Assembly (NCBI RefSeq): GCF_002723155.1
Contig: NZ_PBNO01000006.1
Source of the DNA: Ponticaulis sp.
Lineage (GTDB): Bacteria > Pseudomonadota > Alphaproteobacteria > Caulobacterales > Hyphomonadaceae
Length of the DNA stretch: 64,000 bases
Strand: one strand, 5' to 3'
Made by a program: the position numbers and the translations under genes. Below, piece by piece: positions 1 through 64,000 of this stretch. Position 1 is the first letter of the stretch, and each line of letters opens with the position of its first letter. The notes under the pieces were generated by a model. The model saw only the letters and a program-made list of their open reading frames with translations, had not been told where the DNA came from and did not search any database.

Positions 1-324
1 TCCCGCTTCGTGCGCATAACGGTTCCAGGTGGCATCTAAGTAACCGGCGGGAATTCCCGGTTCACTACGATCCAGTATGGTCCACTCAGGGCGCCAACGG
101 GAAGGAAGGTTATCTGCCTCCAGCTGCCATTCTTCAGCAAACAGCGCAAGCTGTGCTTCAACGCTCAGCCCCCAACGCGTCTGCGTGTGCTCCATAATAT
201 CCATCCAGTCTGAGCGATTTTCCAGAACACGACATGCGAGCGCCTGCGAAGGTGTGAGGGGCTCAGCAGCCGTGGCAGGCAGCGTGGTTGTGACCAGAGC
301 AAGGATGAATGTTGAAAAGCGCAT
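1..324 (-). CDS. Exported SLT/lytic-transglycosylase-like protein (divergent), 3' end outside the window
   Basis: Hand translation from ATG 324 (GGAG RBS upstream): MRFSTFILALVTTTLPATAAEP signal peptide, then C-x8-W...RWG...QLALFAEE...YLDATWNRY. This resembles the small SLT family pattern RWG...Q-M-A-I-I-x-Q-E-S...LDGTW. Missing from the ORF track because there is no stop in the window. Confidence 0.6.
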   Translation of the reverse strand, partial: MRFSTFILALVTTTLPATAAEPLTPSQALACRVLENRSDWMDIMEHTQTRWGLSVEAQLALFAEEWQLEADNLPSRWRPEWTILDRSEPGIPAGYLDATWNRYAHEAG

Positions 325-363
325 AATGGACTCCGTTCGACGCAGTGTCGCACGCAGTTACCA

Positions 364-401
364 ATAAAAAGCAAACCGCCGACATCTTGCGATGTCGGCG
401 G
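364..401 (-). terminator. Rho-independent terminator of glnBA
   Basis: Perfect 11-bp stem CCGCCGACATC/GATGTCGGCGG (376-401) followed on the minus strand by TTTGCTTTTTAT. Confidence 0.85.
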
Positions 402-434
402 CTTCTTCAGTGAAATACTATCTGTCTGACGGTA

Positions 435-1838
435 TCAAACTTTGTAGTACATTTCGAATTCCACTGGGTGTGGGTGCATTTCGAAAGCCATAACTTCTTC
501 CATTTTAAGGTCGATGTAGCCATCGATCTGGTCGTCGTCGAACACGCCGCCTGCTTTGAGGAAGTCACGGTCAGCGTCGAGAGATTCGAGTGCTTCACGC
601 AGAGAGCCGCAAACCTGAGGAATAGATTTCGCTTCTTCCGCAGGAAGATCGTAAAGGTCTTTGTCCATCGCATCGCCAGGGTGGATCTGGTTCTGGATGC
701 CGTCGAGGCCGGCCATGAGCAGAGCAGCAAACGCCATGTATGGGTTTGCACCTGGGTCAGGGAAGCGTGTCTCGATACGCTTCGCTTTAGGCGAGGAACC
801 GTAAGGAATACGGATAGACGCAGAGCGGTTACGAGCAGAGTAAGCGAGCATAACTGGCGCTTCGAAACCTGGAACCAGACGCTTGTAAGAGTTGGTCAGT
901 GGGTTTGTCAGAGCGTTCAGAGCTTTCGCGTGCTTGATAACGCCGCCAATGTAGTAAAGGCATGTTTCAGACAGGCCAGCATAACCGTCGCCTGCGAATG
1001 TTGGTCCGCCGTCTTTCCAGATAGACTGGTGAACGTGCATGCCGGAACCGTTGTCGAGGTACATAGGCTTAGGCATGAAGGTCGCAGACTTGCCGTAAGA
1101 CGCAGCGACGTTGTGAACTACGTATTTGTAGTCCTGAACGCGGTCAGCCATTTCCAGAAGCGTGCCGAACACCATGCCGAGTTCGTGCTGGGCAGGTGCA
1201 ACTTCGTGGTGCTGCTTCTCTGGCTTCATGCCGAGTTCTTTCATGACTGAAAGCATCTCGGAACGCATGTCTTGTTCTGAGTCGACTGGTGGTACTGGGA
1301 AGTAACCGCCTTTTGGACCTGGGCGGTGACCCATGTTGCCCATTTCGTAGTCTTTGTCCGTGTTCACTGGCAGCTCAGTAGAGTCAAACTGGTAGCCAGT
1401 TTTGTGCGGCTGAACAGACCATTTGACGTCGTCGAAGACGAAGAATTCTGGCTCTGGACCGAAGTAAGCTGTGTCGCCAATACCTGTAGATTTCAGGTAA
1501 GCTTCTGCTTTTTTCGCAGTCATACGTGGGTCGCGGTTATAAGCGTCCATCGTGCCTGGGTTCAGGATGTCACATTTGACGGTCATAGTAGTCTGCTGGA
1601 AGAACGGGTCGATCTTCGCAGTAGACGCGTCTGGCATCAGGACCATGTCGGACTCGTTGATGGCTTTCCAGCCAGCAATGGACGAACCGTCAAACATTGT
1701 GCCGTCTTCGAACATACCTTCGTCAACCGCATCAGCCGTGAAAGTTACGTGCTGCAGCTTACCACGAACGTCCGTGAAGCGCAGATCTACGTACTCTACG
1801 TCTTTCTCTTTCATTTCTTTGAAAAATTGTTCAGACAC
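435..1838 (-). CDS. glnA: Glutamine synthetase type I
   Basis: DLRFTD, FDGSSI, FFGPEPEF-like, [37 protein letters not shown] and the adenylylation-site DLYDLP. Likely start GTG 1838 with GGAGGG RBS (track extends to TTG 1850). Confidence 0.97.
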
Positions 1839-1880
1839 TTTTCCCTCCAAGTTTGGGTTTTGCGTATTCAGTTAGCCCGA

Positions 1881-2234
<354 letters not shown>

Positions 2235-2326
2235 CTATTTCAATAATCTGGCACTGTGGCCTACCACTCACTGCTGACTTGATAAGAGATTGAAGAGCGG
2301 TAGACGTCCGATTGTGTTCGCGGGTC

Positions 2327-2360
2327 TAAAAAATGGGCGCCGCTGATTAAAAAATGGACG
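2327..2360. promoter_or_regulatory. 13-bp direct repeat with 21-bp period upstream of glnB, candidate activator (NtrC-type) sites
   Basis: TAAAAAATGGGCG (2327-2339) and TAAAAAATGGACG (2348-2360), 12/13 identical. Confidence 0.35.
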
Positions 2361-2655
2361 TATATTTCTGCCGAAGCTGCAGCCTTCATGATATCCGGGA
2401 GTTATCAGGGGTGGCAGTTTGGTCGAAGGCAAGTTTTGGTATCGATTCAACGCATTGGAGAATGTGTCGGCTGATTCCAAAAATTAGCGTTTATACAATC
2501 GTTTAGCATGCTTTAGTTCCGCTGAGGCGTGATACATGCCTGTCTGTTGCGCTTCTCGCGTATTTTTGCGGAATTTACTGCCCCATAATGCTGTGTAGGT
2601 AGCAGGATTTGACCTTTGGGCGTGTAATCGGAAACTATTTCTTTGGTAAAACAGG

Positions 2656-2692
2656 TTGCCAACTGTCTTAAAAAGCGTCAGTAAGCGCGCTC
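2656..2692 (+). promoter_or_regulatory. Putative sigma70-type stable-RNA promoter of tRNA-Leu
   Basis: TTGCCA-N17-CAGTAA followed by GC-rich GCGCGCTC just before the tRNA. Confidence 0.4.
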
Positions 2693-2699
2693 TACGAGT

Positions 2700-2784
2700 G
2701 CGGATGTGGCGAAACTGGTAGACGCACCAGATTTAGGTTCTGGCGCCGAGAGGCGTGGGGGTTCGAGTCCCTTCATCCGCACCA
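2700..2784 (+). tRNA. tRNA-Leu (anticodon TAG)
   Basis: Acceptor stem GCGGATG/CATCCGC, D-loop TGGTAGAC, anticodon arm CCAGA-TTTAGGT-TCTGG, long variable arm, GTTCGAGTC T-loop, encoded CCA; 85 nt. Confidence 0.97.
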
Positions 2785-3061
2785 TTTATTTCACTCTACA
2801 TTTCGAGCCGGCCCGGTTTCCCTGAATGCTTTTCAGGAATCGTCTGTGCGCGCGTATGCCGTGAGCAGGTCCTTCGGTTGGTCTTCGATGGCAGTTGATC
2901 ACGCTCGTTGCGAATGCTTTTGCATAAGGGGCAGTTATCAACCTTCCAAGTCGGCTTGTTTGTGCCTCGCCGTACGTCGAAAACGCCGTCATAGCGCACT
3001 CTGAGACTTATTTCGTATAACAAAGCACTTGCAACTCACCCCCCTCTTAAATAGTCCTGTG

Positions 3062-3140
3062 CGCGAACAGCCATGGCTCGTTCGCGGGGGATGTCATCAG
3101 ACCTGCCTGGCGAGCGAAATCACCCCAACATAAGCCAGGA
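3062..3140 (+). promoter_or_regulatory. Structured 5' leader of acnB (candidate cis-regulatory RNA)
   Basis: Hairpin CGCGAAC/GTTCGCG (3062-3086); GGGG 3087-3090 / CCCC 3123-3126; CCTGGC 3106-3111 is complementary to GCCAGG 3134-3139, which overlaps the AGGA SD. Confidence 0.35.
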
Positions 3141-3145
3141 TTATC

Positions 3146-5902
3146 ATGAGCCTATATACACAATACCTCGAAGAGATCGCAGCCCGTAAAAAGGATGGCC
3201 TTCACCCCAAGCCGATTGATGATGGCGCTCTGGTTGCTGAGCTGATCGAACAGATCAAAGACACAGACAATGCACATCGTGCGGACTCTCTGAATTTCTT
3301 TATCTACAACACGCTTCCAGGCACGACGAGCGCTGCCAGCGTGAAGGCTGCTTTCCTGAAGCAAATTGTTCTGGGCGAAGAGAGCGTCGCGGAGATCACA
3401 CCAGATTTCGCGCTCGAACTGCTGTCTCACATGAAGGGTGGCCCATCGGTTGACGTGCTGCTCGACCTCGCTCTTGGCGATGATGCAGCTGTCGCGGCTA
3501 AGGCTGCCGACGTTCTGAAAACTCAGGTCTTCCTCTACGACGCTGATATGGCCCGTCTCAAAGCTGCTTATGACGCAGGTAATGCTGTCGCGAAAGACAT
3601 TCTCGAAAGCTATGCTAAGGCGGAATTCTTCACGAAGCTTCCTGACGTGGAAGAAGAAATCAAAGTCGTCACGTATATCGCTGCAGAAGGCGATATCTCC
3701 ACCGACCTACTTTCACCGGGCAATCAGGCGCACTCACGCTCTGATCGCGAACTTCACGGTAAGTGCATGATCAGCCCTGAGGCACAGGAAGAAATTCAGG
3801 CGCTGCAAAAGCAACATCCTGATGCCCGTGTGATGCTGATCGCTGAAAAGGGTACGATGGGCGTGGGTTCGTCACGTATGTCTGGCGTCAACAACGTTGC
3901 GCTCTGGACCGGTAAACAAGCGAGCCCATACGTACCATTCGTCAACATCGCGCCGATCGTGGCTGGTACGAACGGTATTTCGCCGATCTTCCTTACGACG
4001 GTTGGTGTGACAGGCGGCATCGGCATTGACCTTAAAAACTGGGTCAAAAAGCTGGACGAGAACGGTAAGCCGGTTGTCGACGAAAATGGTGATGCGGTTC
4101 TGGAGCAGGCTTACTCTGTTGAAACCGGCAAAGTTCTGACCATCAACACGAAGACCCAGAAACTCTACGAAGGCGACAAAGAACTCGTAGACATCTCTTC
4201 AGCGCTGACAGCTCCAAAAATGGAATTCATTAAAGCGGGTGGTTCCTACGCGGTTGTCTTCGGTAAGAAGCTTCAAACATTTGCAGCTGAGACACTCGGT
4301 GTTGAGGCGCCATCTGTTTTCGCTGCATCAAAAGAAGTGTCGCACGAAGGTCAGGGCTTGACCGCGGTTGAGAAAATCTTCAACGCCAACGCAACGGGCA
4401 CAACTCCGGGCAAGACGCTCCACGCTGGTTCTGATGTCCGTGTGAAGGTGAATATTGTAGGTTCACAGGACACGACAGGTCTGATGACCTCGCAGGAACT
4501 TGAGGCGATGGCCGCCACTGTGATCTCTCCAATCGTTGATGGTGCTTACCAGTCTGGTTGTCACACAGCCTCTGTCTGGGACATTAAAGCTCAGACCAAC
4601 ATTCCAAAGCTCATGAGCTTCATGAATAAATTCGGCCTGATCACTGCGCGTGATCCGAAGGGCGAGTATCCGGCCATGACGGACGTGATCCACAAAGTTC
4701 TCAACGATATCACCGTTGATGACTGGGCGATCATTATTGGTGGCGATAGCCACACGCGCATGTCTAAAGGCGTCGCATTCGGTGCTGACTCCGGTACGGT
4801 AGCGCTTGCGCTGGCAACTGGCGAAGCGACGATGCCAATCCCTGAGTCCGTTAAAGTGACCTTCAAAGGTACAATGGCTGACTATATGGACTTCCGTGAT
4901 GTGGTTCACGCTACACAGGCTCAGATGCTGAAGAAGTTCGGCGAAAACGTCTTCCAGGGACGTATCATCGAAGTTCACATCGGCACGCTGCTCGCTGACC
5001 AGGCTTTCACATTCACCGACTGGACGGCAGAGATGAAGGCGAAAGCCTCTATCTGTATCTCAGAAGACGAAACACTGATCGAATCTCTGGAAATCGCGAA
5101 ATCCCGCATCCAGATCATGATCGATAAAGGCATGGACAACGAGAACCAGGTTCTTCAGGGCCTTATCGATAAAGCGGACAAGCGTATCGCTGAAATCCGT
5201 TCTGGCGAGAAGCCTGCTTTGAAGCCGGACGATAACGCGAAATACTTCGCTGAACTCGTTGTTGATCTTGATGCGATCAACGAACCAATGATCGCTGACC
5301 CGGACGTCAATAACGAAGACGTTTCCAAGCGCTACACGCACGACACGATCCGTCCGGTCTCTTACTATGGCGGCGACAAGAAGGTTGATCTCGGCTTCGT
5401 CGGGTCTTGTATGGTCCACAAAGGCGACATGAAGATCATTTCTGAAATGCTTCAGAACCTTGAGAAGCAAAATGGCGAAGTTAAGTTCGCGGCACCACTC
5501 GTTGTTGCGCCGCCGACTTACAATATCGTCGACGAGCTCAAAGCAGAAGGCGACTGGGACGTTCTGCGCAAATATGCAGGTTTCGAGTTTGATGACACTC
5601 ACCCGAAAGCTAAAGCGCGCACAGAGTATGAAAACATGCTCTACCTCGAGCGTCCGGGCTGTAACCTCTGCATGGGTAACCAGGAGAAGGCGGCTAAAGG
5701 CGACACAGTGATGGCGACGTCTACACGTCTCTTCCAGGGCCGTGTTGTAGAAGACGCCGACAACAAGAAGGGCGAGTCACTTCTAGCATCTACGCCGGTT
5801 GTTGTTCTGTCTACAATTCTCGGCCGTACGCCAAGCATGGATGAGTACAAAGCGGCTGTAGAGGGGATCAACCTCACGCAGTACGCGCCGCCGGTGAACT
5901 AA
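3146..5902 (+). CDS. acnB: Bifunctional aconitate hydratase 2 / 2-methylisocitrate dehydratase
   Basis: N-terminal HEAT-like region (LSHMKGG), STDLLSP, GVGSSRMS, SQDTTG, QSGCHT, GGDSHTRM, Fe-S ligands GSCM and CNLCMGNQ, STRLF. Confidence 0.95.
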   Translation: MSLYTQYLEEIAARKKDGLHPKPIDDGALVAELIEQIKDTDNAHRADSLNFFIYNTLPGTTSAASVKAAFLKQIVLGEESVAEITPDFALELLSHMKGGPSVDVLLDLALGDDAAVAAKAADVLKTQVFLYDADMARLKAAYDAGNAVAKDILESYAKAEFFTKLPDVEEEIKVVTYIAAEGDISTDLLSPGNQAHSRSDRELHGKCMISPEAQEEIQALQKQHPDARVMLIAEKGTMGVGSSRMSGVNNVALWTGKQASPYVPFVNIAPIVAGTNGISPIFLTTVGVTGGIGIDLKNWVKKLDENGKPVVDENGDAVLEQAYSVETGKVLTINTKTQKLYEGDKELVDISSALTAPKMEFIKAGGSYAVVFGKKLQTFAAETLGVEAPSVFAASKEVSHEGQGLTAVEKIFNANATGTTPGKTLHAGSDVRVKVNIVGSQDTTGLMTSQELEAMAATVISPIVDGAYQSGCHTASVWDIKAQTNIPKLMSFMNKFGLITARDPKGEYPAMTDVIHKVLNDITVDDWAIIIGGDSHTRMSKGVAFGADSGTVALALATGEATMPIPESVKVTFKGTMADYMDFRDVVHATQAQMLKKFGENVFQGRIIEVHIGTLLADQAFTFTDWTAEMKAKASICISEDETLIESLEIAKSRIQIMIDKGMDNENQVLQGLIDKADKRIAEIRSGEKPALKPDDNAKYFAELVVDLDAINEPMIADPDVNNEDVSKRYTHDTIRPVSYYGGDKKVDLGFVGSCMVHKGDMKIISEMLQNLEKQNGEVKFAAPLVVAPPTYNIVDELKAEGDWDVLRKYAGFEFDDTHPKAKARTEYENMLYLERPGCNLCMGNQEKAAKGDTVMATSTRLFQGRVVEDADNKKGESLLASTPVVVLSTILGRTPSMDEYKAAVEGINLTQYAPPVN

Positions 5903-5926
5903 GCCGGAGTAATCCGCAGAAATTGG

Positions 5927-5955
5927 AAAGGCGGGCTTATGCTCGCCTTTTTTTA
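5927..5955 (+). terminator. Intrinsic terminator between convergent acnB and soxA-like gene (probably bidirectional)
   Basis: AAAGGCGGGC-TTAT-GCTCGCCTTT followed by a T run. Confidence 0.8.
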
Positions 5956-6723
5956 TCTGCGAATACCGGGACTTTCCAGTTCAAGGCCAGATGCGCGAAC
6001 CGCAAGGTAGAACTCAAGATCAATATAGGTCTGAGAGCCGAGTTCCATGGGGGCAGCGCGAACGCCGGTATCACAGTCGTGGAGCCTGCGGTGCAACGAG
6101 CCGAAGTCTTCCCACTCAAAGCGGTAGGCCGGGAAACCATTGCCGTGCCCCTGACTGATCGTGTCCCCACGCAATTGTTTGCCCCAATTGTCATCATGGC
6201 ACTGTGTGCAAGCTAAGTTGAGTTGGCCGCGCCGTGTCATGAAATAATTCGCACCGCTTTCAAAGGCTGATTGAGTTTGCGGTGTGACCTCAACGCTAAT
6301 TGGCAGGCCTCGGGATTGCTCCGCAACAAATGCAGTCAGAGAGAGAAGTTCATCGCTTTCATAGGGCAAGGAGGTCAGGCCTTGATGCCGGGTTCGGCAC
6401 AGGTTGATCCGTCCCTCCAAGTTGATAAGCGTCTGCGTTCCAGTGTCAAAAGCTGGATAGTGCGTCGCAACACCTTCTAGTCCATTTTCGTGGCAGCCTG
6501 CACAGCTTGGTTCGCCTTGCTCAAAGAGGTCGGCCCCGCGTTCTACCCAGAGATATCCGGGGTTTTCAAAATCATCATTTTGCTGGGCTACAGTTTCAGG
6601 TGTTAGGAAATTCGAGCCGGAAACGCGCTGAGATGCTTCGATAGTAAAGTCCGGTTCCAGCTGCGTGGTCTCCGGAGAGCAGGCTGCACCGACAAACAGG
6701 AAACAGGCAGCGAGTAGCCGCAT
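5953..6723 (-). CDS. soxA: SoxA-like diheme c-type cytochrome, predicted lipoprotein
   Basis: Two CxxCH (CAGCH, CTQCH), INLCR heme ligand, RRGQLNLAC, QGHGNGFPAYR and RRLHDC active-site motif; lipobox-like GAAC in the signal peptide. Confidence 0.85.
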   Translation of the reverse strand: MRLLAACFLFVGAACSPETTQLEPDFTIEASQRVSGSNFLTPETVAQQNDDFENPGYLWVERGADLFEQGEPSCAGCHENGLEGVATHYPAFDTGTQTLINLEGRINLCRTRHQGLTSLPYESDELLSLTAFVAEQSRGLPISVEVTPQTQSAFESGANYFMTRRGQLNLACTQCHDDNWGKQLRGDTISQGHGNGFPAYRFEWEDFGSLHRRLHDCDTGVRAAPMELGSQTYIDLEFYLAVRASGLELESPGIRR

Positions 6724-7043
6724 TAGCTTACCTCGATTTGCGCGCTGTCAGACCAGCTTTGTCCATCCTGATCCGTCCAGACGAACTCGAAACTGCCGGA
6801 CTCGTTTGCGCGCGCATAGAATTTCAGTATCGGGTTTGCTGCCACGCCTGGATGAAAGTCCGATGAGAAAAAAAGCGTACCATTATAGAAACACTCAAAT
6901 TTGGTGATGATGTCCTGCGGGATCATTTCGCCGCGTGAACCAAAGCGGAAGCCGCTTTCCATCTCGTGCTGGATCATGGCGCGCAGTTCGATGATTTCAC
7001 CGCGGTCAGCAGTCTGCGGGACTGAAAGTCGTATCGTTGTCAT
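6723..7043 (-). CDS. soxZ: SoxZ-like carrier subunit
   Basis: IQHEMESGFR, GVAANP, FVWTD motifs; no signal peptide. Start ATG 7043 with GAGG RBS; TAATG overlap with soxA. Confidence 0.85.
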   Translation of the reverse strand: MTTIRLSVPQTADRGEIIELRAMIQHEMESGFRFGSRGEMIPQDIITKFECFYNGTLFFSSDFHPGVAANPILKFYARANESGSFEFVWTDQDGQSWSDSAQIEVS

Positions 7044-7050
7044 AGCTGCC

Positions 7051-7515
7051 TCAATCAATCACACAGGCGGCGAGGGTGACCAGAGTTTGTTTCGCGCCAG
7101 ACCAGAGTGTTCCATCATTCATTTCGGCTATAACGCGAATTGACTGCGTGCCGCCGAGCCGTATGCGCGCCGAAACATCAGCGCGTCCTGACATCGGAGT
7201 CAGATGATACTGTGCAAGAACGGGCAGCGGGTTTCGCGGAGAGAGAACCACAATCTGTTTCACGTAGTCGTCTTCTGTCATCGGGCTGTCGACCGAGATA
7301 TCAATGGGTACGGAGAAACCGTTTTCAGCTATGGGCGGCAGATCGACGTTAACACGACCTTCAGTGATCACCCGGTCTCCGAACATCCCTCTGATGGCTT
7401 CATTCATCTCGTCTTCGGTGGCCGCGGCAACTCGTGGAATCATGAGCATGCTCACACTGACTGCACCTAGTCGTAGCATGGTCCTTCGAGATAATAGAGT
7501 CGTATGCGTTGTCAT
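7051..7515 (-). CDS. soxY: SoxY paralogue with non-canonical C-terminal arm (VTLAACVID)
   Basis: Tat signal SRRTML; PPIAENGFSVP, NPLP, RIRLGGTQ SoxY-fold motifs; ends VTLAACVID instead of VTIGGCGG. Confidence 0.8.
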   Translation of the reverse strand: MTTHTTLLSRRTMLRLGAVSVSMLMIPRVAAATEDEMNEAIRGMFGDRVITEGRVNVDLPPIAENGFSVPIDISVDSPMTEDDYVKQIVVLSPRNPLPVLAQYHLTPMSGRADVSARIRLGGTQSIRVIAEMNDGTLWSGAKQTLVTLAACVID

Positions 7516-7970
7516 CAGTCCTGTGTCCGGCTGGTGAGATACGCGACCAGATGTTCAATCTGTTCGGCGCTGAGAATGGTCTGGTCCTGAAATTCTTCCT
7601 GCACCTGATTTAGGTCGTGAAGGCGATAATAGGAGGGCATGACTGTATCCGGTATCAGGCTTTGTAGGTCTACGATTCTGAACCTGATCTGAGCAGCAGA
7701 AAGCCTGTCGCCAACAGTGGAGAGGTCCGGCCCGACATTTCCTTGAAACTCTGCATCTAAACCGTCGATCTGATGACAGAGTACGCAGTGCCCCTGATCT
7801 CGGTCGACGAATACAGTTTTGCCCACTTCAACAGAAGATGCCGTGTTCGAGAGCGGTGCGGCGATTGTATCGCCAACTATCATATCTGGGGTGACGAGTT
7901 GTTCCGCGAATGCTTCAGGGCAACAAAAGAGAAGCGTTACAAGGCTGGAAAGGGCACAGGCTCTGATCAA
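7515..7970 (-). CDS. soxX: SoxX-like monoheme cytochrome c
   Basis: GHCVLCH, GNVGPDL, TVMPSY; Sec-type signal; overlaps fccB (TTGA) and soxY (TGATG). Confidence 0.85.
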   Translation of the reverse strand: MIRACALSSLVTLLFCCPEAFAEQLVTPDMIVGDTIAAPLSNTASSVEVGKTVFVDRDQGHCVLCHQIDGLDAEFQGNVGPDLSTVGDRLSAAQIRFRIVDLQSLIPDTVMPSYYRLHDLNQVQEEFQDQTILSAEQIEHLVAYLTSRTQD

Positions 7971-9250
7971 CCGAACGCCTCACTTGTAATGGTTCTGAAC
8001 CAGTCTTCTGCCTGAAGCGCCTCTGCCTCGCGAATGCTAGCGTCTGCAGCCAACGGCGATATGCCACCAGCGCCATCAACTGAGCTGAATGCGCCGTCAT
8101 CATTTCGGTAGACGCCTGCAATTGAAACGGCTCTGTCTGACGTGATGAACGAATAACAGGTGTTTGCGAGCGTCGTCGGTAGCGCATCGTTTCCGCTGAG
8201 AAGCCGCGCGATGGATGCTGCGCACACCTTTGCCTGCAGGTTCGCTGAGAACGCTGATTTCGGCATGGGGTTCGCAATGGTGGCGTCACCAATGACGTGA
8301 ATATTTGGCTGGCGTGTAGATTCGAAGCTGGTTGCGTTGATTGGGCACCATCCCGTTGCATCTGCTACGCCGGCTCGTTCCGCAATATCGCCTGCCTTTT
8401 GAGGCGGGATCACATTTGCCACGTCGGCGCGGATTTCATCAAAATCAGTGTAGAGTGTTTTGGTATCAGCTGCGACGCGGTTCACGCGTCCGTCATTTGA
8501 TGCACCGCGCCATTCCAGATGATCTGGATAATGTTCTGCCCAAGCCTCCTGAAAGAGTGGCATTTTCGAGAACGTGTCCTTTGAGTCCAGAATGATCAGC
8601 TTGGACGCTGGTTTCTCGGTCTTGAGGTAATTTGCGATCAGGCTTGCCCGCTCATATGGGCCCGGAGGGCATCTGAACGGAGCTGCCGGTGCGGACATGA
8701 CGACAGTGCCGCCATTTTCCATCGCTTCGAGTTGGCGTCTGAGCAGAACCGTCTGCGCTCCTGCCTTCCAGGCGTGAGGCATAAGCTCCGCAGCGGCCCG
8801 GTCGTAACCCTCCAGCGCGTCCCAACGAATAGATATGCCCGGAGACATGATGAGGCGGTCATAGCGCAGAACAGAGCCGTTATCTAAAGTGACTGTCCGT
8901 GCCTGACTGTCGACATCCGTCGCGAGTGCTTGCGCGATCTCAATGCTGTCGCCGACAAGGCCACGATAACCAAACTCCTGATCGGCAATTGACCGTTGCC
9001 CGCCAATGACGAGATTGCTGAAGGGGCAGGCCGTGAATATCGGGTTGGGTTCGACGAGCGTTACATGCGCGTTTGGCAGATAGGACTTTATGAACCGAGC
9101 AGCTGTTGCGCCTCCAAAGCCACCGCCGATCACAACGACTTTCGCGCGTGTCTGGGCGAAGGCTTTTAAATCCGAGGCGCTGATTAGTGTTACGCTGGCG
9201 ATGGCGGCCAGTAATTTGCGTCTCGAAAGCAAATTTGTATCGAGCGCCAT
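7967..9250 (-). CDS. fccB: Flavocytochrome c sulfide dehydrogenase flavoprotein subunit (FccB/SoxF-like)
   Basis: Tat signal SRRKLL; VVVIGGGFGG FAD motif; CPFSN; RCPPGPYERA and NTCYS redox cysteines; MPKSAFSAN. Confidence 0.88.
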   Translation of the reverse strand: MALDTNLLSRRKLLAAIASVTLISASDLKAFAQTRAKVVVIGGGFGGATAARFIKSYLPNAHVTLVEPNPIFTACPFSNLVIGGQRSIADQEFGYRGLVGDSIEIAQALATDVDSQARTVTLDNGSVLRYDRLIMSPGISIRWDALEGYDRAAAELMPHAWKAGAQTVLLRRQLEAMENGGTVVMSAPAAPFRCPPGPYERASLIANYLKTEKPASKLIILDSKDTFSKMPLFQEAWAEHYPDHLEWRGASNDGRVNRVAADTKTLYTDFDEIRADVANVIPPQKAGDIAERAGVADATGWCPINATSFESTRQPNIHVIGDATIANPMPKSAFSANLQAKVCAASIARLLSGNDALPTTLANTCYSFITSDRAVSIAGVYRNDDGAFSSVDGAGGISPLAADASIREAEALQAEDWFRTITSEAFG

Positions 9251-9254
9251 ATCG

Positions 9255-9593
9255 TCAGGCCTGTTCTGCGAAATAGTCCGCTAATGCCGTGAGCTGTTCG
9301 TCTGTGTAACCGCGAGCAATACGGTGCATCACCGTAGTCCCGGTATCGGGCTGACCATAGACACGAAGCGAGGCGAGTAATTGATCGGCACTGCGACCGG
9401 CAAGAGACGGAATGCTCTGACCGGCTGTGTCTGCATGACAGCCGGTGCATGAAAGTGCTGAAACGGCAAGACCGTTCGGGTAATTGCGCTCGGAGGCAGG
9501 CCTTGTGTCGACCTCGGCATCAACGCTGAGGGTGCTGCAACCGGATTGGAAGAGCGCCCCAGCGATGATGAGAAATGAAATCGGGCGAAGCAA
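9255..9593 (-). CDS. Small monoheme c-type cytochrome, predicted lipoprotein (FccA-like)
   Basis: CTGCH, IPSLAG, TVMHRIARGY (Met ligand); lipobox-like FQSGC. Confidence 0.85.
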   Translation of the reverse strand: MLRPISFLIIAGALFQSGCSTLSVDAEVDTRPASERNYPNGLAVSALSCTGCHADTAGQSIPSLAGRSADQLLASLRVYGQPDTGTTVMHRIARGYTDEQLTALADYFAEQA

Positions 9594-9594
9594 A

Positions 9595-11781
9595 TCAGGC
9601 CTCGCGCAGATTACGATAGTTCAGCGGAAGTTCGCGCACGCGATTGCCCGTAGCCGCGTAGATCGCATTCAGAACGGCCGGTGCTGCCACGGCAATTGTA
9701 GGCTCACCTACGCCGCCCCAGAAGCCGCCCGATGGCATGACGATAGTTTCGACTTCAGGCATCTCTGAAAGGCGCATCACATTGTATGTGTCGAAGTTTG
9801 TTTCCTGCACTTCGCCATCTACAAAATTCACATTGCCATAGAGCATTGCGGACAGGCCATAAACGAAGGAGCCTTCGACCTGAGCTTCGATCTGCTGCGG
9901 ATTTACTGCATGACCCGGATCAGTTGCAGCAACAATGCGGTCGATCTTCAGCTGGCCATTATCGTCGACTGTGACCTCGGCGCATGCAGCTGTGTAGGAG
10001 CCGAACGAATAGAAGGCACACAGGCCGCGGTGTTTGCCATCATCAGAGCCCCAGCCGGATCTGTCTGCTACGGCTTGCAAAACCGCTGCGGATTTCGGGC
10101 TGTCCTGAAGGTGAGCGAGGCGGAATTCCAGCGGATCACGACCAGCCGCCACAGCCAGCTCGTCCATCAGGCACTCCAGATAGATCGCGTTCTGGTTGGC
10201 GTTTACCCCGCGCCAGAAGCCCGGTCGCACTGGCGGGGTTCGCATAGCGTGTTCGATGCGGAAGTTCGGGAAAGTGTATTTCAGGCTCTGGTCTGCTGTG
10301 CGCGGGTTATCCGGCGACGCGAGGCCCTGGAAGGTCGCAATGTCGATGCCTCCGACAATAGCCTGAGGCATGATGCCTGCGAGGATGGACTGTCCGGAAA
10401 TACGGATATTCACACCAGTCAGATTGCCGTCTTCATCCAGCGCGCCGCGTACACGTGCTTTGGTCGTTGGGTGATAGAATCCCTGACGCTGGTCTTCCTC
10501 ACGGCTCCATTGAAGCTTGATCGGTGTGCCTGGCATCTCTTTCGCGATGAGAACGGCTTGCGCGACGTAGTCTGACATACCTCGGCGACCGAAACCGCCC
10601 CCAAGCAGCTGCTTGTAAACTTCACACTGCGCAATCGGAAGACCGGACGCCTGAGATGCCGCGGCGAGAGCGGCTTCACCGTTCTGTGTCGGACACCAGA
10701 CTTCGCAGCTCTCATCGGTGTAGAGAGCCGTTGCGTTCATTGGTTCCATCGGCGCATGGCTCTGGAACGGCAGATTATAGGTTGCTTCTACAATCTGAGC
10801 TGCATTTGCGAATGCGGTATCCACATCGCCGCCCTGATTGCCAATACCTGCTTCTTCGGCAGTGAGGCCTTCATCTAGTTCAGCTTCAAAGTCAGCAGAG
10901 TTGAAACGGTCGCCACCTGCCCATTCGACGGGGAGTGCTTCGACGGCTTTGTTGGCGCGCCACCATGTGTCCGCGATAACGGCGACAGCGTTATCACCAA
11001 CCTGCATGACTTTGACGACGCCGGGCATGCCTTCAACTGCGGACGCATCAAAGCTTGCGACCGTCGCATTGCGCACAGGTGCTGCTTTAATTGATGCCAG
11101 GAGCATGCCGTCCAACACGATGTCGGCGCCGTATTGTTGGGCGCCGGTGACTTTATCGGCGGTGTCGAGACGTGCAACCGGCTGGCCAACGATCGTCCAT
11201 GTGGATGGATCTTTGAGTGTAATGTCGGAAGGTGCATCCAGCTGGGAAGCAGCTTCTGCAACGGCACCGAAGGGCAGCTCATTGCCAGATGGACCATGAG
11301 TGATCACGCCTTTGCTGACTGTGCATTCGCCTACTTGAACGCCCCATTCATTCGCTGCGGCCTGAACCATCATCATGCGTGCAGCGGCGGCACCTTCGCG
11401 AACATATTGATGTGACGATCGAATACCCTGACTGCCGCCGGTGGAAAAGTCACGCCAGACACGGTTACGGGCCAGGTTCTCACCCGGTGTCGGATATTCT
11501 GTGACGACCTTATCCCAGTCGGCTTCGAGTTCTTCGGCAACAAGTTGCGCAAGGCCGGTAAGTGTACCCTGTCCCATTTCGGAGCGGGCGATCCTAATGG
11601 TAACGACGTCATCGCGGCCGATATGGACCCAGGCGTTCACTTCAGGGTTTGGAGGAAGGTCCGCAGCTGCAGGTGTGTTGTCGTCAGCGCCCGCACAACC
11701 AGCGAGGAATGAAATCGTCAGGCCAGCAGCGCCAGAGCTGATCAGAAATCCGCGACGGGAAAGCGAAATTGAATTGGTCAT
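9595..11781 (-). CDS. Xanthine-oxidase-family molybdopterin subunit (IorB / aldehyde oxidoreductase type), Tat lipoprotein
   Basis: SRRGFL Tat motif plus LAGC lipobox; SEMGQG, STGGS, APMEPMN, GGGFGRR, WRGV, GGVGEP. Start ATG 11781 with GGAGG RBS. Confidence 0.9.
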   Translation of the reverse strand: MTNSISLSRRGFLISSGAAGLTISFLAGCAGADDNTPAAADLPPNPEVNAWVHIGRDDVVTIRIARSEMGQGTLTGLAQLVAEELEADWDKVVTEYPTPGENLARNRVWRDFSTGGSQGIRSSHQYVREGAAAARMMMVQAAANEWGVQVGECTVSKGVITHGPSGNELPFGAVAEAASQLDAPSDITLKDPSTWTIVGQPVARLDTADKVTGAQQYGADIVLDGMLLASIKAAPVRNATVASFDASAVEGMPGVVKVMQVGDNAVAVIADTWWRANKAVEALPVEWAGGDRFNSADFEAELDEGLTAEEAGIGNQGGDVDTAFANAAQIVEATYNLPFQSHAPMEPMNATALYTDESCEVWCPTQNGEAALAAASQASGLPIAQCEVYKQLLGGGFGRRGMSDYVAQAVLIAKEMPGTPIKLQWSREEDQRQGFYHPTTKARVRGALDEDGNLTGVNIRISGQSILAGIMPQAIVGGIDIATFQGLASPDNPRTADQSLKYTFPNFRIEHAMRTPPVRPGFWRGVNANQNAIYLECLMDELAVAAGRDPLEFRLAHLQDSPKSAAVLQAVADRSGWGSDDGKHRGLCAFYSFGSYTAACAEVTVDDNGQLKIDRIVAATDPGHAVNPQQIEAQVEGSFVYGLSAMLYGNVNFVDGEVQETNFDTYNVMRLSEMPEVETIVMPSGGFWGGVGEPTIAVAAPAVLNAIYAATGNRVRELPLNYRNLREA

Positions 11782-11795
11782 CTCAATGCCTCCCA

Positions 11796-12248
11796 TTACA
11801 TCTTGGTTTTCGCGAGTTGCACGCCGCGGCGCACGCGCTGGAAGGTGCCACAGCGGCAGATATTGGTGATCTCTGTGTCTGTGTCTTCGTCTGTCGCTTC
11901 CGGATTGTTATTCAACATGCCGGCAACCGCCATGATCATGCCCGGTTGGCAGTATCCGCATTGAGGGACATCAAGCTCTTTCCAGGCTTCCTGAACCGGA
12001 TGGCTTCCGTCCTCGGAGAGGCCTTCAATTGTGGTGATCTGCTCTTCTGCACCGATCGCTGACGCCGGATAAACGCAAGAGCGAACGGCCATGCCATCGA
12101 TATGAACAGTGCATGCGCCGCAAGCCGCAACGCCGCAGCCATACTTTGTGCCCGTGAGGCCCAGTTGTTCGCGCAGTACCCAAAGCAGAGGTGTGTCGTC
12201 GTCAAATTCGACATCAACCACCTGACCGTTCACGTGCAGTCTTGCCAT
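11796..12248 (-). CDS. 2x[2Fe-2S] small subunit (IorA-like)
   Basis: GTKYGCGVAACGACTV...RSC and QCGYCQPG...NICRCGT. Confidence 0.93.
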   Translation of the reverse strand: MARLHVNGQVVDVEFDDDTPLLWVLREQLGLTGTKYGCGVAACGACTVHIDGMAVRSCVYPASAIGAEEQITTIEGLSEDGSHPVQEAWKELDVPQCGYCQPGMIMAVAGMLNNNPEATDEDTDTEITNICRCGTFQRVRRGVQLAKTKM

Positions 12249-12425
12249 TCCGATAGCCCTTCTTGTTTTGTCGAAGGTCCGATAGTTCGAAAGATGTAGT
12301 TGAAACCAATCTTTCGGCCTTGAACGCTTCGTCTCCCCTTAGCGATACGCTCTGTTTCACTTCAGGATAGTTTAATTTATCCAACCTGCCTACAGTTCAA
12401 TGTGAACTCGTTTAGAAGCCAGTCT

Positions 12426-12457
12426 AACAAAAATGTGAGCGGCATCGAATGAGCCGC
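12426..12457 (-). terminator. Possible terminator after moaC
   Basis: Bulged stem GCGGC(A)TC-GAAT-GAGCCGC followed on the minus strand by TCACATTTTTGT. Confidence 0.45.
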
Positions 12458-12458
12458 C

Positions 12459-12938
12459 TCAAGTCTTGTAGAAGTCGCCTGATTTGCCGCCCGTTTTTGA
12501 AACCAGTTCGACACCTGTGATAACCATGCCTTTGTCTACGGCTTTGAGCATATCGTAAATAGTCAGGCAGGCGACCGAAACGGCTGTCAAAGCCTCCATT
12601 TCTACACCGGTTTTCCCCGTTGTTTTCGCAGTTGCTCGCACAGCGAGACTATTCGGGCGATCGGCCTCGCTGATCTCGACAGTGACACCAGTGAGCGGCA
12701 GCGGGTGACAGAGCGGGATCAGGTTAGAGGTCTCCTTTGCTCCCATGATCCCTGCGAGCTCCGATATCGCAAGCGGGTCACCTTTTTTTGTAGAACGCTG
12801 CAAGGCAAGCGCGAGCGTTTCCGGTTTCATTTCGACATAGCCGATGGCAACGGCGACGCGCTCGGTATCTGCCTTGGCGCTCACGTCTACCATCCGCGCG
12901 CGACCATCTGGGCCGATATGTGTCAGATCGTTAGGCAT
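12459..12938 (-). CDS. moaC: Cyclic pyranopterin monophosphate synthase accessory protein
   Basis: LTHI...MVDVS, LIPLCHP, GKTGVEMEALT, YDMLKAVDK, KTGGKSG. Confidence 0.97.
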   Translation of the reverse strand: MPNDLTHIGPDGRARMVDVSAKADTERVAVAIGYVEMKPETLALALQRSTKKGDPLAISELAGIMGAKETSNLIPLCHPLPLTGVTVEISEADRPNSLAVRATAKTTGKTGVEMEALTAVSVACLTIYDMLKAVDKGMVITGVELVSKTGGKSGDFYKT

Positions 12939-13468
12939 CAGAACTCCGTCAGGCGCGGCATAAGTTCGACCATGTTACACGGGCGATAGCGGCTATCGAG
13001 CTGGTACTTCAGGATTTGGTCCCAGCCATCTTTGACGGCACCGGTCGAGCCCGGAAGGCAGAAAACAAATGTGCTACCTGCAAGGCCAGCTACGGCACGT
13101 GATTGCAAGGTCGACAAACCCACTGTCTGATAACTGACCTGATGAAAAACCGCTGAGAAGCCATCAATGACTTTATCAAAGAGTGGCGTAAGAGCTTCGA
13201 CTGTGACGTCGCGACCGGTCAGGCCTGTGCCGCCACTGGAGATGACCGCGTCCACCTCAGGATCAGCGATCCAGTTTTGAACGGCCTGTCGAACCAGCTG
13301 ACGGTCATCTATGACAATTTTACGGTCCGCCAGAATATGACCGGCTTCGGTCAGTCGGTCTGCGAGTGTCTGGCCCGAAGTATCGGTTTCCATGGTGCGG
13401 GTATCACTGACTACCAGAACGGCAATGCGCACAGGTTTGAAGCTCAATGATTCATCTATTCCGGCCAT
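12938..13468 (-). CDS. moaB: Molybdenum cofactor biosynthesis protein B (MogA/MoaB family)
   Basis: VSDTR, DTSG, SSGGTGLTGRDVT, FCLPGSTGAV, QLDSRYRPCN. Confidence 0.92.
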   Translation of the reverse strand: MAGIDESLSFKPVRIAVLVVSDTRTMETDTSGQTLADRLTEAGHILADRKIVIDDRQLVRQAVQNWIADPEVDAVISSGGTGLTGRDVTVEALTPLFDKVIDGFSAVFHQVSYQTVGLSTLQSRAVAGLAGSTFVFCLPGSTGAVKDGWDQILKYQLDSRYRPCNMVELMPRLTEF

Positions 13469-13945
13469 TCAATTGGTCTCCGATTGCTGCCAGCGCTGGT
13501 TATCCTGATAGTCTTGTTCGCGCGGTTCAATCCAGAAGTCACCTGCTTCCGTAATCTCTTTTTTCCAGAAAACGGCTTCGGTTTTCAAATAATCCATCAG
13601 AAAGTCAGCGGCTTCAAAAGCCGCTCTGCGGTGTTTGGATGCCGTCGCAACAAAAACGATGGTTTCACCTGTCCGGATTTCTCCCGTTCTGTGATGAACA
13701 GCCAGCGCCTCTAGTGGCCAGCGGTTGAGAGCTTGCCCTACGGCTGTTTCGATCCCGTTCTCGGTCATGGGAGAATAGGATTGAAGAAATAGCCCCAACA
13801 CGCGGCTATCCTTGCCATCGGGTCGAACGACGCCAGAGAAACTCACAACGCCACCGGATGATGTCAGCCTGGATTCGAAATCTTTCAGAAGCTCGGGCGT
13901 AGAAATTGCTTGGTCTGAAATGTTGACGTGAACGCTCATGCTCAT
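13469..13945 (-). CDS. moaE: Molybdopterin synthase large subunit
   Basis: GGVVSFSGVVR, HRTG, HRRAAFEA, MDYLKTEAVFWKKE. Confidence 0.95.
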   Translation of the reverse strand: MSMSVHVNISDQAISTPELLKDFESRLTSSGGVVSFSGVVRPDGKDSRVLGLFLQSYSPMTENGIETAVGQALNRWPLEALAVHHRTGEIRTGETIVFVATASKHRRAAFEAADFLMDYLKTEAVFWKKEITEAGDFWIEPREQDYQDNQRWQQSETN

Positions 13946-14190
13946 CCGCCACCAACGGGAGGCATGAATGCAATTTCGTTCGGATTGGCCAGAGGATGTG
14001 CGTCATCGACAATTTCGCCATTTACGGCGATGCGGACAGTCGGCTCCAGGAACACACCTTCTGCCTCGAAACGGGCTTCAGCCCATGTTCTGAGATCGCG
14101 TGCATGTGAAACGTCCGATGGCAGTTCAATGTTCTCTGACGGTTTTCCGGTAACGTCGCTGAGGCGACCGAAATAGAGAATATCAGTCAT
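13942..14190 (-). CDS. moaD: Molybdopterin synthase sulfur carrier
   Basis: ILYFG, IAVN, C-terminal EIAFMPPVGGG. Confidence 0.95.
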   Translation of the reverse strand: MTDILYFGRLSDVTGKPSENIELPSDVSHARDLRTWAEARFEAEGVFLEPTVRIAVNGEIVDDAHPLANPNEIAFMPPVGGG

Positions 14191-14193
14191 TGG

Positions 14194-15225
14194 TTATCCT
14201 CCGGTGGTCGACATATGGCGAGATACGCCAGACGTCTGACCGTTCGCACCGATTTCAAATTCATGCTTCTCCGGCTTTTTCCCGATTGCGCGGTCGAGTG
14301 CAGTATGAAGCGCTGCTTTCGGGTTTTCGGTATCACGCACTGCGGCTTTTAGATCGATGCAATCATCTTGTCCGAGGCACATATAAATTCGCCCTGTGCA
14401 GGTGACTCGAACGCGGTTACATCCAGCGCAGAAATTGTTGGTCAGCGGCGTGATAAAGCCGAGTTTGCCGCCGGTCTCAGCAATGCGAACGTAACGGGAT
14501 GGCCCCGCATTCGTTGGAGAGTATGGCAGGTCTTCTAGCGTCCAACGCTCTTCGAGATTTCCGCGGACTTCGGGTAGGGGAATGTACTGATCGAAGCGAT
14601 CTTCCCCGGTCTCTCCGAGTGGCATGACTTCAATGAGCGTCATGTCGAAGCCCTCTCCATGGGCCCACTGTACCATGGACGGAATTTCATCCAGATTGTC
14701 ATGCTTCAGCGCGACGGTGTTGAGCTTCACTTGAAGTCCTGCACGTTGCGCTGCCTCTAAGCCTTTTAGAACGGGCGTGAGCTTGCCGCGCCTCGTGATC
14801 TTGAGAAATCGATCTTCATTTAGAGTATCAAGAGAGACGTTCACGCGCCGGACACCTGCAGCGTAGAGCTCTTCGGCATATTGCGCGAGAAGTGTGCCAT
14901 TCGTCGTAAGAGTCAGCTCATCAAAGCCGCGACCCAGCCGGTCGCCAAGCGCGAAGAACAACTTCATGATATCCCGGCGCACGAGAGGCTCGCCGCCAGT
15001 GATACGGATTTTGGACACGCCTCGATCAATGAAGGCTTTGGCAACCATCTCTGTTTCTTCGAGAGACAGCAGGTCTTTCTTCGGCAGAAATGTCATGTTC
15101 TCCGCCATGCAATAAGTGCACCGCAGATCGCATCGATCAGTGACCGACAGGCGCAAATACGTAATCTCCCGCCCGAACGGATCGATAAGTGAATTCGTCT
15201 TTGGCTGTTTCAGACCGTCAGCCAT
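14194..15225 (-). CDS. moaA: GTP 3',8-cyclase
   Basis: YLRLSVTDRCDLRCTYC, TGGEPL, CAGCNRVR..C, C-terminal GG. Confidence 0.97.
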   Translation of the reverse strand: MADGLKQPKTNSLIDPFGREITYLRLSVTDRCDLRCTYCMAENMTFLPKKDLLSLEETEMVAKAFIDRGVSKIRITGGEPLVRRDIMKLFFALGDRLGRGFDELTLTTNGTLLAQYAEELYAAGVRRVNVSLDTLNEDRFLKITRRGKLTPVLKGLEAAQRAGLQVKLNTVALKHDNLDEIPSMVQWAHGEGFDMTLIEVMPLGETGEDRFDQYIPLPEVRGNLEERWTLEDLPYSPTNAGPSRYVRIAETGGKLGFITPLTNNFCAGCNRVRVTCTGRIYMCLGQDDCIDLKAAVRDTENPKAALHTALDRAIGKKPEKHEFEIGANGQTSGVSRHMSTTGG

Positions 15226-16729
15226 GTAGAACTTCCCTCATGGCTTCCAGATCGGAAACCGTGTCGATATCGATAGCATGCTCGGGTCGCAGGGGGACTG
15301 TCACAGTATTCGACAATGATTTGAATATTTTGCGTGCGCCTTGGTCACCCTCGGCAGCGAGAATTTCACTAAGGCTTGCTCGCGCGAAAAGTGCGGGCGG
15401 TGTCGGTTTACCTTCAAATTCACTCATTACGGCAGTAACGCCCGGTTTGAGCGCCGCATAAAGGGCTTCAATATGTTCGTCCGGTACGAAAGGCATATCT
15501 GCAAGAAGGACGAGCACTGATTGGATATCAGAGTTTGCCTGAGTCACCTGAATGCCAAGCCTTAAAGAAGAAGACAGGCCGTGCTCAGGGGCGGGATTTT
15601 CCACGACAGACCAGTGATAGGCTTTGAGTGTTGCTTGTCGTTGGTGCTGTTGTCTGCCTGTAATGGCGATACGTGAGCGAAAGCGCTTTTCTCCGGCTTT
15701 GGACGCTACAGTAGCCAATACTGATTGACCGCGCAGGTCTGCGAGAAGTTTGTCGCCAGCTTCGAAACGAGATGATTGGCCTGCTGCGAGGAGCACGACG
15801 GCAGATTCTGCGTAAATGTTGTGGGTGTGCGTCTGAAACGCAGCAATTATTTCCGCTAACGTTGAAACAGCGATTGAGGATGACTCTCGAAGAGATGGAA
15901 CGAGTCCTATGGGCCCATGTACTCTAGCGACCTCATGCTGGGGCACGCCAGACAAACTGAGTTCCTGGCACCTGATTGCGTGCGTACGTGGGCTGCCGAC
16001 TGCGCCGATATAGAACGATGGATACTCAAGCGCTTGCTGCAATAATGCCGTTTCCCAATGGCGGTCATGGAACATCAATGCGAAAGCTGTCCATGGGTCA
16101 TCTGAAACGAGCGGAAGCGTTTCGGGCGTTTTCAGTAGCTCTAGTTTCGAAACACCTATCTGATCTGCAACAGCGTAATCATTTGTGTCTGGCAGCTGCA
16201 GATGAACCTCAAGGCCGCTTGCTGTCGCCAGACGTGCAAGGTCCAGACAGTCAGCGCCACGTCCTGCAATGCGAAGGCGTAGTTTAGGATTATAATCGAA
16301 TTTTATAGTCTCGCTGCCAACGGTGAATTCGAGCGAACCGACAGACCGTGCTCGGAGCGTTGAGAGCGTGGTGCGCAACTTCGATGGGTCATATATCGGT
16401 TCGATATAGACATGTATTGTGCCGCCGCATGGTAGGGGCAGGTCTATGAAACGAGAGCCCTGACCATAGTGCAAAGCCATCGGAGAGTTCTCTTCGAGCG
16501 AGCGCTGCGCCTGGAGTACAATATCGCTATCGATGCAGCCACCTGAGAGATAACCGGCTGAGAGGCCGTCCGCTGTGATGGCCATGAGCGAACCAAGCGC
16601 TCTGACGCCGCCACCGACGGTTTCGGTAATCACCGCAATGGCGACGCGTTTTCCGGACTTATGCCAGTCCAGAAGTCGCGCGATTACATCCTGCGCGTGC
16701 GCCTCATATGTCGATTGAACGCTCGTCAT
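15218..16729 (-). CDS. XdhC/CoxF-family Moco chaperone fused to MocA-type nucleotidyltransferase
   Basis: N-terminal part GYLSGGCID, LPCGG, YIGAVGS, GPIG (XdhC). C-terminal part VVLLAAGQSSRF...DKLL, LADMPFV, DIDT (NTP_transf_3). One uninterrupted 503-aa frame. Confidence 0.85.
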   Translation of the reverse strand: MTSVQSTYEAHAQDVIARLLDWHKSGKRVAIAVITETVGGGVRALGSLMAITADGLSAGYLSGGCIDSDIVLQAQRSLEENSPMALHYGQGSRFIDLPLPCGGTIHVYIEPIYDPSKLRTTLSTLRARSVGSLEFTVGSETIKFDYNPKLRLRIAGRGADCLDLARLATASGLEVHLQLPDTNDYAVADQIGVSKLELLKTPETLPLVSDDPWTAFALMFHDRHWETALLQQALEYPSFYIGAVGSPRTHAIRCQELSLSGVPQHEVARVHGPIGLVPSLRESSSIAVSTLAEIIAAFQTHTHNIYAESAVVLLAAGQSSRFEAGDKLLADLRGQSVLATVASKAGEKRFRSRIAITGRQQHQRQATLKAYHWSVVENPAPEHGLSSSLRLGIQVTQANSDIQSVLVLLADMPFVPDEHIEALYAALKPGVTAVMSEFEGKPTPPALFARASLSEILAAEGDQGARKIFKSLSNTVTVPLRPEHAIDIDTVSDLEAMREVLHG

Positions 16730-16800
16730 CTGCGGTATCTATGCATTGATGGCGGATATTGCGAAACCCTGCCGTTCTCAAAAGTCGGTGAACGGAGACA

Positions 16801-16837
16801 AAAGAAAAAAAACGCGCGATCCATGATCGCGCGTTTT
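16801..16837 (-). terminator. Intrinsic terminator of the acyl-CoA dehydrogenase gene
   Basis: 13-bp perfect stem AAAACGCGCGATC/GATCGCGCGTTTT with a long T run on the minus strand. Confidence 0.85.
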
Positions 16838-16849
16838 GATTGGAAGATT

Positions 16850-18160
16850 CTATTTGCGCCAGACAGACGCGAGAACCGGGTCTTCCAGATCCTCAGAGCC
16901 TGTATATTTGCGCTCTTCGTGACGACCAACAACCATGTGGTGCACTTCATCCGGACCGTCCGCAAGACGCAGCGTACGCTGTTGTGCATACATGCGAGAC
17001 AGTGGTGACCAATGGGATACGCCTGTCGCGCCGTGCATCTGGATCGCATCGTCGATGATTTTGCAGACCTTCTCAGGAACCATAGCTTTCACCATGGAAA
17101 TCCAGACGCGGGCTTCTTTGTTGCCTAGAACGTCCATCGCTTTTGCAGCTTTGAGAACCATCAGGCGCATTGCTTCGATTTCGATGCGCGCGCGAGAGAT
17201 TTTCTCACGGTTGCCGCCAAGTTTCACAAGTGGCTGACCGAACGCTTCACGTGTCAGGCCGCGACGGACCATGAGGTCGAGTGCGCGTTCCGCAGCGCCA
17301 AGAGAGCGCATACAGTGGTGGATACGGCCTGGGCCGAGACGGAGCTGAGAAATCTCAAAGCCGCGGCCTTCGCCGAGAAGCATGTTCTCTTTAGGAACGC
17401 GGACATTGTCGAATTTCAGGTGCATGTGGCCGTGCGGCGCATCATAGTCACCGAATACCATCATGCCGTCGACGATCGTTACGCCAGGGTGTGGCAGCGG
17501 CACGAGGATTTGCGACTGTTGCTTGTGTGGTTCTGCATCAGGGCTGGTTTTGACCATGCAGATCATGATGCGGCAACGCGGATCGCCCGCACCTGAGATG
17601 TAGTATTTCTCGCCGTTGATGACCCACTCATCGCCGTCGAGAACCGCGGACATTGAAACGTTACGTGCGTCTGAAGAGGCTTTGCCCGGTTCGGTCATGG
17701 CGAAAGCAGAACGGATTTCGCCGTTCAGAAGAGGCTTGAGCCATTTTTCTTTCTGCTCAGGCGTGCCGACGCGTTCGAGAACTTCCATATTGCCAGTGTC
17801 AGGCGCTGCGCAGTTCATTGTCTCGGATGCGAGCGGGTTTTTGCCAAGTTCAGCTGCGATATACGCATAGTCGAGGTTTTTGAGGCCTTCGCCAGTATGC
17901 GCGTCGGGAAGGAAGAAGTTCCAGAGGCCTTGTTTCTTTGCTTCGTCTTTTGCCGCTTCAAGTGCTTCCAGCTGGCCCGGGTTATAGCTCCACGGGTTGG
18001 TTTTGCCTTCACCCAGACGATGGAACTCTTCACTCATCGGGTTCACGACGTCCTTGATGAAAGCTTTCACGTGCTCATAAAGCGGGCGTGCAGCATCGGA
18101 CATACGAAGATCGTTCATCTCCGGTGAGTGCGTATCCAGTGGCTGTTGCATGTCGTCCAT
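16850..18160 (-). CDS. Acyl-CoA dehydrogenase family protein (ACAD10/11-like)
   Basis: GLWNFFLP, NCAAPDTGNME, AFAMTEP, SSDA, QLRLGPGRIHHCMR, RLADGPDEVH. Confidence 0.93.
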   Translation of the reverse strand: MDDMQQPLDTHSPEMNDLRMSDAARPLYEHVKAFIKDVVNPMSEEFHRLGEGKTNPWSYNPGQLEALEAAKDEAKKQGLWNFFLPDAHTGEGLKNLDYAYIAAELGKNPLASETMNCAAPDTGNMEVLERVGTPEQKEKWLKPLLNGEIRSAFAMTEPGKASSDARNVSMSAVLDGDEWVINGEKYYISGAGDPRCRIMICMVKTSPDAEPHKQQSQILVPLPHPGVTIVDGMMVFGDYDAPHGHMHLKFDNVRVPKENMLLGEGRGFEISQLRLGPGRIHHCMRSLGAAERALDLMVRRGLTREAFGQPLVKLGGNREKISRARIEIEAMRLMVLKAAKAMDVLGNKEARVWISMVKAMVPEKVCKIIDDAIQMHGATGVSHWSPLSRMYAQQRTLRLADGPDEVHHMVVGRHEERKYTGSEDLEDPVLASVWRK

Positions 18161-18425
18161 TATTGTCTCCCTCGAGTTCAGATTCTTATAGCTCGCTAAC
18201 TTAGTAAATGAGATTTCCGGAGGATGAAACAGCTGAGTCGGGATGACTCCGATTTTTGGCGCTTACTGAAATTGGTGCCGTAACGTCAGGTGAACTTGTT
18301 TAGTTGACACCTCTGAAAACGCTCGGGATTTGCCCAATAATTCGGTCAAACTTGAAAGAATATGGTTTCAGGCGCACTATTGTTGCCGGGAATTCAGCTT
18401 ATCCGCGCCAATATCCGGGCGGACG

Positions 18426-21400
18426 ATGAGCAGATCCGGGGTGGAAATGATGCAAGGTCTTTTGTCTGGCCATCGCGCTTCAACCAAGCCGCTATATCTT
18501 AGCGCGTGGTTGCTTTTTGCCTTTTTGATGCTGGTTCCCTTAGCATCAGGACAGGACTCCGGCGATCAAGCTGTGCAGGCTGTGTATCAGGATATCTCGG
18601 CGAAGCGCTCTGAAATCCAGGAAGCCCAAGCGGTGATTGACACAAGACGTTCTGCACTTGAAGCCGCCCAACAAAATTTGCGCGATGCACGTAGCGCTCT
18701 GAGCTCAGCGGAAACACAGCTTCGTATTGCACGCGACAGATCATTGTCGTCTCAATCTGCCTCTGATTATTTGTCTGCGACACGAGAGGCGCTTGATGAC
18801 CTGCGGCGGCAACGTGCGTCAGCCACTGGTTCTGAGCGGGATGTTCTCGATGCTCAGATCAGAGCTTTGCGTCGCCAATTGGATGAGGAAGCACGTCGCT
18901 ATGGCCGGGCTAGTCAGGGGCGGCAGTCTGCTCTGGATGGGGCTCTAACTGCCGTTAGCCGAGCCAATGCAGAGGTAGAGACGGCCACGGTTCAGGTCCG
19001 GACCGCGACTACAGCGTTATCTCGCGCCGAAGAACAAAAGAGGGCGCGTGAGGCAGAGTTGGGTGGCCTGTTGGAAAGAGCTGCGCAGCTTTCTGAAAAT
19101 GCGGCTCCGCCATTCTTGCAAGAGATCGTCATTTCCCAGGACGGTCGCGAAGTTTATCGCGCCTTCTGGAGTGAGAATACCGAAGAATATGATCTGGTTG
19201 TTGCAAGCATTCAGGATCTGGAAAATCAGCTGCGCGGATTTGAGGACCTGCGCGCTGAGCTTTTAAGGGAGCAGACGACCTATCAACGTACCGTGAATAT
19301 CGCGCTCGCAGAGCTTCCCGGTCTTCGTGAGGAGCTGGAATGGAATGAGGACGTGATCCTATATTCCGATCGTCTCTATAATTATGGGCAAATCCTTCTC
19401 TTGATCGCGACGCCTGCCAGCATCGTCGAAGGTGTTTATCTTTCAACGACACAGATGATCGCGACCGTGGGGCGAGCCAACGTGACACGGGCGGCGCTCA
19501 CACAGTTTATTGCACGCGAAATTCCTCGGCAGACGGCTTTGAATGTAGGGCTAACACTTGGATCGAGTGGATTGCCGAATTTTCTCGTCTGGCCCGAATA
19601 TGCGCAACGTGCAGGCGTGTTATTCGGTGCGCTTTCCAGTCACAACACGGCGCGCGCAATGCTGATGGCGTCGAACACGCTCACCGAACCAATTGCGGCT
19701 AGCATCACACTTTATCAGACCTATGGCGGCGTTAGTGGCGCGGTGGATGGATCACTTTTTGCGGACTCTGTTGCCGAGCGATACAACGATGCTGATCAGC
19801 GCCGCTTTGAAGAGCGAATGCGTCGAGCCATTCGTCGTATCGATAGCTACAATAATGATGTGCTTGATTTCACAGCGTCGATGAATGCGCGTCAACAATA
19901 TGAAATGCAGGCGAGCCGTATCGCAGACCAAGCGCTGGAAGAGGTGATGTCAGCCATACGAGATCGGGAAAACTCGTGGGCGCGCACTCTGCTAGTTGGC
20001 CATATCTGGGAAACTAATGCTGATATCGCGATGGCTTATGATCTGGCCCAAATCCGTTATTGGGAAGCTATGCGGGACGGATACCGGGGTTTCGTGGGAA
20101 TGGTCGAGCGGGACCTTGTAAGGCTTGCCGATTTGCGGACAGAGACCGAAGATCGTCTGCGTGAACTGCGCGAAGAGCTTCCGGGCGCCGCGGTGCGCAA
20201 GCTTACAGTTCATACCAATGAGCAGCTCAGACAGGATAATTCCGGCTATGCGCAAATTCAGCTGACTTTCTCACAACCCGTCACGGCGACGCCCACGGCA
20301 CAGATTGGCGCTGGAGCGGCCGTCGCCTGGAGTGATGCACCCGCCGGTGACGGACTGCCACTTCCCGACGTGGAGGGCTCAGTCATCGCTGAGTTGTCCG
20401 GAAGCGGTGCCAGCTGGAACGGTCGCTTTCCGCTGCGGCCTTTACGGGGGCAGTTCGAGCGCAATGAACCGCTCCAAATCACAGTCTCTGCAACAGATGC
20501 GGCAGGTAAAAACCTAGATGCCGACCCGCGGACATCGGCCCGCACCAACCAATACGGAAACTGGACGTATTCTGAAGCGGTAAGAAGTGGCACTGCGATC
20601 GGAAGTGGCGGCCCGGACCGCTGGCACGAACTTAATGTCATCGGTACGGGCGGAACGAGCTACGTCTTTGTCGTGGACGCATCCGGATCGATGGCTGGGC
20701 CAGGTATTCAGAATGTACGGCGTAGCGCACGTAGTTTTCTGGCAAGCATGGAGGATGCCGACGAAGTCGCGGTGTTCGCGTTTTTTGACTGCGGAAACAT
20801 CCAGCTACTGAGAGACTTCACGCGCGATAAAGCCGCCGTGCTCCAGACAATTGATGGCATCAATCACGCCTCAGGAACGCCGCTCGCTGCTGCGATCACG
20901 ACGAGTGGGAACTTCCTGCTGGAGTCTGCACATTACGACAGGCGTAGTCTGATCGTTCTCACTGATGGAGAGGAAAGCTGCAGTGGTGACCCGCAGGCGG
21001 CAGCAGCTCAGTTCAGGAGTGAGGCTAATCTTTTCGGCGACATTGATAATAGCTCTGCTGAGATCGATCCGGGCGAGCGTGAAGACGAGCCAGCTGACCC
21101 GCCTGAACAAGATGAGGAAGAAGAACTCGTCGCTGTTCAGCCAGATGAGCGTACAGCATGGCGTGTAGAGCAGGTGGGTAGCCAATCCATGCCCACTTTC
21201 GTCCTCATCGAGACACGGTTTCGGGAATGGGGGCGCGACAATGAATGCGCCGCGCAAGTTACCGAGCAACGTTTCTACACGTATTATGGCGCTTCACAGG
21301 CAGCAGACGGAATTGAACGCCGTCGATTCGGCGTTAACAGCACGCCATCGAGCTCCGATACGCTGGATTTTGCTTTATGCATTCGTGGACAAGCCGGAAT

Positions 21401-21506
21401 GGATCGTATCCGTTCTCAATGGGCTGACTTATCCGGAAGTGACTTTGAAACTGCCAGATCATCGGCTCAGCAACAAGCGTATCGCGCATTGGGGGATGCG
21501 CCATGA
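18426..21506 (+). CDS. Large exported protein: coiled coil, helical region, Ig-like domain, C-terminally incomplete VWA domain, acidic linker, unknown C-terminal domain
   Basis: Signal-like LLFAFLMLVPLASG; heptad-rich N-terminal region; QIQLTFSQPV beta-domain; MIDAS VVDASGSM, SGTPL, LTDGEE. Start uncertain (18330, 18426 or 18447). Confidence 0.7.
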   Translation: MSRSGVEMMQGLLSGHRASTKPLYLSAWLLFAFLMLVPLASGQDSGDQAVQAVYQDISAKRSEIQEAQAVIDTRRSALEAAQQNLRDARSALSSAETQLRIARDRSLSSQSASDYLSATREALDDLRRQRASATGSERDVLDAQIRALRRQLDEEARRYGRASQGRQSALDGALTAVSRANAEVETATVQVRTATTALSRAEEQKRAREAELGGLLERAAQLSENAAPPFLQEIVISQDGREVYRAFWSENTEEYDLVVASIQDLENQLRGFEDLRAELLREQTTYQRTVNIALAELPGLREELEWNEDVILYSDRLYNYGQILLLIATPASIVEGVYLSTTQMIATVGRANVTRAALTQFIAREIPRQTALNVGLTLGSSGLPNFLVWPEYAQRAGVLFGALSSHNTARAMLMASNTLTEPIAASITLYQTYGGVSGAVDGSLFADSVAERYNDADQRRFEERMRRAIRRIDSYNNDVLDFTASMNARQQYEMQASRIADQALEEVMSAIRDRENSWARTLLVGHIWETNADIAMAYDLAQIRYWEAMRDGYRGFVGMVERDLVRLADLRTETEDRLRELREELPGAAVRKLTVHTNEQLRQDNSGYAQIQLTFSQPVTATPTAQIGAGAAVAWSDAPAGDGLPLPDVEGSVIAELSGSGASWNGRFPLRPLRGQFERNEPLQITVSATDAAGKNLDADPRTSARTNQYGNWTYSEAVRSGTAIGSGGPDRWHELNVIGTGGTSYVFVVDASGSMAGPGIQNVRRSARSFLASMEDADEVAVFAFFDCGNIQLLRDFTRDKAAVLQTIDGINHASGTPLAAAITTSGNFLLESAHYDRRSLIVLTDGEESCSGDPQAAAAQFRSEANLFGDIDNSSAEIDPGEREDEPADPPEQDEEEELVAVQPDERTAWRVEQVGSQSMPTFVLIETRFREWGRDNECAAQVTEQRFYTYYGASQAADGIERRRFGVNSTPSSSDTLDFALCIRGQAGMDRIRSQWADLSGSDFETARSSAQQQAYRALGDAP

Positions 21507-23026
21507 TCCGCGTTTTGAGTGCATTCCTGACGGCTTATGTTCTCGTGTTGCCGGTGTTCGCGCAAGAACCTGATGACGACACACGATTTGCAAGGGCTGC
21601 CTATCTCAATTTCGAGATGACAACAGAGATTTCAGGTGTCGATGATATCGACTGGTTCCGTCTCGATGTCACCCGTCCCGGACGTCTCAGTGTGAGTTAT
21701 TCAGCGGGAGATGAGTCAGGAGCACTCCCTGAATTCACGCTGATGAGTAATGAGGAAGAGCTGGCTCTTTCTTCTGCGATTACGGATGAGTCGGGTACGG
21801 TTTCTCAAAGCACGATTGTCGAGCCTGGTATTCACTTTATCGGAGTGAGTAGTCGTACGGCTGCGGGCGAATATGGCTTTGAACTGGATCTGGCACCGCT
21901 CTCTATCGGTGAAGCATATTGGGCGAACGTTGTAGAAACACCCAGCGCGAGCGGTAGCTATCCTGTCCATCTTGAGGGCAGCAACGCACCAACAGTTTTC
22001 TCACTTGAGGTGGATGATTTCAGCACGCTTGGTATCCGGTATGAAAACCTCTCCGACGTGCAAACGCAGTTTACCGGCCAGGTGTTGAATACCGAGACAG
22101 GGGAAACGGTTTCGATACTGCCGTTTATTGACACAGGCGATGTAGACCCTTCAGCGCTCGTTCTTCTGTTCCCGGGTGAATACGAGGTGCAGTTAAACCG
22201 CTATGGTGCGGCCGATGGTCCAGCGCGTGTGTCGTTCTCTCTCGGTGCACCTGGAGATGCCTTCGAACCAAACGATACGCCTGACATGGCGAGCTATTTT
22301 CCGCTCAATCAGTCCGTTTCAGATGTTCATACCTACAGGGGCGATACAGACTGGCTTGCGGTAGAGCTGGATGTGGCGGGGCATCTTGAATTTAGTTTCC
22401 GCCCTGTCGAGCCGACCGACATCGGATATCCCACGGCATATCTTTATCCCGAGGCGGACCCCAATAGTTACATAAGCGGTAACTGGAACTCCCGAACCGG
22501 TATTCTCGCGTACAGCCTTGAAGCGGGACGTTACCTCCTTCGAGTTACGGGGCCAAACGCCGAATTAAGAACTCAGATTCGAGCGAATTTCCGCCCGCGG
22601 CAGTCGGAAGACGTCGAAGAAACCGATGCGAACTTCTTCATTGTTGGACTGGCCGACGCCGAGAACGCAGCGCTTCAGGATTCGATTAGCAGTATCGCGT
22701 CAGCAGGCGGTGGTGAGACGATACCCGTGTCTGGCGACGATATGGAGTTGGGACTGACATTGGCCGGTATTGTGTCCCGATCCGAGGGGCGCACGCTTAC
22801 CATTATCGATTACCTGCGGGCGACGTCTCAGGTCATGCTTCAGAGATTGGGTACCCCACCAGAAAACGATCTTGCGGCGTGGCGGGCCTCATCTGCTTCA
22901 CGGCTCGCGGATACCGACCTGTTTGAGCCGCAGGACGATCCTGCTGGTGATCTTGCCGCGCAACAGGCGGCGCGTTTCAGAGAACGCATGCTCAGATATT
23001 TCCAACCTGCAGAGCCTGAAAATTAG
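21503..23026 (+). CDS. Exported protein with PPC-like beta-sandwich repeats and a VWA C-terminal-like segment
   Basis: Signal peptide; repeated EP(D/N)D...D-x-DW motifs (EPDDD...DIDWF; EPNDT...DTDWL); NFFIVGL...IASAGGG segment; ATGA overlap with the upstream gene. Confidence 0.6.
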   Translation: MIRVLSAFLTAYVLVLPVFAQEPDDDTRFARAAYLNFEMTTEISGVDDIDWFRLDVTRPGRLSVSYSAGDESGALPEFTLMSNEEELALSSAITDESGTVSQSTIVEPGIHFIGVSSRTAAGEYGFELDLAPLSIGEAYWANVVETPSASGSYPVHLEGSNAPTVFSLEVDDFSTLGIRYENLSDVQTQFTGQVLNTETGETVSILPFIDTGDVDPSALVLLFPGEYEVQLNRYGAADGPARVSFSLGAPGDAFEPNDTPDMASYFPLNQSVSDVHTYRGDTDWLAVELDVAGHLEFSFRPVEPTDIGYPTAYLYPEADPNSYISGNWNSRTGILAYSLEAGRYLLRVTGPNAELRTQIRANFRPRQSEDVEETDANFFIVGLADAENAALQDSISSIASAGGGETIPVSGDDMELGLTLAGIVSRSEGRTLTIIDYLRATSQVMLQRLGTPPENDLAAWRASSASRLADTDLFEPQDDPAGDLAAQQAARFRERMLRYFQPAEPEN

Positions 23027-23040
23027 AGAGAGGGAAGCTT

Positions 23041-23580
23041 ATGTCGGAAAAATCCGGATCCCGGAAAACCGGACTGATTTTTGTTGCAACGATCGCATTC
23101 ATCGTCGGGATGATCATGATCGGATATCAGTTCAAACTCCAGCCACTCGATATTTTTACGATAATACTGGCAATCGCAAGCTTGTTGCTGGCGTTTTATC
23201 AGCGATTTATTGCAAAGGACGATAATCGTCTGCTCGATATTGGACACGTTGTTGTGGCGGCGATTCTTGCCCTGAGATTCGGATTGCCATTGCTCTTTGA
23301 TCTCGCCTCACTGCCAACGCTTTTGCTGTACGGCTCGATCATACTCTTCTTTTACATCGCTATATCAGGTGCCATCAGTCTGTTCGCAGGCGGCCTTCCA
23401 AGCTTCGATAAGAAGCAGGAGAACGCGACAATAGAATCCGATCCTGTCAATACCGAGGACGCGTTCGAAGAGACTGAAACAACGGATGAAGCTGACGCGT
23501 CAACCTTGCCAGCCGAGGATGGAGAGAAACCGGCCGAAGCTGACGTAACGGAAGCGGTTGACGACGAAAAGAAGACCTGA
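23041..23580 (+). CDS. Hypothetical membrane protein (about 4 TM) with acidic tail
   Basis: Hydrophobic segments, then an E/D/T/A-rich C-terminus; GGGA RBS, 14 bp after the previous stop. Confidence 0.65.
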   Translation: MSEKSGSRKTGLIFVATIAFIVGMIMIGYQFKLQPLDIFTIILAIASLLLAFYQRFIAKDDNRLLDIGHVVVAAILALRFGLPLLFDLASLPTLLLYGSIILFFYIAISGAISLFAGGLPSFDKKQENATIESDPVNTEDAFEETETTDEADASTLPAEDGEKPAEADVTEAVDDEKKT

Positions 23581-23610
23581 AAAATCCCTCCAATGACCGA
23601 GTGGAAATAG

Positions 23611-23637
23611 CTTGCTCTATCGATTTTCACGCCATAG
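23611..23637 (+). promoter_or_regulatory. Possible RpoH-type promoter for the AAA+/VWA pair
   Basis: CTTG-N17-CCATAG ending 9 bp before ATG 23647. Confidence 0.25.
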
Positions 23638-23646
23638 GCATGGGAT

Positions 23647-24648
23647 ATGACGATAGATAAAGACCTCATCGCGGAGACGTATTCGCCTCTCTCTTCCGTC
23701 GCCGCGGTTTCCGAAGGCCTGCTTTCAGTTGGCTATATTTCCAGTGAAGAAATATCCACGGCGATCTATCTCGCCGTCCACCTCAGGAAGCCCATTCTCA
23801 TCGAAGGTCCGGCTGGCGTGGGGAAAACAGACCTTGCGCAGTCTCTGTCTCGATATCTCGATGTGCCGCTTGAGCGCCTGCAATGTTATGAAGGTCTTGA
23901 TGAGAGCAAGTCTCTCTACGAGTGGAAATACGGTAAGCAACTTCTCTACACTCAGATCCTAAAAGACCGCCTTAATGACGTCGTTGGCGATGCGGGCACG
24001 ATTGCCGATCTGACGGGTCGTCTTGCGACGTTTGAAGACCTGTTCTTTTCGCACGACTTCCTTGAGCCGCGCCCATTGCTCCGAGCTATGGAGCAGACAA
24101 GTGGCTCTGTGCTGCTCATCGATGAAATTGATAAGTCTGATGAAGAGTTCGAGGCTTTTCTGTTGGAAGTGCTCTCGGACTATCAAGTGACGGTGCCGGA
24201 GATCGGAACGATCAAAGCCAACGTGCCGCCTATCGTTATCCTGACGTCGAACAATGTGCGCGACCTAGGGGATGCTCTTAAGCGCCGCTGCCTGCACCTC
24301 TATATCGGCTTCCCGGATGCAGCACGTGAACGCGAAATTGTGCGAGCGCGGGTGCCGGATGTCTCTGACAGTCTACTCACTCAGCTGGTGTCGTTCGTTC
24401 AGGATCTCCGGACGAAGGACCTTCGAAAGCGACCTTCGATTTCCGAGACTGTCGACTGGGCTAGAACGCTCCTGCTTATGCATGCAGACTCACTTGATGA
24501 AGCTATGGTCCGCAAGACACTCAATGTGCTTCTGAAATACGAGAGCGACATTGAAGCGACTTCCAATGCGATCGGATCTATGGCGCGTAATGCAGCTTCG
24601 TCATCTGAATCGAAACGCCTTCCGAGCGGATATCCTAGCCTGTCATGA
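23647..24648 (+). CDS. MoxR-family AAA+ ATPase (CoxD-like)
   Basis: Walker A EGPAGVGKT, LQCYEGLD, YEW, Walker B LLIDEIDK, LTSN, ALKRRC, DWA. Confidence 0.9.
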   Translation: MTIDKDLIAETYSPLSSVAAVSEGLLSVGYISSEEISTAIYLAVHLRKPILIEGPAGVGKTDLAQSLSRYLDVPLERLQCYEGLDESKSLYEWKYGKQLLYTQILKDRLNDVVGDAGTIADLTGRLATFEDLFFSHDFLEPRPLLRAMEQTSGSVLLIDEIDKSDEEFEAFLLEVLSDYQVTVPEIGTIKANVPPIVILTSNNVRDLGDALKRRCLHLYIGFPDAAREREIVRARVPDVSDSLLTQLVSFVQDLRTKDLRKRPSISETVDWARTLLLMHADSLDEAMVRKTLNVLLKYESDIEATSNAIGSMARNAASSSESKRLPSGYPSLS

Positions 24649-25994
24649 GCGCAGAACGCACCATCACGGATTTTGTGAGGGCGCTGCGCTCGGCTGATGT
24701 GAAGGTTTCAACGGCTGAAACGCTGGATGCGGTTAAAGCTGTTGACCTTGTCGGATATGAAGACCGTGAATTTCTGAAGACGGCACTTCGCTCGGTTCTG
24801 GCAAAGTCCGAAGCCGAAAAAGATACTTATGACCGGCTCTTCGAGCTGTTCTTTCAAAGAAAGCAGAAAGAGCAGAGCGAAAAAACAGAGTCTTCAGAGC
24901 AGGACGCTGGCGAAGATTCTGGCGAGCCGCAGAACTTCATGGATATCGCCGAAAGTTCTGATGAAGCAGTCATAGAGATGGCACTGGAGCGTGCAGGGCA
25001 GGCATCTGGTCTACAGGATATACGCTTCTCCACCCAGACCTCGTATTATGCTCAGCAAATGCTCAAAGAGATGGGCGTCCGCGAGATGGAGGCAGAGCTT
25101 CTGGAGCAGTTGCAGGCACACACACCTGAAGGTGATGCCGAAGCAGAACGGATGATGGACGCGCGTAAAAAGATGACAGCGCGCGCTATCGAGTTTGCGA
25201 AACAGCAATTTGAAGTCTTTGGTGCTGGCGCTACGCAGCAGTTCCGCGACGACTTCCTTGCCGACAAACGTATCAACGAGATGGACCGCTCCGATATGGA
25301 GCGTATGAAGCCGCTCATTCAGAAGCTTGCCAAACGTCTCGTGAGTAAACATTCGCGGCGCAAGCGCCAGAAAAACCGCGGGCAGCTCGATATTCGCAAA
25401 ACGCTGAGGGCCAATGCAGGCCGTGACGGCGTGCCGTTTGATGTCCATTGGAGACAGACCAAAAAGGATCGACCAAAGCTGGTTTTGATCTGTGATGTCT
25501 CTGGTTCAGTTGCGCGGTTTGTCCGGTTTTTGCTCCTGTTCCTGTATTGCGTTCGCGATGTTGTGCCGGATCTGCACACTTACGCGTTCTCGGCACGTCT
25601 CAAGGATGTTGGGCCATATCTCGATACGTCACTGGACGGGTTTGAAAGCGCGATGGAACGGATTCTTGCGGAAATCGGTTGGGGTTCCACCGATTACGGC
25701 CAGGCGCTGTCAGACCTTCAAGTGGATCATTGGTCCAAGATTGACCGACGTACGACCGTTATCGTTCTGGGTGATGCGCGGTCCAATCATGGTGACCCGC
25801 GCATTGATATTTTTGAAGACCTAGCGGCGAAAACGAAGCGTATTGTCTGGCTCAATCCCGAAGCGCGTCCGCTTTGGGGGACAGGTGATAGCGAAATGCT
25901 GCGCTATTTCCCGCATTGTTCTACGGTCACAATGCTCTCCAACCTGAAGCAGTTGGAGAGGGCCATTGATGACGTGTTGATGCACTATAGCTAG
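24645..25994 (+). CDS. CoxE-like VWA domain protein
   Basis: LDIRKTLRAN, ICDVSGSV MIDAS, GSTDYG, GDARSN, VWLNPE, WGTGDSEM; ATGA overlap with the AAA+ gene. Confidence 0.88.
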   Translation: MSAERTITDFVRALRSADVKVSTAETLDAVKAVDLVGYEDREFLKTALRSVLAKSEAEKDTYDRLFELFFQRKQKEQSEKTESSEQDAGEDSGEPQNFMDIAESSDEAVIEMALERAGQASGLQDIRFSTQTSYYAQQMLKEMGVREMEAELLEQLQAHTPEGDAEAERMMDARKKMTARAIEFAKQQFEVFGAGATQQFRDDFLADKRINEMDRSDMERMKPLIQKLAKRLVSKHSRRKRQKNRGQLDIRKTLRANAGRDGVPFDVHWRQTKKDRPKLVLICDVSGSVARFVRFLLLFLYCVRDVVPDLHTYAFSARLKDVGPYLDTSLDGFESAMERILAEIGWGSTDYGQALSDLQVDHWSKIDRRTTVIVLGDARSNHGDPRIDIFEDLAAKTKRIVWLNPEARPLWGTGDSEMLRYFPHCSTVTMLSNLKQLERAIDDVLMHYS

Positions 25995-26743
25995 GCTTCG
26001 TCTGCAAAGCTTCGGAAGACGCGGGCAAGAGATGAGGCCGCTGCCTCAATGATGATCTCGCCTTTTTCCACTGTCGCCTGAGACGGGTCTGAACCGATCC
26101 GGCCATCAGGGAAATTATCGCGGTAATTGTCAGCGTCGCGGAAGTCTGAAACCGGAGCGATCTTCGGAGACATCTCCACATTGCGTACCTGATCAGGGTA
26201 GCCCGCATAGGTGACCGCGACCTCTGATGCTGTTGCGTGCATGCCGTCTCCGGTCGGAAACTGACGTCGACATTCGTCCATTACGCCGGGCATCTCCCAC
26301 CAGTTCTTGGCCTTCAGGCGTAGATCTGGAAGTGAATTGCTGCCCGGCCGCTGCAGGCTTCGTTCCGCATAGAGCTCGGCAAAAGCCGCCTGAAGCGTTG
26401 CTGTGTTGCCGCCATGGCCATTGAACCAGAAGATACGTTCGAAGCCGTGGCGGATCAGTGAGTCAGTCCAATCTTTCATTGCAGCAATCATGGTTGAAGG
26501 TCGCACCGTCATACTGCCGGGAAAGCCGAGATGGTGTTGAGCGATACCGACATTAAAGGTTGGCCCGATCAGCATGTCCGTTTTCTGCTCAGCAGCGAAA
26601 GCAATAATCTCCGGACAGAGGGCGTCAGTTCCGATCAGGCCGTTCGGTCCATGTTGTTCGGTAGAGCCGACGGGTATTAGAATTGCCTTCGATTTTTCGA
26701 GATAGGTTTCGACTTCAGGCCATGTGGAAAGTTGCAGGCGCAT
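25991..26743 (-). CDS. Creatininase-family amidohydrolase
   Basis: PVGSTEQHG, GTD, HHLGFPGS, NGHGGN, HATASE. Confidence 0.9.
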   Translation of the reverse strand: MRLQLSTWPEVETYLEKSKAILIPVGSTEQHGPNGLIGTDALCPEIIAFAAEQKTDMLIGPTFNVGIAQHHLGFPGSMTVRPSTMIAAMKDWTDSLIRHGFERIFWFNGHGGNTATLQAAFAELYAERSLQRPGSNSLPDLRLKAKNWWEMPGVMDECRRQFPTGDGMHATASEVAVTYAGYPDQVRNVEMSPKIAPVSDFRDADNYRDNFPDGRIGSDPSQATVEKGEIIIEAAASSLARVFRSFADEA

Positions 26744-26821
26744 TGTACATCCTTGTGAGCTTCTTGATTTGAAAGCTGGAGCTGAACGCAGATGAGTTCA
26801 AGTGCGAGACTGTGCGGCGCA

Positions 26822-26845
26822 TAAAAAAGGCGCCGTTTGGCGCCT
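26822..26845 (-). terminator. Intrinsic terminator after the amidohydrolase lipoprotein gene
   Basis: AGGCGCC-GTTT-GGCGCCT with TTTTT on the minus strand. Confidence 0.75.
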
Positions 26846-26861
26846 CCCGGAGTTATTCAAT

Positions 26862-27995
26862 TTAATTCGCAGTGCAGATATCAGGTGCGCGATAGGGCAG
26901 GTCCAGCAAATCAAAATAGGCTTGTCCGAGTGCGATGTGGCGGAACGCACGGTCATCCAACTCTGATAGTATCATGGAATTTACCTCAACCTCTTCGGCG
27001 TAAACGTCGAAGGTTTTGTTGAAGCTGGCAACGAAGTCCGTTCCTGTCAGGATACGATCGTAATACTGATTGAAGAAGGCCGTGTAAGCCGCGACATTTT
27101 CAGGCGTGTTGAAGTAATTATCAGCGATCACGCGCCAGGTTATATCGAGCATCAGGTTCGGATGTCGGTCCAGACGCTCGGACATTAATGCAATATGTTC
27201 TTCGGCCGGTATTGTCGTGAGTTCGCGCGACAAGCCCATATGCACCCAGATGATCTTGTTATTTGGATAGCGTTGCAACGCATAATCCATCAGCGCGAGG
27301 TATTCCGTAGGGGCATTATCGGAGCCGAGATCTGAGTGGATTGCGATTGGCATGTCGAAATACCGAAGGCGCTCCATAAAGCCTCGCCAGTCGTCGATAT
27401 TTTCTGGAGTAGCGGGAACATGGTCATTGCCAAACAGGGCCTGCTTCACAAGGTTCACTTCGCCCATCCACTGGAAGAGTCCGGGATAAGTGGCATCATA
27501 CAAATCCAGCACGTCATTCACGTTCTCTGGATTGGCGAGGTCGGGGAATGTCGCTGATAGGGTCAGCACGAGGTTATCCGGGCGGTTCGTGGCGAGGTTG
27601 GCGGCATTGGCCATGTCGTTCTGGATGGACGGGATTGCGGGAATACCGGGACAATCAAGATAATAGGTGCAGCTGTTCGTGTACGGCAGCGATTGACCGA
27701 TGCCGTAAATGTTCGCGAAGAGCACGCCGCTATCTTCGAGATAGGCTAGCACCTCCTCGTATGGTCGTGGCTGGCCTCCAAAAGGGCGGAAGTGGTTATG
27801 GGTATCGACAACGAAAGTTGAAGGCTGCGTTGCGCGATCATAACAGGCCTGACCCGGACCTTCGCGGAACATATCCAACGTTCTGCTTGACGCCGCGAGC
27901 GGGGCGCGGGCTTCAGCGTCGGGTGTGGATGTGGTTGTTGTGCAGGCCGCGAGTGTTGCGGTCGCAAACATGGCTGCTGATACGTGCTTGATCAT
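26862..27995 (-). CDS. Amidohydrolase-superfamily lipoprotein (Amidohydro_2-like)
   Basis: Lipobox TLAAC after start 27995; DTHNH, GEV, IHSD, WVHMG, GTDF metal-binding pattern. Confidence 0.8.
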   Translation of the reverse strand: MIKHVSAAMFATATLAACTTTTSTPDAEARAPLAASSRTLDMFREGPGQACYDRATQPSTFVVDTHNHFRPFGGQPRPYEEVLAYLEDSGVLFANIYGIGQSLPYTNSCTYYLDCPGIPAIPSIQNDMANAANLATNRPDNLVLTLSATFPDLANPENVNDVLDLYDATYPGLFQWMGEVNLVKQALFGNDHVPATPENIDDWRGFMERLRYFDMPIAIHSDLGSDNAPTEYLALMDYALQRYPNNKIIWVHMGLSRELTTIPAEEHIALMSERLDRHPNLMLDITWRVIADNYFNTPENVAAYTAFFNQYYDRILTGTDFVASFNKTFDVYAEEVEVNSMILSELDDRAFRHIALGQAYFDLLDLPYRAPDICTAN

Positions 27996-28151
27996 TCTTC
28001 CCCCTTGACCCTTTTGGGCCACGTCCCTCAAATGATTAGGAATGAAGTCAGTAAAACATGCAAGCCGTAGAGCGTCCCTCCTTCGTTCAGGGGATGTGTA
28101 GAGGTCATGGTGACGGTTCACTGTACGCGACGTTTTTGATCAGAGGTTTGA

Positions 28152-29372
28152 ATGAAACTTAGCATCGGGCCAGGCGCTCTTGTTGCCGCAGCATTTATCG
28201 GGCCGGGAACCGTTACTGCCTGCACGCTCGCCGGTGCAAATTTCGGATTTGCTCTGCTCTGGGCGCTCGTTTTTGCGACATTCGCGACTATGATTTTGCA
28301 ATCCATGTCGGCGCGGCTCGGCGTGGGCGCGCGGTTGGGGCTTGGCGAAGCTTTAATGGCGGGCGCGGGAAGAACACCAGTTCGGTACGTGATCGCGGGG
28401 CTAGTGCTTGCGGCGCTGGGGCTGGGGAATGCCGCCTATGAGGGCGGTAATTTGTCCGGCGGAGCTCTCGGTGCCGAGGCGCTATTGGGTGATCTGAACG
28501 AGGACGAATTTAAAGCCGTGGTTCTTGCGTTATCGGCGCTCGCCGCTGCGTTACTCATGCTTGGCGGATATAAGCTAATCGAGAAGGCGCTGGTATCCGT
28601 CGTGATCTTGATGGCTTTGGCGTTTTTGATCGCCGCTGTGCTGGTGAAACCTGATGTGGGCGCGATGATAAATGGGTTGCTTCCGGCGATCCCGGAAAAT
28701 GGCCTTTTTACTGCCATCGCGCTCATTGGCACGACGATTGTGCCTTATAACTTGTTTTTGCATGCGGCCTCTGCGCGTAAGCGCTGGACTGAGAGTAATA
28801 ATGTTGCAGTCAGTGAAGCTCAGAGTGACACTATAATTTCGGTTGGGCTTGGTGGATTGATCTCTATTTTTGTCCTGACCACGGCTGCCGCCAGCTTGTT
28901 TGGAACGGGAAGTGAGATTTCGAATGCGCTGGACATGGCAGCAGCCATTGAGCCGACTTATGGCCAGTTTGCACGTTGGCTTGTGGGCGTCGGTTTGCTC
29001 GCAGCCGGTCTTAGTTCAGCGATTACCGCACCTATGGCCACAGCCTTTGCTGTGACCGAGCTTTTCAAAAGTGATGACCCGCGCATTCAGGAAAGCGTGT
29101 TCAAGGGCGTGGCGCTCATCACATTGATGATCGGAACAGGATTAGCTGTTTCGGGTATCCGTCCGACCGATGTGATTTATATCGCGCAGATTGCAAATGG
29201 GCTACTTCTCCCGATTATTGCAGCAAGCCTGCTGTTCGCGATGAACAGAAAGTCTCTGCTCGGAGACCGCGTTAACGGGTTGCTGTCCAATATCCTCGGT
29301 GTGGGTGTTGTTCTGATTACACTCTTAATGGGTATTCGCGGGATTGGGCGCGCCGTCGGGTTCTGGCCATGA
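28152..29372 (+). CDS. Nramp-like (YcsG-type) transporter
   Basis: AAFIGPGT, GTTIVPYNLFLH, about 11 TM segments; lacks the DPGN metal motif; coupled to pxpA. Confidence 0.85.
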   Translation: MKLSIGPGALVAAAFIGPGTVTACTLAGANFGFALLWALVFATFATMILQSMSARLGVGARLGLGEALMAGAGRTPVRYVIAGLVLAALGLGNAAYEGGNLSGGALGAEALLGDLNEDEFKAVVLALSALAAALLMLGGYKLIEKALVSVVILMALAFLIAAVLVKPDVGAMINGLLPAIPENGLFTAIALIGTTIVPYNLFLHAASARKRWTESNNVAVSEAQSDTIISVGLGGLISIFVLTTAAASLFGTGSEISNALDMAAAIEPTYGQFARWLVGVGLLAAGLSSAITAPMATAFAVTELFKSDDPRIQESVFKGVALITLMIGTGLAVSGIRPTDVIYIAQIANGLLLPIIAASLLFAMNRKSLLGDRVNGLLSNILGVGVVLITLLMGIRGIGRAVGFWP

Positions 29373-30121
29373 CGAAAACAATTGATCTCAACGCAGACAT
29401 TGGCGAGCTCGAGGGCGATTCCGGCCGCAGTCTGGATGCCGACATTCTTAGCGTTGTGACCTCATGTAATATCGCGTGTGGCGGTCACGCTGGTGATGAA
29501 GAGAGTATGCGAAAGACGCTGAGGCTGGCTAAGCGGCTTGGCGTAAAAGCCGGAGTGCATCCATCTTATCCTGACCGTGAAAACTTCGGCCGTGTGTCCA
29601 TGGCCATTTCACCTGAAGCGTTGCGAGCTAGCCTGAAGCAGCAGGTCCAGATGTTCATGGAAATAGCGGAAGATGAGGCGGTATCAATTACGCACCTGAA
29701 ACCTCATGGCGCCCTTTATAATGATGCAGCGAAAGACGAGGGCTTTGCTGCCGTGATAGCGGGTGTCGCGGCTGAGCGCGGTATAGCCACGATCGTGGGG
29801 CTACCAGGTAGCAAAGTGCGAGATGCTGCAATCACTCATAATCTGCAGTTCTGTGCTGAAGGCTTTGCCGATAGAGCCTATGAAAACGATGGAAGTCTGA
29901 GAGCGCGCGCCAGAAATGGCGCCGTGCTTCATAATCCGGATGAGCAAGCGAGGCAGGCGTTGGAGCTTGTCAGTGGAAACGTGACGGCGTTTTCAGGCGA
30001 ACATATCCACTTGGAGGTTCAAACGATTTGTTTGCATGGCGACACTCCGGGCGCATTTGAAGCTGCAAAAGCAATTCGTGCAGCGCTTGAGGCGACAGGA
30101 GTTTCGATTGGCTCTGACTGA
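29369..30121 (+). CDS. pxpA: 5-oxoprolinase subunit A (LamB/YcsF)
   Basis: DLNADIGE, ACGGHAGD, HPSYPDRENFGR, KPHGALYN, FADRAY, ICLHGD. Confidence 0.95.
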   Translation: MTKTIDLNADIGELEGDSGRSLDADILSVVTSCNIACGGHAGDEESMRKTLRLAKRLGVKAGVHPSYPDRENFGRVSMAISPEALRASLKQQVQMFMEIAEDEAVSITHLKPHGALYNDAAKDEGFAAVIAGVAAERGIATIVGLPGSKVRDAAITHNLQFCAEGFADRAYENDGSLRARARNGAVLHNPDEQARQALELVSGNVTAFSGEHIHLEVQTICLHGDTPGAFEAAKAIRAALEATGVSIGSD

Positions 30122-30749
30122 AGACAATATCAGTTTGATTGGTGACGATCTTATCCGTGTTGCCGGCCTTCCCGGACCAGAGCTGCGAACACTGGTTCGC
30201 GCGCTCCGCGCGAGTGGAGACTGGCTGGAGGTTGTTGATGGAATTGAAGACAGCGTTGTCCAGTTCGACCCTTTAAGGTTACGACCAGACGAAGCTGTAC
30301 GCCATTTATTGTCTTCTAAGTCGGTCAATGAAATTGGCAGCGACGCCGAACTTCCGGAGGTTTGTCTTGAGGTAGAGTTCGGCGGAGAAAACGGCCCAGA
30401 TTTCAATTCTGTTTGTGACGAATTGAAACTGACGAAGCAGGAATTGATCGCCGCGATTTGTGACGCTGAGCTTCGTGTTGATATCGTTGGGTTCACACCG
30501 GGCTTTGCTTACATATCCGGTCTTCCAGAGGCGCTTACAGTACCGCGCCTGAAGGAGCCTCGAAAACGTGTCCCAGCGGGCTCTTTCGGCATCGCGGCGG
30601 GAAAATGCGGTACTTATGCGCTTGAGGGGCCTGGAGGATGGCCCTTGATCGGTCGTGTCGTGAACCGTTTGTTCAATTCGGAAAGAGAGACCCCGTTTGT
30701 CCTGTCTGCGGGGCAAAAAGTGCGTGTCATGCGCTGGGGCGATGTATGA
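30108..30749 (+). CDS. pxpB: 5-oxoprolinase subunit B
   Basis: EFGGENGPD, GFTPGFAY, RKRVPAGS, GPGGWPLIGR; TTG start 30108 with AGGAG RBS. Confidence 0.88.
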   Translation: MALTEDNISLIGDDLIRVAGLPGPELRTLVRALRASGDWLEVVDGIEDSVVQFDPLRLRPDEAVRHLLSSKSVNEIGSDAELPEVCLEVEFGGENGPDFNSVCDELKLTKQELIAAICDAELRVDIVGFTPGFAYISGLPEALTVPRLKEPRKRVPAGSFGIAAGKCGTYALEGPGGWPLIGRVVNRLFNSERETPFVLSAGQKVRVMRWGDV

Positions 30750-31681
30750 TTGAGGTTTTGAACGCAGGGCTCCAGACAACAATTCAGGCGGGCGTCAGAG
30801 AAGGTCACCGACATTTCGGTGTTCCGGGTTCAGGTCCGGCTGATCTGTTATCGATGTCGCTGGCGAACCGGTTGGTGGGCGCGGACGCTACACAGCCTGT
30901 ATTTGAGATGACTTTGACGGGAGCAAGCTTTCGCTTCCATTCCGCGATGATTGTCTCTGTGACCGGCGCTGAGGCGGGTGTGTCACTGAATGGTGTCGAA
31001 GCGCCCATGCATGCCTCCATTCTGGTATCAGCGGGAGATGAGCTGGAGGTTGCTCCGGCCCGACATGGCTGCAGGTCCTATCTTGCGATATCGGGGCGGT
31101 TAAACGTCTCGGAATTTTTGGGCTCAAGGTCCACGTACCTTCCGGGAGGATTTGGGGGACATGAAGGTCGAGCTCTAAAAGCCGGAGACCGTATTGAGGT
31201 ATCAGATGTACGGTCGGTTGATGAGGTCGAAACGCCGCGCGAACTTCGTCCTCTGTTCAATGACAATGTTCTTTTGCAATCGTGCCCGTCGTCGGAGTTC
31301 GAGTTTCTGAATGAGGATGGGCAAACAATACTTTTCGAAGAAGGTTTGAAGGCGACCACGCGCTCCAGCCGGATGGGTGTGGAGCTTTCCGGAGACCGTG
31401 CGGTTAGCTGCAATGCTCCAGAGAAGCAAAGTTCACCGGTCTTTCCCGGTAGTGTTCAATGTCCGCCGGAAGGCAAGCCGTTCATTTTGCTTGCGGATGC
31501 GCAAACGACGGGAGGCTATCCGCATATTCTTCAGGTGATCAGAAGCGACCGGTTCCAATTGGGCCAGATTAAACCCGGTGCGAGGGTTCGTTTTGTCCTA
31601 AGAACTCCGGACGAAGCGGCGGATCGGCTCAGGGCTCGTTGGGAGGCTTATTCTGACTGGTTGTCGTCACCGGTCATTTGA
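30746..31681 (+). CDS. pxpC: 5-oxoprolinase subunit C
   Basis: GLQTTIQ, GVPGSG, GCRSYLA, SRMGV, PGSVQCP, DAQTTGGYP; ATGA overlap. Confidence 0.92.
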   Translation: MIEVLNAGLQTTIQAGVREGHRHFGVPGSGPADLLSMSLANRLVGADATQPVFEMTLTGASFRFHSAMIVSVTGAEAGVSLNGVEAPMHASILVSAGDELEVAPARHGCRSYLAISGRLNVSEFLGSRSTYLPGGFGGHEGRALKAGDRIEVSDVRSVDEVETPRELRPLFNDNVLLQSCPSSEFEFLNEDGQTILFEEGLKATTRSSRMGVELSGDRAVSCNAPEKQSSPVFPGSVQCPPEGKPFILLADAQTTGGYPHILQVIRSDRFQLGQIKPGARVRFVLRTPDEAADRLRARWEAYSDWLSSPVI

Positions 31682-32148
31682 GCTTTGCCTGATTTCCTGC
31701 GCGCGCGAAAAAACGACTGCAGAAGCGCAGAAGATTCCTCTGCGAACGGGCCTTGTTCGACTTCCGGATGCCAATGGCAAGTAGGTTGCTCAAAGAACTT
31801 TACACCATTCGTCACCGCGCCGCCTTTGACGTCTTCGGCCGCGTAGATGATCCGTTCAATCCGTGCATTCGCAATAGCACCAGCACACATCGTACAAGGT
31901 TCCAGCGTAGTGTAGAGGTGTAGCCCCATGAGGCGATAATTTTCGCGAATGATTGAAGCCGCCCGCATGGCGACGATTTCTGCATGCGCTGTCGCGTCAT
32001 GACGCTCGATTGGACCATTTCGGCCTTCGGCAACAATGTTCCCGGTTTCCGGATCGACCAGCACGGCACCCACAGGCACTTCACCTACAGCCGCCGCTTC
32101 TTCGGCAAGTTCCAGAGCCCTGCGCATATAGGTCGATTTATCCGACAT
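31648..32148 (-). CDS. tadA: tRNA adenosine deaminase-like nucleoside deaminase
   Basis: GEVPVGA, HAE, TLEPCTMC, FFRARR. Confidence 0.88.
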   Translation of the reverse strand: MSDKSTYMRRALELAEEAAAVGEVPVGAVLVDPETGNIVAEGRNGPIERHDATAHAEIVAMRAASIIRENYRLMGLHLYTTLEPCTMCAGAIANARIERIIYAAEDVKGGAVTNGVKFFEQPTCHWHPEVEQGPFAEESSALLQSFFRARRKSGKAQMTGDDNQSE

Positions 32149-32239
32149 TCTGACTGTGCTCCTGATCGCGGCTATGGACTTTATCGAATGTGTGTTTAAG
32201 CGGTACAGCTTCGTTTCGTACTACAGAGATTTGAGTTCA

Positions 32240-32809
32240 ATGAGAATTGTTGCTGGTAAACTTAAAGGTCGCTCGATCAGAACAGCTGACGGAAAGTCCA
32301 CCCGGCCTACGACAGACCGCGTTCGTGAGTCTGTTTTCAATTTACTTGAACACAATGACGACATGCCGTCCCTCGATGGGGCTCGTGTCATCGATTTGTT
32401 TGCGGGTTCTGGCGCGCTTGGCTTTGAAGCGATTTCGCGCGGCGCATCCTTCTGTCTTTTTGTTGAGATCGCGGCTGGTGCGCGCGGGATCATTCGTGAG
32501 AATATTGAGGAGTTTCAGCTCTTCGGTATCACTCGTATCCACAGGCGATCAGCAACGGATCTCGGTAAAAAACCTGCCGGTCTCAGCGACCCGTTCGATC
32601 TGGTTTTTCTGGATCCACCTTACAATCAGGGTCTGGTCGCGCCTGCGCTTAGACAGCTTGAGTATGGTGAGTGGATCACGCCCGACGCGGTAGCCATCGT
32701 TGAAACCCACGCGGAAGAAGAGCTGGAAATCACCAACTGGGAACAGCTGGATGAGCGACCCTACGGAGATACGAAAGTCCGTATCTATCGTTATTCGCCG
32801 CAAGCTTAG
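32240..32809 (+). CDS. rsmD: 16S rRNA m2G966 methyltransferase
   Basis: MRIVAG, RPTTDRVRES, DLFAGSGALG, FLDPPY, YGDT; start 32240 inferred. Confidence 0.93.
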   Translation: MRIVAGKLKGRSIRTADGKSTRPTTDRVRESVFNLLEHNDDMPSLDGARVIDLFAGSGALGFEAISRGASFCLFVEIAAGARGIIRENIEEFQLFGITRIHRRSATDLGKKPAGLSDPFDLVFLDPPYNQGLVAPALRQLEYGEWITPDAVAIVETHAEEELEITNWEQLDERPYGDTKVRIYRYSPQA

Positions 32810-33822
32810 CTGAGATTATCCAGAAATTCGTCTTTAATATCAACAGACGACTTCGTACCAACAACGCCTCTATGGTCTGCAATCCAGGTCTGAGCTGCGT
32901 CGCGTCCGCGGTTCTTAAGTTCGGTCAGAAACCGCCAGCTTGTTTCGTACTTGGTTTCGATCGATAGCTTGCAAAGCTGTTGGTCCGCGCGGATCGCATG
33001 AATAAACAGGCGGCGATACCGCGACTGCATCCGATCAGCGAGCCAGTTTTCATCCAGAAGCTTTTGAACGAATGCGATTGAACGTAGCTCAGATACCAGA
33101 GACGCGTTGAAAGTGATCTCGTTCAGGCGGTCCAGAATGGCAGATGCCGTTTTTGGCGTTCCTTTCCGTATCAACGGATTGATGTGGACGATGAGAATGT
33201 CTTTAGGCACGTCAGCATAGAACAGCGGATAAAGGGCAGGATTGCCGACATACCCTCCATCCCAAAGCGGTGTGCCTTCGATCTCGACGGCTTTGAACAC
33301 CTGAGGCAGACACGCCGATGCAAGAACAGCATCTTCCGTAATCTCATTGGTTTTAAAAATGCGGGCTTTTCCGGTTTCAACGTTGGTTGCAGCGATGAAG
33401 AGATCAATCTCGGTTTCGGCACGAAGAACGTCAAAGTCGATGATTTTCCGCAGCGTTTGCTTTAGCGGATTGTAGTCGAACGGGTTCAGGTCATATGGGC
33501 TGGCAACATTTGTCAGCGCCTGAAACATAGCAAATGGCGTAAATGGGCCGAACGCGGGAGACATGCTGCTCGCTGCGGCTAACGGTGCACCGCGTTGGGA
33601 GACGTCGCGCCAGTAGGCTTCCAGCACTTCGCGTGCGCCACCGCGTCCGTTTACTGCGTATCCATAGGCGAGCGCGACAGCATTCATGGCACCCGCAGAC
33701 GTCGCGGTGATGGCTTTGATATCGAGTGAGCCTTCCTCGAGCAGATAGTCGAGCACCCCCCAGGTGAAAGCGCCATGAGCGCCGCCCCCCTGAAGGGCAA
33801 GGCTGATCGGTTGTGCTGCCAT
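32806..33822 (-). CDS. Patatin-like phospholipase / esterase
   Basis: GGGAHG, ATSAG nucleophile elbow, SACLP, WDGG. Confidence 0.9.
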   Translation of the reverse strand: MAAQPISLALQGGGAHGAFTWGVLDYLLEEGSLDIKAITATSAGAMNAVALAYGYAVNGRGGAREVLEAYWRDVSQRGAPLAAASSMSPAFGPFTPFAMFQALTNVASPYDLNPFDYNPLKQTLRKIIDFDVLRAETEIDLFIAATNVETGKARIFKTNEITEDAVLASACLPQVFKAVEIEGTPLWDGGYVGNPALYPLFYADVPKDILIVHINPLIRKGTPKTASAILDRLNEITFNASLVSELRSIAFVQKLLDENWLADRMQSRYRRLFIHAIRADQQLCKLSIETKYETSWRFLTELKNRGRDAAQTWIADHRGVVGTKSSVDIKDEFLDNLS

Positions 33823-33885
33823 ATTAGATATCTGTCCCCGTGCCGGGCGTTACAACACAACGAGTAACCGTGCGATACGGCTTAC

Positions 33886-34668
33886 CTAGGATTTAGGGTC
33901 GGGTTGCGGTCGGCTGAATACATACTTTGTGTTGGTGCTTAGCGCTTCATTATAAGAATAACCTTCCAGCGCGAAAGTTTTTAACGAGTCTTCGGAAGTA
34001 ATCTTATTGTCGCATATCCATCGAGCCATCAGGCCGCGAGCATATTTTGCATAAAAACTTATCACGCGCGACTTACCATCTTTCTCTTCGCGGAAAACCA
34101 TTTCTAGAACGGGGGCGTCGAGATGCTTCTTTTTAACGGACGAAAAATACTCGTTTGAAGCGAGATTGATTACCGGACCGCCGGCGGATTTCAGGTCGCT
34201 ATTGATAAGATCAGTGATTTTCTCGCCCCAAAAGTCATACAGGTTCTGGCCACGCTTTGTATTCAACCGAGTGCCCATCTCGAGGCGATACGGGTGGATC
34301 AAATCCATGGGACGGAGCAGACCATAAAGCCCGGACAGGATGCGCAGATTGCTTTGGGCATAATGGAGCGTTTCAGTCGAAGCGTTGCGCGCGTCGAACC
34401 CGCGGTAAACGTCGCCGTTAAATGCCAGGAGGGCAGGTTGCGCCTCTTCTTCAGACATACCTTTTGCGAGCGCCTGATATCGTTCAAAATTGAGATTTGA
34501 GAGATCGTCCGACAGTTTCATGAGCGAGCCGATCTCTGAACGGCTCAGCTTTTTGGTACGCTGAATGAGCTCTGCTGTATCCGTTTCCAGCCGTGGAGCT
34601 GTCTTGTCGAGCGCTACAGGCATCTCTTCAAAGTTCAGGTTTTTGGCTGGTGATAGAAGTACGAGCAT
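33886..34668 (-). CDS. yaaA: Peroxide stress protein YaaA (UPF0246)
   Basis: LLSPAK, FNGDVY, ILSGLYGLLRP, YRLEMG, NLASNEY, AKYARG. Confidence 0.93.
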   Translation of the reverse strand: MLVLLSPAKNLNFEEMPVALDKTAPRLETDTAELIQRTKKLSRSEIGSLMKLSDDLSNLNFERYQALAKGMSEEEAQPALLAFNGDVYRGFDARNASTETLHYAQSNLRILSGLYGLLRPMDLIHPYRLEMGTRLNTKRGQNLYDFWGEKITDLINSDLKSAGGPVINLASNEYFSSVKKKHLDAPVLEMVFREEKDGKSRVISFYAKYARGLMARWICDNKITSEDSLKTFALEGYSYNEALSTNTKYVFSRPQPDPKS

Positions 34669-34826
34669 TGTTGTATCTTTACCCTGATATAACGCGCTCT
34701 TCTGGCGCTTTCGATATTTGGTGACGTCATCCTTATGAGGTTTGGATGTAGCGCTTGATTGGCGCGAGCAAACCCAAGCGTTGGTTTTATCTGCCCCGAT
34801 TCGAACACAACCAGGCTGATCACCGC

Positions 34827-36248
34827 CTAAACTGTGAAAATTCGTCCTGGATTCATAATGTTTTGGGGGTCCAGTGCGCGCTTGATCCGCCGCATGGTCT
34901 CAAGCTCTGCAGGATTTTTATGATCTGGCAGTTCGTGGCGTTTCAATAGGCCGATCCCGTGCTCTGCGGAAATCGAACCGCCCATTGAGGTCACCAGCGT
35001 GTGGACCAGATCCGTAATGTGGTCGGCTTGCGCTTTGACGATAGGGTGCTCTGCAGAGGCAGGCTCTGCCACGGCATAGTGAAGATTGCCGTCGCCGAGG
35101 TGGCCGAACGCAAAGATGTCGATATTCCCTACGTCAGACTTCAGCTTGGTTTCGCACTCCTTCAGGAATTCAGGGATGCGGGATACGGGGATTGAAATGT
35201 CGTGGTTCACCGATGTCAGGAAGCCACGCTTCACGAGAGGAAGGCTTTCCCGAACCTTCCAGAATTCCTCGGCATGAGTGAGAGACGCTGCGATAGTGCC
35301 ATCGGCGATAAGGCCGCTCTCGAATGCTTTTTCGAGGACTCTTTCCATAGTGCTCTGTGCGAGCTTTTCGTCTGCAAAGGAAAGCTCAACGAGAACGCGC
35401 CAGGGAAGCTCATTTGGCAGAGGGTCTCTGCAGCCCGTGATCTCGGCAGCAGCGAGTTCAACACCGCTTTTGTGCATCAGTTCGAAACTGGTGACCGTGT
35501 CGCCTGCTTCATTACGAAATAGCGATAAGAGGTCTACTGCGTGTTCAGGCGATTCCAGCGCCAGCCAAGCTGTAGCGGTTCGCGGTGTGGGGAGCAGTTT
35601 GAGGCAAGCACCGGTAACAATTCCCAGTGTGCCTTCAGCACCGGCAAAAAGATGTTTCAGATCATAGCCGGTATTGTCTTTTCGAAGCCCACGAAGGCCG
35701 CCCCAAATTTCGCCATCTGCGGTGACGACTTCGATACCGAGCAACAGATCCCTCATCATGCCGTACCGGAGTACGGCAACGCCGCCTGCATTGGTCGAGA
35801 TCAATCCGCCTATTGTTGCAGTCCCCTGGCTTCCCAGTGAGAGCGGAAAGAAGCGGTCATTATCGTCGGCGGCACTGTGCACTGATTTGAGAATGCATCC
35901 GGCATCAACAGTGATGGAATTGTTCAGCGGATCAACGTCACGAATTGTATTCATGCGCTTAAGCGAAAGAACGACTTCGCCATGTGCGAGGCCAGCGTTA
36001 ACAAGACCTGTATTGCCGCCTTGAGGCGTAATCGGGATGTTATGCTTGGCGCATAGTTTGACCGCGATTGCCACTTCCTTAGTCGATGCCGGCTTTATAA
36101 GAAGTTGAGAATGCCCCCGATAATTTCCGCGCCAGTCTTCGAGGTGCGGATTGATTTCCTCAGGATCGAGACTCCAGCTCTTTTCGCTTAGAGCCGATTT
36201 GATTTCGTCGAGAAAGGCTTGCGGGAGGCTTGGGGCGTCGTGGGTCAT
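34827..36248 (-). CDS. FAD-binding oxidoreductase (D-2-hydroxyacid dehydrogenase-like)
   Basis: PQGGNTGL, TIGGLISTNAGG, RKDNTGYDLK, GAEGTLG, GHLGDGNLH, SAEHGIG, NPG. Confidence 0.9.
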   Translation of the reverse strand: MTHDAPSLPQAFLDEIKSALSEKSWSLDPEEINPHLEDWRGNYRGHSQLLIKPASTKEVAIAVKLCAKHNIPITPQGGNTGLVNAGLAHGEVVLSLKRMNTIRDVDPLNNSITVDAGCILKSVHSAADDNDRFFPLSLGSQGTATIGGLISTNAGGVAVLRYGMMRDLLLGIEVVTADGEIWGGLRGLRKDNTGYDLKHLFAGAEGTLGIVTGACLKLLPTPRTATAWLALESPEHAVDLLSLFRNEAGDTVTSFELMHKSGVELAAAEITGCRDPLPNELPWRVLVELSFADEKLAQSTMERVLEKAFESGLIADGTIAASLTHAEEFWKVRESLPLVKRGFLTSVNHDISIPVSRIPEFLKECETKLKSDVGNIDIFAFGHLGDGNLHYAVAEPASAEHPIVKAQADHITDLVHTLVTSMGGSISAEHGIGLLKRHELPDHKNPAELETMRRIKRALDPQNIMNPGRIFTV

Positions 36249-36278
36249 GTGGAGTAGATAATAACTGAGCTTAGTGAA

Positions 36279-37190
36279 TCACAGGGCGGCCCGACGAAGA
36301 CGGTCGTTAATGGCGGCGCCAATTCCGTCTTCGGGGATGGGAGCAATAGCGATGGAATCATAGGAGTGATCGAGTTCGCGTATCATTGCATACAGGTTGG
36401 AAGCTGCCTCGGTGAGATTACCCGCCTCTGAGAGCGAAAGCGTCGTCTTCACGGAGGCGGGTCCAAAGCCGAGATAGGCTTCGTCAGTTTCCGGAGACGT
36501 GACGTTGAGGCGAAGTCTGGCCTCCGGAGAATAGTGTCGAGACAGCATGCCAGGTGATTGTGGCGCGTTATCGTCGTGTAAAGACGACCCGATTTTGCCG
36601 ACTACGGCCTCGACATCGTCTTTTGAGATGCTGCCAGGTCTCAAGAGTGTCACTTCGTCGTTCAGTACAGCGACGACGGTCGACTCCAGGCCGATCCGAG
36701 CACTGCCTCCGTCAAGAACGAGTGAGAGATTGGCACCAAACTCATCTCTCACATGCTGCGCGGAAGTCGGGCTGACATGGCCCGAAATGTTGGCGGAAGG
36801 GGCGGCGACCGGCTTTCCGAACGCGGCGATTACTTCTTGCGCAACGGGATGGGCTGGAAAGCGCAGTGCTTGCGTATCAAGACCGGCCCTCGCCAGATCG
36901 CATATTGTATTGGAAGTGGATTTCGGAAGAACCATAGTGAAGGGGCCGGGCCAGAAGGCTTCTGCGAGTTGTTGCGCCTTTCCGCTGAACTCTGCTTGCG
37001 CTGCCGCCATATCCATTGAGCTGACGTGCGCAATTAACGGATTGAACTGCGGGCGATTTTTAAGCGCGAAAATCTTTGCCACAGCGTCCGCTTTGGTCGC
37101 GTCCGCGGCAAGCCCGTAAACGGTCTCGGTAGGGAGGCCGATCAACTCGCCTGCGGAGAGCAATTCTATTGCAGCGGTGTAGTTCGTCAT
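36279..37190 (-). CDS. tsaC: Threonylcarbamoyl-AMP synthase with SUA5 domain
   Basis: PTETVYGL, KNRPQFNPLI, FWPGP, APSAN, ESTV, RPG, SPGMLSRHYSP, AINDRLRRAA. Confidence 0.95.
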   Translation of the reverse strand: MTNYTAAIELLSAGELIGLPTETVYGLAADATKADAVAKIFALKNRPQFNPLIAHVSSMDMAAAQAEFSGKAQQLAEAFWPGPFTMVLPKSTSNTICDLARAGLDTQALRFPAHPVAQEVIAAFGKPVAAPSANISGHVSPTSAQHVRDEFGANLSLVLDGGSARIGLESTVVAVLNDEVTLLRPGSISKDDVEAVVGKIGSSLHDDNAPQSPGMLSRHYSPEARLRLNVTSPETDEAYLGFGPASVKTTLSLSEAGNLTEAASNLYAMIRELDHSYDSIAIAPIPEDGIGAAINDRLRRAAL

Positions 37191-37316
37191 TTGGCGCTGA
37201 TACCGGATAAAGAAGCCGACATAAACTCTTATTGTTGGATGCTGCCTTTGACGTTAGCGGACGGCTCGTTGTACCAGCGTTATACGGCATATAAAAAAAT
37301 ATCGGGGAATAGAGAT

Positions 37317-38396
37317 ATGGATGCAAAAACATCACCTGACGAGCAGATCGGAAAATCGCCCAAGGTGAAGTTGGACTATCCATACGAAGAGAGCGAAGCA
37401 CCGGAGCAGGGGACGGTAAAACAAGTCTCTGACGGCGTTTTCTGGGTACGTATGTCGCTGCCATTCTCTCTACAATGGATCAACCTCTGGCTCCTGCGCG
37501 ATCATGACGGTTGGGTGGTTGTAGATACCGGCATGGGAATGGAAGAGACCCGTGAACACTGGCGGACAATATTTGACACCGTTCTGGAAGGTCAGCCGGT
37601 CACTCGTGTGATTGTCACACACATGCACCCGGATCATGTTGGTCTTGCGGGGTGGATATCGAGAAAGTTCGATGCGCCACTTCACATGTCTCAGCTTGAG
37701 TACCTTATGTGCCGGACGCTAGTCGGTGATACGGGGCGTAAGGCACCCGAAGCAGGTATACGCTTCTTCAAGGCTTCAGGCTGGGATGATGACGCCATTC
37801 AATCCTACAAGGACCGTTTCGGACGGTTTGGGCTCGCCGTTTCACGACTACCTGATTCCTACGAGCGCCTATCTGATGGAGACGTGCTTTCCATCGATGG
37901 AAGCGACTGGCAGGTTTTAGTCGGCTCCGGACACTCGCCGGAGCATGCGTGTCTATTCAATGCTGAAAAGAATTTGTTCATTTCGGGCGATCAATTGCTG
38001 CCGCGGATCTCGTCCAATGTTTCAGTGCATCCTACCGAGCCAAACGCTGATCCCCTGACTGACTGGATCGAGAGTTGCGCTCGATTGCGTGATGCATTGC
38101 CGGAAGATGTTCTGGTTCTGCCAGCGCACAATCTCCCATTCCGTGGAGCACAGGCGCGGCTTCAGGCTTTGATTGACGGACATGAGAAGTCGTTGCGTAG
38201 GCTGTTGCGTAGGCTGGATGAACCAAAGACGGTACCGGAATGTTTCGGCGCAATTTTTGTTCGTGAAATCAGTCCGGATATACTTTCGCTTGCGACAGGC
38301 GAAACTCTGGCCCATCTCAATTGTCTGATTGGGCGTGGCCAGGTTGATCGTACGCTCGGGGACGATGGCGTATGGCGGTACGAAAGGGTGAACTGA
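37317..38396 (+). CDS. MBL-fold metallo-hydrolase
   Basis: VDTG, THMHPDHVG, GHSPEH, GDQLL, PAH; start 37317 inferred. Confidence 0.9.
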   Translation: MDAKTSPDEQIGKSPKVKLDYPYEESEAPEQGTVKQVSDGVFWVRMSLPFSLQWINLWLLRDHDGWVVVDTGMGMEETREHWRTIFDTVLEGQPVTRVIVTHMHPDHVGLAGWISRKFDAPLHMSQLEYLMCRTLVGDTGRKAPEAGIRFFKASGWDDDAIQSYKDRFGRFGLAVSRLPDSYERLSDGDVLSIDGSDWQVLVGSGHSPEHACLFNAEKNLFISGDQLLPRISSNVSVHPTEPNADPLTDWIESCARLRDALPEDVLVLPAHNLPFRGAQARLQALIDGHEKSLRRLLRRLDEPKTVPECFGAIFVREISPDILSLATGETLAHLNCLIGRGQVDRTLGDDGVWRYERVN

Positions 38397-38656
38397 TGTT
38401 ACGTGAAAAGAAGCCGATGTATCGCATCGGTATCGGGCTGATCGGCCTGAGCGTTCTAGGCTGGATCGCCGTGATCGGCCTGCAGCTCTTCGGTTTTGCA
38501 GCAGGATCGTCAGGCACGGTTCAATCATCGTTGGTGTTCAGCGCACTGCTTCCGATTTGCGGGGGATTGGGCATGCTGGTTCTGCTCATTCAGGTTGTTA
38601 TAGACCGTTTGAACAGCAAAGAAGACGACTATTATTCGAAGAATGTGGAGCGCTGA
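38396..38656 (+). CDS. Small 2-TM membrane protein
   Basis: Two hydrophobic helices, ending DDYYSKNVER; TGATG coupling to the MBL gene. Confidence 0.65.
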   Translation: MLREKKPMYRIGIGLIGLSVLGWIAVIGLQLFGFAAGSSGTVQSSLVFSALLPICGGLGMLVLLIQVVIDRLNSKEDDYYSKNVER

Positions 38657-38657
38657 T

Positions 38658-38972
38658 ATGATTATCACGACAACCGAGACAGTACCCGGCCGCGAAATCT
38701 CTGAGGTGATTGGTATCGCCAAGGGCAATGTTGTGCGTGCACGCTTTGTGGGGCGTGATATTATTGCAGGTCTCAGGACGCTAGTTGGCGGTGAAGTCGA
38801 CGAATACACGAAACTTATGGCCGAGGCGCGTGAACAATCTTACGACCGCATGCTTGAATCTGCGCGGCAAATGGGTGCAGATGCCGTCGTGAACGTCCGG
38901 TTCACAACATCCCTTATCATGCAAGGCTCATCTGAGATCATGACCTATGGAACGGCGGTACGTCTGAAATGA
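38658..38972 (+). CDS. YbjQ / UPF0145 family protein
   Basis: MIITTTETVPG, GRDIIAGLR..VGGE, GADAVV.VRF, YGTAV. Confidence 0.9.
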   Translation: MIITTTETVPGREISEVIGIAKGNVVRARFVGRDIIAGLRTLVGGEVDEYTKLMAEAREQSYDRMLESARQMGADAVVNVRFTTSLIMQGSSEIMTYGTAVRLK

Positions 38973-39829
38973 ACGATATTACTGAGGACAATCAGGAAAA
39001 GGCATCGCTTCTTGAGCGTGGTCTTGGCGAACTGAAAGAGCTGATTGTCACCATCGCGGTATTTCTGCCGGTCTGGTTTTTCGTCTCGCTATTTTTCTAT
39101 GAGCTCCGCTCCATTCCAAGTGAAAGCATGGTGCCAAACCTTCAGGTGGGTGACCGGGTTGCTGTTTCGAAATTCGCATACGGCTATTCGCGCTATTCTC
39201 TTCCGCTTGGCGTCGGTCGGTTTCTGCCATTGGGCGAAGGGCGAATGTTCGCGGGTGAACCTGAACGTGGTGACGTGGTCGTGTTTCGGCATCCCCACCA
39301 GGACCGCGTGATGATCAAGAGATTGATCGGTTTACCAGGCGACCGAATTCAGGCGGTCGATAATCTGATACTCCTCAACGGCGAACCGATGCGCCAAGAA
39401 CCAGTGCGCCGTGTCAGCTATCACGAGCATCGGTACGGCCAGCTGCTCAATGCAGATGAGTTGATGGAGACGACACCTGATGGCGTATCTTATCTGGTAC
39501 ATGATATCGTAGAAGAAATGCCGGGCGATCGTCAGCCACGCGCAACACCAGTTTTTGTCGTGCCTGAAGGGCATTACTTCTTCATGGGTGATAATCGCGA
39601 CAACTCTACAGATGCGCGCGCTCTGTCAGGGCATTGCCCGCAGAATTCTGAAGGCGTGATTGATCGTGCCGGTTGTACACCAGCGCGCCGTTATGGTCAG
39701 GAAGCTAGTATCGGCTTTGTGCCGTTTGATAACCTGATTGGTCGTGCGGATACGGTTCTGTTCACGCTGAACTTCTGCAGCCGTTACGAATCGGGCTGTC
39801 CGGAAGGTCGGGTCTGGAAAAGTTTGTAG
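38969..39829 (+). CDS. lepB: Signal peptidase I
   Basis: IPSESM (Ser), KFAYG, RGDVVVF, MIKRLIGLPGD (Lys), MGDNRDNSTD. Confidence 0.92.
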   Translation: MNDITEDNQEKASLLERGLGELKELIVTIAVFLPVWFFVSLFFYELRSIPSESMVPNLQVGDRVAVSKFAYGYSRYSLPLGVGRFLPLGEGRMFAGEPERGDVVVFRHPHQDRVMIKRLIGLPGDRIQAVDNLILLNGEPMRQEPVRRVSYHEHRYGQLLNADELMETTPDGVSYLVHDIVEEMPGDRQPRATPVFVVPEGHYFFMGDNRDNSTDARALSGHCPQNSEGVIDRAGCTPARRYGQEASIGFVPFDNLIGRADTVLFTLNFCSRYESGCPEGRVWKSL

Positions 39830-39890
39830 GCCTGATTATCCCTTAATTAGCCAGTTTATGAGAGCGTCCCTCGCTTAGAGGGACTGCTCC

Positions 39891-41060
39891 ATGCTGTATG
39901 AATTCGTTCGCTTCGCCGACTTGTCAGACGATGATATTTCCGTTTGGAAATCCATTATCTCTGGCGATATTTCGCTTTCCAGCCCGTTCTTTGAGCCCGC
40001 CTTTACGCGCATTGTATCTGAAGTACGTGACGATGTCTGGATCGTGCTGGGTCGCCTAGACGGCGCGTTAAAGCTCATATGGCCGATGCAAAAGGCCGGA
40101 CGGGTAGCAGAGCCAGTCGGTGCTCCGTTCTCTGACTATCATGGTCCGATCGTGGCTGCCGGTGCAGACTTTGATCCTGAAGAAATTATCAATGCTGTTG
40201 GCCTGAGTGTCATCAGAATGACAGGCGTGCATGATCCGTCCTGTCGATTGCACGGCTATGCACAGGAGTTTGATGGCGCCTTCGTAGTCGATGTTCGCAA
40301 AGGGGTGGACGCCTACTTTGCCACTCAGCGAGAACTCTACTCCCGTCACGCAAAAAAGCAGCGGCGTATCAAGCGAAAAATGGAGCGTGAGGTCGGTCCG
40401 ATCAGTTTCGATTTTGATGATCGAAATGAAGAGCACTGGTCAACACTGATGCGCTGGAAGCAGCGCCAGTACAATGAGACGGGGCGCCATAATGTGCTTG
40501 GCCCCAAATGGGTCCAGGAGATGCTCTACAAGCTTTGGAAGAGCGATGACGACGATTGCAGGGGGTATTTGCATACTCTGACCCATGAGGGCAGACTTGT
40601 AGCTGCTGAGTTCAACCTCGGAAATAAATCCACGATTCACGGCTGGGTGCCTTCCTATGACCCGGAGTTTCATAGCTATTCTCCAGGCAATATGCTGCAG
40701 GATTTCATTATCGAGGGCATGGAAGACTACGGACTAAGTTTCTATGATCTCGGTGTCTCGGCGGGTCATTATAAGAAATACTATGTCGAATATCAGATAC
40801 CCGTCATTCGAGGTGCGATCCGGTCTTCTTCTGTTATGTCGACACTGGGCGGGGCAAATGAACGGCTCTGGCTGAAGCTGGAAGACGCGCATATTCCGAA
40901 GGTCAGTCACGTCATGGGGCAGATCCGGCGCCGCTATGAGATTATTCGCTCCGCTGAACCGAGCTTCAGTGGTCGTATGGCCGGTGTGGCGAGCGCTGCA
41001 AAAAATGTTGTCAGCGGACCAAAACGTTCATCAGAGCTGCCTGAAGATACGGAAAGCTGA
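39891..41060 (+). CDS. GNAT-family acyltransferase (CelD/BcsL-like)
   Basis: SPFFEP, VGAPFSDY, SYDPEF..YSPG, YDLGV, HYKK pattern of Acetyltransf_6 proteins. Confidence 0.8.
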   Translation: MLYEFVRFADLSDDDISVWKSIISGDISLSSPFFEPAFTRIVSEVRDDVWIVLGRLDGALKLIWPMQKAGRVAEPVGAPFSDYHGPIVAAGADFDPEEIINAVGLSVIRMTGVHDPSCRLHGYAQEFDGAFVVDVRKGVDAYFATQRELYSRHAKKQRRIKRKMEREVGPISFDFDDRNEEHWSTLMRWKQRQYNETGRHNVLGPKWVQEMLYKLWKSDDDDCRGYLHTLTHEGRLVAAEFNLGNKSTIHGWVPSYDPEFHSYSPGNMLQDFIIEGMEDYGLSFYDLGVSAGHYKKYYVEYQIPVIRGAIRSSSVMSTLGGANERLWLKLEDAHIPKVSHVMGQIRRRYEIIRSAEPSFSGRMAGVASAAKNVVSGPKRSSELPEDTES

Positions 41061-41150
41061 AGACGTTTACCGATCTGTGTCCACAATGGCTTGCGCATGT
41101 CCGGAGCGACGGTTAACACCTGAAGGGTATCGTTTTTCGGGGAGGTCCAT

Positions 41151-41789
41151 GTGGCGACAGAAACGGACAGTCACATGACGCAAAGTCCTTCAGAAGAGAC
41201 GCAGGCTCCAAACAAGAAGCCGGGGCCGATTATCGTGGCGCGCCATGGTCGTCCGGCTCTTGATCGTTCCGCCGGTCCACGCCTGTCTTGGCAGGAGTAC
41301 AAAGACTGGTGGGCGCGTTATGAAATCGGCAGCCTCGCCGAAGGTCAGGAAGCGCCTCAAAAACTCAAAGACATAGTCGCGGATAGTGATGTCGTTCTGT
41401 CTTCCAGCCGTCCGCGTGCCCGCGAGACAGCAATGAAGGCTGCGCCCTGGGCTGACATCGAATCATCTGAGCTTTTCTGGGAAGCAAATTTGCCGCCACC
41501 GACCTGGGAGCGAGTGCGGTTTTTGCCGAAAACATGGAATATACTCGCGCGTGCTGCATGGCTTCGCGGGCATAAACTGGACGGTGAAGGCATCCGTGAA
41601 GCTGAAGCACGAGCTGAACAGGCTGTAGACTACCTCATTGATCGGGCTCAGGAAGGACAAGTGTTTCTGGCGGCGCATGGCTGGTTCAACCGCATGCTGC
41701 GTCCGCGCCTGAGAAAGCGCGGCTGGACGTGTAAGCAGGATGGCGGAGATCGGTATTGGTCATACCGGCTGTACACATTCGACGAATGA
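41151..41789 (+). CDS. Histidine phosphatase family protein
   Basis: ARHG, SSRPRARET, AAHG. Confidence 0.8.
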   Translation: MATETDSHMTQSPSEETQAPNKKPGPIIVARHGRPALDRSAGPRLSWQEYKDWWARYEIGSLAEGQEAPQKLKDIVADSDVVLSSSRPRARETAMKAAPWADIESSELFWEANLPPPTWERVRFLPKTWNILARAAWLRGHKLDGEGIREAEARAEQAVDYLIDRAQEGQVFLAAHGWFNRMLRPRLRKRGWTCKQDGGDRYWSYRLYTFDE

Positions 41790-41841
41790 CGTGTATCCCT
41801 GTAGCGTAAGATGTTCGGCTTTTTTCCTGTAGGAGTAAAAC

Positions 41842-42087
41842 ATGGGTGATCAGACATCCGTTGAAAACCTGAGTTTTGAGGACGCGCTGAAAGAGCTTGA
41901 GACGATTGTCGAAAAGCTCGAGGGCGGAGATGTCGAACTCGAAGAATCTATCAAGATCTACGAACGCGGTGCCGCGCTTAAAGCGCATTGCCTGGGAAAG
42001 CTGAAAAACGCCCAGCTCAAGGTCGAGCAGATCGTGCTGAATCAGGATGGTGACGTTTCGACGACTCCCGTCTCCGCAGAAAGCTGA
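41842..42087 (+). CDS. xseB: Exodeoxyribonuclease VII small subunit
   Basis: [18 protein letters not shown]...[11 protein letters not shown]. Confidence 0.95.
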
Positions 42088-42098
42088 TTGGTGTTTCT

Positions 42099-42986
42099 GT
42101 GACGGATTTTGAAACCAAGCTTTCTGAAATTGCTGACAAGGTAACTGTCGTACTTGACCGTCTGATTGCGCCAGCGGATGGGCCGGAAGCGCAGCTTATG
42201 CGAGCCATGCGTTATGCATCACTCGCGACAGGTAAGCGTTTGCGTCCATTCTATGTGCTGACCTTCGGCTCACTGTTTGATGCACCGGAAAAATCTCTGA
42301 TGCGGACCGCTGCGGCGTTGGAATGCGTGCATACTTATTCGCTGATTCACGATGATCTTCCTTGTATGGACGATGATGACCTGAGGCGCGGTCAGCCGAC
42401 GGTTCATAAAAAGTTCGACGAGGCAACTGCAGTTCTGGCTGGGGATGCTCTGCTCACGCTTGCGTTTGAAATTCTGGCTAGCCCAGAAACCCATCCGGAT
42501 GCGCATGTCCGTTGCAAGCTGATAGAGAAGCTGGCGAAGGCTTCAGGCGCTCAAGGCATGGTCGGTGGGCAGATGATCGATATGCTGTCCGGCGATGTGC
42601 GGCAGGATCTCAACTCCATCACCAGAATGCAGCGTCTCAAAACAGGCGCACTGATTTCCTATGCTGGTGAAGCAGCCTGCATACTTGGCGGAGCAAGCGA
42701 TGCCGAGCGACATGCGATTCAGGGCTTTACCCATGATCTCGGTCTGGCATATCAGATCGCCGATGATTTGCTGGACGTCGAAGGCGATCCGGAAGTCGTT
42801 GGAAAACAGACTCAGAAGGATGAAGAAGCCGGCAAAGCGAATTTTGTATCCGTTTTGGGTGTTGAAGATGCACGCCAGCGTGTGCGGTTTTTAGCCACAC
42901 AATCCAAAGAACATCTCGCAATGTTCCGTAATCGTGCCACCTTATTGCTTCAATCCGTTGATTTTGTACTAGAACGACAAAACTAG
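42099..42986 (+). CDS. ispA: Farnesyl diphosphate synthase
   Basis: GKRLRP, HTYSLIHDDLPCMDDDDLRRG, LAGDALL, KTGALI, QIADDLLD. Confidence 0.95.
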   Translation: MTDFETKLSEIADKVTVVLDRLIAPADGPEAQLMRAMRYASLATGKRLRPFYVLTFGSLFDAPEKSLMRTAAALECVHTYSLIHDDLPCMDDDDLRRGQPTVHKKFDEATAVLAGDALLTLAFEILASPETHPDAHVRCKLIEKLAKASGAQGMVGGQMIDMLSGDVRQDLNSITRMQRLKTGALISYAGEAACILGGASDAERHAIQGFTHDLGLAYQIADDLLDVEGDPEVVGKQTQKDEEAGKANFVSVLGVEDARQRVRFLATQSKEHLAMFRNRATLLLQSVDFVLERQN

Positions 42987-43019
42987 ATAATAAGACGATT
43001 ATAGTCGGAAATTGCTGAA

Positions 43020-44936
43020 ATGACTGCCACGCCGCATCTGGACGAAATTCACCTGCCTTCAGACCTCCGCGATAAATCCCGCGACGAGCTGAAAGTGATC
43101 TGTGACGAGCTACGCACCGAAGTAGTAAACGCCGTTTCGACGACGGGTGGTCACCTGGGTGCTGGTCTGGGTGTCGTAGAACTGACGGTGGCAATTCATC
43201 ACGTCTTCAACACGCCAAATGATAAATTGATCTTTGATGTGGGACACCAGTGCTATCCGCATAAGGTTCTGACAGGACGCCGCGATCGCATTCGCACGCT
43301 CCGTCAGGGCGGTGGTCTGTCGGGGTTCACCAAACGCGCTGAAAGCGAGTATGACCCGTTCGGCGCAGCCCACGCGTCTACGTCTATCTCAGCGGGTCTC
43401 GGCTTTTCTGTTGCGAGCGCGCTCGATGGGCGTGAAGATCAAACGGTCTGTGTGATTGGTGATGGCGCGATGTCTGCTGGCATGGCCTATGAGGCGATGA
43501 ATAACGCTGGCGCGCTCAACAAGAAGCTGATCGTAATCCTAAACGATAATGATATGTCGATCGCGCCTCCGGTCGGTGCGATGAGCCATTATCTGTCCAA
43601 GCTGGTTTCTGGTAAGCCTTATCGCTCGCTGCGAAAGCTCGCGAAGAACCTCGTAAAGCCTATGGGACTCGAAAAGCCGGTTCGTAAGGCAGAAGAGTAC
43701 GCCCGCGGTTTCGCCATGGGCGGCACCATGTTCGAAGAGCTGGGCTTTTACTATATCGGCCCGGTCGACGGACATGACCTTGAGGTTTTGATCCCCGTGC
43801 TCGAAAACGTCCGGGACAGCTTTGATGGGCCGGTTCTGATCCATGCGGTTACGCAAAAAGGCAAAGGCTATGAGCCAGCTGAAAACGCTGACGACAAGTA
43901 TCACGGTGTTTCCAAGTTCAACGTCGTAACCGGTGAACAGGCAAAAGCGAAACCGGCTGCGCCGAGCTACACAAAAGTATTTGGTCAGACGCTGACAGAA
44001 CTCGCAAAGACCGACGATAAGATCGTGGGTATTACGGCTGCCATGCCTTCTGGTACGGGCATCTCGCTCTTTGCGGACGCGTTCCCTGAGCGCACATTCG
44101 ATGTAGGCATTGCAGAGCAGCACGCCGTGACGTTTGCGGCGGGTCTGGCGGCTGATGGCTTCAAGCCGTTTTCCGCGATCTATTCTACCTTCCTTCAGCG
44201 TGCCTATGATCAGGTGGTACACGACGTAGCCATTCAGAGGCTACCCGTACGGTTCGCAATAGACCGTGCTGGTCTTGTCGGCGCGGACGGTCCAACCCAC
44301 GCGGGCAGCTTTGATATCAGCTTTATGGGGCATTTGCCGCATATGGTCGTCATGGCTGCGGCTGACGAAGCCGAACTTGCGCGCATGGTTCTGACGTCCT
44401 CTTTGATTGACGATTCTCCATCTGCGTTCCGTTATCCGCGAGGAGAGGGCGTAGGTGTCGAAATTCCGACGGGTGATCTCCTTCAGCCTCTGGAGATCGG
44501 TAAAGGCCGCGTTGTTCGCGAAGGAAGTTCGGTCGCCATTCTCTCATTGGGGACCCGCCTTGCAGAATGCCTTAAGGCAGCTGATTTGCTGAATGCACAG
44601 GGTCTCACTGCTACCGTGGCAGACGCACGTTTTGCAAAGCCTCTGGATCATGCTCTGATCGACCAACTTGTGCGCCATCATGAGGTTCTCATTACGGTGG
44701 AAGAAGGCTCTGTCGGCGGTTTTGGTGCGTTCGTGATGCACTATCTCGCGGACGCAGGTCATCTCGACCAGGGACTTAAAGTACGCACTATGACGCTGCC
44801 TGATATCTTCATTGATCAGGACAAGCCTGAGGCTATGTACGAACTTGCAGGCCTCAGTGCGCGCCATATCGCCGAGAAAGCAATTTCCGCTCTCGGCCGG
44901 GGCAGTGTAGCGGAGCTCAACAAGGCGGCAGTCTAG
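43020..44936 (+). CDS. dxs: 1-deoxy-D-xylulose-5-phosphate synthase
   Basis: [49 protein letters not shown]. Confidence 0.97.
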
Positions 44937-45023
44937 CCGCCTTCACCTTACGGTACCCCTTGATTTTAACGGTGATGACCGGCACTCAGATTGAAATATA
45001 AAAATCGTCTGAGGGAGATATCA

Positions 45024-46778
45024 TTGTCCGGTCAACCAGTAGCCGCCTTACCAGAAGGCTGGCCCGTTATGTCCATTGAGGACGCAAGCAAAGTTCTTAC
45101 ATCACCAGGCCTGCCGTTTGAGATGGAAATCCAATCCGTCAATGGCGTTCGCATGCCTGTATACAAGAACGCTTATCCTACTATGCGGGCTCTTTTTGAG
45201 TATGGTCGTGCGACTTGGGGGCCGCGCGATATGGTCGTGTTCGAAGACGAGCGCGTGACCTTCGAAGCAAATGCCCGCGCTGTGGAGCATCTGGCAAAGG
45301 CATTGCTCAACGATTTCGGTCTTCAAAAAGGCGATCGCGTCGCGATCTGTATGCGGAACTATCCGCAATGGCCGGTCGCATTCTGGGCGTGCCTTGTTAG
45401 CGGGCTCATTGCTACGCCTCTGAATTCCTGGTGGAAGGGTGAAGAGCTCGAATACGGACTTGAAAACAGCGGCGCGCGTGTCGCGATTGTGGATCCGCAG
45501 ATTTTCGAGCGTATTCAGGAGCATTGGCCAAATGTGCCAACTCTTGAGCGGGTGATCGTAGCACGTGCAGATCAGGATGATTATGCCGACCCGAGTGTCA
45601 CGGCACTTGAAGAAATTATTGGCAATGTAGGCAACTGGGCGAAGCTCCCGGTAATCGGACTTCCAGAGGTTGAGCTTCTGTCGGATGACGACGCAACCAT
45701 CATGTACTCGTCTGGAACTACAGGTCGCCCAAAAGGCATTCTGGCTACACACCGCGCGATCGTATCCAACATGTTCAATTCGATGGGTAACCAGGCGCGC
45801 GCGCTTCTGAGACGCGGTGACGAGATTCCGGTCAACGGGCCTGACGAGCCACAAAAGGCGACGCTTCTCGCAATTCCGTTCTTCCATGCGACGGGCGCTT
45901 TCGCGGTGCTGGCTCCGACGATGCATAACGGTCAGAAGATCGTCTCCATGTACAAATGGGACGCCGGTGAAGCGCTCCCGATCATTGAGCGGGAAAAGAT
46001 CACGACATTTGGCGGCGTTCCAGCGATCGCATGGCAGGTATTAGAGCATCCAGATCGCGAAAAGTACGACCTCTCGTCAGTGGAGGGCGTTTCATATGGC
46101 GGCGCGCCGTCTGCACCTGAGCTTGTCGCAACGATTAAACGCACTTTCAAAGATGCGCATGCGGCGAATGGCTGGGGAATGACCGAAACCTGCGCCACCG
46201 CTACGCTCAACCTTGCAGAAGACTACATTATGCGTCCGCAAAGTGCGGGGCTGCCGGGCTTTGCAATGTCCCTCAAAATTGTTGGCCCTGACGGTAAAGA
46301 AGTGCCGCGCGGCGAGGTTGGAGAGCTTTGGTGCTTTGGTCCATCAAATGCCAAACTCTACTGGAACCGGCCTGACGCAACGGCGGAGACCTTCATTGAT
46401 GGGTGGGTCGTCACTGGTGACTTAGCACGTATGGATGAAGAGGGTTTCCTCTATCTGGTGGACCGCGCCAAAGACATGCTCATCCGTGGCGGTGAGAACA
46501 TCTACTGTATCGAAGTCGAGAATACGCTCTACGAACACCCGGCCGTTATGGATGCTGCCGTCGTGGGTATTCCGGACAAGGTGCTTGGTGAAGAAGTTGG
46601 CGCTGTAGTGCAGCTGAAACCCGGCATGGACGTAAGCGAGCAGGAAATTCGTCATTTCGTTGCAGGTAAGCTCGCAGCGTTCAAAGTCCCAAAACGAGTG
46701 GAGTTCGAACGTGAACCTCTGCCACGTAATGCGAACGGCAAAATCCTGAAGAGCGAGCTTAAAGAGCGCTTCCTGTAA
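45024..46778 (+). CDS. Long-chain fatty acid-CoA ligase (AMP-binding)
   Basis: YSSGTTGRPKG, GWGMTE, TGDL, DRAKDMLIRGGENI, NANGKILK; TTG start 45024 with GAGGGA RBS. Confidence 0.92.
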   Translation: MSGQPVAALPEGWPVMSIEDASKVLTSPGLPFEMEIQSVNGVRMPVYKNAYPTMRALFEYGRATWGPRDMVVFEDERVTFEANARAVEHLAKALLNDFGLQKGDRVAICMRNYPQWPVAFWACLVSGLIATPLNSWWKGEELEYGLENSGARVAIVDPQIFERIQEHWPNVPTLERVIVARADQDDYADPSVTALEEIIGNVGNWAKLPVIGLPEVELLSDDDATIMYSSGTTGRPKGILATHRAIVSNMFNSMGNQARALLRRGDEIPVNGPDEPQKATLLAIPFFHATGAFAVLAPTMHNGQKIVSMYKWDAGEALPIIEREKITTFGGVPAIAWQVLEHPDREKYDLSSVEGVSYGGAPSAPELVATIKRTFKDAHAANGWGMTETCATATLNLAEDYIMRPQSAGLPGFAMSLKIVGPDGKEVPRGEVGELWCFGPSNAKLYWNRPDATAETFIDGWVVTGDLARMDEEGFLYLVDRAKDMLIRGGENIYCIEVENTLYEHPAVMDAAVVGIPDKVLGEEVGAVVQLKPGMDVSEQEIRHFVAGKLAAFKVPKRVEFEREPLPRNANGKILKSELKERFL

Positions 46779-46790
46779 TCTAAGAGCAGT

Positions 46791-46819
46791 TTGCGGAGGC
46801 GATTTACTCGCCTTCGCAA
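46791..46819. terminator. Hairpin between convergent CoA-ligase and OMF genes
   Basis: TTGCGGAGGCGA-TTTAC-TCGCCTTCGCAA, a 12-bp stem with one G-U pair; weak U-tract. Confidence 0.45.
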
Positions 46820-48204
46820 GCGACTATGCCTGTCTCTTCACAACCTGCGTCTAGTGCGGCGAGCAAAGAAACAGTTGCAGCAGCAAGATTAGCTTCTGTC
46901 TGGACGATGGTTTCACGGCTGGAAATCAGTGTGCGCTGAGAATCCAGAACATCAATGAAGCTGGCCAAGCCCTCGCGGTACAGCGCGTCGAGCTGGTCGT
47001 AAGCAGCCTGGCTGGCCTCCACAGCGCGAAGCTGCCCTTCAAGAGTTTCCTGAATAGCTTCAATGTTTATGAGCGCAATCTCGACTTCCTGAAGCGCGTC
47101 CAGCAATGTCGCTCTATAGGTCAGAGCTGCAAGCTCCGTGCGTGCGATCTGTATGTCGACCTCTGCCTGACGGCGTCCAAAATCAAATACAGGAATGTCT
47201 ACAAGCGCGGACAGACTATAACCGACCTCGTCAGAGCGGCCTGAAACGTCACCAAAGCCCGCCTGAATTTGACCGGGTATCCGAATGGACGGCAAAAGGT
47301 CTGCGCGTTCAGCATCAATCAACGCCAAGGCGGAGCGATAGTCAGCTTCCGCGGCACGAACGTCCGGGCGACGTCTCACCAGATCGGCGGGAATTCCGAT
47401 ATCAGAGACAAACTGAATCTGAGGAATCGTCTCTCTGTCCGGATTGGTAATCTGGCCCAGAGCCGACGGTTCTCCCATCAGGCGCTGGATTTCAAATTCC
47501 GCCTGCCTGCGTGCTGCGATGATCTGGCTACGTTGGGCAGCTGTGCGCGCGTAATCTGCCTGGGTGCGGTCTACGTCGAGTTTTGGTGACAAGCCGGCGC
47601 GATAGCGGGACTCTACGATTTGAAGCGTTCGCTCCTGAAGTTCCAACGTGGACTCAAGCAAAGCCAGTCGGGCGCTAGCACGGCGAAATTCGATATACTG
47701 GAGCGCAATTGCGCGGGTTATCAAACGACGAACATCATTTGCGTTCAAAGCGCTTGATTCCAAAGCTGCCTGAACCGAGGCAATGCGAGCAGCAGTTCGT
47801 CCATTCAGGTCGGGATCGAACGTGCCGCCAATGCCGGTCGATCCGGTAAAGTTTCCATCTAAGCCGCTCGTGATTACGCCGCTCAGCTGGTTGTTTACAA
47901 AAGCGTCTAGTGTGGGAAGCAAATCTGATTGAGATGCATCTCGTTGAAGCTGCGCGATATCAGTCTGTAAAAGCGCCTGGGCGACGCTGATGTTGTTTTC
48001 TTGCGCACGGTCTACCAGCTCTGTCAGAACCGGGTCATTGAACCCAAGCCACCAGTCCGCATAGGAGAGAGTTGTGTCGTCTGCCGGAAGGTTTGTGACA
48101 TAACTTTCCGGAAGAGATTGATCTAATGTTGGCGCTACGGTGCTCGTGGCACAGGCTGCGCAGAACGCAGTGGCACCGAGTGCTAAAATTCGAATTGATG
48201 TCAT
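46804..48204 (-). CDS. Outer membrane efflux factor (TolC/NodT family lipoprotein)
   Basis: Lipobox-like CAAC, WWLGFNDPVL, PADLVRRRPDV, LLP, GLASFIDVLD. Confidence 0.92.
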   Translation of the reverse strand: MTSIRILALGATAFCAACATSTVAPTLDQSLPESYVTNLPADDTTLSYADWWLGFNDPVLTELVDRAQENNISVAQALLQTDIAQLQRDASQSDLLPTLDAFVNNQLSGVITSGLDGNFTGSTGIGGTFDPDLNGRTAARIASVQAALESSALNANDVRRLITRAIALQYIEFRRASARLALLESTLELQERTLQIVESRYRAGLSPKLDVDRTQADYARTAAQRSQIIAARRQAEFEIQRLMGEPSALGQITNPDRETIPQIQFVSDIGIPADLVRRRPDVRAAEADYRSALALIDAERADLLPSIRIPGQIQAGFGDVSGRSDEVGYSLSALVDIPVFDFGRRQAEVDIQIARTELAALTYRATLLDALQEVEIALINIEAIQETLEGQLRAVEASQAAYDQLDALYREGLASFIDVLDSQRTLISSRETIVQTEANLAAATVSLLAALDAGCEETGIVACEGE

Positions 48205-51200
48205 TACTCTGCGGGCCCCGCATGAGGTTGCTCGTCCTGTTCGCTGTAGCGTTGCAGATCGTTGTCCAGCTCATCGTCAGTCTGCGTTTTGGGCGAGCTG
48301 AAACGCGCAATTGAGAGATACAGAACCGGTGTGAGGAAGAGCGTGAAGACCGACGCCAGGCCAAGTCCGCCAAAGATCACCCAGCCAATAGCGTTCCGCG
48401 CCTCTGCGCCCGCTCCGCTTGAGAGGAGAAGGGGGATCGCTCCAAACGCTGTTGAGATGACTGTCATAACGATTGGCCGTACGCGCACCGTTGCAGCCTC
48501 ATAGACCGCGTCTTTGAGCGCCAGTCCTTCAGCGCGCAGCTGGTTTGCAAATTCTACTAACAGGACGCCATTTTTTGCCATCAATCCGATCAGCAGAACG
48601 AGTCCGATCTGGGAATAGATATTCAAAGACACGCCGGACAGGAAAAGAGCATAGATCGCGGCAGCGAGCGCAAATGGCACAGTGATAATGATGATGAGCG
48701 GGCTGGAAAGGCTCTCGAACTGGGCGACCAGAACCAGGAAGACGATCAACAGCGCAAAACCGTAGGTGATCAAAAGATCGCGGTTGGACTCGCCTAGAGT
48801 TTCGGCCTCACCACGGAAGATCATAGAGATGCCTTCAGGTAACGAGTCGGCCGCAAGTCTCTGCATTTCCTCAATCGCATCAGCAAGAGGAACCCCAGAG
48901 GCAATATCTGTCTGAACTTCAATCGCGCGACGCTGTTCAACACGGTCGAGCTCCGCGGCGACGCCTTCTTCGACGAGTGTTGTCAGGCTTGAGAGCGAAA
49001 CCAGCTCGCCGCTATTGGAGCGCACAAATAGATTGCTAAGATCAGTTGGCGTCTCAATGGCGTTGGTCTCTGCTTCCAACATGATTGGAATAGCCTGATC
49101 CTGCACGTTGAGGTCGGTAATGTCTTCACCGCCAACCATTGCGCGGAGCGTCAATGAGATCTGGTCGAGTGATACACCGAGATCTGCCGCGCGCCGGCGA
49201 TCCACCTGAATGGATAGCTGTGGCTGTGTTGGCTGATACGAAATCTCTGCGTTTGAGAGGATGGTCGATTCTGTTTCGACTGTGTCAGCAAGCTGGCGGG
49301 CTGCCAGATAGATAGACTGGTAGTCAGGCCCTGTGAGTGCGACCTCAAGGCCGGCGCTGCGACCGCCACGGCCAAAGCTCAGGCTGCTAGGTCCGAAGGC
49401 GCTGGCGCGAATACCCGGAACCTGTGATAGCGGGCGGCGGAGTTCGGCGACAATTTCTTCCTGAGATCGCGTGCGCTCTTCCCATGGCGCGAGTTCGGCG
49501 GTCACGCCCACGCGGTTAGGGTCCCAGCGACCTACCACTGTGAAGATCGAGCGGATTTCACCTGAGTCCAGATACGGCTGAAGGATCGCTTCCACTTCGT
49601 CGGCCTGACGTTCCATGAAGTTGAGTCCCACGCCGTCGGGGCCGGATGCGAAGATTTCAATACGTCCGCGATCTTCGCTCGGGACGAGTTGTGAAGAGAT
49701 GTTCTGATATGCGAAGTACGCGCCACCAGCTGCCGCGAGGCTAACGAAGAAGGTCACAAGCGGGAAGGCAAGGCAGAGCTTAAGCATTCGGCCGTAAAGG
49801 TCACGAAGTGGATTGCCTATGCGTGCGAACACGTTCAGCTTATCGGACTTTTCCACGAGCGTGAATTTCGCTGCAATTGCCGGTGATAGCGTGAGCGCGA
49901 CAAACGACGAAATGATCACCGAGAAAGCCAGCACAAAACCAAATTCACGGAACAAACGACCAACTGTAGACGGCAGGAATGATAGTGGCACGAACACCGC
50001 CACAAGAACCGCGGTGGTCGCAATAACGGCGAAGAAAACCTGACGTGTTCCGATCGCGGCTGCGGCGCGTTTTGGAACGCCCTGCGATTGCTGTCGCTGA
50101 ATGTTTTCAAGAACAACAATCGCATCGTCTACAATCAGGCCCGTTGCCAGAACCAGAGCAAGAAGCGTGAGAAGGTTGATCGAGAAACCCATCAACCAGA
50201 TGCCGGTCAGTGTGCCAACAAGAGCAATCGGGATTGCGACTGTTGGAATGATCGTCGCTTTCCATGACCCGAGGAACACCCAGATAGTGGCGATGACGAT
50301 AGCGACTGTGATCAGAAGCGAGATTAGAACTTCCTGAACGGATTTTCGAATGAACACGGCATCGTCGGATGTGACGCTGATCGTGACGCCCTCAATCCGG
50401 TTATTCAATCGCTCGACTGCTTCTCGGACGGAGTCGGAAATTTGAATTGTATTGGATTGGGCCTGACGTACGACACCGAGACCGATGATTGGCTCGCCAT
50501 TCAGACGGAGCAGGTTGTTGGCATTAGCGGGTGCAAGCGTTACCTCTGCGACATCACCAATCTGGATTTCGTCACGGATGATGACTTCCTTGATGCGCTC
50601 CGGGGTAGAGGCGGTTGCTTCTGCGCGAACGATGAGCGCCTGATCGGTTGACTGGAAGCTGCCCGCGGGCACGTCGAATGGTGCTAGTCTCAGCGCTGTC
50701 GCTACATCGCTGACGGTCAGACCGAAGCGGTTCATGCGCTGTGGATCGACGACGACGCGCATCTGGCGCTCGCGCGTGCCGAATTCGTTGAGCGTAGCGA
50801 CGCCATCAATGGCTTGCAGCGCTGGCATGATGTCGGTTTCGATGATCCGGGTAAGCTCGTCTTCGGGATATTCCTGTGACACGACAGCCAGCTGCATCAT
50901 TGGACGCGCGTCGTTATCGGCCTTGGTTACGAAGACGTTTTCGACGCCATCGGGGAGGCGACGCTGTACACGGCTAACTGCTTCACGCACTTCGGAAGCA
51001 GCTGAGTTGAGATCGACGCCCGGATTGAACTCAATCCGAATGCGGGCTGAGTTTTCTTCACTGGAAGCGTTTATCTCTTTAACGCCAGAAACAGTTGCGA
51101 CGGCGCCCTCAAGCACGCTGGTAACGTCGGCATCCATTGTTTCTGGTGCGCCGCCCGGAAGGCTTGCGGTGACCGAAACGATTGGACGGTCAACGTCCGG

Positions 51201-51329
51201 CAGTTCGCGGACTTCTACGCCAAAGAGAGCTGCAACGCTCGCCAGGACGATAAGAAGGTTGAATACGGTAATGAGGAGTGGACGTTTAACCGCGAGTTCT
51301 GGGAGACCGGATTTAGGCGCGCCAATCAT
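48204..51329 (-). CDS. RND efflux permease (AcrB/MdtB/MexW-like)
   Basis: LPDVD, NLLTLLALVLATGLIVDDAIVVLENI, GLMAKNGVLLVE, RVRPIVMT. Confidence 0.95.
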   Translation of the reverse strand: MIGAPKSGLPELAVKRPLLITVFNLLIVLASVAALFGVEVRELPDVDRPIVSVTASLPGGAPETMDADVTSVLEGAVATVSGVKEINASSEENSARIRIEFNPGVDLNSAASEVREAVSRVQRRLPDGVENVFVTKADNDARPMMQLAVVSQEYPEDELTRIIETDIMPALQAIDGVATLNEFGTRERQMRVVVDPQRMNRFGLTVSDVATALRLAPFDVPAGSFQSTDQALIVRAEATASTPERIKEVIIRDEIQIGDVAEVTLAPANANNLLRLNGEPIIGLGVVRQAQSNTIQISDSVREAVERLNNRIEGVTISVTSDDAVFIRKSVQEVLISLLITVAIVIATIWVFLGSWKATIIPTVAIPIALVGTLTGIWLMGFSINLLTLLALVLATGLIVDDAIVVLENIQRQQSQGVPKRAAAAIGTRQVFFAVIATTAVLVAVFVPLSFLPSTVGRLFREFGFVLAFSVIISSFVALTLSPAIAAKFTLVEKSDKLNVFARIGNPLRDLYGRMLKLCLAFPLVTFFVSLAAAGGAYFAYQNISSQLVPSEDRGRIEIFASGPDGVGLNFMERQADEVEAILQPYLDSGEIRSIFTVVGRWDPNRVGVTAELAPWEERTRSQEEIVAELRRPLSQVPGIRASAFGPSSLSFGRGGRSAGLEVALTGPDYQSIYLAARQLADTVETESTILSNAEISYQPTQPQLSIQVDRRRAADLGVSLDQISLTLRAMVGGEDITDLNVQDQAIPIMLEAETNAIETPTDLSNLFVRSNSGELVSLSSLTTLVEEGVAAELDRVEQRRAIEVQTDIASGVPLADAIEEMQRLAADSLPEGISMIFRGEAETLGESNRDLLITYGFALLIVFLVLVAQFESLSSPLIIIITVPFALAAAIYALFLSGVSLNIYSQIGLVLLIGLMAKNGVLLVEFANQLRAEGLALKDAVYEAATVRVRPIVMTVISTAFGAIPLLLSSGAGAEARNAIGWVIFGGLGLASVFTLFLTPVLYLSIARFSSPKTQTDDELDNDLQRYSEQDEQPHAGPAE

Positions 51330-52444
51330 TGTACTGCAGCGCCCGTAATCGTGCGGCGGATTTCCGCAACAGGTATCTCGTTGTTAGCAGTCGGTTGCAC
51401 TACAGAAACGGCGGAACCCTGACGAACTTTCTGGACACCTTCAGTGATAATCATATCGTTTTCGCTGAGGTCAGCGCGGACAAGCGCATAGCCGTTGTCG
51501 CGAGACACGATTGTCACTGGAACGCGCTGCGCCTGATTGTTCACGACTTTCCAGAGATAAGCACCATCGCCGCCCCAGACGATGGACGCCTCCGGAACCG
51601 CCGGATAATCATTGCCGGGAAGCGAGAACTCGACACGGAAACTCATACCAGGGCGAAGGTCATCAGCTGTATTGTCCACGGCCGCGCGGACCATGAATGA
51701 ACGACGGTCGGCATCAATGCGGCTATCCACGAAAGCAACAATAGCTTCGATGTCGCGTTCTGCAGCCGCGAACGGGCGCATAGGCAGAGTGTCACCTACG
51801 TTGACGCGCCCGAATACCTGTTCGGGCAAGGCGAAATCTACGAACAATTCCGTTCTGTCATCGATACGGGTAATTTCGGTCTGCTGGTTTACAGTCGCCC
51901 CGATATCAATGTCGGTTAGCCCGACATAACCTGAGAACGGAGCACGTATTGAGCGGTCCGCCAATGTTTCTTCAGCGAGCCTCAAATCGATTGTGGCGGC
52001 TTCAACGGCCGTCTGCGCGCTATCAATCTGGCTTTCGGAAATCGCACCGTCGACGTCAATACGTTCATAGCGCGCTAGAAGTTGTTGTGCATTCTGAAGT
52101 GTCACATTGGCTTGAGCGACACGAAGGCGTTCTTCAGCGCTGTCCAGACGCGCGAGGACCTGTCCTTCTTCGATGTACTGGCCGGACGTGAAGCTGACTG
52201 AAACGATTTCACCGGAACTCTGTGGGTAGATGGTAGCGGCGAGACGCGCCCGGGCTGTCCCTACTGACTCGATTTGCTCGCGGTCAGCACGAAACTCTAC
52301 GCGTTCTGCCAGAATTCTTGTTGCAGGCATTTCACGCCCGCCACCCGTAGCAGGTCCTGTCGATGCATTGTTATCGGAGCATCCGACAAGGAAGAGGGCG
52401 GGAATCGCAATGAGGCCGAGGCGCTTCGGTGACATCAAACGCAC
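51326..52444 (-). CDS. RND periplasmic adaptor (MFP)
   Basis: LVGC lipobox, lipoyl-hairpin pattern, IRAPFSG, LRPGM, EGVQKVR. Confidence 0.92.
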   Translation of the reverse strand: MRLMSPKRLGLIAIPALFLVGCSDNNASTGPATGGGREMPATRILAERVEFRADREQIESVGTARARLAATIYPQSSGEIVSVSFTSGQYIEEGQVLARLDSAEERLRVAQANVTLQNAQQLLARYERIDVDGAISESQIDSAQTAVEAATIDLRLAEETLADRSIRAPFSGYVGLTDIDIGATVNQQTEITRIDDRTELFVDFALPEQVFGRVNVGDTLPMRPFAAAERDIEAIVAFVDSRIDADRRSFMVRAAVDNTADDLRPGMSFRVEFSLPGNDYPAVPEASIVWGGDGAYLWKVVNNQAQRVPVTIVSRDNGYALVRADLSENDMIITEGVQKVRQGSAVSVVQPTANNEIPVAEIRRTITGAAVQ

Positions 52445-52583
52445 AGTTTTTCCTTCAAATAGCCAGAGTGCCTGTTGGCATTTCTACGCGTGATCGAACG
52501 TTCTAGATCACTATACGAGTGAACCTAGGGTTTCCGTCGCGTCAGATAAGGGAAATCTGACGCGGTAACGAATGTGTGATCAG

Positions 52584-55500
52584 TTACGACCAGCGAAGAT
52601 CCAGCGTCGATGAGAAACGCGGATCCGTCTGGATATAGCGCGGCGTGAATTGCCCCGCTGTATGGCCGGTTTCTGTGAACGATGCGATCCGCCGTCCCTC
52701 GGCTTCCAGAGCATTGATCGGTCGTGTGTCGAAGTTGCGTCCGCCCGGATGGGTCGGAAAGTAAGTGCATCCACCAATGGAGCGTCCAACCCGGCTGTCA
52801 TACAGGTCGAACGTTAGTGGCCCATGAGGCTGGATTGTCGGATGCAGGCAAGACGCTGGTAGCCAGGTCCTGAATCGTACGCCGCTTATCATGGTCTCGC
52901 TGCCCGGGATTTTAGATAGAGGGACAACGATGCCGTTGCAGAGCAGTTGTCTCGATCCAAGATCGCCAGTGACGGTGACCTGAATGCGTTCGAGAGACGA
53001 GTCCACAAAACGGGCAGTGCCGCCGACTGCGCCTTCCTCGCCCAACACGTTCCACTGCTCAAGAGCATGGCGCAACTCAATATCGACGCCATCATAAGAA
53101 ACGTTACCGATTTTCGGGAACCTGAACTCCATGTGCGCGTCGAACCAGCTTGGGTCCAGCTGAACGCCTGTGCCTTCGGAGACTTCGCGCAGAATGTTAT
53201 TCAGGTCTGCGCGCAGGACTGCAGGCAGCATGAACTCATCATTCAAGGCCGTCCCGAGCGGTTTAAGTGGCGCCGTGTAGGGTGTTGTCCAGAACCAGGC
53301 GATGAGCGCTCTAAGCAAGAGTTGCTGAGCCAGATTCATCTCAGCGTGCGGAGGCATCTCAAATGCGCGGAATTCTACCAGTCCGAGGCGTCCTGCCGGA
53401 CCATCCGGAGAATAGAGCTTATCAATGCAAATTTCGGAACGGTGTGTATTGCCGGTCGTGTCGACAAGCAGATGGCGTAACACGCGGTCGACCAGCCATG
53501 GTGGTGCCTGTTCCGTAGATGGTGGAAGCTGTTTGAGTGCCAGTTCCATCTCGTAGAGCTGGTCGTGACGGGCTTCGTCGATGCGCGGCGCCTGACTTGT
53601 TGGCCCGATAAATGTGCCGGCAAAGAAGTAACTCAGGGCAGGGTGGTTCTGCCAGTATCTTATGATGGAGGCCAACAGGTCAGGCCGGCGAAGGAATGGG
53701 CTGTCATTAGGCGATGCGCCGCCCATGACGATATGGGCACCGCCGCCTGAACCAGTAGGACGACCATTGATAAGGAAGGTGGATGAATCCAGCCCGCACT
53801 GACGGGCGTCTTCGTACAGCGTACGTGTCAGGTCTGAGAGCTCATCCCATGTAGACGTTGGCTGCACGTTCACTTCGATCACGCCCGGATCGGGTGTAAC
53901 CTTGATTTCGCTGATGCGTGGGTCGCGAGGCGGCGGATAACCCTCAATGCGCACTGGCAGCCCCGTCTGCGACGCGGCTTCTTCAACGGCGTAGATCAGA
54001 TCAAGGAACGCTTCTGTTGAGAACACGGGCGGCATGAATACACAAAGATGACCGTCGCGATGTTCAACTGACATCGCGGTACGGATGCCTGCCTGAACGA
54101 ACTCACGTTCTGGCGTGTACTCTGGAACGGCACGTTTGCCAGCGTCGCCAGACGCCTTGTTTTGTAGACGCGGCGGCAGATTCTGAGGTGCAGCAATTTC
54201 GCCTTCGATCGCAAACGGATCGAGAGGAATAAGACCCGGATAGAGGCTTGCATTCAGCTCAGGAAGTGATTTGAGCGGCAGACGGAAACCTGCGGGACTG
54301 TCGCCCGGCACTAGGAAGAGTTTGCCTCGGCGGCTCTCCCAGATTTCAGTCATCCATTCGAACATCCGGCCCTGCTTGTTACGGGCCTGTTGGGTTTGAA
54401 GCGGAATGACGAAGCCTTTTGGATGTCCGAGGCCTTGTTCAAACGCGCGGGCGAGCGTGCGGCGTTCTTCGGATTTTTTCAGCTTGGGGTCTTCCGGATC
54501 GAGATTGATCGGAAGATTGCCCTCACCGAGGATAATTTCAGCGGGGTCTTCGTAAATCGGTTGAGCACATTCCGGTGCCAGATCAAGGCGTGTCGCAATT
54601 GTCTTGGCGAGCACTTCGGCGTCTTCGGATTTAAATGATGCCGGTTCTTCTTCCTTTTGGATCAGGTCGGGATTGCGCCACAAAGGTTCCCCGTCATTGC
54701 GCCAGTACACAGTGAATGCCCAACGCGGGAGCGGCTCACCCGGATACCACTTACCCTGTCCGTGTGTGAGCAAGCCATTTGGCGCATACTTCTTTTTCAG
54801 ACGACGTATCAGCTGGTCGGCATATGTACGTTTTTCCGGACCAACCGCGTCTGTCGTCCATTCTGGCGCATCACGGTTCGTTTCTGACACAAATGTCGGT
54901 TCTCCGCCCATCGTCAGACGGACATCATTTTCGTTGAGAATTTTATCAATCGCGCGACCCGCAATATTGATCTTCTCAGACTGTGCCGGACTTAAAGGTT
55001 TAGAATGACGAGGTGGATCGATGAGGCGCTCGACTTTCATTTCGAAGTCGAATTCTACTTCGCAAGGTTCCAGTCCGCCCGAAATAGGGGCGGCCGACGA
55101 TGGCACTGGTGTCGCTGCAAGCGGGATATGCCCTTCACCTGCAAACAGGCCCGAGGTCGGGTCGAGACCGATCCAGCCAGCACCGGGGATATAGATTTCG
55201 ACCCAGGCATGCAGGTCGGTGAAATCGACCTCCGGACCGGATGGGCCTGTGACAGATGCGATGTCAGCGGTCAGCTGTACCAGATATCCTGATACAAAGC
55301 GCGCAGCGAGACCGAGGCGCCGGCAGATATTGACGAGAAGCCAGCTGGAGTCGCGGCACGAGCCTTTTGCTAGCGCCAGCGTTTCTTCAGGTGTCTGAAC
55401 ACCGGGCTCCATACGGATTGTGTAGTCAATTTTGGCTTCGACGAGCTGGTTCAATGCGACCAGCGTGTCGACTGTTGAAGTCGCTTCGCCTTGCTTGGAA

Positions 55501-55916
55501 CCCCAAATCTTCTTAGCTTGCAGAAGAAATTTCTCGAATTGTGGGCCTGTCGTGTCAGTCTCGAGATAGGGCTGGAGCTGCTTTTTAGTATCGTCGTCGT
55601 AAGTGAAAGGCGTGTGGGAGGCGCTGTCTTCGAGGAAGAAGTCAAACGGGTTGATCGCGATCATGTCCGCGACAAGGTCGATCTCTACAGAAAACTGCGT
55701 CGTCTTTTCTGGAATGACGATACGGGCAAGGTAGTTGCCGAAGGGGTCTTGCTGCCAGTTGATGAAGTGATCTTCCGGCAAAATGGTCTGGCTATAGCTG
55801 ACGATTGGCGTGCGGCAGTGTGGCGCTGGCCGAAGCCGGATTGTCTGCGGCCCCATTTTGACAGGTTTGTCGTAGGAATACGAAGTGCGGTGCGTAAGGC
55901 CAATGCGTATAGTCAT
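52584..55916 (-). CDS. Transglutaminase-like domain fused to DUF2126 putative amidoligase
   Basis: RLRPAPH, WQQDPFGN, triad GSCRDSSW / LHAW / LDPT; LTMGGEPTF, GKWYPGEPLPRW, VTPDPGVIEVN, TGGGAH-like, GNTHRSEICIDKL, GLVEFRAFEMPP. Confidence 0.9.
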   Translation of the reverse strand: MTIRIGLTHRTSYSYDKPVKMGPQTIRLRPAPHCRTPIVSYSQTILPEDHFINWQQDPFGNYLARIVIPEKTTQFSVEIDLVADMIAINPFDFFLEDSASHTPFTYDDDTKKQLQPYLETDTTGPQFEKFLLQAKKIWGSKQGEATSTVDTLVALNQLVEAKIDYTIRMEPGVQTPEETLALAKGSCRDSSWLLVNICRRLGLAARFVSGYLVQLTADIASVTGPSGPEVDFTDLHAWVEIYIPGAGWIGLDPTSGLFAGEGHIPLAATPVPSSAAPISGGLEPCEVEFDFEMKVERLIDPPRHSKPLSPAQSEKINIAGRAIDKILNENDVRLTMGGEPTFVSETNRDAPEWTTDAVGPEKRTYADQLIRRLKKKYAPNGLLTHGQGKWYPGEPLPRWAFTVYWRNDGEPLWRNPDLIQKEEEPASFKSEDAEVLAKTIATRLDLAPECAQPIYEDPAEIILGEGNLPINLDPEDPKLKKSEERRTLARAFEQGLGHPKGFVIPLQTQQARNKQGRMFEWMTEIWESRRGKLFLVPGDSPAGFRLPLKSLPELNASLYPGLIPLDPFAIEGEIAAPQNLPPRLQNKASGDAGKRAVPEYTPEREFVQAGIRTAMSVEHRDGHLCVFMPPVFSTEAFLDLIYAVEEAASQTGLPVRIEGYPPPRDPRISEIKVTPDPGVIEVNVQPTSTWDELSDLTRTLYEDARQCGLDSSTFLINGRPTGSGGGAHIVMGGASPNDSPFLRRPDLLASIIRYWQNHPALSYFFAGTFIGPTSQAPRIDEARHDQLYEMELALKQLPPSTEQAPPWLVDRVLRHLLVDTTGNTHRSEICIDKLYSPDGPAGRLGLVEFRAFEMPPHAEMNLAQQLLLRALIAWFWTTPYTAPLKPLGTALNDEFMLPAVLRADLNNILREVSEGTGVQLDPSWFDAHMEFRFPKIGNVSYDGVDIELRHALEQWNVLGEEGAVGGTARFVDSSLERIQVTVTGDLGSRQLLCNGIVVPLSKIPGSETMISGVRFRTWLPASCLHPTIQPHGPLTFDLYDSRVGRSIGGCTYFPTHPGGRNFDTRPINALEAEGRRIASFTETGHTAGQFTPRYIQTDPRFSSTLDLRWS

Positions 55917-56053
55917 AAGGCATGGCTAACGCCTAAATCGGACGGCCTGCAACCAAAACAATCAATTACGTGATTTTTTTCGGTCTTTGTCTTGGTAAAT
56001 GATCAACCGCATGCCAGCTTCATAGGCAATGGAGTAATGGTTGACGGTGTTAA

Positions 56054-57463
56054 ATGTTCAGTGAGATGACTCAGAGCGGGCTGGTGCGGCCCGAGTATCA
56101 ACAAATTGATACCTGGCTGAAAAGTCAGTCGATAGATGACCTCAAACAGGCTTCTTCAGAAGCTGAGACATTGTTTCGAAAAATCGGTATTACGTTCGCG
56201 GTCTACGGCGAAGGCGGTGATCCAGAGCGCCTGATTCCGTTTGATGTCATTCCTCGAGTTTTCTCTGCGTCTGAATGGAATGTTCTGCAGCGCGGCGTCA
56301 TTCAAAGGGCGCAGGCGCTGAACGCTTTCATCGCTGATGTTTACGGTGCGGCACGGATTGTAAAAGAAGGTATCGTGCCAGCGGAAATCATCTTCAACAA
56401 CGAGGCTTACGAGCCAGTTATGCGTGATTTCATGCCGCCGAAGAATGTGTACTCTCACATTTCAGGGATCGATGTGATCCGTACCGGCGAAGACGGATTT
56501 TACGTTCTTGAAGACAATTGCCGGACACCATCGGGCGTTTCTTACGTTCTTGAGAACCGCCGTATGATGTCGCGCTTGTTCCCTGAGTTGTTCATGAACG
56601 GAGACGTGGCGCCGGTCGAGTATTATCCGGACATACTTCGCCAGACCATGGAGAGCGTCGCGCCGATGAATGCGGCAGATGATGGCGGTATTGTCAGTGT
56701 TATTCTGACGCCTGGGCACTTTAACAGCGCTTATTATGAACACTCCTTCCTTGCCGATGAAATGGGTATTCCGCTCGTTGAGGGATCTGATCTCTTCGTA
56801 GACGGCGATAAAGTCTACATGCGAACGACGCGCGGCCCGCAGCGGGTGCATGTTATCTACCGCCGGATTGATGACGCATTTCTGGATCCGGAGCAGTTCA
56901 ATCCAAGCTCCATGCTTGGCGTACCGGGCCTCATACGCGCCTACAAAGCGGGCGGCGTGACCATCATTAATGCGCCCGGCACTGGTGTGGCGGATGACAA
57001 GGCGATCTACTGTTTCGTGGAAGACATGATCCGCTTCTATCTGAGCGAAGAGCCTGTTTTGAAGAACGTTGAAACCTTCCGCTGCAGTGAACCATCGCAG
57101 CTCAGCCATGTTCTCGAAAACCTCGAGCATCTCGTTGTGAAGGAAGTGCACGGCTCAGGTGGTTACGGCATGTTGATCGGCCCTAAATCGACCGCCGACG
57201 AGCGCGAACAATATGCGCAGCGTCTGAAAGCCAAGCCTTCGGCGTTTATTGCGCAGCCAACCTTGTCTTTGTCGACTTGCCCGACACTCGTTGAAGAAGG
57301 TGTTGCCGAACGTCATGTGGATTTCCGTCCGTTCGTTCTGACAGGTGACATTAGTCAGGTGACGCCCGGCGGCCTCACAAGGGTTGCGCTTCGTGAAGGG
57401 TCTCTGGTGGTCAACTCCAGCCAGGGCGGCGGCGTTAAAGATACCTGGGTTCTGACGGAGTAG
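56054..57463 (+). CDS. Circularly permuted ATP-grasp type 2 protein
   Basis: GITF.VY, RLIPFD, VLEDNCRTPSGVSY, LTPGHFNSAYYEH, IYRRIDD, GVADDK, GSGGYG, HVDFRPF, NSSQGGGVKDTWV. Confidence 0.93.
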   Translation: MFSEMTQSGLVRPEYQQIDTWLKSQSIDDLKQASSEAETLFRKIGITFAVYGEGGDPERLIPFDVIPRVFSASEWNVLQRGVIQRAQALNAFIADVYGAARIVKEGIVPAEIIFNNEAYEPVMRDFMPPKNVYSHISGIDVIRTGEDGFYVLEDNCRTPSGVSYVLENRRMMSRLFPELFMNGDVAPVEYYPDILRQTMESVAPMNAADDGGIVSVILTPGHFNSAYYEHSFLADEMGIPLVEGSDLFVDGDKVYMRTTRGPQRVHVIYRRIDDAFLDPEQFNPSSMLGVPGLIRAYKAGGVTIINAPGTGVADDKAIYCFVEDMIRFYLSEEPVLKNVETFRCSEPSQLSHVLENLEHLVVKEVHGSGGYGMLIGPKSTADEREQYAQRLKAKPSAFIAQPTLSLSTCPTLVEEGVAERHVDFRPFVLTGDISQVTPGGLTRVALREGSLVVNSSQGGGVKDTWVLTE

Positions 57464-57469
57464 GATAAG

Positions 57470-58489
57470 ATGCTTAGTCGTGTAGCTGAAAACCTCTTCT
57501 GGATTGCGCGTTCGATGGAACGTGCAGACAATGTCGCCCGTCTGATCGATACCGCACGCCGTATGGTCACGCTTCCGAATGAATCCGGACGTCCGCTCGC
57601 GAATGAATGGTCTTCCATTCTGATTGCGGCCGGAGCGGGTAGTACGTTTAAGGGCGATCTTGAGCATGCAACGCGAGAAGAGGCCGTTGAGCACCTTGTC
57701 GCGGACCCTGACAATCCTTCCAGCATTTATAACTGCTTTCGCAATGCCCGCGAAAATGCGCGTGCAATTCGGTTTGGTTTAACGTCGGAGGTCTGGAATA
57801 GTCTCAACTCCGGTTGGAACGAGCTGCCCGGACAGATAGGTATGCTTAGAACTCGCAAAGCGTATCTGGCAGAGTTCGTTGATTGGGTAAAAGTTTGTCA
57901 GGCTCAATATAGAGGCTCTGTGGAAGGCACGCTGGTTCGTGATGATGGCCTTGAGTTTCTGCGCATCGGTAGTCACTTGGAGCGCGCCGATGCAACTGCC
58001 CGTATTCTGGATGTGAAGTATCACGTGCTGCTGCCCTCTCTCGGGGCGATCGGTGGCACGCTCGACCATTATCAATGGATTTCATTATTGCAGGCGGTCG
58101 GCGTTCAGCGTGCTTATCACTTTGTGACGAAGTCGGACGTGACCCGAGACGGTGTTGCAGCATTCCTTATTCAGAATGAAGTCAATCCAAGGTCGCTTAG
58201 CTACAGCCTGTACAGAGTTGTTCAATCGCTCACGCAACTCGAAGAATACTACGACCGACAAACGTCATGCCGTATTCGAGCGGAAGTGATGCTGAGTGGG
58301 CTTCGCACTGCTGACATCGAGCAGATTCTCACTGATGGCCTGCACGAATACCTTACATGGTTTATCGAAAGCGTCGGTAATTTGTCTCACGAAATCGGGC
58401 TATCGTTCGCGTTTGCGCCGCCCTTAACAGTGGAAGACACCGAAGAGAAAGGTGAAACCGAGGGGCAGACTCAGTCTCAAGGCACTTAA
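57470..58489 (+). CDS. Alpha-E domain protein
   Basis: MLSRVAENLFW..R..ERADN.AR, second ER repeat HLERADATARILDVKY, PRS motif. Confidence 0.92.
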   Translation: MLSRVAENLFWIARSMERADNVARLIDTARRMVTLPNESGRPLANEWSSILIAAGAGSTFKGDLEHATREEAVEHLVADPDNPSSIYNCFRNARENARAIRFGLTSEVWNSLNSGWNELPGQIGMLRTRKAYLAEFVDWVKVCQAQYRGSVEGTLVRDDGLEFLRIGSHLERADATARILDVKYHVLLPSLGAIGGTLDHYQWISLLQAVGVQRAYHFVTKSDVTRDGVAAFLIQNEVNPRSLSYSLYRVVQSLTQLEEYYDRQTSCRIRAEVMLSGLRTADIEQILTDGLHEYLTWFIESVGNLSHEIGLSFAFAPPLTVEDTEEKGETEGQTQSQGT

Positions 58490-58547
58490 CTGAATAAATT
58501 ACAAGACAGTTCGACTTGTTACTCACGTAAAGCTTTTAGTTTTGCTT

Positions 58548-58575
58548 CTTGAAAATGCCAGACGAAGGCGTAGAA
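58548..58575 (+). promoter_or_regulatory. Possible RpoH-type promoter for anbu
   Basis: CTTGAA-N15-CGTAGAA in the 133-bp gap before anbu. Confidence 0.25.
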
Positions 58576-58622
58576 GCGTTGCTTGCGATTTATAATAACA
58601 GAGCAATCGCGAGGAGACCTCA

Positions 58623-59354
58623 ATGACGTATTGTGTTGGTATCAAGCTCAATCAGGGCCTTGTGCTGCTGGCGGATACCAGAACCAATGCGGGTGTTGAT
58701 AACATCTCGCGAGTGAAAAAGTTGTTCACGTGGCAGGTGCCCGGTGAACGTGCTATCGCGATGATGACAGCGGGTAACCTCGCGATTACGCAGGCGGTCA
58801 TCAGCGAAATCAATGAGCGCCTTGATGCACCCAATCCCAATGAGCCGACGATCTTCTCAGCGCCGAGCATGTTTGAGGTTGCTCAGGTCGTAGGAGATAC
58901 GATGCGCAAGGTTCAGGCGCGCTATGGACCGGGCCTCACTGCGCGTAATGTCGACTCTGGGGCGTCAATTCTGGTCGCCGGTCAGCGCGTCGGCGGGGTG
59001 CCGCGTCTGTTTATGGTGTACGCGGCTGGTAACTTCATTGAGGCCACCGAAGACTCACCGTTCTTCCAGCTCGGTGAGCATAAGTACGGCAAACCAATTC
59101 TCGATCGCGTCATCAATGTAGATACCGACATTCAGGACGGTGTGATCTGCGCACTCTTGTCTATGGACTCGACTTTGCGATCCAACCTTACGGTAGGCAT
59201 GCCGCTCGACCTGGCTGTGATGCGAACAAACTCGTTGATGTTCGAACAACAACGACGGATCGATGCCGACGATCCTCGGTTCTTTGCTTTCAGTGAGGCT
59301 TGGTCAAACGCGCTCAAGAACGCCTTTTCCCAAATGCGCTTGATGGACGTTTAA
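58623..59354 (+). CDS. anbu: Anbu proteasome-type (Ntn) protease
   Basis: N-terminal M-T-Y-C (Thr1), DTRTNAGVD, AGNLA, GNFIE, QLGEHKYGKPILDR, SMDSTLRSNLTVG. Confidence 0.93.
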   Translation: MTYCVGIKLNQGLVLLADTRTNAGVDNISRVKKLFTWQVPGERAIAMMTAGNLAITQAVISEINERLDAPNPNEPTIFSAPSMFEVAQVVGDTMRKVQARYGPGLTARNVDSGASILVAGQRVGGVPRLFMVYAAGNFIEATEDSPFFQLGEHKYGKPILDRVINVDTDIQDGVICALLSMDSTLRSNLTVGMPLDLAVMRTNSLMFEQQRRIDADDPRFFAFSEAWSNALKNAFSQMRLMDV

Positions 59355-59363
59355 AGCCCCTCG

Positions 59364-60218
59364 TCAGGCGAAGACGACTGTTTTGAGACCGTTCAGGAAA
59401 ACCCGTCTCTCAGCATGAGCCTTTACTGCGCGAACCAGCGCGGTTGCCTCGAGCGAGCGGCCCATCGCTACGAAATCTCCAGCGGAATGAGAGTGGTCCA
59501 CGTCTTGCGTCACCTGAGCAAGGATCGGACCTTCGTCCAGGTCTGCGGTGACGTAGTGCGCTGTGGCACCGATCATCTTTACGCCTCGCTCGTGCGCCCG
59601 ATGATATGGGCGTGCGCCTTTGAAGCTTGGCAGGAATGAGTGGTGAATGTTGATGCACTTTCCCGAAAGCTGTTGGCATGCATCATTCGATAGAATTTGC
59701 ATATAACGTGCGAGAACCGTCAGCTCTGCTCCGGTCTGCTCGATGATATCAAACATTGCCTGTTCGGCTTGTGGCTTGGTGTCAGGCGTAACGGGTACGG
59801 TGTGAAACGGCAGACCCCAGTGTTGAAGCGTTGGCGCGAGATCAGGATGATTAGAAAGAATCGCAACCGGTTCGATGGGAAGTTCGCCAATACGTGCGCC
59901 GTATAGAAGTGCGTTCGCGCAGTGATCCAGCTTTGAGACCATGATGAGCGTTTTCATTTTGCGCTCCTCAGGTTCGATATCCCATTCGGCTTCCAACCGG
60001 GAGGCTGTTTCCTTCAATTCGGCCTGAAGCTGATCCAGAGAAAACGAATTATTCTCTGGTTGGAATGAAAGCCTGAGGAAGAATGTCTTCGTTGCTTCGT
60101 CACCGAATGAACGAGAACGCGCAATAAAGCACGAGTGGTTCAGCAAAACATTTGAGACAGCCGCAATGATTCCCGAGCGGTCAGTGCAGGCGAGGGTGAG
60201 GATGTAGCTCTTTGGCAT
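59364..60218 (-). CDS. purU: Formyltetrahydrofolate deformylase
   Basis: ACT domain, VSKLDHC, LARYMQIL, INIHHSFLPSFKGARPY, DEGPI, KTVVF. Confidence 0.96.
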   Translation of the reverse strand: MPKSYILTLACTDRSGIIAAVSNVLLNHSCFIARSRSFGDEATKTFFLRLSFQPENNSFSLDQLQAELKETASRLEAEWDIEPEERKMKTLIMVSKLDHCANALLYGARIGELPIEPVAILSNHPDLAPTLQHWGLPFHTVPVTPDTKPQAEQAMFDIIEQTGAELTVLARYMQILSNDACQQLSGKCINIHHSFLPSFKGARPYHRAHERGVKMIGATAHYVTADLDEGPILAQVTQDVDHSHSAGDFVAMGRSLEATALVRAVKAHAERRVFLNGLKTVVFA

Positions 60219-60375
60219 GCTGGAATCCGAGATAATTCAACAAAGCGGCGAGGCGCCGGAAGGGTAGATATCCACAATTTTGGGCAAGTACCATCGTGGA
60301 AAAACAAACTCTTTGCATGGAAATGAAAATAACCTCTTGACCCGAGCGATATTTTGATGATTTGTGCGCCGCTCA

Positions 60376-60451
60376 GGGCGGTTAGCTCAGTTGGAAGAGC
60401 ATCTCGTTTACACCGAGAGGGTCAGCGGTTCGAGCCCGTTACCGCCCACCA
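60376..60451 (+). tRNA. tRNA-Val (anticodon TAC)
   Basis: Acceptor stem GGGCGGT/ACCGCCC, anticodon arm TCTCG-TTTACAC-CGAGA, GTTCGAG T-loop, encoded CCA; 76 nt. Confidence 0.97.
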
Positions 60452-60667
60452 TTTCTCCTGAAACATATTCGTATTTCGCCATCTCCGAGTAGGAAATGGC
60501 AACGGCGGCTTTGTCGTATTATGCAGAAATTCGGGATTAAAGATTTTCATCGCACGTCATTTGTGTTCAGAATGTGGCATGCGGGGATTTGACGACATGA
60601 CGACGCTTGTGTCTGACAGGGATACCATCTGTCGACCTTCCCGCTATGTACTGTGTTTAAGTAATAC

Positions 60668-61864
60668 ATGCTGGGTATTGGTATGATTTTGAAAGATCTG
60701 GCTATCCGCGGAATACTGAGGACGGCCCGTCACGTTTTTACGCGTGATCTTTCACATAGTCATAATACGTTCTGGCCTCGGGGTTTCGTGGTTTCCGGAT
60801 TTTTTGGAGATACGTTCGGCGTCGCACGCTCTGCTGACCTGACCGTCCACAAGCTCGAGCAGCTCGGATTTCAGGTTATAAAACACCGGCTAAACGATTT
60901 TCTCTATTCCAAGGGCATGTTCGGTTGTGAGCTTGATGCGCCTAAGGACTTTGGCTGGATCATGCATTGCAACGCGCCAGAGGCTCTCGCGACGCTTGCA
61001 AAGACCAACCCGATGAAGCTTCCGAATGGGCCGCGACTGGGATACTGGGCGTGGGAGCTGGAAGACTTACCTGAAGAATGGAAACAGATTTCCAAAGTCT
61101 TCGATCAGATCATCGTTCCCAGCACCTTCGTGAAGGATAGCTTTGGTGAACTCCGAGAGAATGTGATCCGAAGAACCCATCCAGTTGAAACCAGCGGTCT
61201 CGTTCAGATGCTCGGCCCTCCGAAAAACAAATATGCGCGGAATTTCATTGTTCAGATGGATGGCAAATCCAGTCTGTCGCGGAAAAATATTGGTGCAGCT
61301 ATTCGCGCCTTCCGGCATGCATTCGGAGATAGTTCTGAATTCCTGCTTAAAGTAAAAACGCAGTCACTTTCAGAGCTTCAGCGTCAGACGATCCGCGGAT
61401 GGATCGATGGCGCGCCAAATGTGCAGTGGATAGACAAAAAGCTACCCGAAGAAGAGCTCGCCGAGCTGTGGACCGATGTAGATTGCGTCATTTCCACCCA
61501 TCGCTCTGAAGGCTACGGCCTCGCGCTCGCTGAAGCGGTATCTACGGGGCGCCAGGCCTACGCGACAGGATGGTCCGGTAATATGGACTTTATGTCAGTC
61601 GAGAAGGACGCCCTGATTGATTACCGGTTCATCCGCATCAAGGAAAGCGACGATGTTTATGGACGCATGGCTGATGGCGAACGCCGTTGGGCAGAAGTTC
61701 AATTCAGTTCAGTCGTGCAGGCCTTCCTGAGAGCCGCGGAAACTGTGTCCATCGATCAAGGGCTGGGTATGCGTAGCGAACTCGCGAAACTCTCTCAGGA
61801 TTGGAGTGATGTTACTCCGAATGAGCCGCTGTTCGCGTCTGACGAGCTCAGGCAGTTCGCCTGA
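60668..61864 (+). CDS. Glycosyltransferase family 4-like
   Basis: GYWAWEL, SRKN, HRSEGYGLALAEA, ATGWSGNMDF. Confidence 0.85.
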   Translation: MLGIGMILKDLAIRGILRTARHVFTRDLSHSHNTFWPRGFVVSGFFGDTFGVARSADLTVHKLEQLGFQVIKHRLNDFLYSKGMFGCELDAPKDFGWIMHCNAPEALATLAKTNPMKLPNGPRLGYWAWELEDLPEEWKQISKVFDQIIVPSTFVKDSFGELRENVIRRTHPVETSGLVQMLGPPKNKYARNFIVQMDGKSSLSRKNIGAAIRAFRHAFGDSSEFLLKVKTQSLSELQRQTIRGWIDGAPNVQWIDKKLPEEELAELWTDVDCVISTHRSEGYGLALAEAVSTGRQAYATGWSGNMDFMSVEKDALIDYRFIRIKESDDVYGRMADGERRWAEVQFSSVVQAFLRAAETVSIDQGLGMRSELAKLSQDWSDVTPNEPLFASDELRQFA

Positions 61865-61881
61865 GCCCGTTTTGTTCGTGC

Positions 61882-62778
61882 TCAGCGTTTGGATTTGTAT
61901 GGGCGAATAAGGCCTTCCTGAGCGACGGTAGCGATCAGAACTCCATCACGGCGATAAATGCGCCCGAAATTCATTCCTCTGCCATTGGAGGCTTTCGGGC
62001 TTTCCTGCACATAGAGAAGCCATTCATCCGCGCGGAATTCACCATGGAACCACATCGCGTGGTCGAGGCTCGCCATCTGTGCGCCCTTGAAGAAGTTTAC
62101 ACCATGCGGACGAACGCAGGTGTCTAGCAGCGACATGTCAGAGGCATAGGCGAGAATAGTGTGGTGCGTATGCTGATCGTCGGCTGCGACGCGCTTTTTA
62201 AGTTTAATCCAGGTGAAGTTTTCCGGCTCTAGCTTTTGCGGATTTACAATGTTCTGCGGTTTAACTGATCGAATATCGATTGGCTGCTCCGCCATAAAGG
62301 CTGACTTCATTGGCTCCGGAAGTTGCTGCGCCATGCTGAGGCGTTGTTCGGCCTCGGATGTGAGGTCTTCCGGTGCAGGAACATCGGGCATCTCTTGCTG
62401 ATGTTCGAAGCCTTCTTCTTTGTTATGGAATGAGGCAGCGAGATTGAAAATCTGCTCGCCGTTCTGGATCGCGATTACACGGCGAGTGGCGAAGCTTTTA
62501 CCGTCGCGTGCGCGGTCGACTTCATAAAGGATCGGCACCTCAGGATTGCCTGGGCGGATAAAGTAAGCATGCAGAGAATGGCAGATCGGGCCATCAACAG
62601 TACGACAGGCCGCGACGAGGGCCTGGCTGATTACCTGACCGCCAAAAATGCGGATAGAACGAGACGGCGGCGTGAAACCGCGAAACCGGTCAACCTCAAT
62701 GCGTTCCAGGTCCAGAATTCCGACCAGTTCATCGACCGGGTCGACTTTTTTGCTTTCGGTAGCCAAGCAATTCTCCAA
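61882..62778 (-). CDS. tesB: Acyl-CoA thioesterase II
   Basis: FGGQVISQAL, HSLHAYF, RDGKSFATRRV, YASD, ASLDHAMWFH, QEGL. Confidence 0.95.
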   Translation of the reverse strand: MENCLATESKKVDPVDELVGILDLERIEVDRFRGFTPPSRSIRIFGGQVISQALVAACRTVDGPICHSLHAYFIRPGNPEVPILYEVDRARDGKSFATRRVIAIQNGEQIFNLAASFHNKEEGFEHQQEMPDVPAPEDLTSEAEQRLSMAQQLPEPMKSAFMAEQPIDIRSVKPQNIVNPQKLEPENFTWIKLKKRVAADDQHTHHTILAYASDMSLLDTCVRPHGVNFFKGAQMASLDHAMWFHGEFRADEWLLYVQESPKASNGRGMNFGRIYRRDGVLIATVAQEGLIRPYKSKR

Positions 62779-62987
62779 TTCATCGAGAGCGCGACGCGTT
62801 TGCTGAACGTCTTTCTAGCTTCCTTAGTCGGATTTCTGGAAGCAAAACAAGATGACGTAGCGCTACACTTTGTCGGAAAAGGTGAACGCACTTGCTGCAT
62901 TCTTACCTTTTTGTCTGCACAATATTCATAGATTGTTGGCACATTCCGGGCACGGGATGCGTTTGTTGGACAAGAGGTATTAGCTGC

Positions 62988-64000
62988 ATGTGTGGAATTA
63001 TTGGTATCGTAGGCATGGCGCCAGTGACGGCTCGACTCGTTGCGACGCTGAAGCGTCTTGAATACCGTGGTTATGACAGTGCAGGTGTCGCGGTTGTTCT
63101 GCCAGAGGGCATTGAACGCCGCCGCAGCGTTGGCAAAATTGCGTCTCTGGAAGACAAACTTCGAGAAGAACCCCTTATTGGTTTCACCGGGATCGGTCAC
63201 ACGCGTTGGGCGACACATGGTGAAGCGAGTGAGCGAAATGCGCACCCTCACACAGCCGAAGGCGTGGCCATTGTTCATAACGGTATCATTGAAAATTATT
63301 CAGAGCTGAAATCAGAGCTGCGTGCGGCTGGCCATGAGTTCCATACCGAGACGGACAGTGAAACCGTCGCGGCTCTGATCAGCACATTTCTGAAAGAAGG
63401 CCATGACCCGAAGGCGGCGGTATCAAAGGCGTTGAAGCGTTTCACGGGTGCGTATGCGCTGAGTATGATTTTTGAAGGCTATACCGACATGATGATCGGT
63501 GCCCGCCAGGGCAGCCCGCTTGTGATTGGTGTCGGTAAGGATGAGATGTTCCTGGGCTCCGACGCGCTGGCGATCGCCCCTTTTACAGATCAGGTGATTT
63601 ATCTAGAAGAGGGAGATTGGTGCGTTCTGTCTCGCACGGGATATGAAATCTTTGATGTGAACGATCAGCCGGTCGAGCGTCCTGTGCAGACTGTCGAAAC
63701 TGAGGACAGTGTTGCTGACAAAGGCAACTACCCGCACTTCATGTTGAAAGAGATTTTCGAGCAACCGAAAGCGCTGACGCGTACCCTGAAGGCGTATACG
63801 CATCCTGCGCGCGGAACGGTTAGTCTTCCTAAATCTGGTGAAGAAGAGCTCGATTTTTCAACGGTATCCAGTCTCTACCTGATTTCCTGCGGTACGGCGC
63901 ACTACGCGACGCGGGTGGCGGAGTACTGGTTCGAGCAGCTCGCTGGCATTCCGTGCAAAACGGATATCGCGTCTGAATTCAGATATCGCCAACCGGCACT
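62988..64000 (+). CDS. glmS: Glutamine-fructose-6-phosphate aminotransferase, partial (runs off the window)
   Basis: Hand translation MCGIIG...LEYRGYDSAG...GHTRWATHG...HNGIIENY...TDSE...GSPL...KGNYPHFMLKEIFEQP...CGTA. Confidence 0.96.
   Translation, partial: MCGIIGIVGMAPVTARLVATLKRLEYRGYDSAGVAVVLPEGIERRRSVGKIASLEDKLREEPLIGFTGIGHTRWATHGEASERNAHPHTAEGVAIVHNGIIENYSELKSELRAAGHEFHTETDSETVAALISTFLKEGHDPKAAVSKALKRFTGAYALSMIFEGYTDMMIGARQGSPLVIGVGKDEMFLGSDALAIAPFTDQVIYLEEGDWCVLSRTGYEIFDVNDQPVERPVQTVETEDSVADKGNYPHFMLKEIFEQPKALTRTLKAYTHPARGTVSLPKSGEEELDFSTVSSLYLISCGTAHYATRVAEYWFEQLAGIPCKTDIASEFRYRQPA

Follow-up and report, generated by a model that had tools for sequence, protein, structure and literature searches.

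The AAC-arm SoxYZ protein encoded in an eight-gene operon of Ponticaulis is, with high probability, the dedicated carrier of IorAB, a molybdoenzyme of the xanthine-oxidase family. The genes of this operon are inherited as a single unit across bacterial classes, and the operon occurs widely among marine and soil bacteria without the usual enzymes of thiosulfate oxidation. The best explanation of the whole, which we hold tentatively, is that the eight genes encode a self-contained, membrane-tethered periplasmic module in which IorAB would oxidise sulfide-derived sulfane sulfur on the SoxY cysteine, without SoxB.

Organization of the operon and its products

The window (the whole 64-kb stretch of Ponticaulis DNA that was analysed) carries on its minus strand, between positions 5953 and 12248, eight intact ORFs in the order iorA-iorB-fccA-fccB-soxX-soxY-soxZ-soxA (Table 1). 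These ORFs had been listed in an earlier, sequence-only reading, and profile searches agreed with every family assignment made there. The spacing of under 15 bp given at the time is in reality even tighter: neighbouring genes overlap or are at most 4 nt apart (by the coordinates, five junctions overlap, by 1, 4, 1, 8 and 1 nt, and two leave gaps, of 1 and 4 nt; the 1-nt overlap of the iorA stop codon with the iorB start is the first of the overlaps). RNA-library contigs, a weak form of evidence, cover the operon, and their depth drops from iorAB towards the sox genes.

Table 1. Features of the operon and its flanks (positions in the window)
Feature	Position	Strand	Description
hairpin terminator	5925..5952	both	common to operon and convergent acnB gene
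soxA	5953..6723	-	dihaem cytochrome c (CAGCH, CTQCH); TIGR04484 213.9 bits, cut-off 110
soxZ	6723..7058	-	SoxY partner, no signal peptide; PF08770; TIGR04490 82.6 bits, cut-off 76
soxY paralogue	7051..7515	-	PF13501; twin-arginine signal; carrier cysteine in C-terminal arm
variant-arm codons	7051..7080	-	VTLAACVID + stop, by translation; arms surveyed in 80 loci
soxX	7515..7970	-	monohaem cytochrome c (CVLCH); TIGR04485 78.8 bits, cut-off 61
fccB	7967..9250	-	SoxF-like FCSD flavoprotein, twin-arginine signal; FCSD_central 1.2e-47, FCSD-flav_bind 1.3e-21
fccA	9255..9593	-	small monohaem cytochrome c (CTGCH), FccB partner; weak Pfam Cytochrome_CBB3 match
iorB	9595..11796	-	733 aa molybdopterin-binding large subunit, xanthine-oxidase family; Pfam MoCoBD_1/2
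iorA	11796..12248	-	150 aa small subunit, two [2Fe-2S] clusters; Pfam Fer2 + Fer2_2
upstream intergenic region	12249..12461	-	weak moaC terminator + ~175 nt leader/promoter
accessory molybdenum-cofactor cassette	12459..16729	-	xdhC::mocA fusion, moaA, (moaD), moaE, moaB, moaC; NCBIfam matches

The operon had also been described as bounded by terminators, which held for one end better than for the other. The downstream hairpin (5925-5952) is strong on the plus strand, that of acnB (−18.3 kcal/mol, z −4.3, with a T-run behind it), but on the minus strand its fold has less strength (−12.7 kcal/mol, z −3.1, poor T-run); it is primarily the acnB terminator and may act bidirectionally. The candidate moaC terminator at 12426-12461 is weak (hairpin 12436-12461 with a T-run, −12.1 kcal/mol, z −1.55), and one RNA-library contig reads across its hairpin. 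Neither hairpin was detected by a consensus terminator scan, and a sigma-70 consensus scan of the upstream intergenic region found no match. The operon leader contains two inverted repeats (12395-12407 and 12365-12382); the region was examined by sequence, by folding and by alignment to three relatives.

All eight products are predicted to be exported. IorA and SoxZ have no signal peptide of their own, and IorA presumably leaves the cytoplasm bound to IorB, which carries a twin-arginine signal (SRRGFL) and a LAGC lipobox; among relatives, lipoboxes are frequent in IorB, FccA, SoxX and SoxA. The best match of IorB among solved structures is 8gy3_C (E 2.6e-80, full length), the large subunit of the Gluconobacter membrane aldehyde dehydrogenase. 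The GVGEP glutamate of IorB, expected to be the catalytic residue, aligns with the equivalent glutamate in 8gy3_C and PaoC. SoxA, SoxX and SoxZ each score above the respective NCBIfam equivalog cut-off, and SoxA carries the usual downstream cysteine (HDCDTG).

SoxY ends in TLVTLAACVID, whereas true SoxY has GGCGG. T-V-T-L-A-A-C is invariant across 19 aligned relatives, and the arm exceeds GGCGG in bulk and hydrophobicity. The protein fails the model for true GGCGG SoxY (TIGR04488, 106.6 bits, cut-off 125); its best-scoring model, albeit below the cut-off, is the AACIE-arm paralogue TIGR04487 (160.1 bits, cut-off 172), which is also the name that NCBI gives to relatives from the same cluster. 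The sequence-only reading was therefore right to point to an 'AACIE arm' family of SoxY paralogues.

Conservation of the iorAB-soxYZ pairing

Eighty related loci were surveyed, and adjacency was counted in the 65 whose upstream sequence extends for 4.8 kb or more. iorB adjoins an AAC-arm soxY in 64 of these, spanning Alpha-, Gamma- and Betaproteobacteria, and the lone exception carries a canonical GGCGG SoxY; the identical eight-gene order was found in 57 of the 65. The proposed coupling of Sox carrier and coupling genes to a xanthine-oxidase-family enzyme is thus seen in three proteobacterial classes, and the pairing is no local accident. A bona fide FCSD flavoprotein together with SoxA, SoxX and SoxZ is present in ~90% of loci. 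Both fccA and fccB are missing from four (L073, L076, L077 and L080), and at a single locus (L064) fccB is present with fccA undetected. Minimal forms consisting of iorAB-soxYZ occur at L073, L076 and L088. In 42 of the 80 loci, all of them Hyphomonadaceae-type, molybdenum-cofactor genes are found no more than 10 kb away, on either side of the module. A TauE/SafE sulfite-exporter-family permease is encoded between moeA and the module in seven of nine permease-bearing Hyphomonas-type loci and elsewhere in the locus in the remaining two.

In a phylogenetic tree all SoxYZ-linked IorB proteins, including that of Ponticaulis, form one clade (support 100/99) adjoining three-subunit aldehyde-dehydrogenase-type enzymes; a sister lineage is SoxYZ-linked too, and the cytochrome-c-linked aldehyde-dehydrogenase type falls outside. 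The clade has G439/H442 where 8gy3_C and nearly all outgroup proteins (15/16 and 16/16) have an Asp/Arg pair, and the alignment shows further clade-specific arginines. The minimal forms lie at the root of the clade or close to it, in an order among themselves that the tree leaves open, which suggests a partnership of IorAB with the carrier as such, SoxAX and FccAB being loaders. It is on the adjacency, the single clade, the minimal forms and the signature residues that the proposed partnership is based.

The absence of soxB and soxC noted in the window extends to the whole Ponticaulis genome, which is 100% complete. It encodes no SoxB and no second SoxY, and SoxC is likewise missing, since the sole sulfite-oxidase-family protein is MsrP with adjoining MsrQ; no SorA/SoxC-type sulfite dehydrogenase was found in that family either. 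Three other molybdopterin oxidoreductases are encoded. The absence of SoxB and SoxC here and the link of iorAB to AAC-arm soxY elsewhere were the two checks that the sequence-only reading had set for its coupling proposal, and both results favour it. Of 35 module genomes, 30 have no SoxB, and in a family sample the protein is absent from all 63 AAC-positive genomes. Those of the five SoxB-bearing module genomes that were tested also carry SoxC, so the module is independent of canonical Sox and does not simply fill a SoxCD gap; there it would be partly redundant. From gene content, the unit would work without SoxB or SoxCD.

Candidate reactions of IorAB and its carrier

In the scheme that we favour, FccAB, a sulfide dehydrogenase, and SoxAX would load the SoxY cysteine oxidatively, forming a persulfide with sulfur taken from sulfide or from a related sulfur anion. 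IorAB would then place oxygen from water onto the bound sulfane sulfur in two-electron steps, and its two [2Fe-2S] clusters would relay the electrons to c-type cytochromes, from which they would enter the respiratory chain. On chemical grounds, the oxidised sulfur could be released as sulfite with no need for SoxB or another hydrolase: an S-sulfinate might lose SO2, or incoming sulfide might displace sulfite from an S-sulfonate, re-forming the persulfide. If this is true, IorAB is the counterpart of the sulfane dehydrogenase SoxCD without being homologous to it, and sulfide becomes an energy source for heterotrophs that have the module.

Sulfur rather than carbon is preferred as the site of oxidation because of the FCSD flavoprotein and equivalog-level SoxA, SoxX and SoxZ at most loci, the TauE/SafE permease, and a SoxYZ-FccAB pair on Sinorhizobium meliloti pSymA that occurs without SoxAX and IorAB. 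However, we regard sulfane oxidation by IorAB as possible rather than probable, since enzymes of the xanthine-oxidase family are not known to oxidise sulfur, the characterised members all acting on carbon centres. The expected catalytic glutamate and general motifs of IorB match an ordinary aldehyde or heterocycle hydroxylase, SoxB-bearing module genomes own SoxC as well, and Ponticaulis has no SorA/SoxC-type enzyme for sulfite disposal. In addition, the corresponding cluster of Starkeya novella showed hardly any expression with thiosulfate, methanol or glucose (PMC3797975; sulfide was not among the conditions).

An organosulfur route starts from the proposal of the sequence-only reading that SoxAX attaches an organic thiol or thio-acid to SoxY. 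The substrate (methanethiol, for example, or some other low-molecular-weight thiol) would be bound to the SoxY cysteine in a mixed disulfide, IorAB would hydroxylate the carbon next to sulfur to give an aldehyde or acid, and FccAB would take the leftover sulfide or persulfide. This agrees with the carbon-hydroxylase motifs and aldehyde dehydrogenase affinity of IorB, with the bulk and hydrophobicity of the arm, with the presence of the module beside complete Sox systems, a hint at a different substrate, and with the lack of thiosulfate induction in S. novella (PMC3797975). We nevertheless consider it unlikely: beyond close relatives, module neighbourhoods have no conserved genes for thiol metabolism, transporters or regulators, SoxA and SoxX score as ordinary equivalogs, and tethering in the minimal forms would have to be independent of SoxAX, which they lack. 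It also needs hydroxylation of a saturated carbon beside sulfur, a reaction that the xanthine-oxidase family is not known to catalyse.

SoxYZ-like carriers accompany non-Sox periplasmic dehydrogenases, with no role assigned (ped cluster review, PMC12997753), and TIGR04557, the model for PQQ-dehydrogenase-associated SoxYZ-like carriers, was among the matches in our profile search. By this precedent IorAB might be an ordinary periplasmic aldehyde or heterocycle dehydrogenase whose labile Mo=S (sulfido) ligand is repaired outside the cytoplasm by a SoxYZ persulfide made by FccAB and SoxAX, an arrangement comparable to that of PQQ alcohol dehydrogenases with their SoxYZ-like carrier, rhodanese and SoxH-like proteins. 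The family needs this ligand, normally installed by cytoplasmic XdhC, and an xdhC gene lies upstream. Such a maintenance role seems quite improbable: six genes would be a large outlay for repair, the related cytochrome-c-linked IorAB and aldehyde-dehydrogenase enzymes get by with nothing of the kind, as does periplasmic PaoABC, and a separate IorB clade with altered conserved residues fits a new substrate better. Finally, ordinary thiosulfate oxidation, with SoxXAYZ feeding SoxB and SoxCD encoded elsewhere and iorAB a mere neighbour, would account for SoxA, SoxX and SoxZ exceeding the cut-offs of 'true' Sox models, but it is refuted for the Ponticaulis genome by the missing SoxB, SoxC and second SoxY, barring a SoxB in unassembled sequence, and is scarcely credible given 0/63 genomes with SoxB, a SoxY that fails the GGCGG model and iorAB adjacency kept across classes.

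Relation to known systems

The sequence-only reading placed the novelty in the function and not in the gene families, and this was borne out, as both the cluster type (Starkeya novella, 2013) and the arm family (NCBIfam TIGR04487) are already on record. The 'second sox cluster' of S. novella, soxX2Y2Z2A2F2 with the xanthine-oxidase-family genes Snov_1975/1976, was assigned no function (Kappler et al. 2013, PMC3797975). By its published gene content it resembles the Ponticaulis operon in a two-subunit xanthine-oxidase-family enzyme, a SoxF-like flavocytochrome, SoxAX and SoxYZ, with no SoxB or SoxCD, and the locus-tag numbering fits the same order; S. novella has in addition a complete Sox system, whereas Ponticaulis has none. 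Proteins named by NCBI after TIGR04487 ('SoxY-related AACIE arm protein') occur in the same eight-gene cluster on a Methylobacterium plasmid and in Neorhizobium and Xanthobacteraceae. The family shares the A-A-C core of the arm, which ends in VID in Ponticaulis and in VVL or VIG in most marine relatives, as against the IE of the TIGR04487 arm.

The canonical system of the Paracoccus type (SoxXA, SoxYZ, SoxB, SoxCD, SoxEF/SoxF) is likewise periplasmic, with a C-terminal cysteine on SoxYZ, SoxAX of equivalog score, an FCSD-like flavocytochrome resembling SoxEF, a molybdenum enzyme whose genes adjoin those of the carrier, and cytochrome c as electron acceptor. It differs in possessing SoxB and SoxCD, in its GGCGG arm as against VTLAAC(V/I)x, and in a molybdenum enzyme of the sulfite-oxidase rather than the xanthine-oxidase family; several components of the Ponticaulis module are, moreover, predicted lipoproteins. 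Gluconobacter AldFGH (PDB 8GY3) and the IorAB-cytochrome c enzymes share with the module a small [2Fe-2S] and a large molybdenum subunit in the same domain order, the twin-arginine signal, the aligned glutamate and the lack of an FAD subunit (~30% identity, an estimate by eye on the full-length alignment). AldFGH has a multihaem cytochrome c subunit where the module encodes SoxYZ and its loaders, and the Asp/Arg pair of its type where Ponticaulis IorB has G439/H442. A dedicated SoxYZ copy beside one periplasmic oxidoreductase has precedents in the soxCD-soxY2Z2 clusters of Campylobacterota, where the partner is the sulfite-oxidase-family SoxCD, and in the TIGR04557 carriers, whose partners are PQQ alcohol dehydrogenases.

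Organization of the operon and its neighbourhood

The eight minus-strand genes noticed in the sequence-only reading were recovered as intact ORFs, in the order iorA-iorB-fccA-fccB-soxX-soxY-soxZ-soxA. Adjacent genes overlap by 1–8 nt or are separated by 1–4 nt, the usual spacing for translational coupling. By Pfam, IorAB pairs a molybdopterin large subunit with a small one bearing two [2Fe-2S] domains, and there is no FAD subunit. FccAB has the features of an FCSD, i.e. central and flavin-binding domains in FccB and a small CTGCH cytochrome encoded directly upstream, and the SoxAX pair of canonical Sox is represented by SoxA and SoxX proteins scoring above their NCBIfam cut-offs.

Features of the operon and its flanks, with positions in the window
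Feature	Position	Strand	Description	Basis
Eight intact ORFs	5953–12248	minus	whole operon	ORF translation
iorA		minus	small subunit, two [2Fe-2S] clusters	Pfam Fer2 and Fer2_2
iorB		minus	733-aa molybdopterin-binding large subunit, xanthine-oxidase family	Pfam MoCoBD_1/2
fccA		minus	monohaem cytochrome c, CTGCH	
fccB		minus	FCSD flavoprotein	PF21706 (1.2e-47), PF09242 (1.3e-21)
soxX		minus		TIGR04485, 78.8 bits (cut-off 61)
soxY paralogue		minus		best model TIGR04487, 160.1 bits
soxZ		minus		above curated cut-off of 'true' Sox model
soxA		minus		TIGR04484, 213.9 bits (cut-off 110)
Hairpin	5925–5952	plus and minus	strong on plus strand, as terminator of convergent acnB; weaker on minus	fold calculation
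Hairpin upstream of operon	12436–12461		weak	fold calculation
Inverted repeat	12395–12407		GTTCAcatTGAAC	
Inverted repeat	12365–12382		GGATA-n8-TATCC	
Molybdenum-cofactor cassette	12459–16729		directly upstream of operon; xdhC::mocA, moaA, (moaD), moaE, moaB, moaC	
acnB	3146–5902		convergent with operon	

Sequence inspection predicts export of all eight products, either by a signal of their own or carried by a partner: IorB, FccB and SoxY possess twin-arginine signals, and IorA and SoxZ have no signal. A canonical LAGC lipobox is present in IorB of the window and lipobox-like signals are frequent in IorB, FccA, SoxX and SoxA of relatives, so that the system is probably membrane-tethered.

Scanning for sigma-70 promoter and terminator consensus sequences around the operon gave nothing useful. 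The two inverted repeats upstream of iorA (12365–12407) are candidate regulator sites; both closest relatives retain them, and a more distant one does so in part. Contigs covering the operon were found in four metatranscriptome runs (marine and biofilm). Read depth falls from iorAB to fccAB to soxXYZA and is far under that of neighbouring acnB, which was covered much more deeply than the operon in all four runs. Some contigs span the iorA/iorB, iorB/fccA and fccB/soxX junctions, and one RNA-library contig runs from moaC into iorA. The depth gradient and bridging contigs would fit a single promoter upstream of iorA, a weak support because DNA carry-over and chimeric contigs are possible; bridging contigs are no proof of a single transcript.

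The leading gene of the molybdenum-cofactor cassette encodes a 503-aa XdhC::MocA fusion. The cassette fits an enzyme needing its cofactor in the sulfurated cytidine-dinucleotide form, and it is not exclusive to IorB because the genome encodes other molybdoenzymes. Among the 80 related loci described below, molybdenum-cofactor genes (on either side of the module), a small HTH protein resembling ModE and a TauE permease are neighbours of the module in Hyphomonadaceae-type loci only. This TauE/SafE 'sulfite exporter' permease is absent from the window and is found near the module in nine related loci (L010:4339-5103, L015, L017, L020, L032, L037, L040, L056 and L059), lying between moeA and the first module gene in seven of them; it may hint at a sulfur oxyanion crossing the membrane. 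The Ponticaulis genome also carries a second, distant iorAB pair (G000:C2:816787-820482; L083), followed by a 106-aa ORF without Pfam match. Second pairs lie directly beside the module in five related loci (L024, L033, L039, L044 and L058); only the L039 copy groups with the distant Ponticaulis pair in the tree, the rest forming long separate branches.

The SoxY arm and canonical Sox genes

The C-terminus of the window SoxY is VTLAACVID. That this protein departs from the GGCGG type was borne out when it was scored against both arm models: it fell below the cut-off of the GGCGG model (TIGR04488; 106.6 bits, cut-off 125) and also below that of the AACIE-arm paralogue model (TIGR04487; cut-off 172), yet the latter was its best-scoring model. 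VTLAAC is invariant in the SoxY alignment and present in most of the 80 related loci described below; true AACIE arms occur in Mesorhizobium.

The absence of soxB and soxC, first noticed within the window, holds for the whole 100%-complete assembly. No protein matched the SoxB model TIGR04486 at E ≤ 0.001, not even a member of the 5'-nucleotidase family, and the window SoxY is the sole copy in the genome. SoxCD was sought through the sulfite-oxidase family (PF00174), which returned no SoxC-type enzyme; the lone match is a 315-aa MsrP with MsrQ adjoining. These results rule out canonical thiosulfate oxidation in this organism.

Of the 35 module genomes examined, 30 lack true SoxB. AAC-arm SoxY was detected in 63 of 151 genomes of a Hyphomonadaceae sample, always as a single copy and patchily by genus, and none of these 63 genomes has SoxB. 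Five module genomes do have SoxB, and SoxC is present in all four of them that were tested. It follows that the module is not dependent on canonical Sox and does not complement it, and the idea that IorAB substitutes for SoxCD in an otherwise canonical pathway was rejected on the basis of the same four genomes.

Two plasmid matches turned out to be different systems. The Methylosinus trichosporium OB3b match is a canonical soxZ-soxB beside an IS6 element. The Sinorhizobium meliloti pSymA match (L094:6938-9382) has the genes soxY (arm …ATNGCL), soxZ, cytochrome c, fccB, and neither iorAB nor soxAX lies within 7 kb; it shows that FccAB is able to pair alone with a SoxYZ-type carrier. The window SoxY has matches on 32 Sinorhizobium plasmid records, the gene order being taken from pSymA alone.

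Conservation of the iorAB-soxYZ link and phylogeny of IorB

Loci encoding relatives of the window SoxY were collected from species-representative genomes (80 loci) and the window proteins were mapped onto them. The nearest is that of Ponticaulis koreensis DSM 19734, whose eight proteins are 85–97% identical. In 64 of the 65 loci that extend 4.8 kb or more upstream of soxY, iorB adjoins soxY on the same strand, and 57 have the exact eight-gene order; the sole locus without iorAB is also the sole locus whose SoxY ends in GGCGG. Together with the general lack of SoxB, these counts give strong comparative-genomic support to the proposed tie between Sox carrier and coupling genes and a molybdoenzyme. 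When all ORFs of the 80 loci were clustered, no further neighbours conserved across taxa emerged beyond the eight genes.

The module is present in Alphaproteobacteria (Hyphomonadaceae, Parvibaculaceae, Maricaulaceae, Geminicoccaceae, Mesorhizobium, Microvirga, Enterovirga, Filomicrobium and Xanthobacteraceae), Gammaproteobacteria (Halioglobus, Spongiibacteraceae and Azotimanducaceae) and Burkholderiales. It is plasmid-borne in Methylobacterium and Neorhizobium, where the carrier encoded in the identical eight-gene cluster is named 'SoxY-related AACIE arm protein' by NCBI. On the Neorhizobium galegae plasmid pNgVX (L093:2710-4885) iorB is apparently frameshifted (two-frame match, no gene-table entry), the other seven genes being intact. 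The AAC-arm SoxY family comprises at least 7,986 protein clusters (90% identity) at E ≤ 1e-30, with matches in more than 560 species genomes. Variant loci contain iorAB-soxYZ alone (L073, L076 and metagenomic L088), iorAB-soxXYZA without fccAB (L077 and L080) or iorAB relocated behind soxA (L056).

The closest solved structure to IorB is 8gy3_C, the Gluconobacter membrane aldehyde dehydrogenase (E = 2.6e-80, full length). The GVGEP glutamate near the IorB C-terminus, the residue expected to be catalytic in this family, aligns with its counterpart in 8gy3_C and in PaoC; this residue (E698) is invariant in 55 sequences.

In a maximum-likelihood tree all SoxYZ-linked IorB proteins fall within one clade (support 100/99), which has two nested members that have lost the SoxYZ link, one beside a solute-binding protein and one beside cytochrome b. 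The majority of eight-gene forms group in a single large subclade, and the minimal iorAB-soxYZ forms and those without fccAB branch at or near the base of the clade; the fork at which several of these meet the eight-gene forms lacks resolution. A sister lineage is also linked to SoxY, SoxZ and SoxA. Its module L092:3347-9463 has iorAB flanked by a divergent soxY-soxZ and by a SoxA-like protein and cytochrome c; the flanks also hold molybdenum-cofactor genes and an FGE-sulfatase-family protein, and a tail of 23 residues separates the SoxY cysteine (…TRGACIDD…) from the extreme C-terminus. The next outgroup has the order small subunit, large subunit, multihaem cytochrome c, XdhC and MocA, which is the 8GY3 architecture. 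The operon has no gene for such a multihaem third subunit, which is present in outgroup locus L089; SoxYZ is thus encoded where relatives have the cytochrome subunit. As far as the branching is resolved, IorAB seems to have partnered with the carrier before SoxAX and FccAB were recruited.

In the SoxYZ-linked clade, G439/H442 take the place of an Asp/Arg pair that hardly varies across the outgroups (15 and 16 of 16 sequences). The clade also has several arginines and tryptophans of its own and keeps the expected catalytic glutamate. Complex prediction for IorB(34-733), IorA and SoxY(33-154) gave a score of 0.01 (mark 0.34) and was used neither for nor against pairing.

Proposed function and comparison with known systems

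Whenever a SoxY cysteine works with SoxAX or FCSD, the carrier is left with a persulfide, which has to be removed; in canonical Sox this task falls to the molybdoenzyme SoxCD. IorAB is most simply read as doing here what SoxCD does there. FccAB and/or SoxAX would put sulfide-derived sulfur on the SoxY cysteine; IorAB would then add water oxygen in two-electron steps, the electrons passing to the cytochromes, and the oxidized sulfur would be released as sulfite without SoxB. Release might occur either because an S-sulfinate gives off SO2 or because incoming sulfide displaces sulfite from an S-sulfonate and re-forms the persulfide; displacement would also explain iorAB-soxYZ alone as a complete unit. 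That IorAB oxidizes carrier-bound sulfane sulfur is a tentative proposal, possible rather than probable. We are more doubtful of the fuller claim that IorAB is the first sulfur-directed xanthine-oxidase-family enzyme and provides an energy-conserving route from sulfide to sulfite independent of SoxB, SoxCD and oxygen. The main objection to sulfane chemistry is that no member of the xanthine-oxidase family is known to oxidize sulfur; the presence of the module alongside complete Sox systems in some genomes is a second one.

The sequence-only reading shares the tie between the Sox modules and IorAB and has them re-wired for oxidation of organic thiols, a route that we consider unlikely. Still less likely is a carrier that keeps the Mo=S ligand of IorAB sulfurated. 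Ordinary thiosulfate oxidation, against which stand the missing SoxB, second SoxY and SoxC, and chance juxtaposition of iorAB and sox genes, with the two adjoining in nearly every locus, both have a negligible likelihood. The remaining probability belongs to something not yet thought of.

If the sulfane route is true, thousands of marine and soil heterotrophs now scored as having 'incomplete sox genes' gain a sulfide-to-sulfite pathway. If the module oxidizes sulfide or another sulfur compound, widespread lithoheterotrophy has been overlooked in Hyphomonadaceae, Halieaceae, rhizobia and methylotrophs, and the xanthine-oxidase family acquires a further kind of substrate. Should its role lie elsewhere, the SoxYZ 'swinging arm' is a general periplasmic carrier device. 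Because AAC-arm module genes routinely carry a 'thiosulfate oxidation' annotation, metagenomic surveys may count their hosts as partial Sox oxidizers or ignore them; a 2026 survey of Sox evolution, for example, only lists the more than 1,200 soxY/soxZ copies that lie outside recognized clusters. The function is directly testable thanks to cultured module-only strains (Ponticaulis koreensis DSM 19734, Hyphomonas polymorpha and Henriciella species).

No functional study of AACIE SoxY, or of SoxYZ or sox genes with iorA/iorB or the xanthine-oxidase family, was found in the searchable literature. The second soxY of Bradyrhizobium, for which the AAC type is not implied, is dispensable for thiosulfate oxidation (PMC5748708), and a paper on SAR324 describes a flavocytochrome with flanking SoxYZ and, in SAR324 draft genomes, genes for isoquinoline oxidoreductase, the two not being linked there. 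The 'second sox gene cluster' reported for Starkeya novella in 2013 (Kappler et al.; PMC3797975) comprises soxX2Y2Z2A2F2 and a xanthine-oxidase-family enzyme (Snov_1975-1982), without SoxB or SoxCD; it was nearly silent on glucose, methanol and thiosulfate, and its authors suggested that it may matter under other conditions. Compared by its published description, that cluster is alike in gene content to the operon of the window. The Ponticaulis cluster is a new member of a widespread, previously described module, which is a variant of the Sox system.
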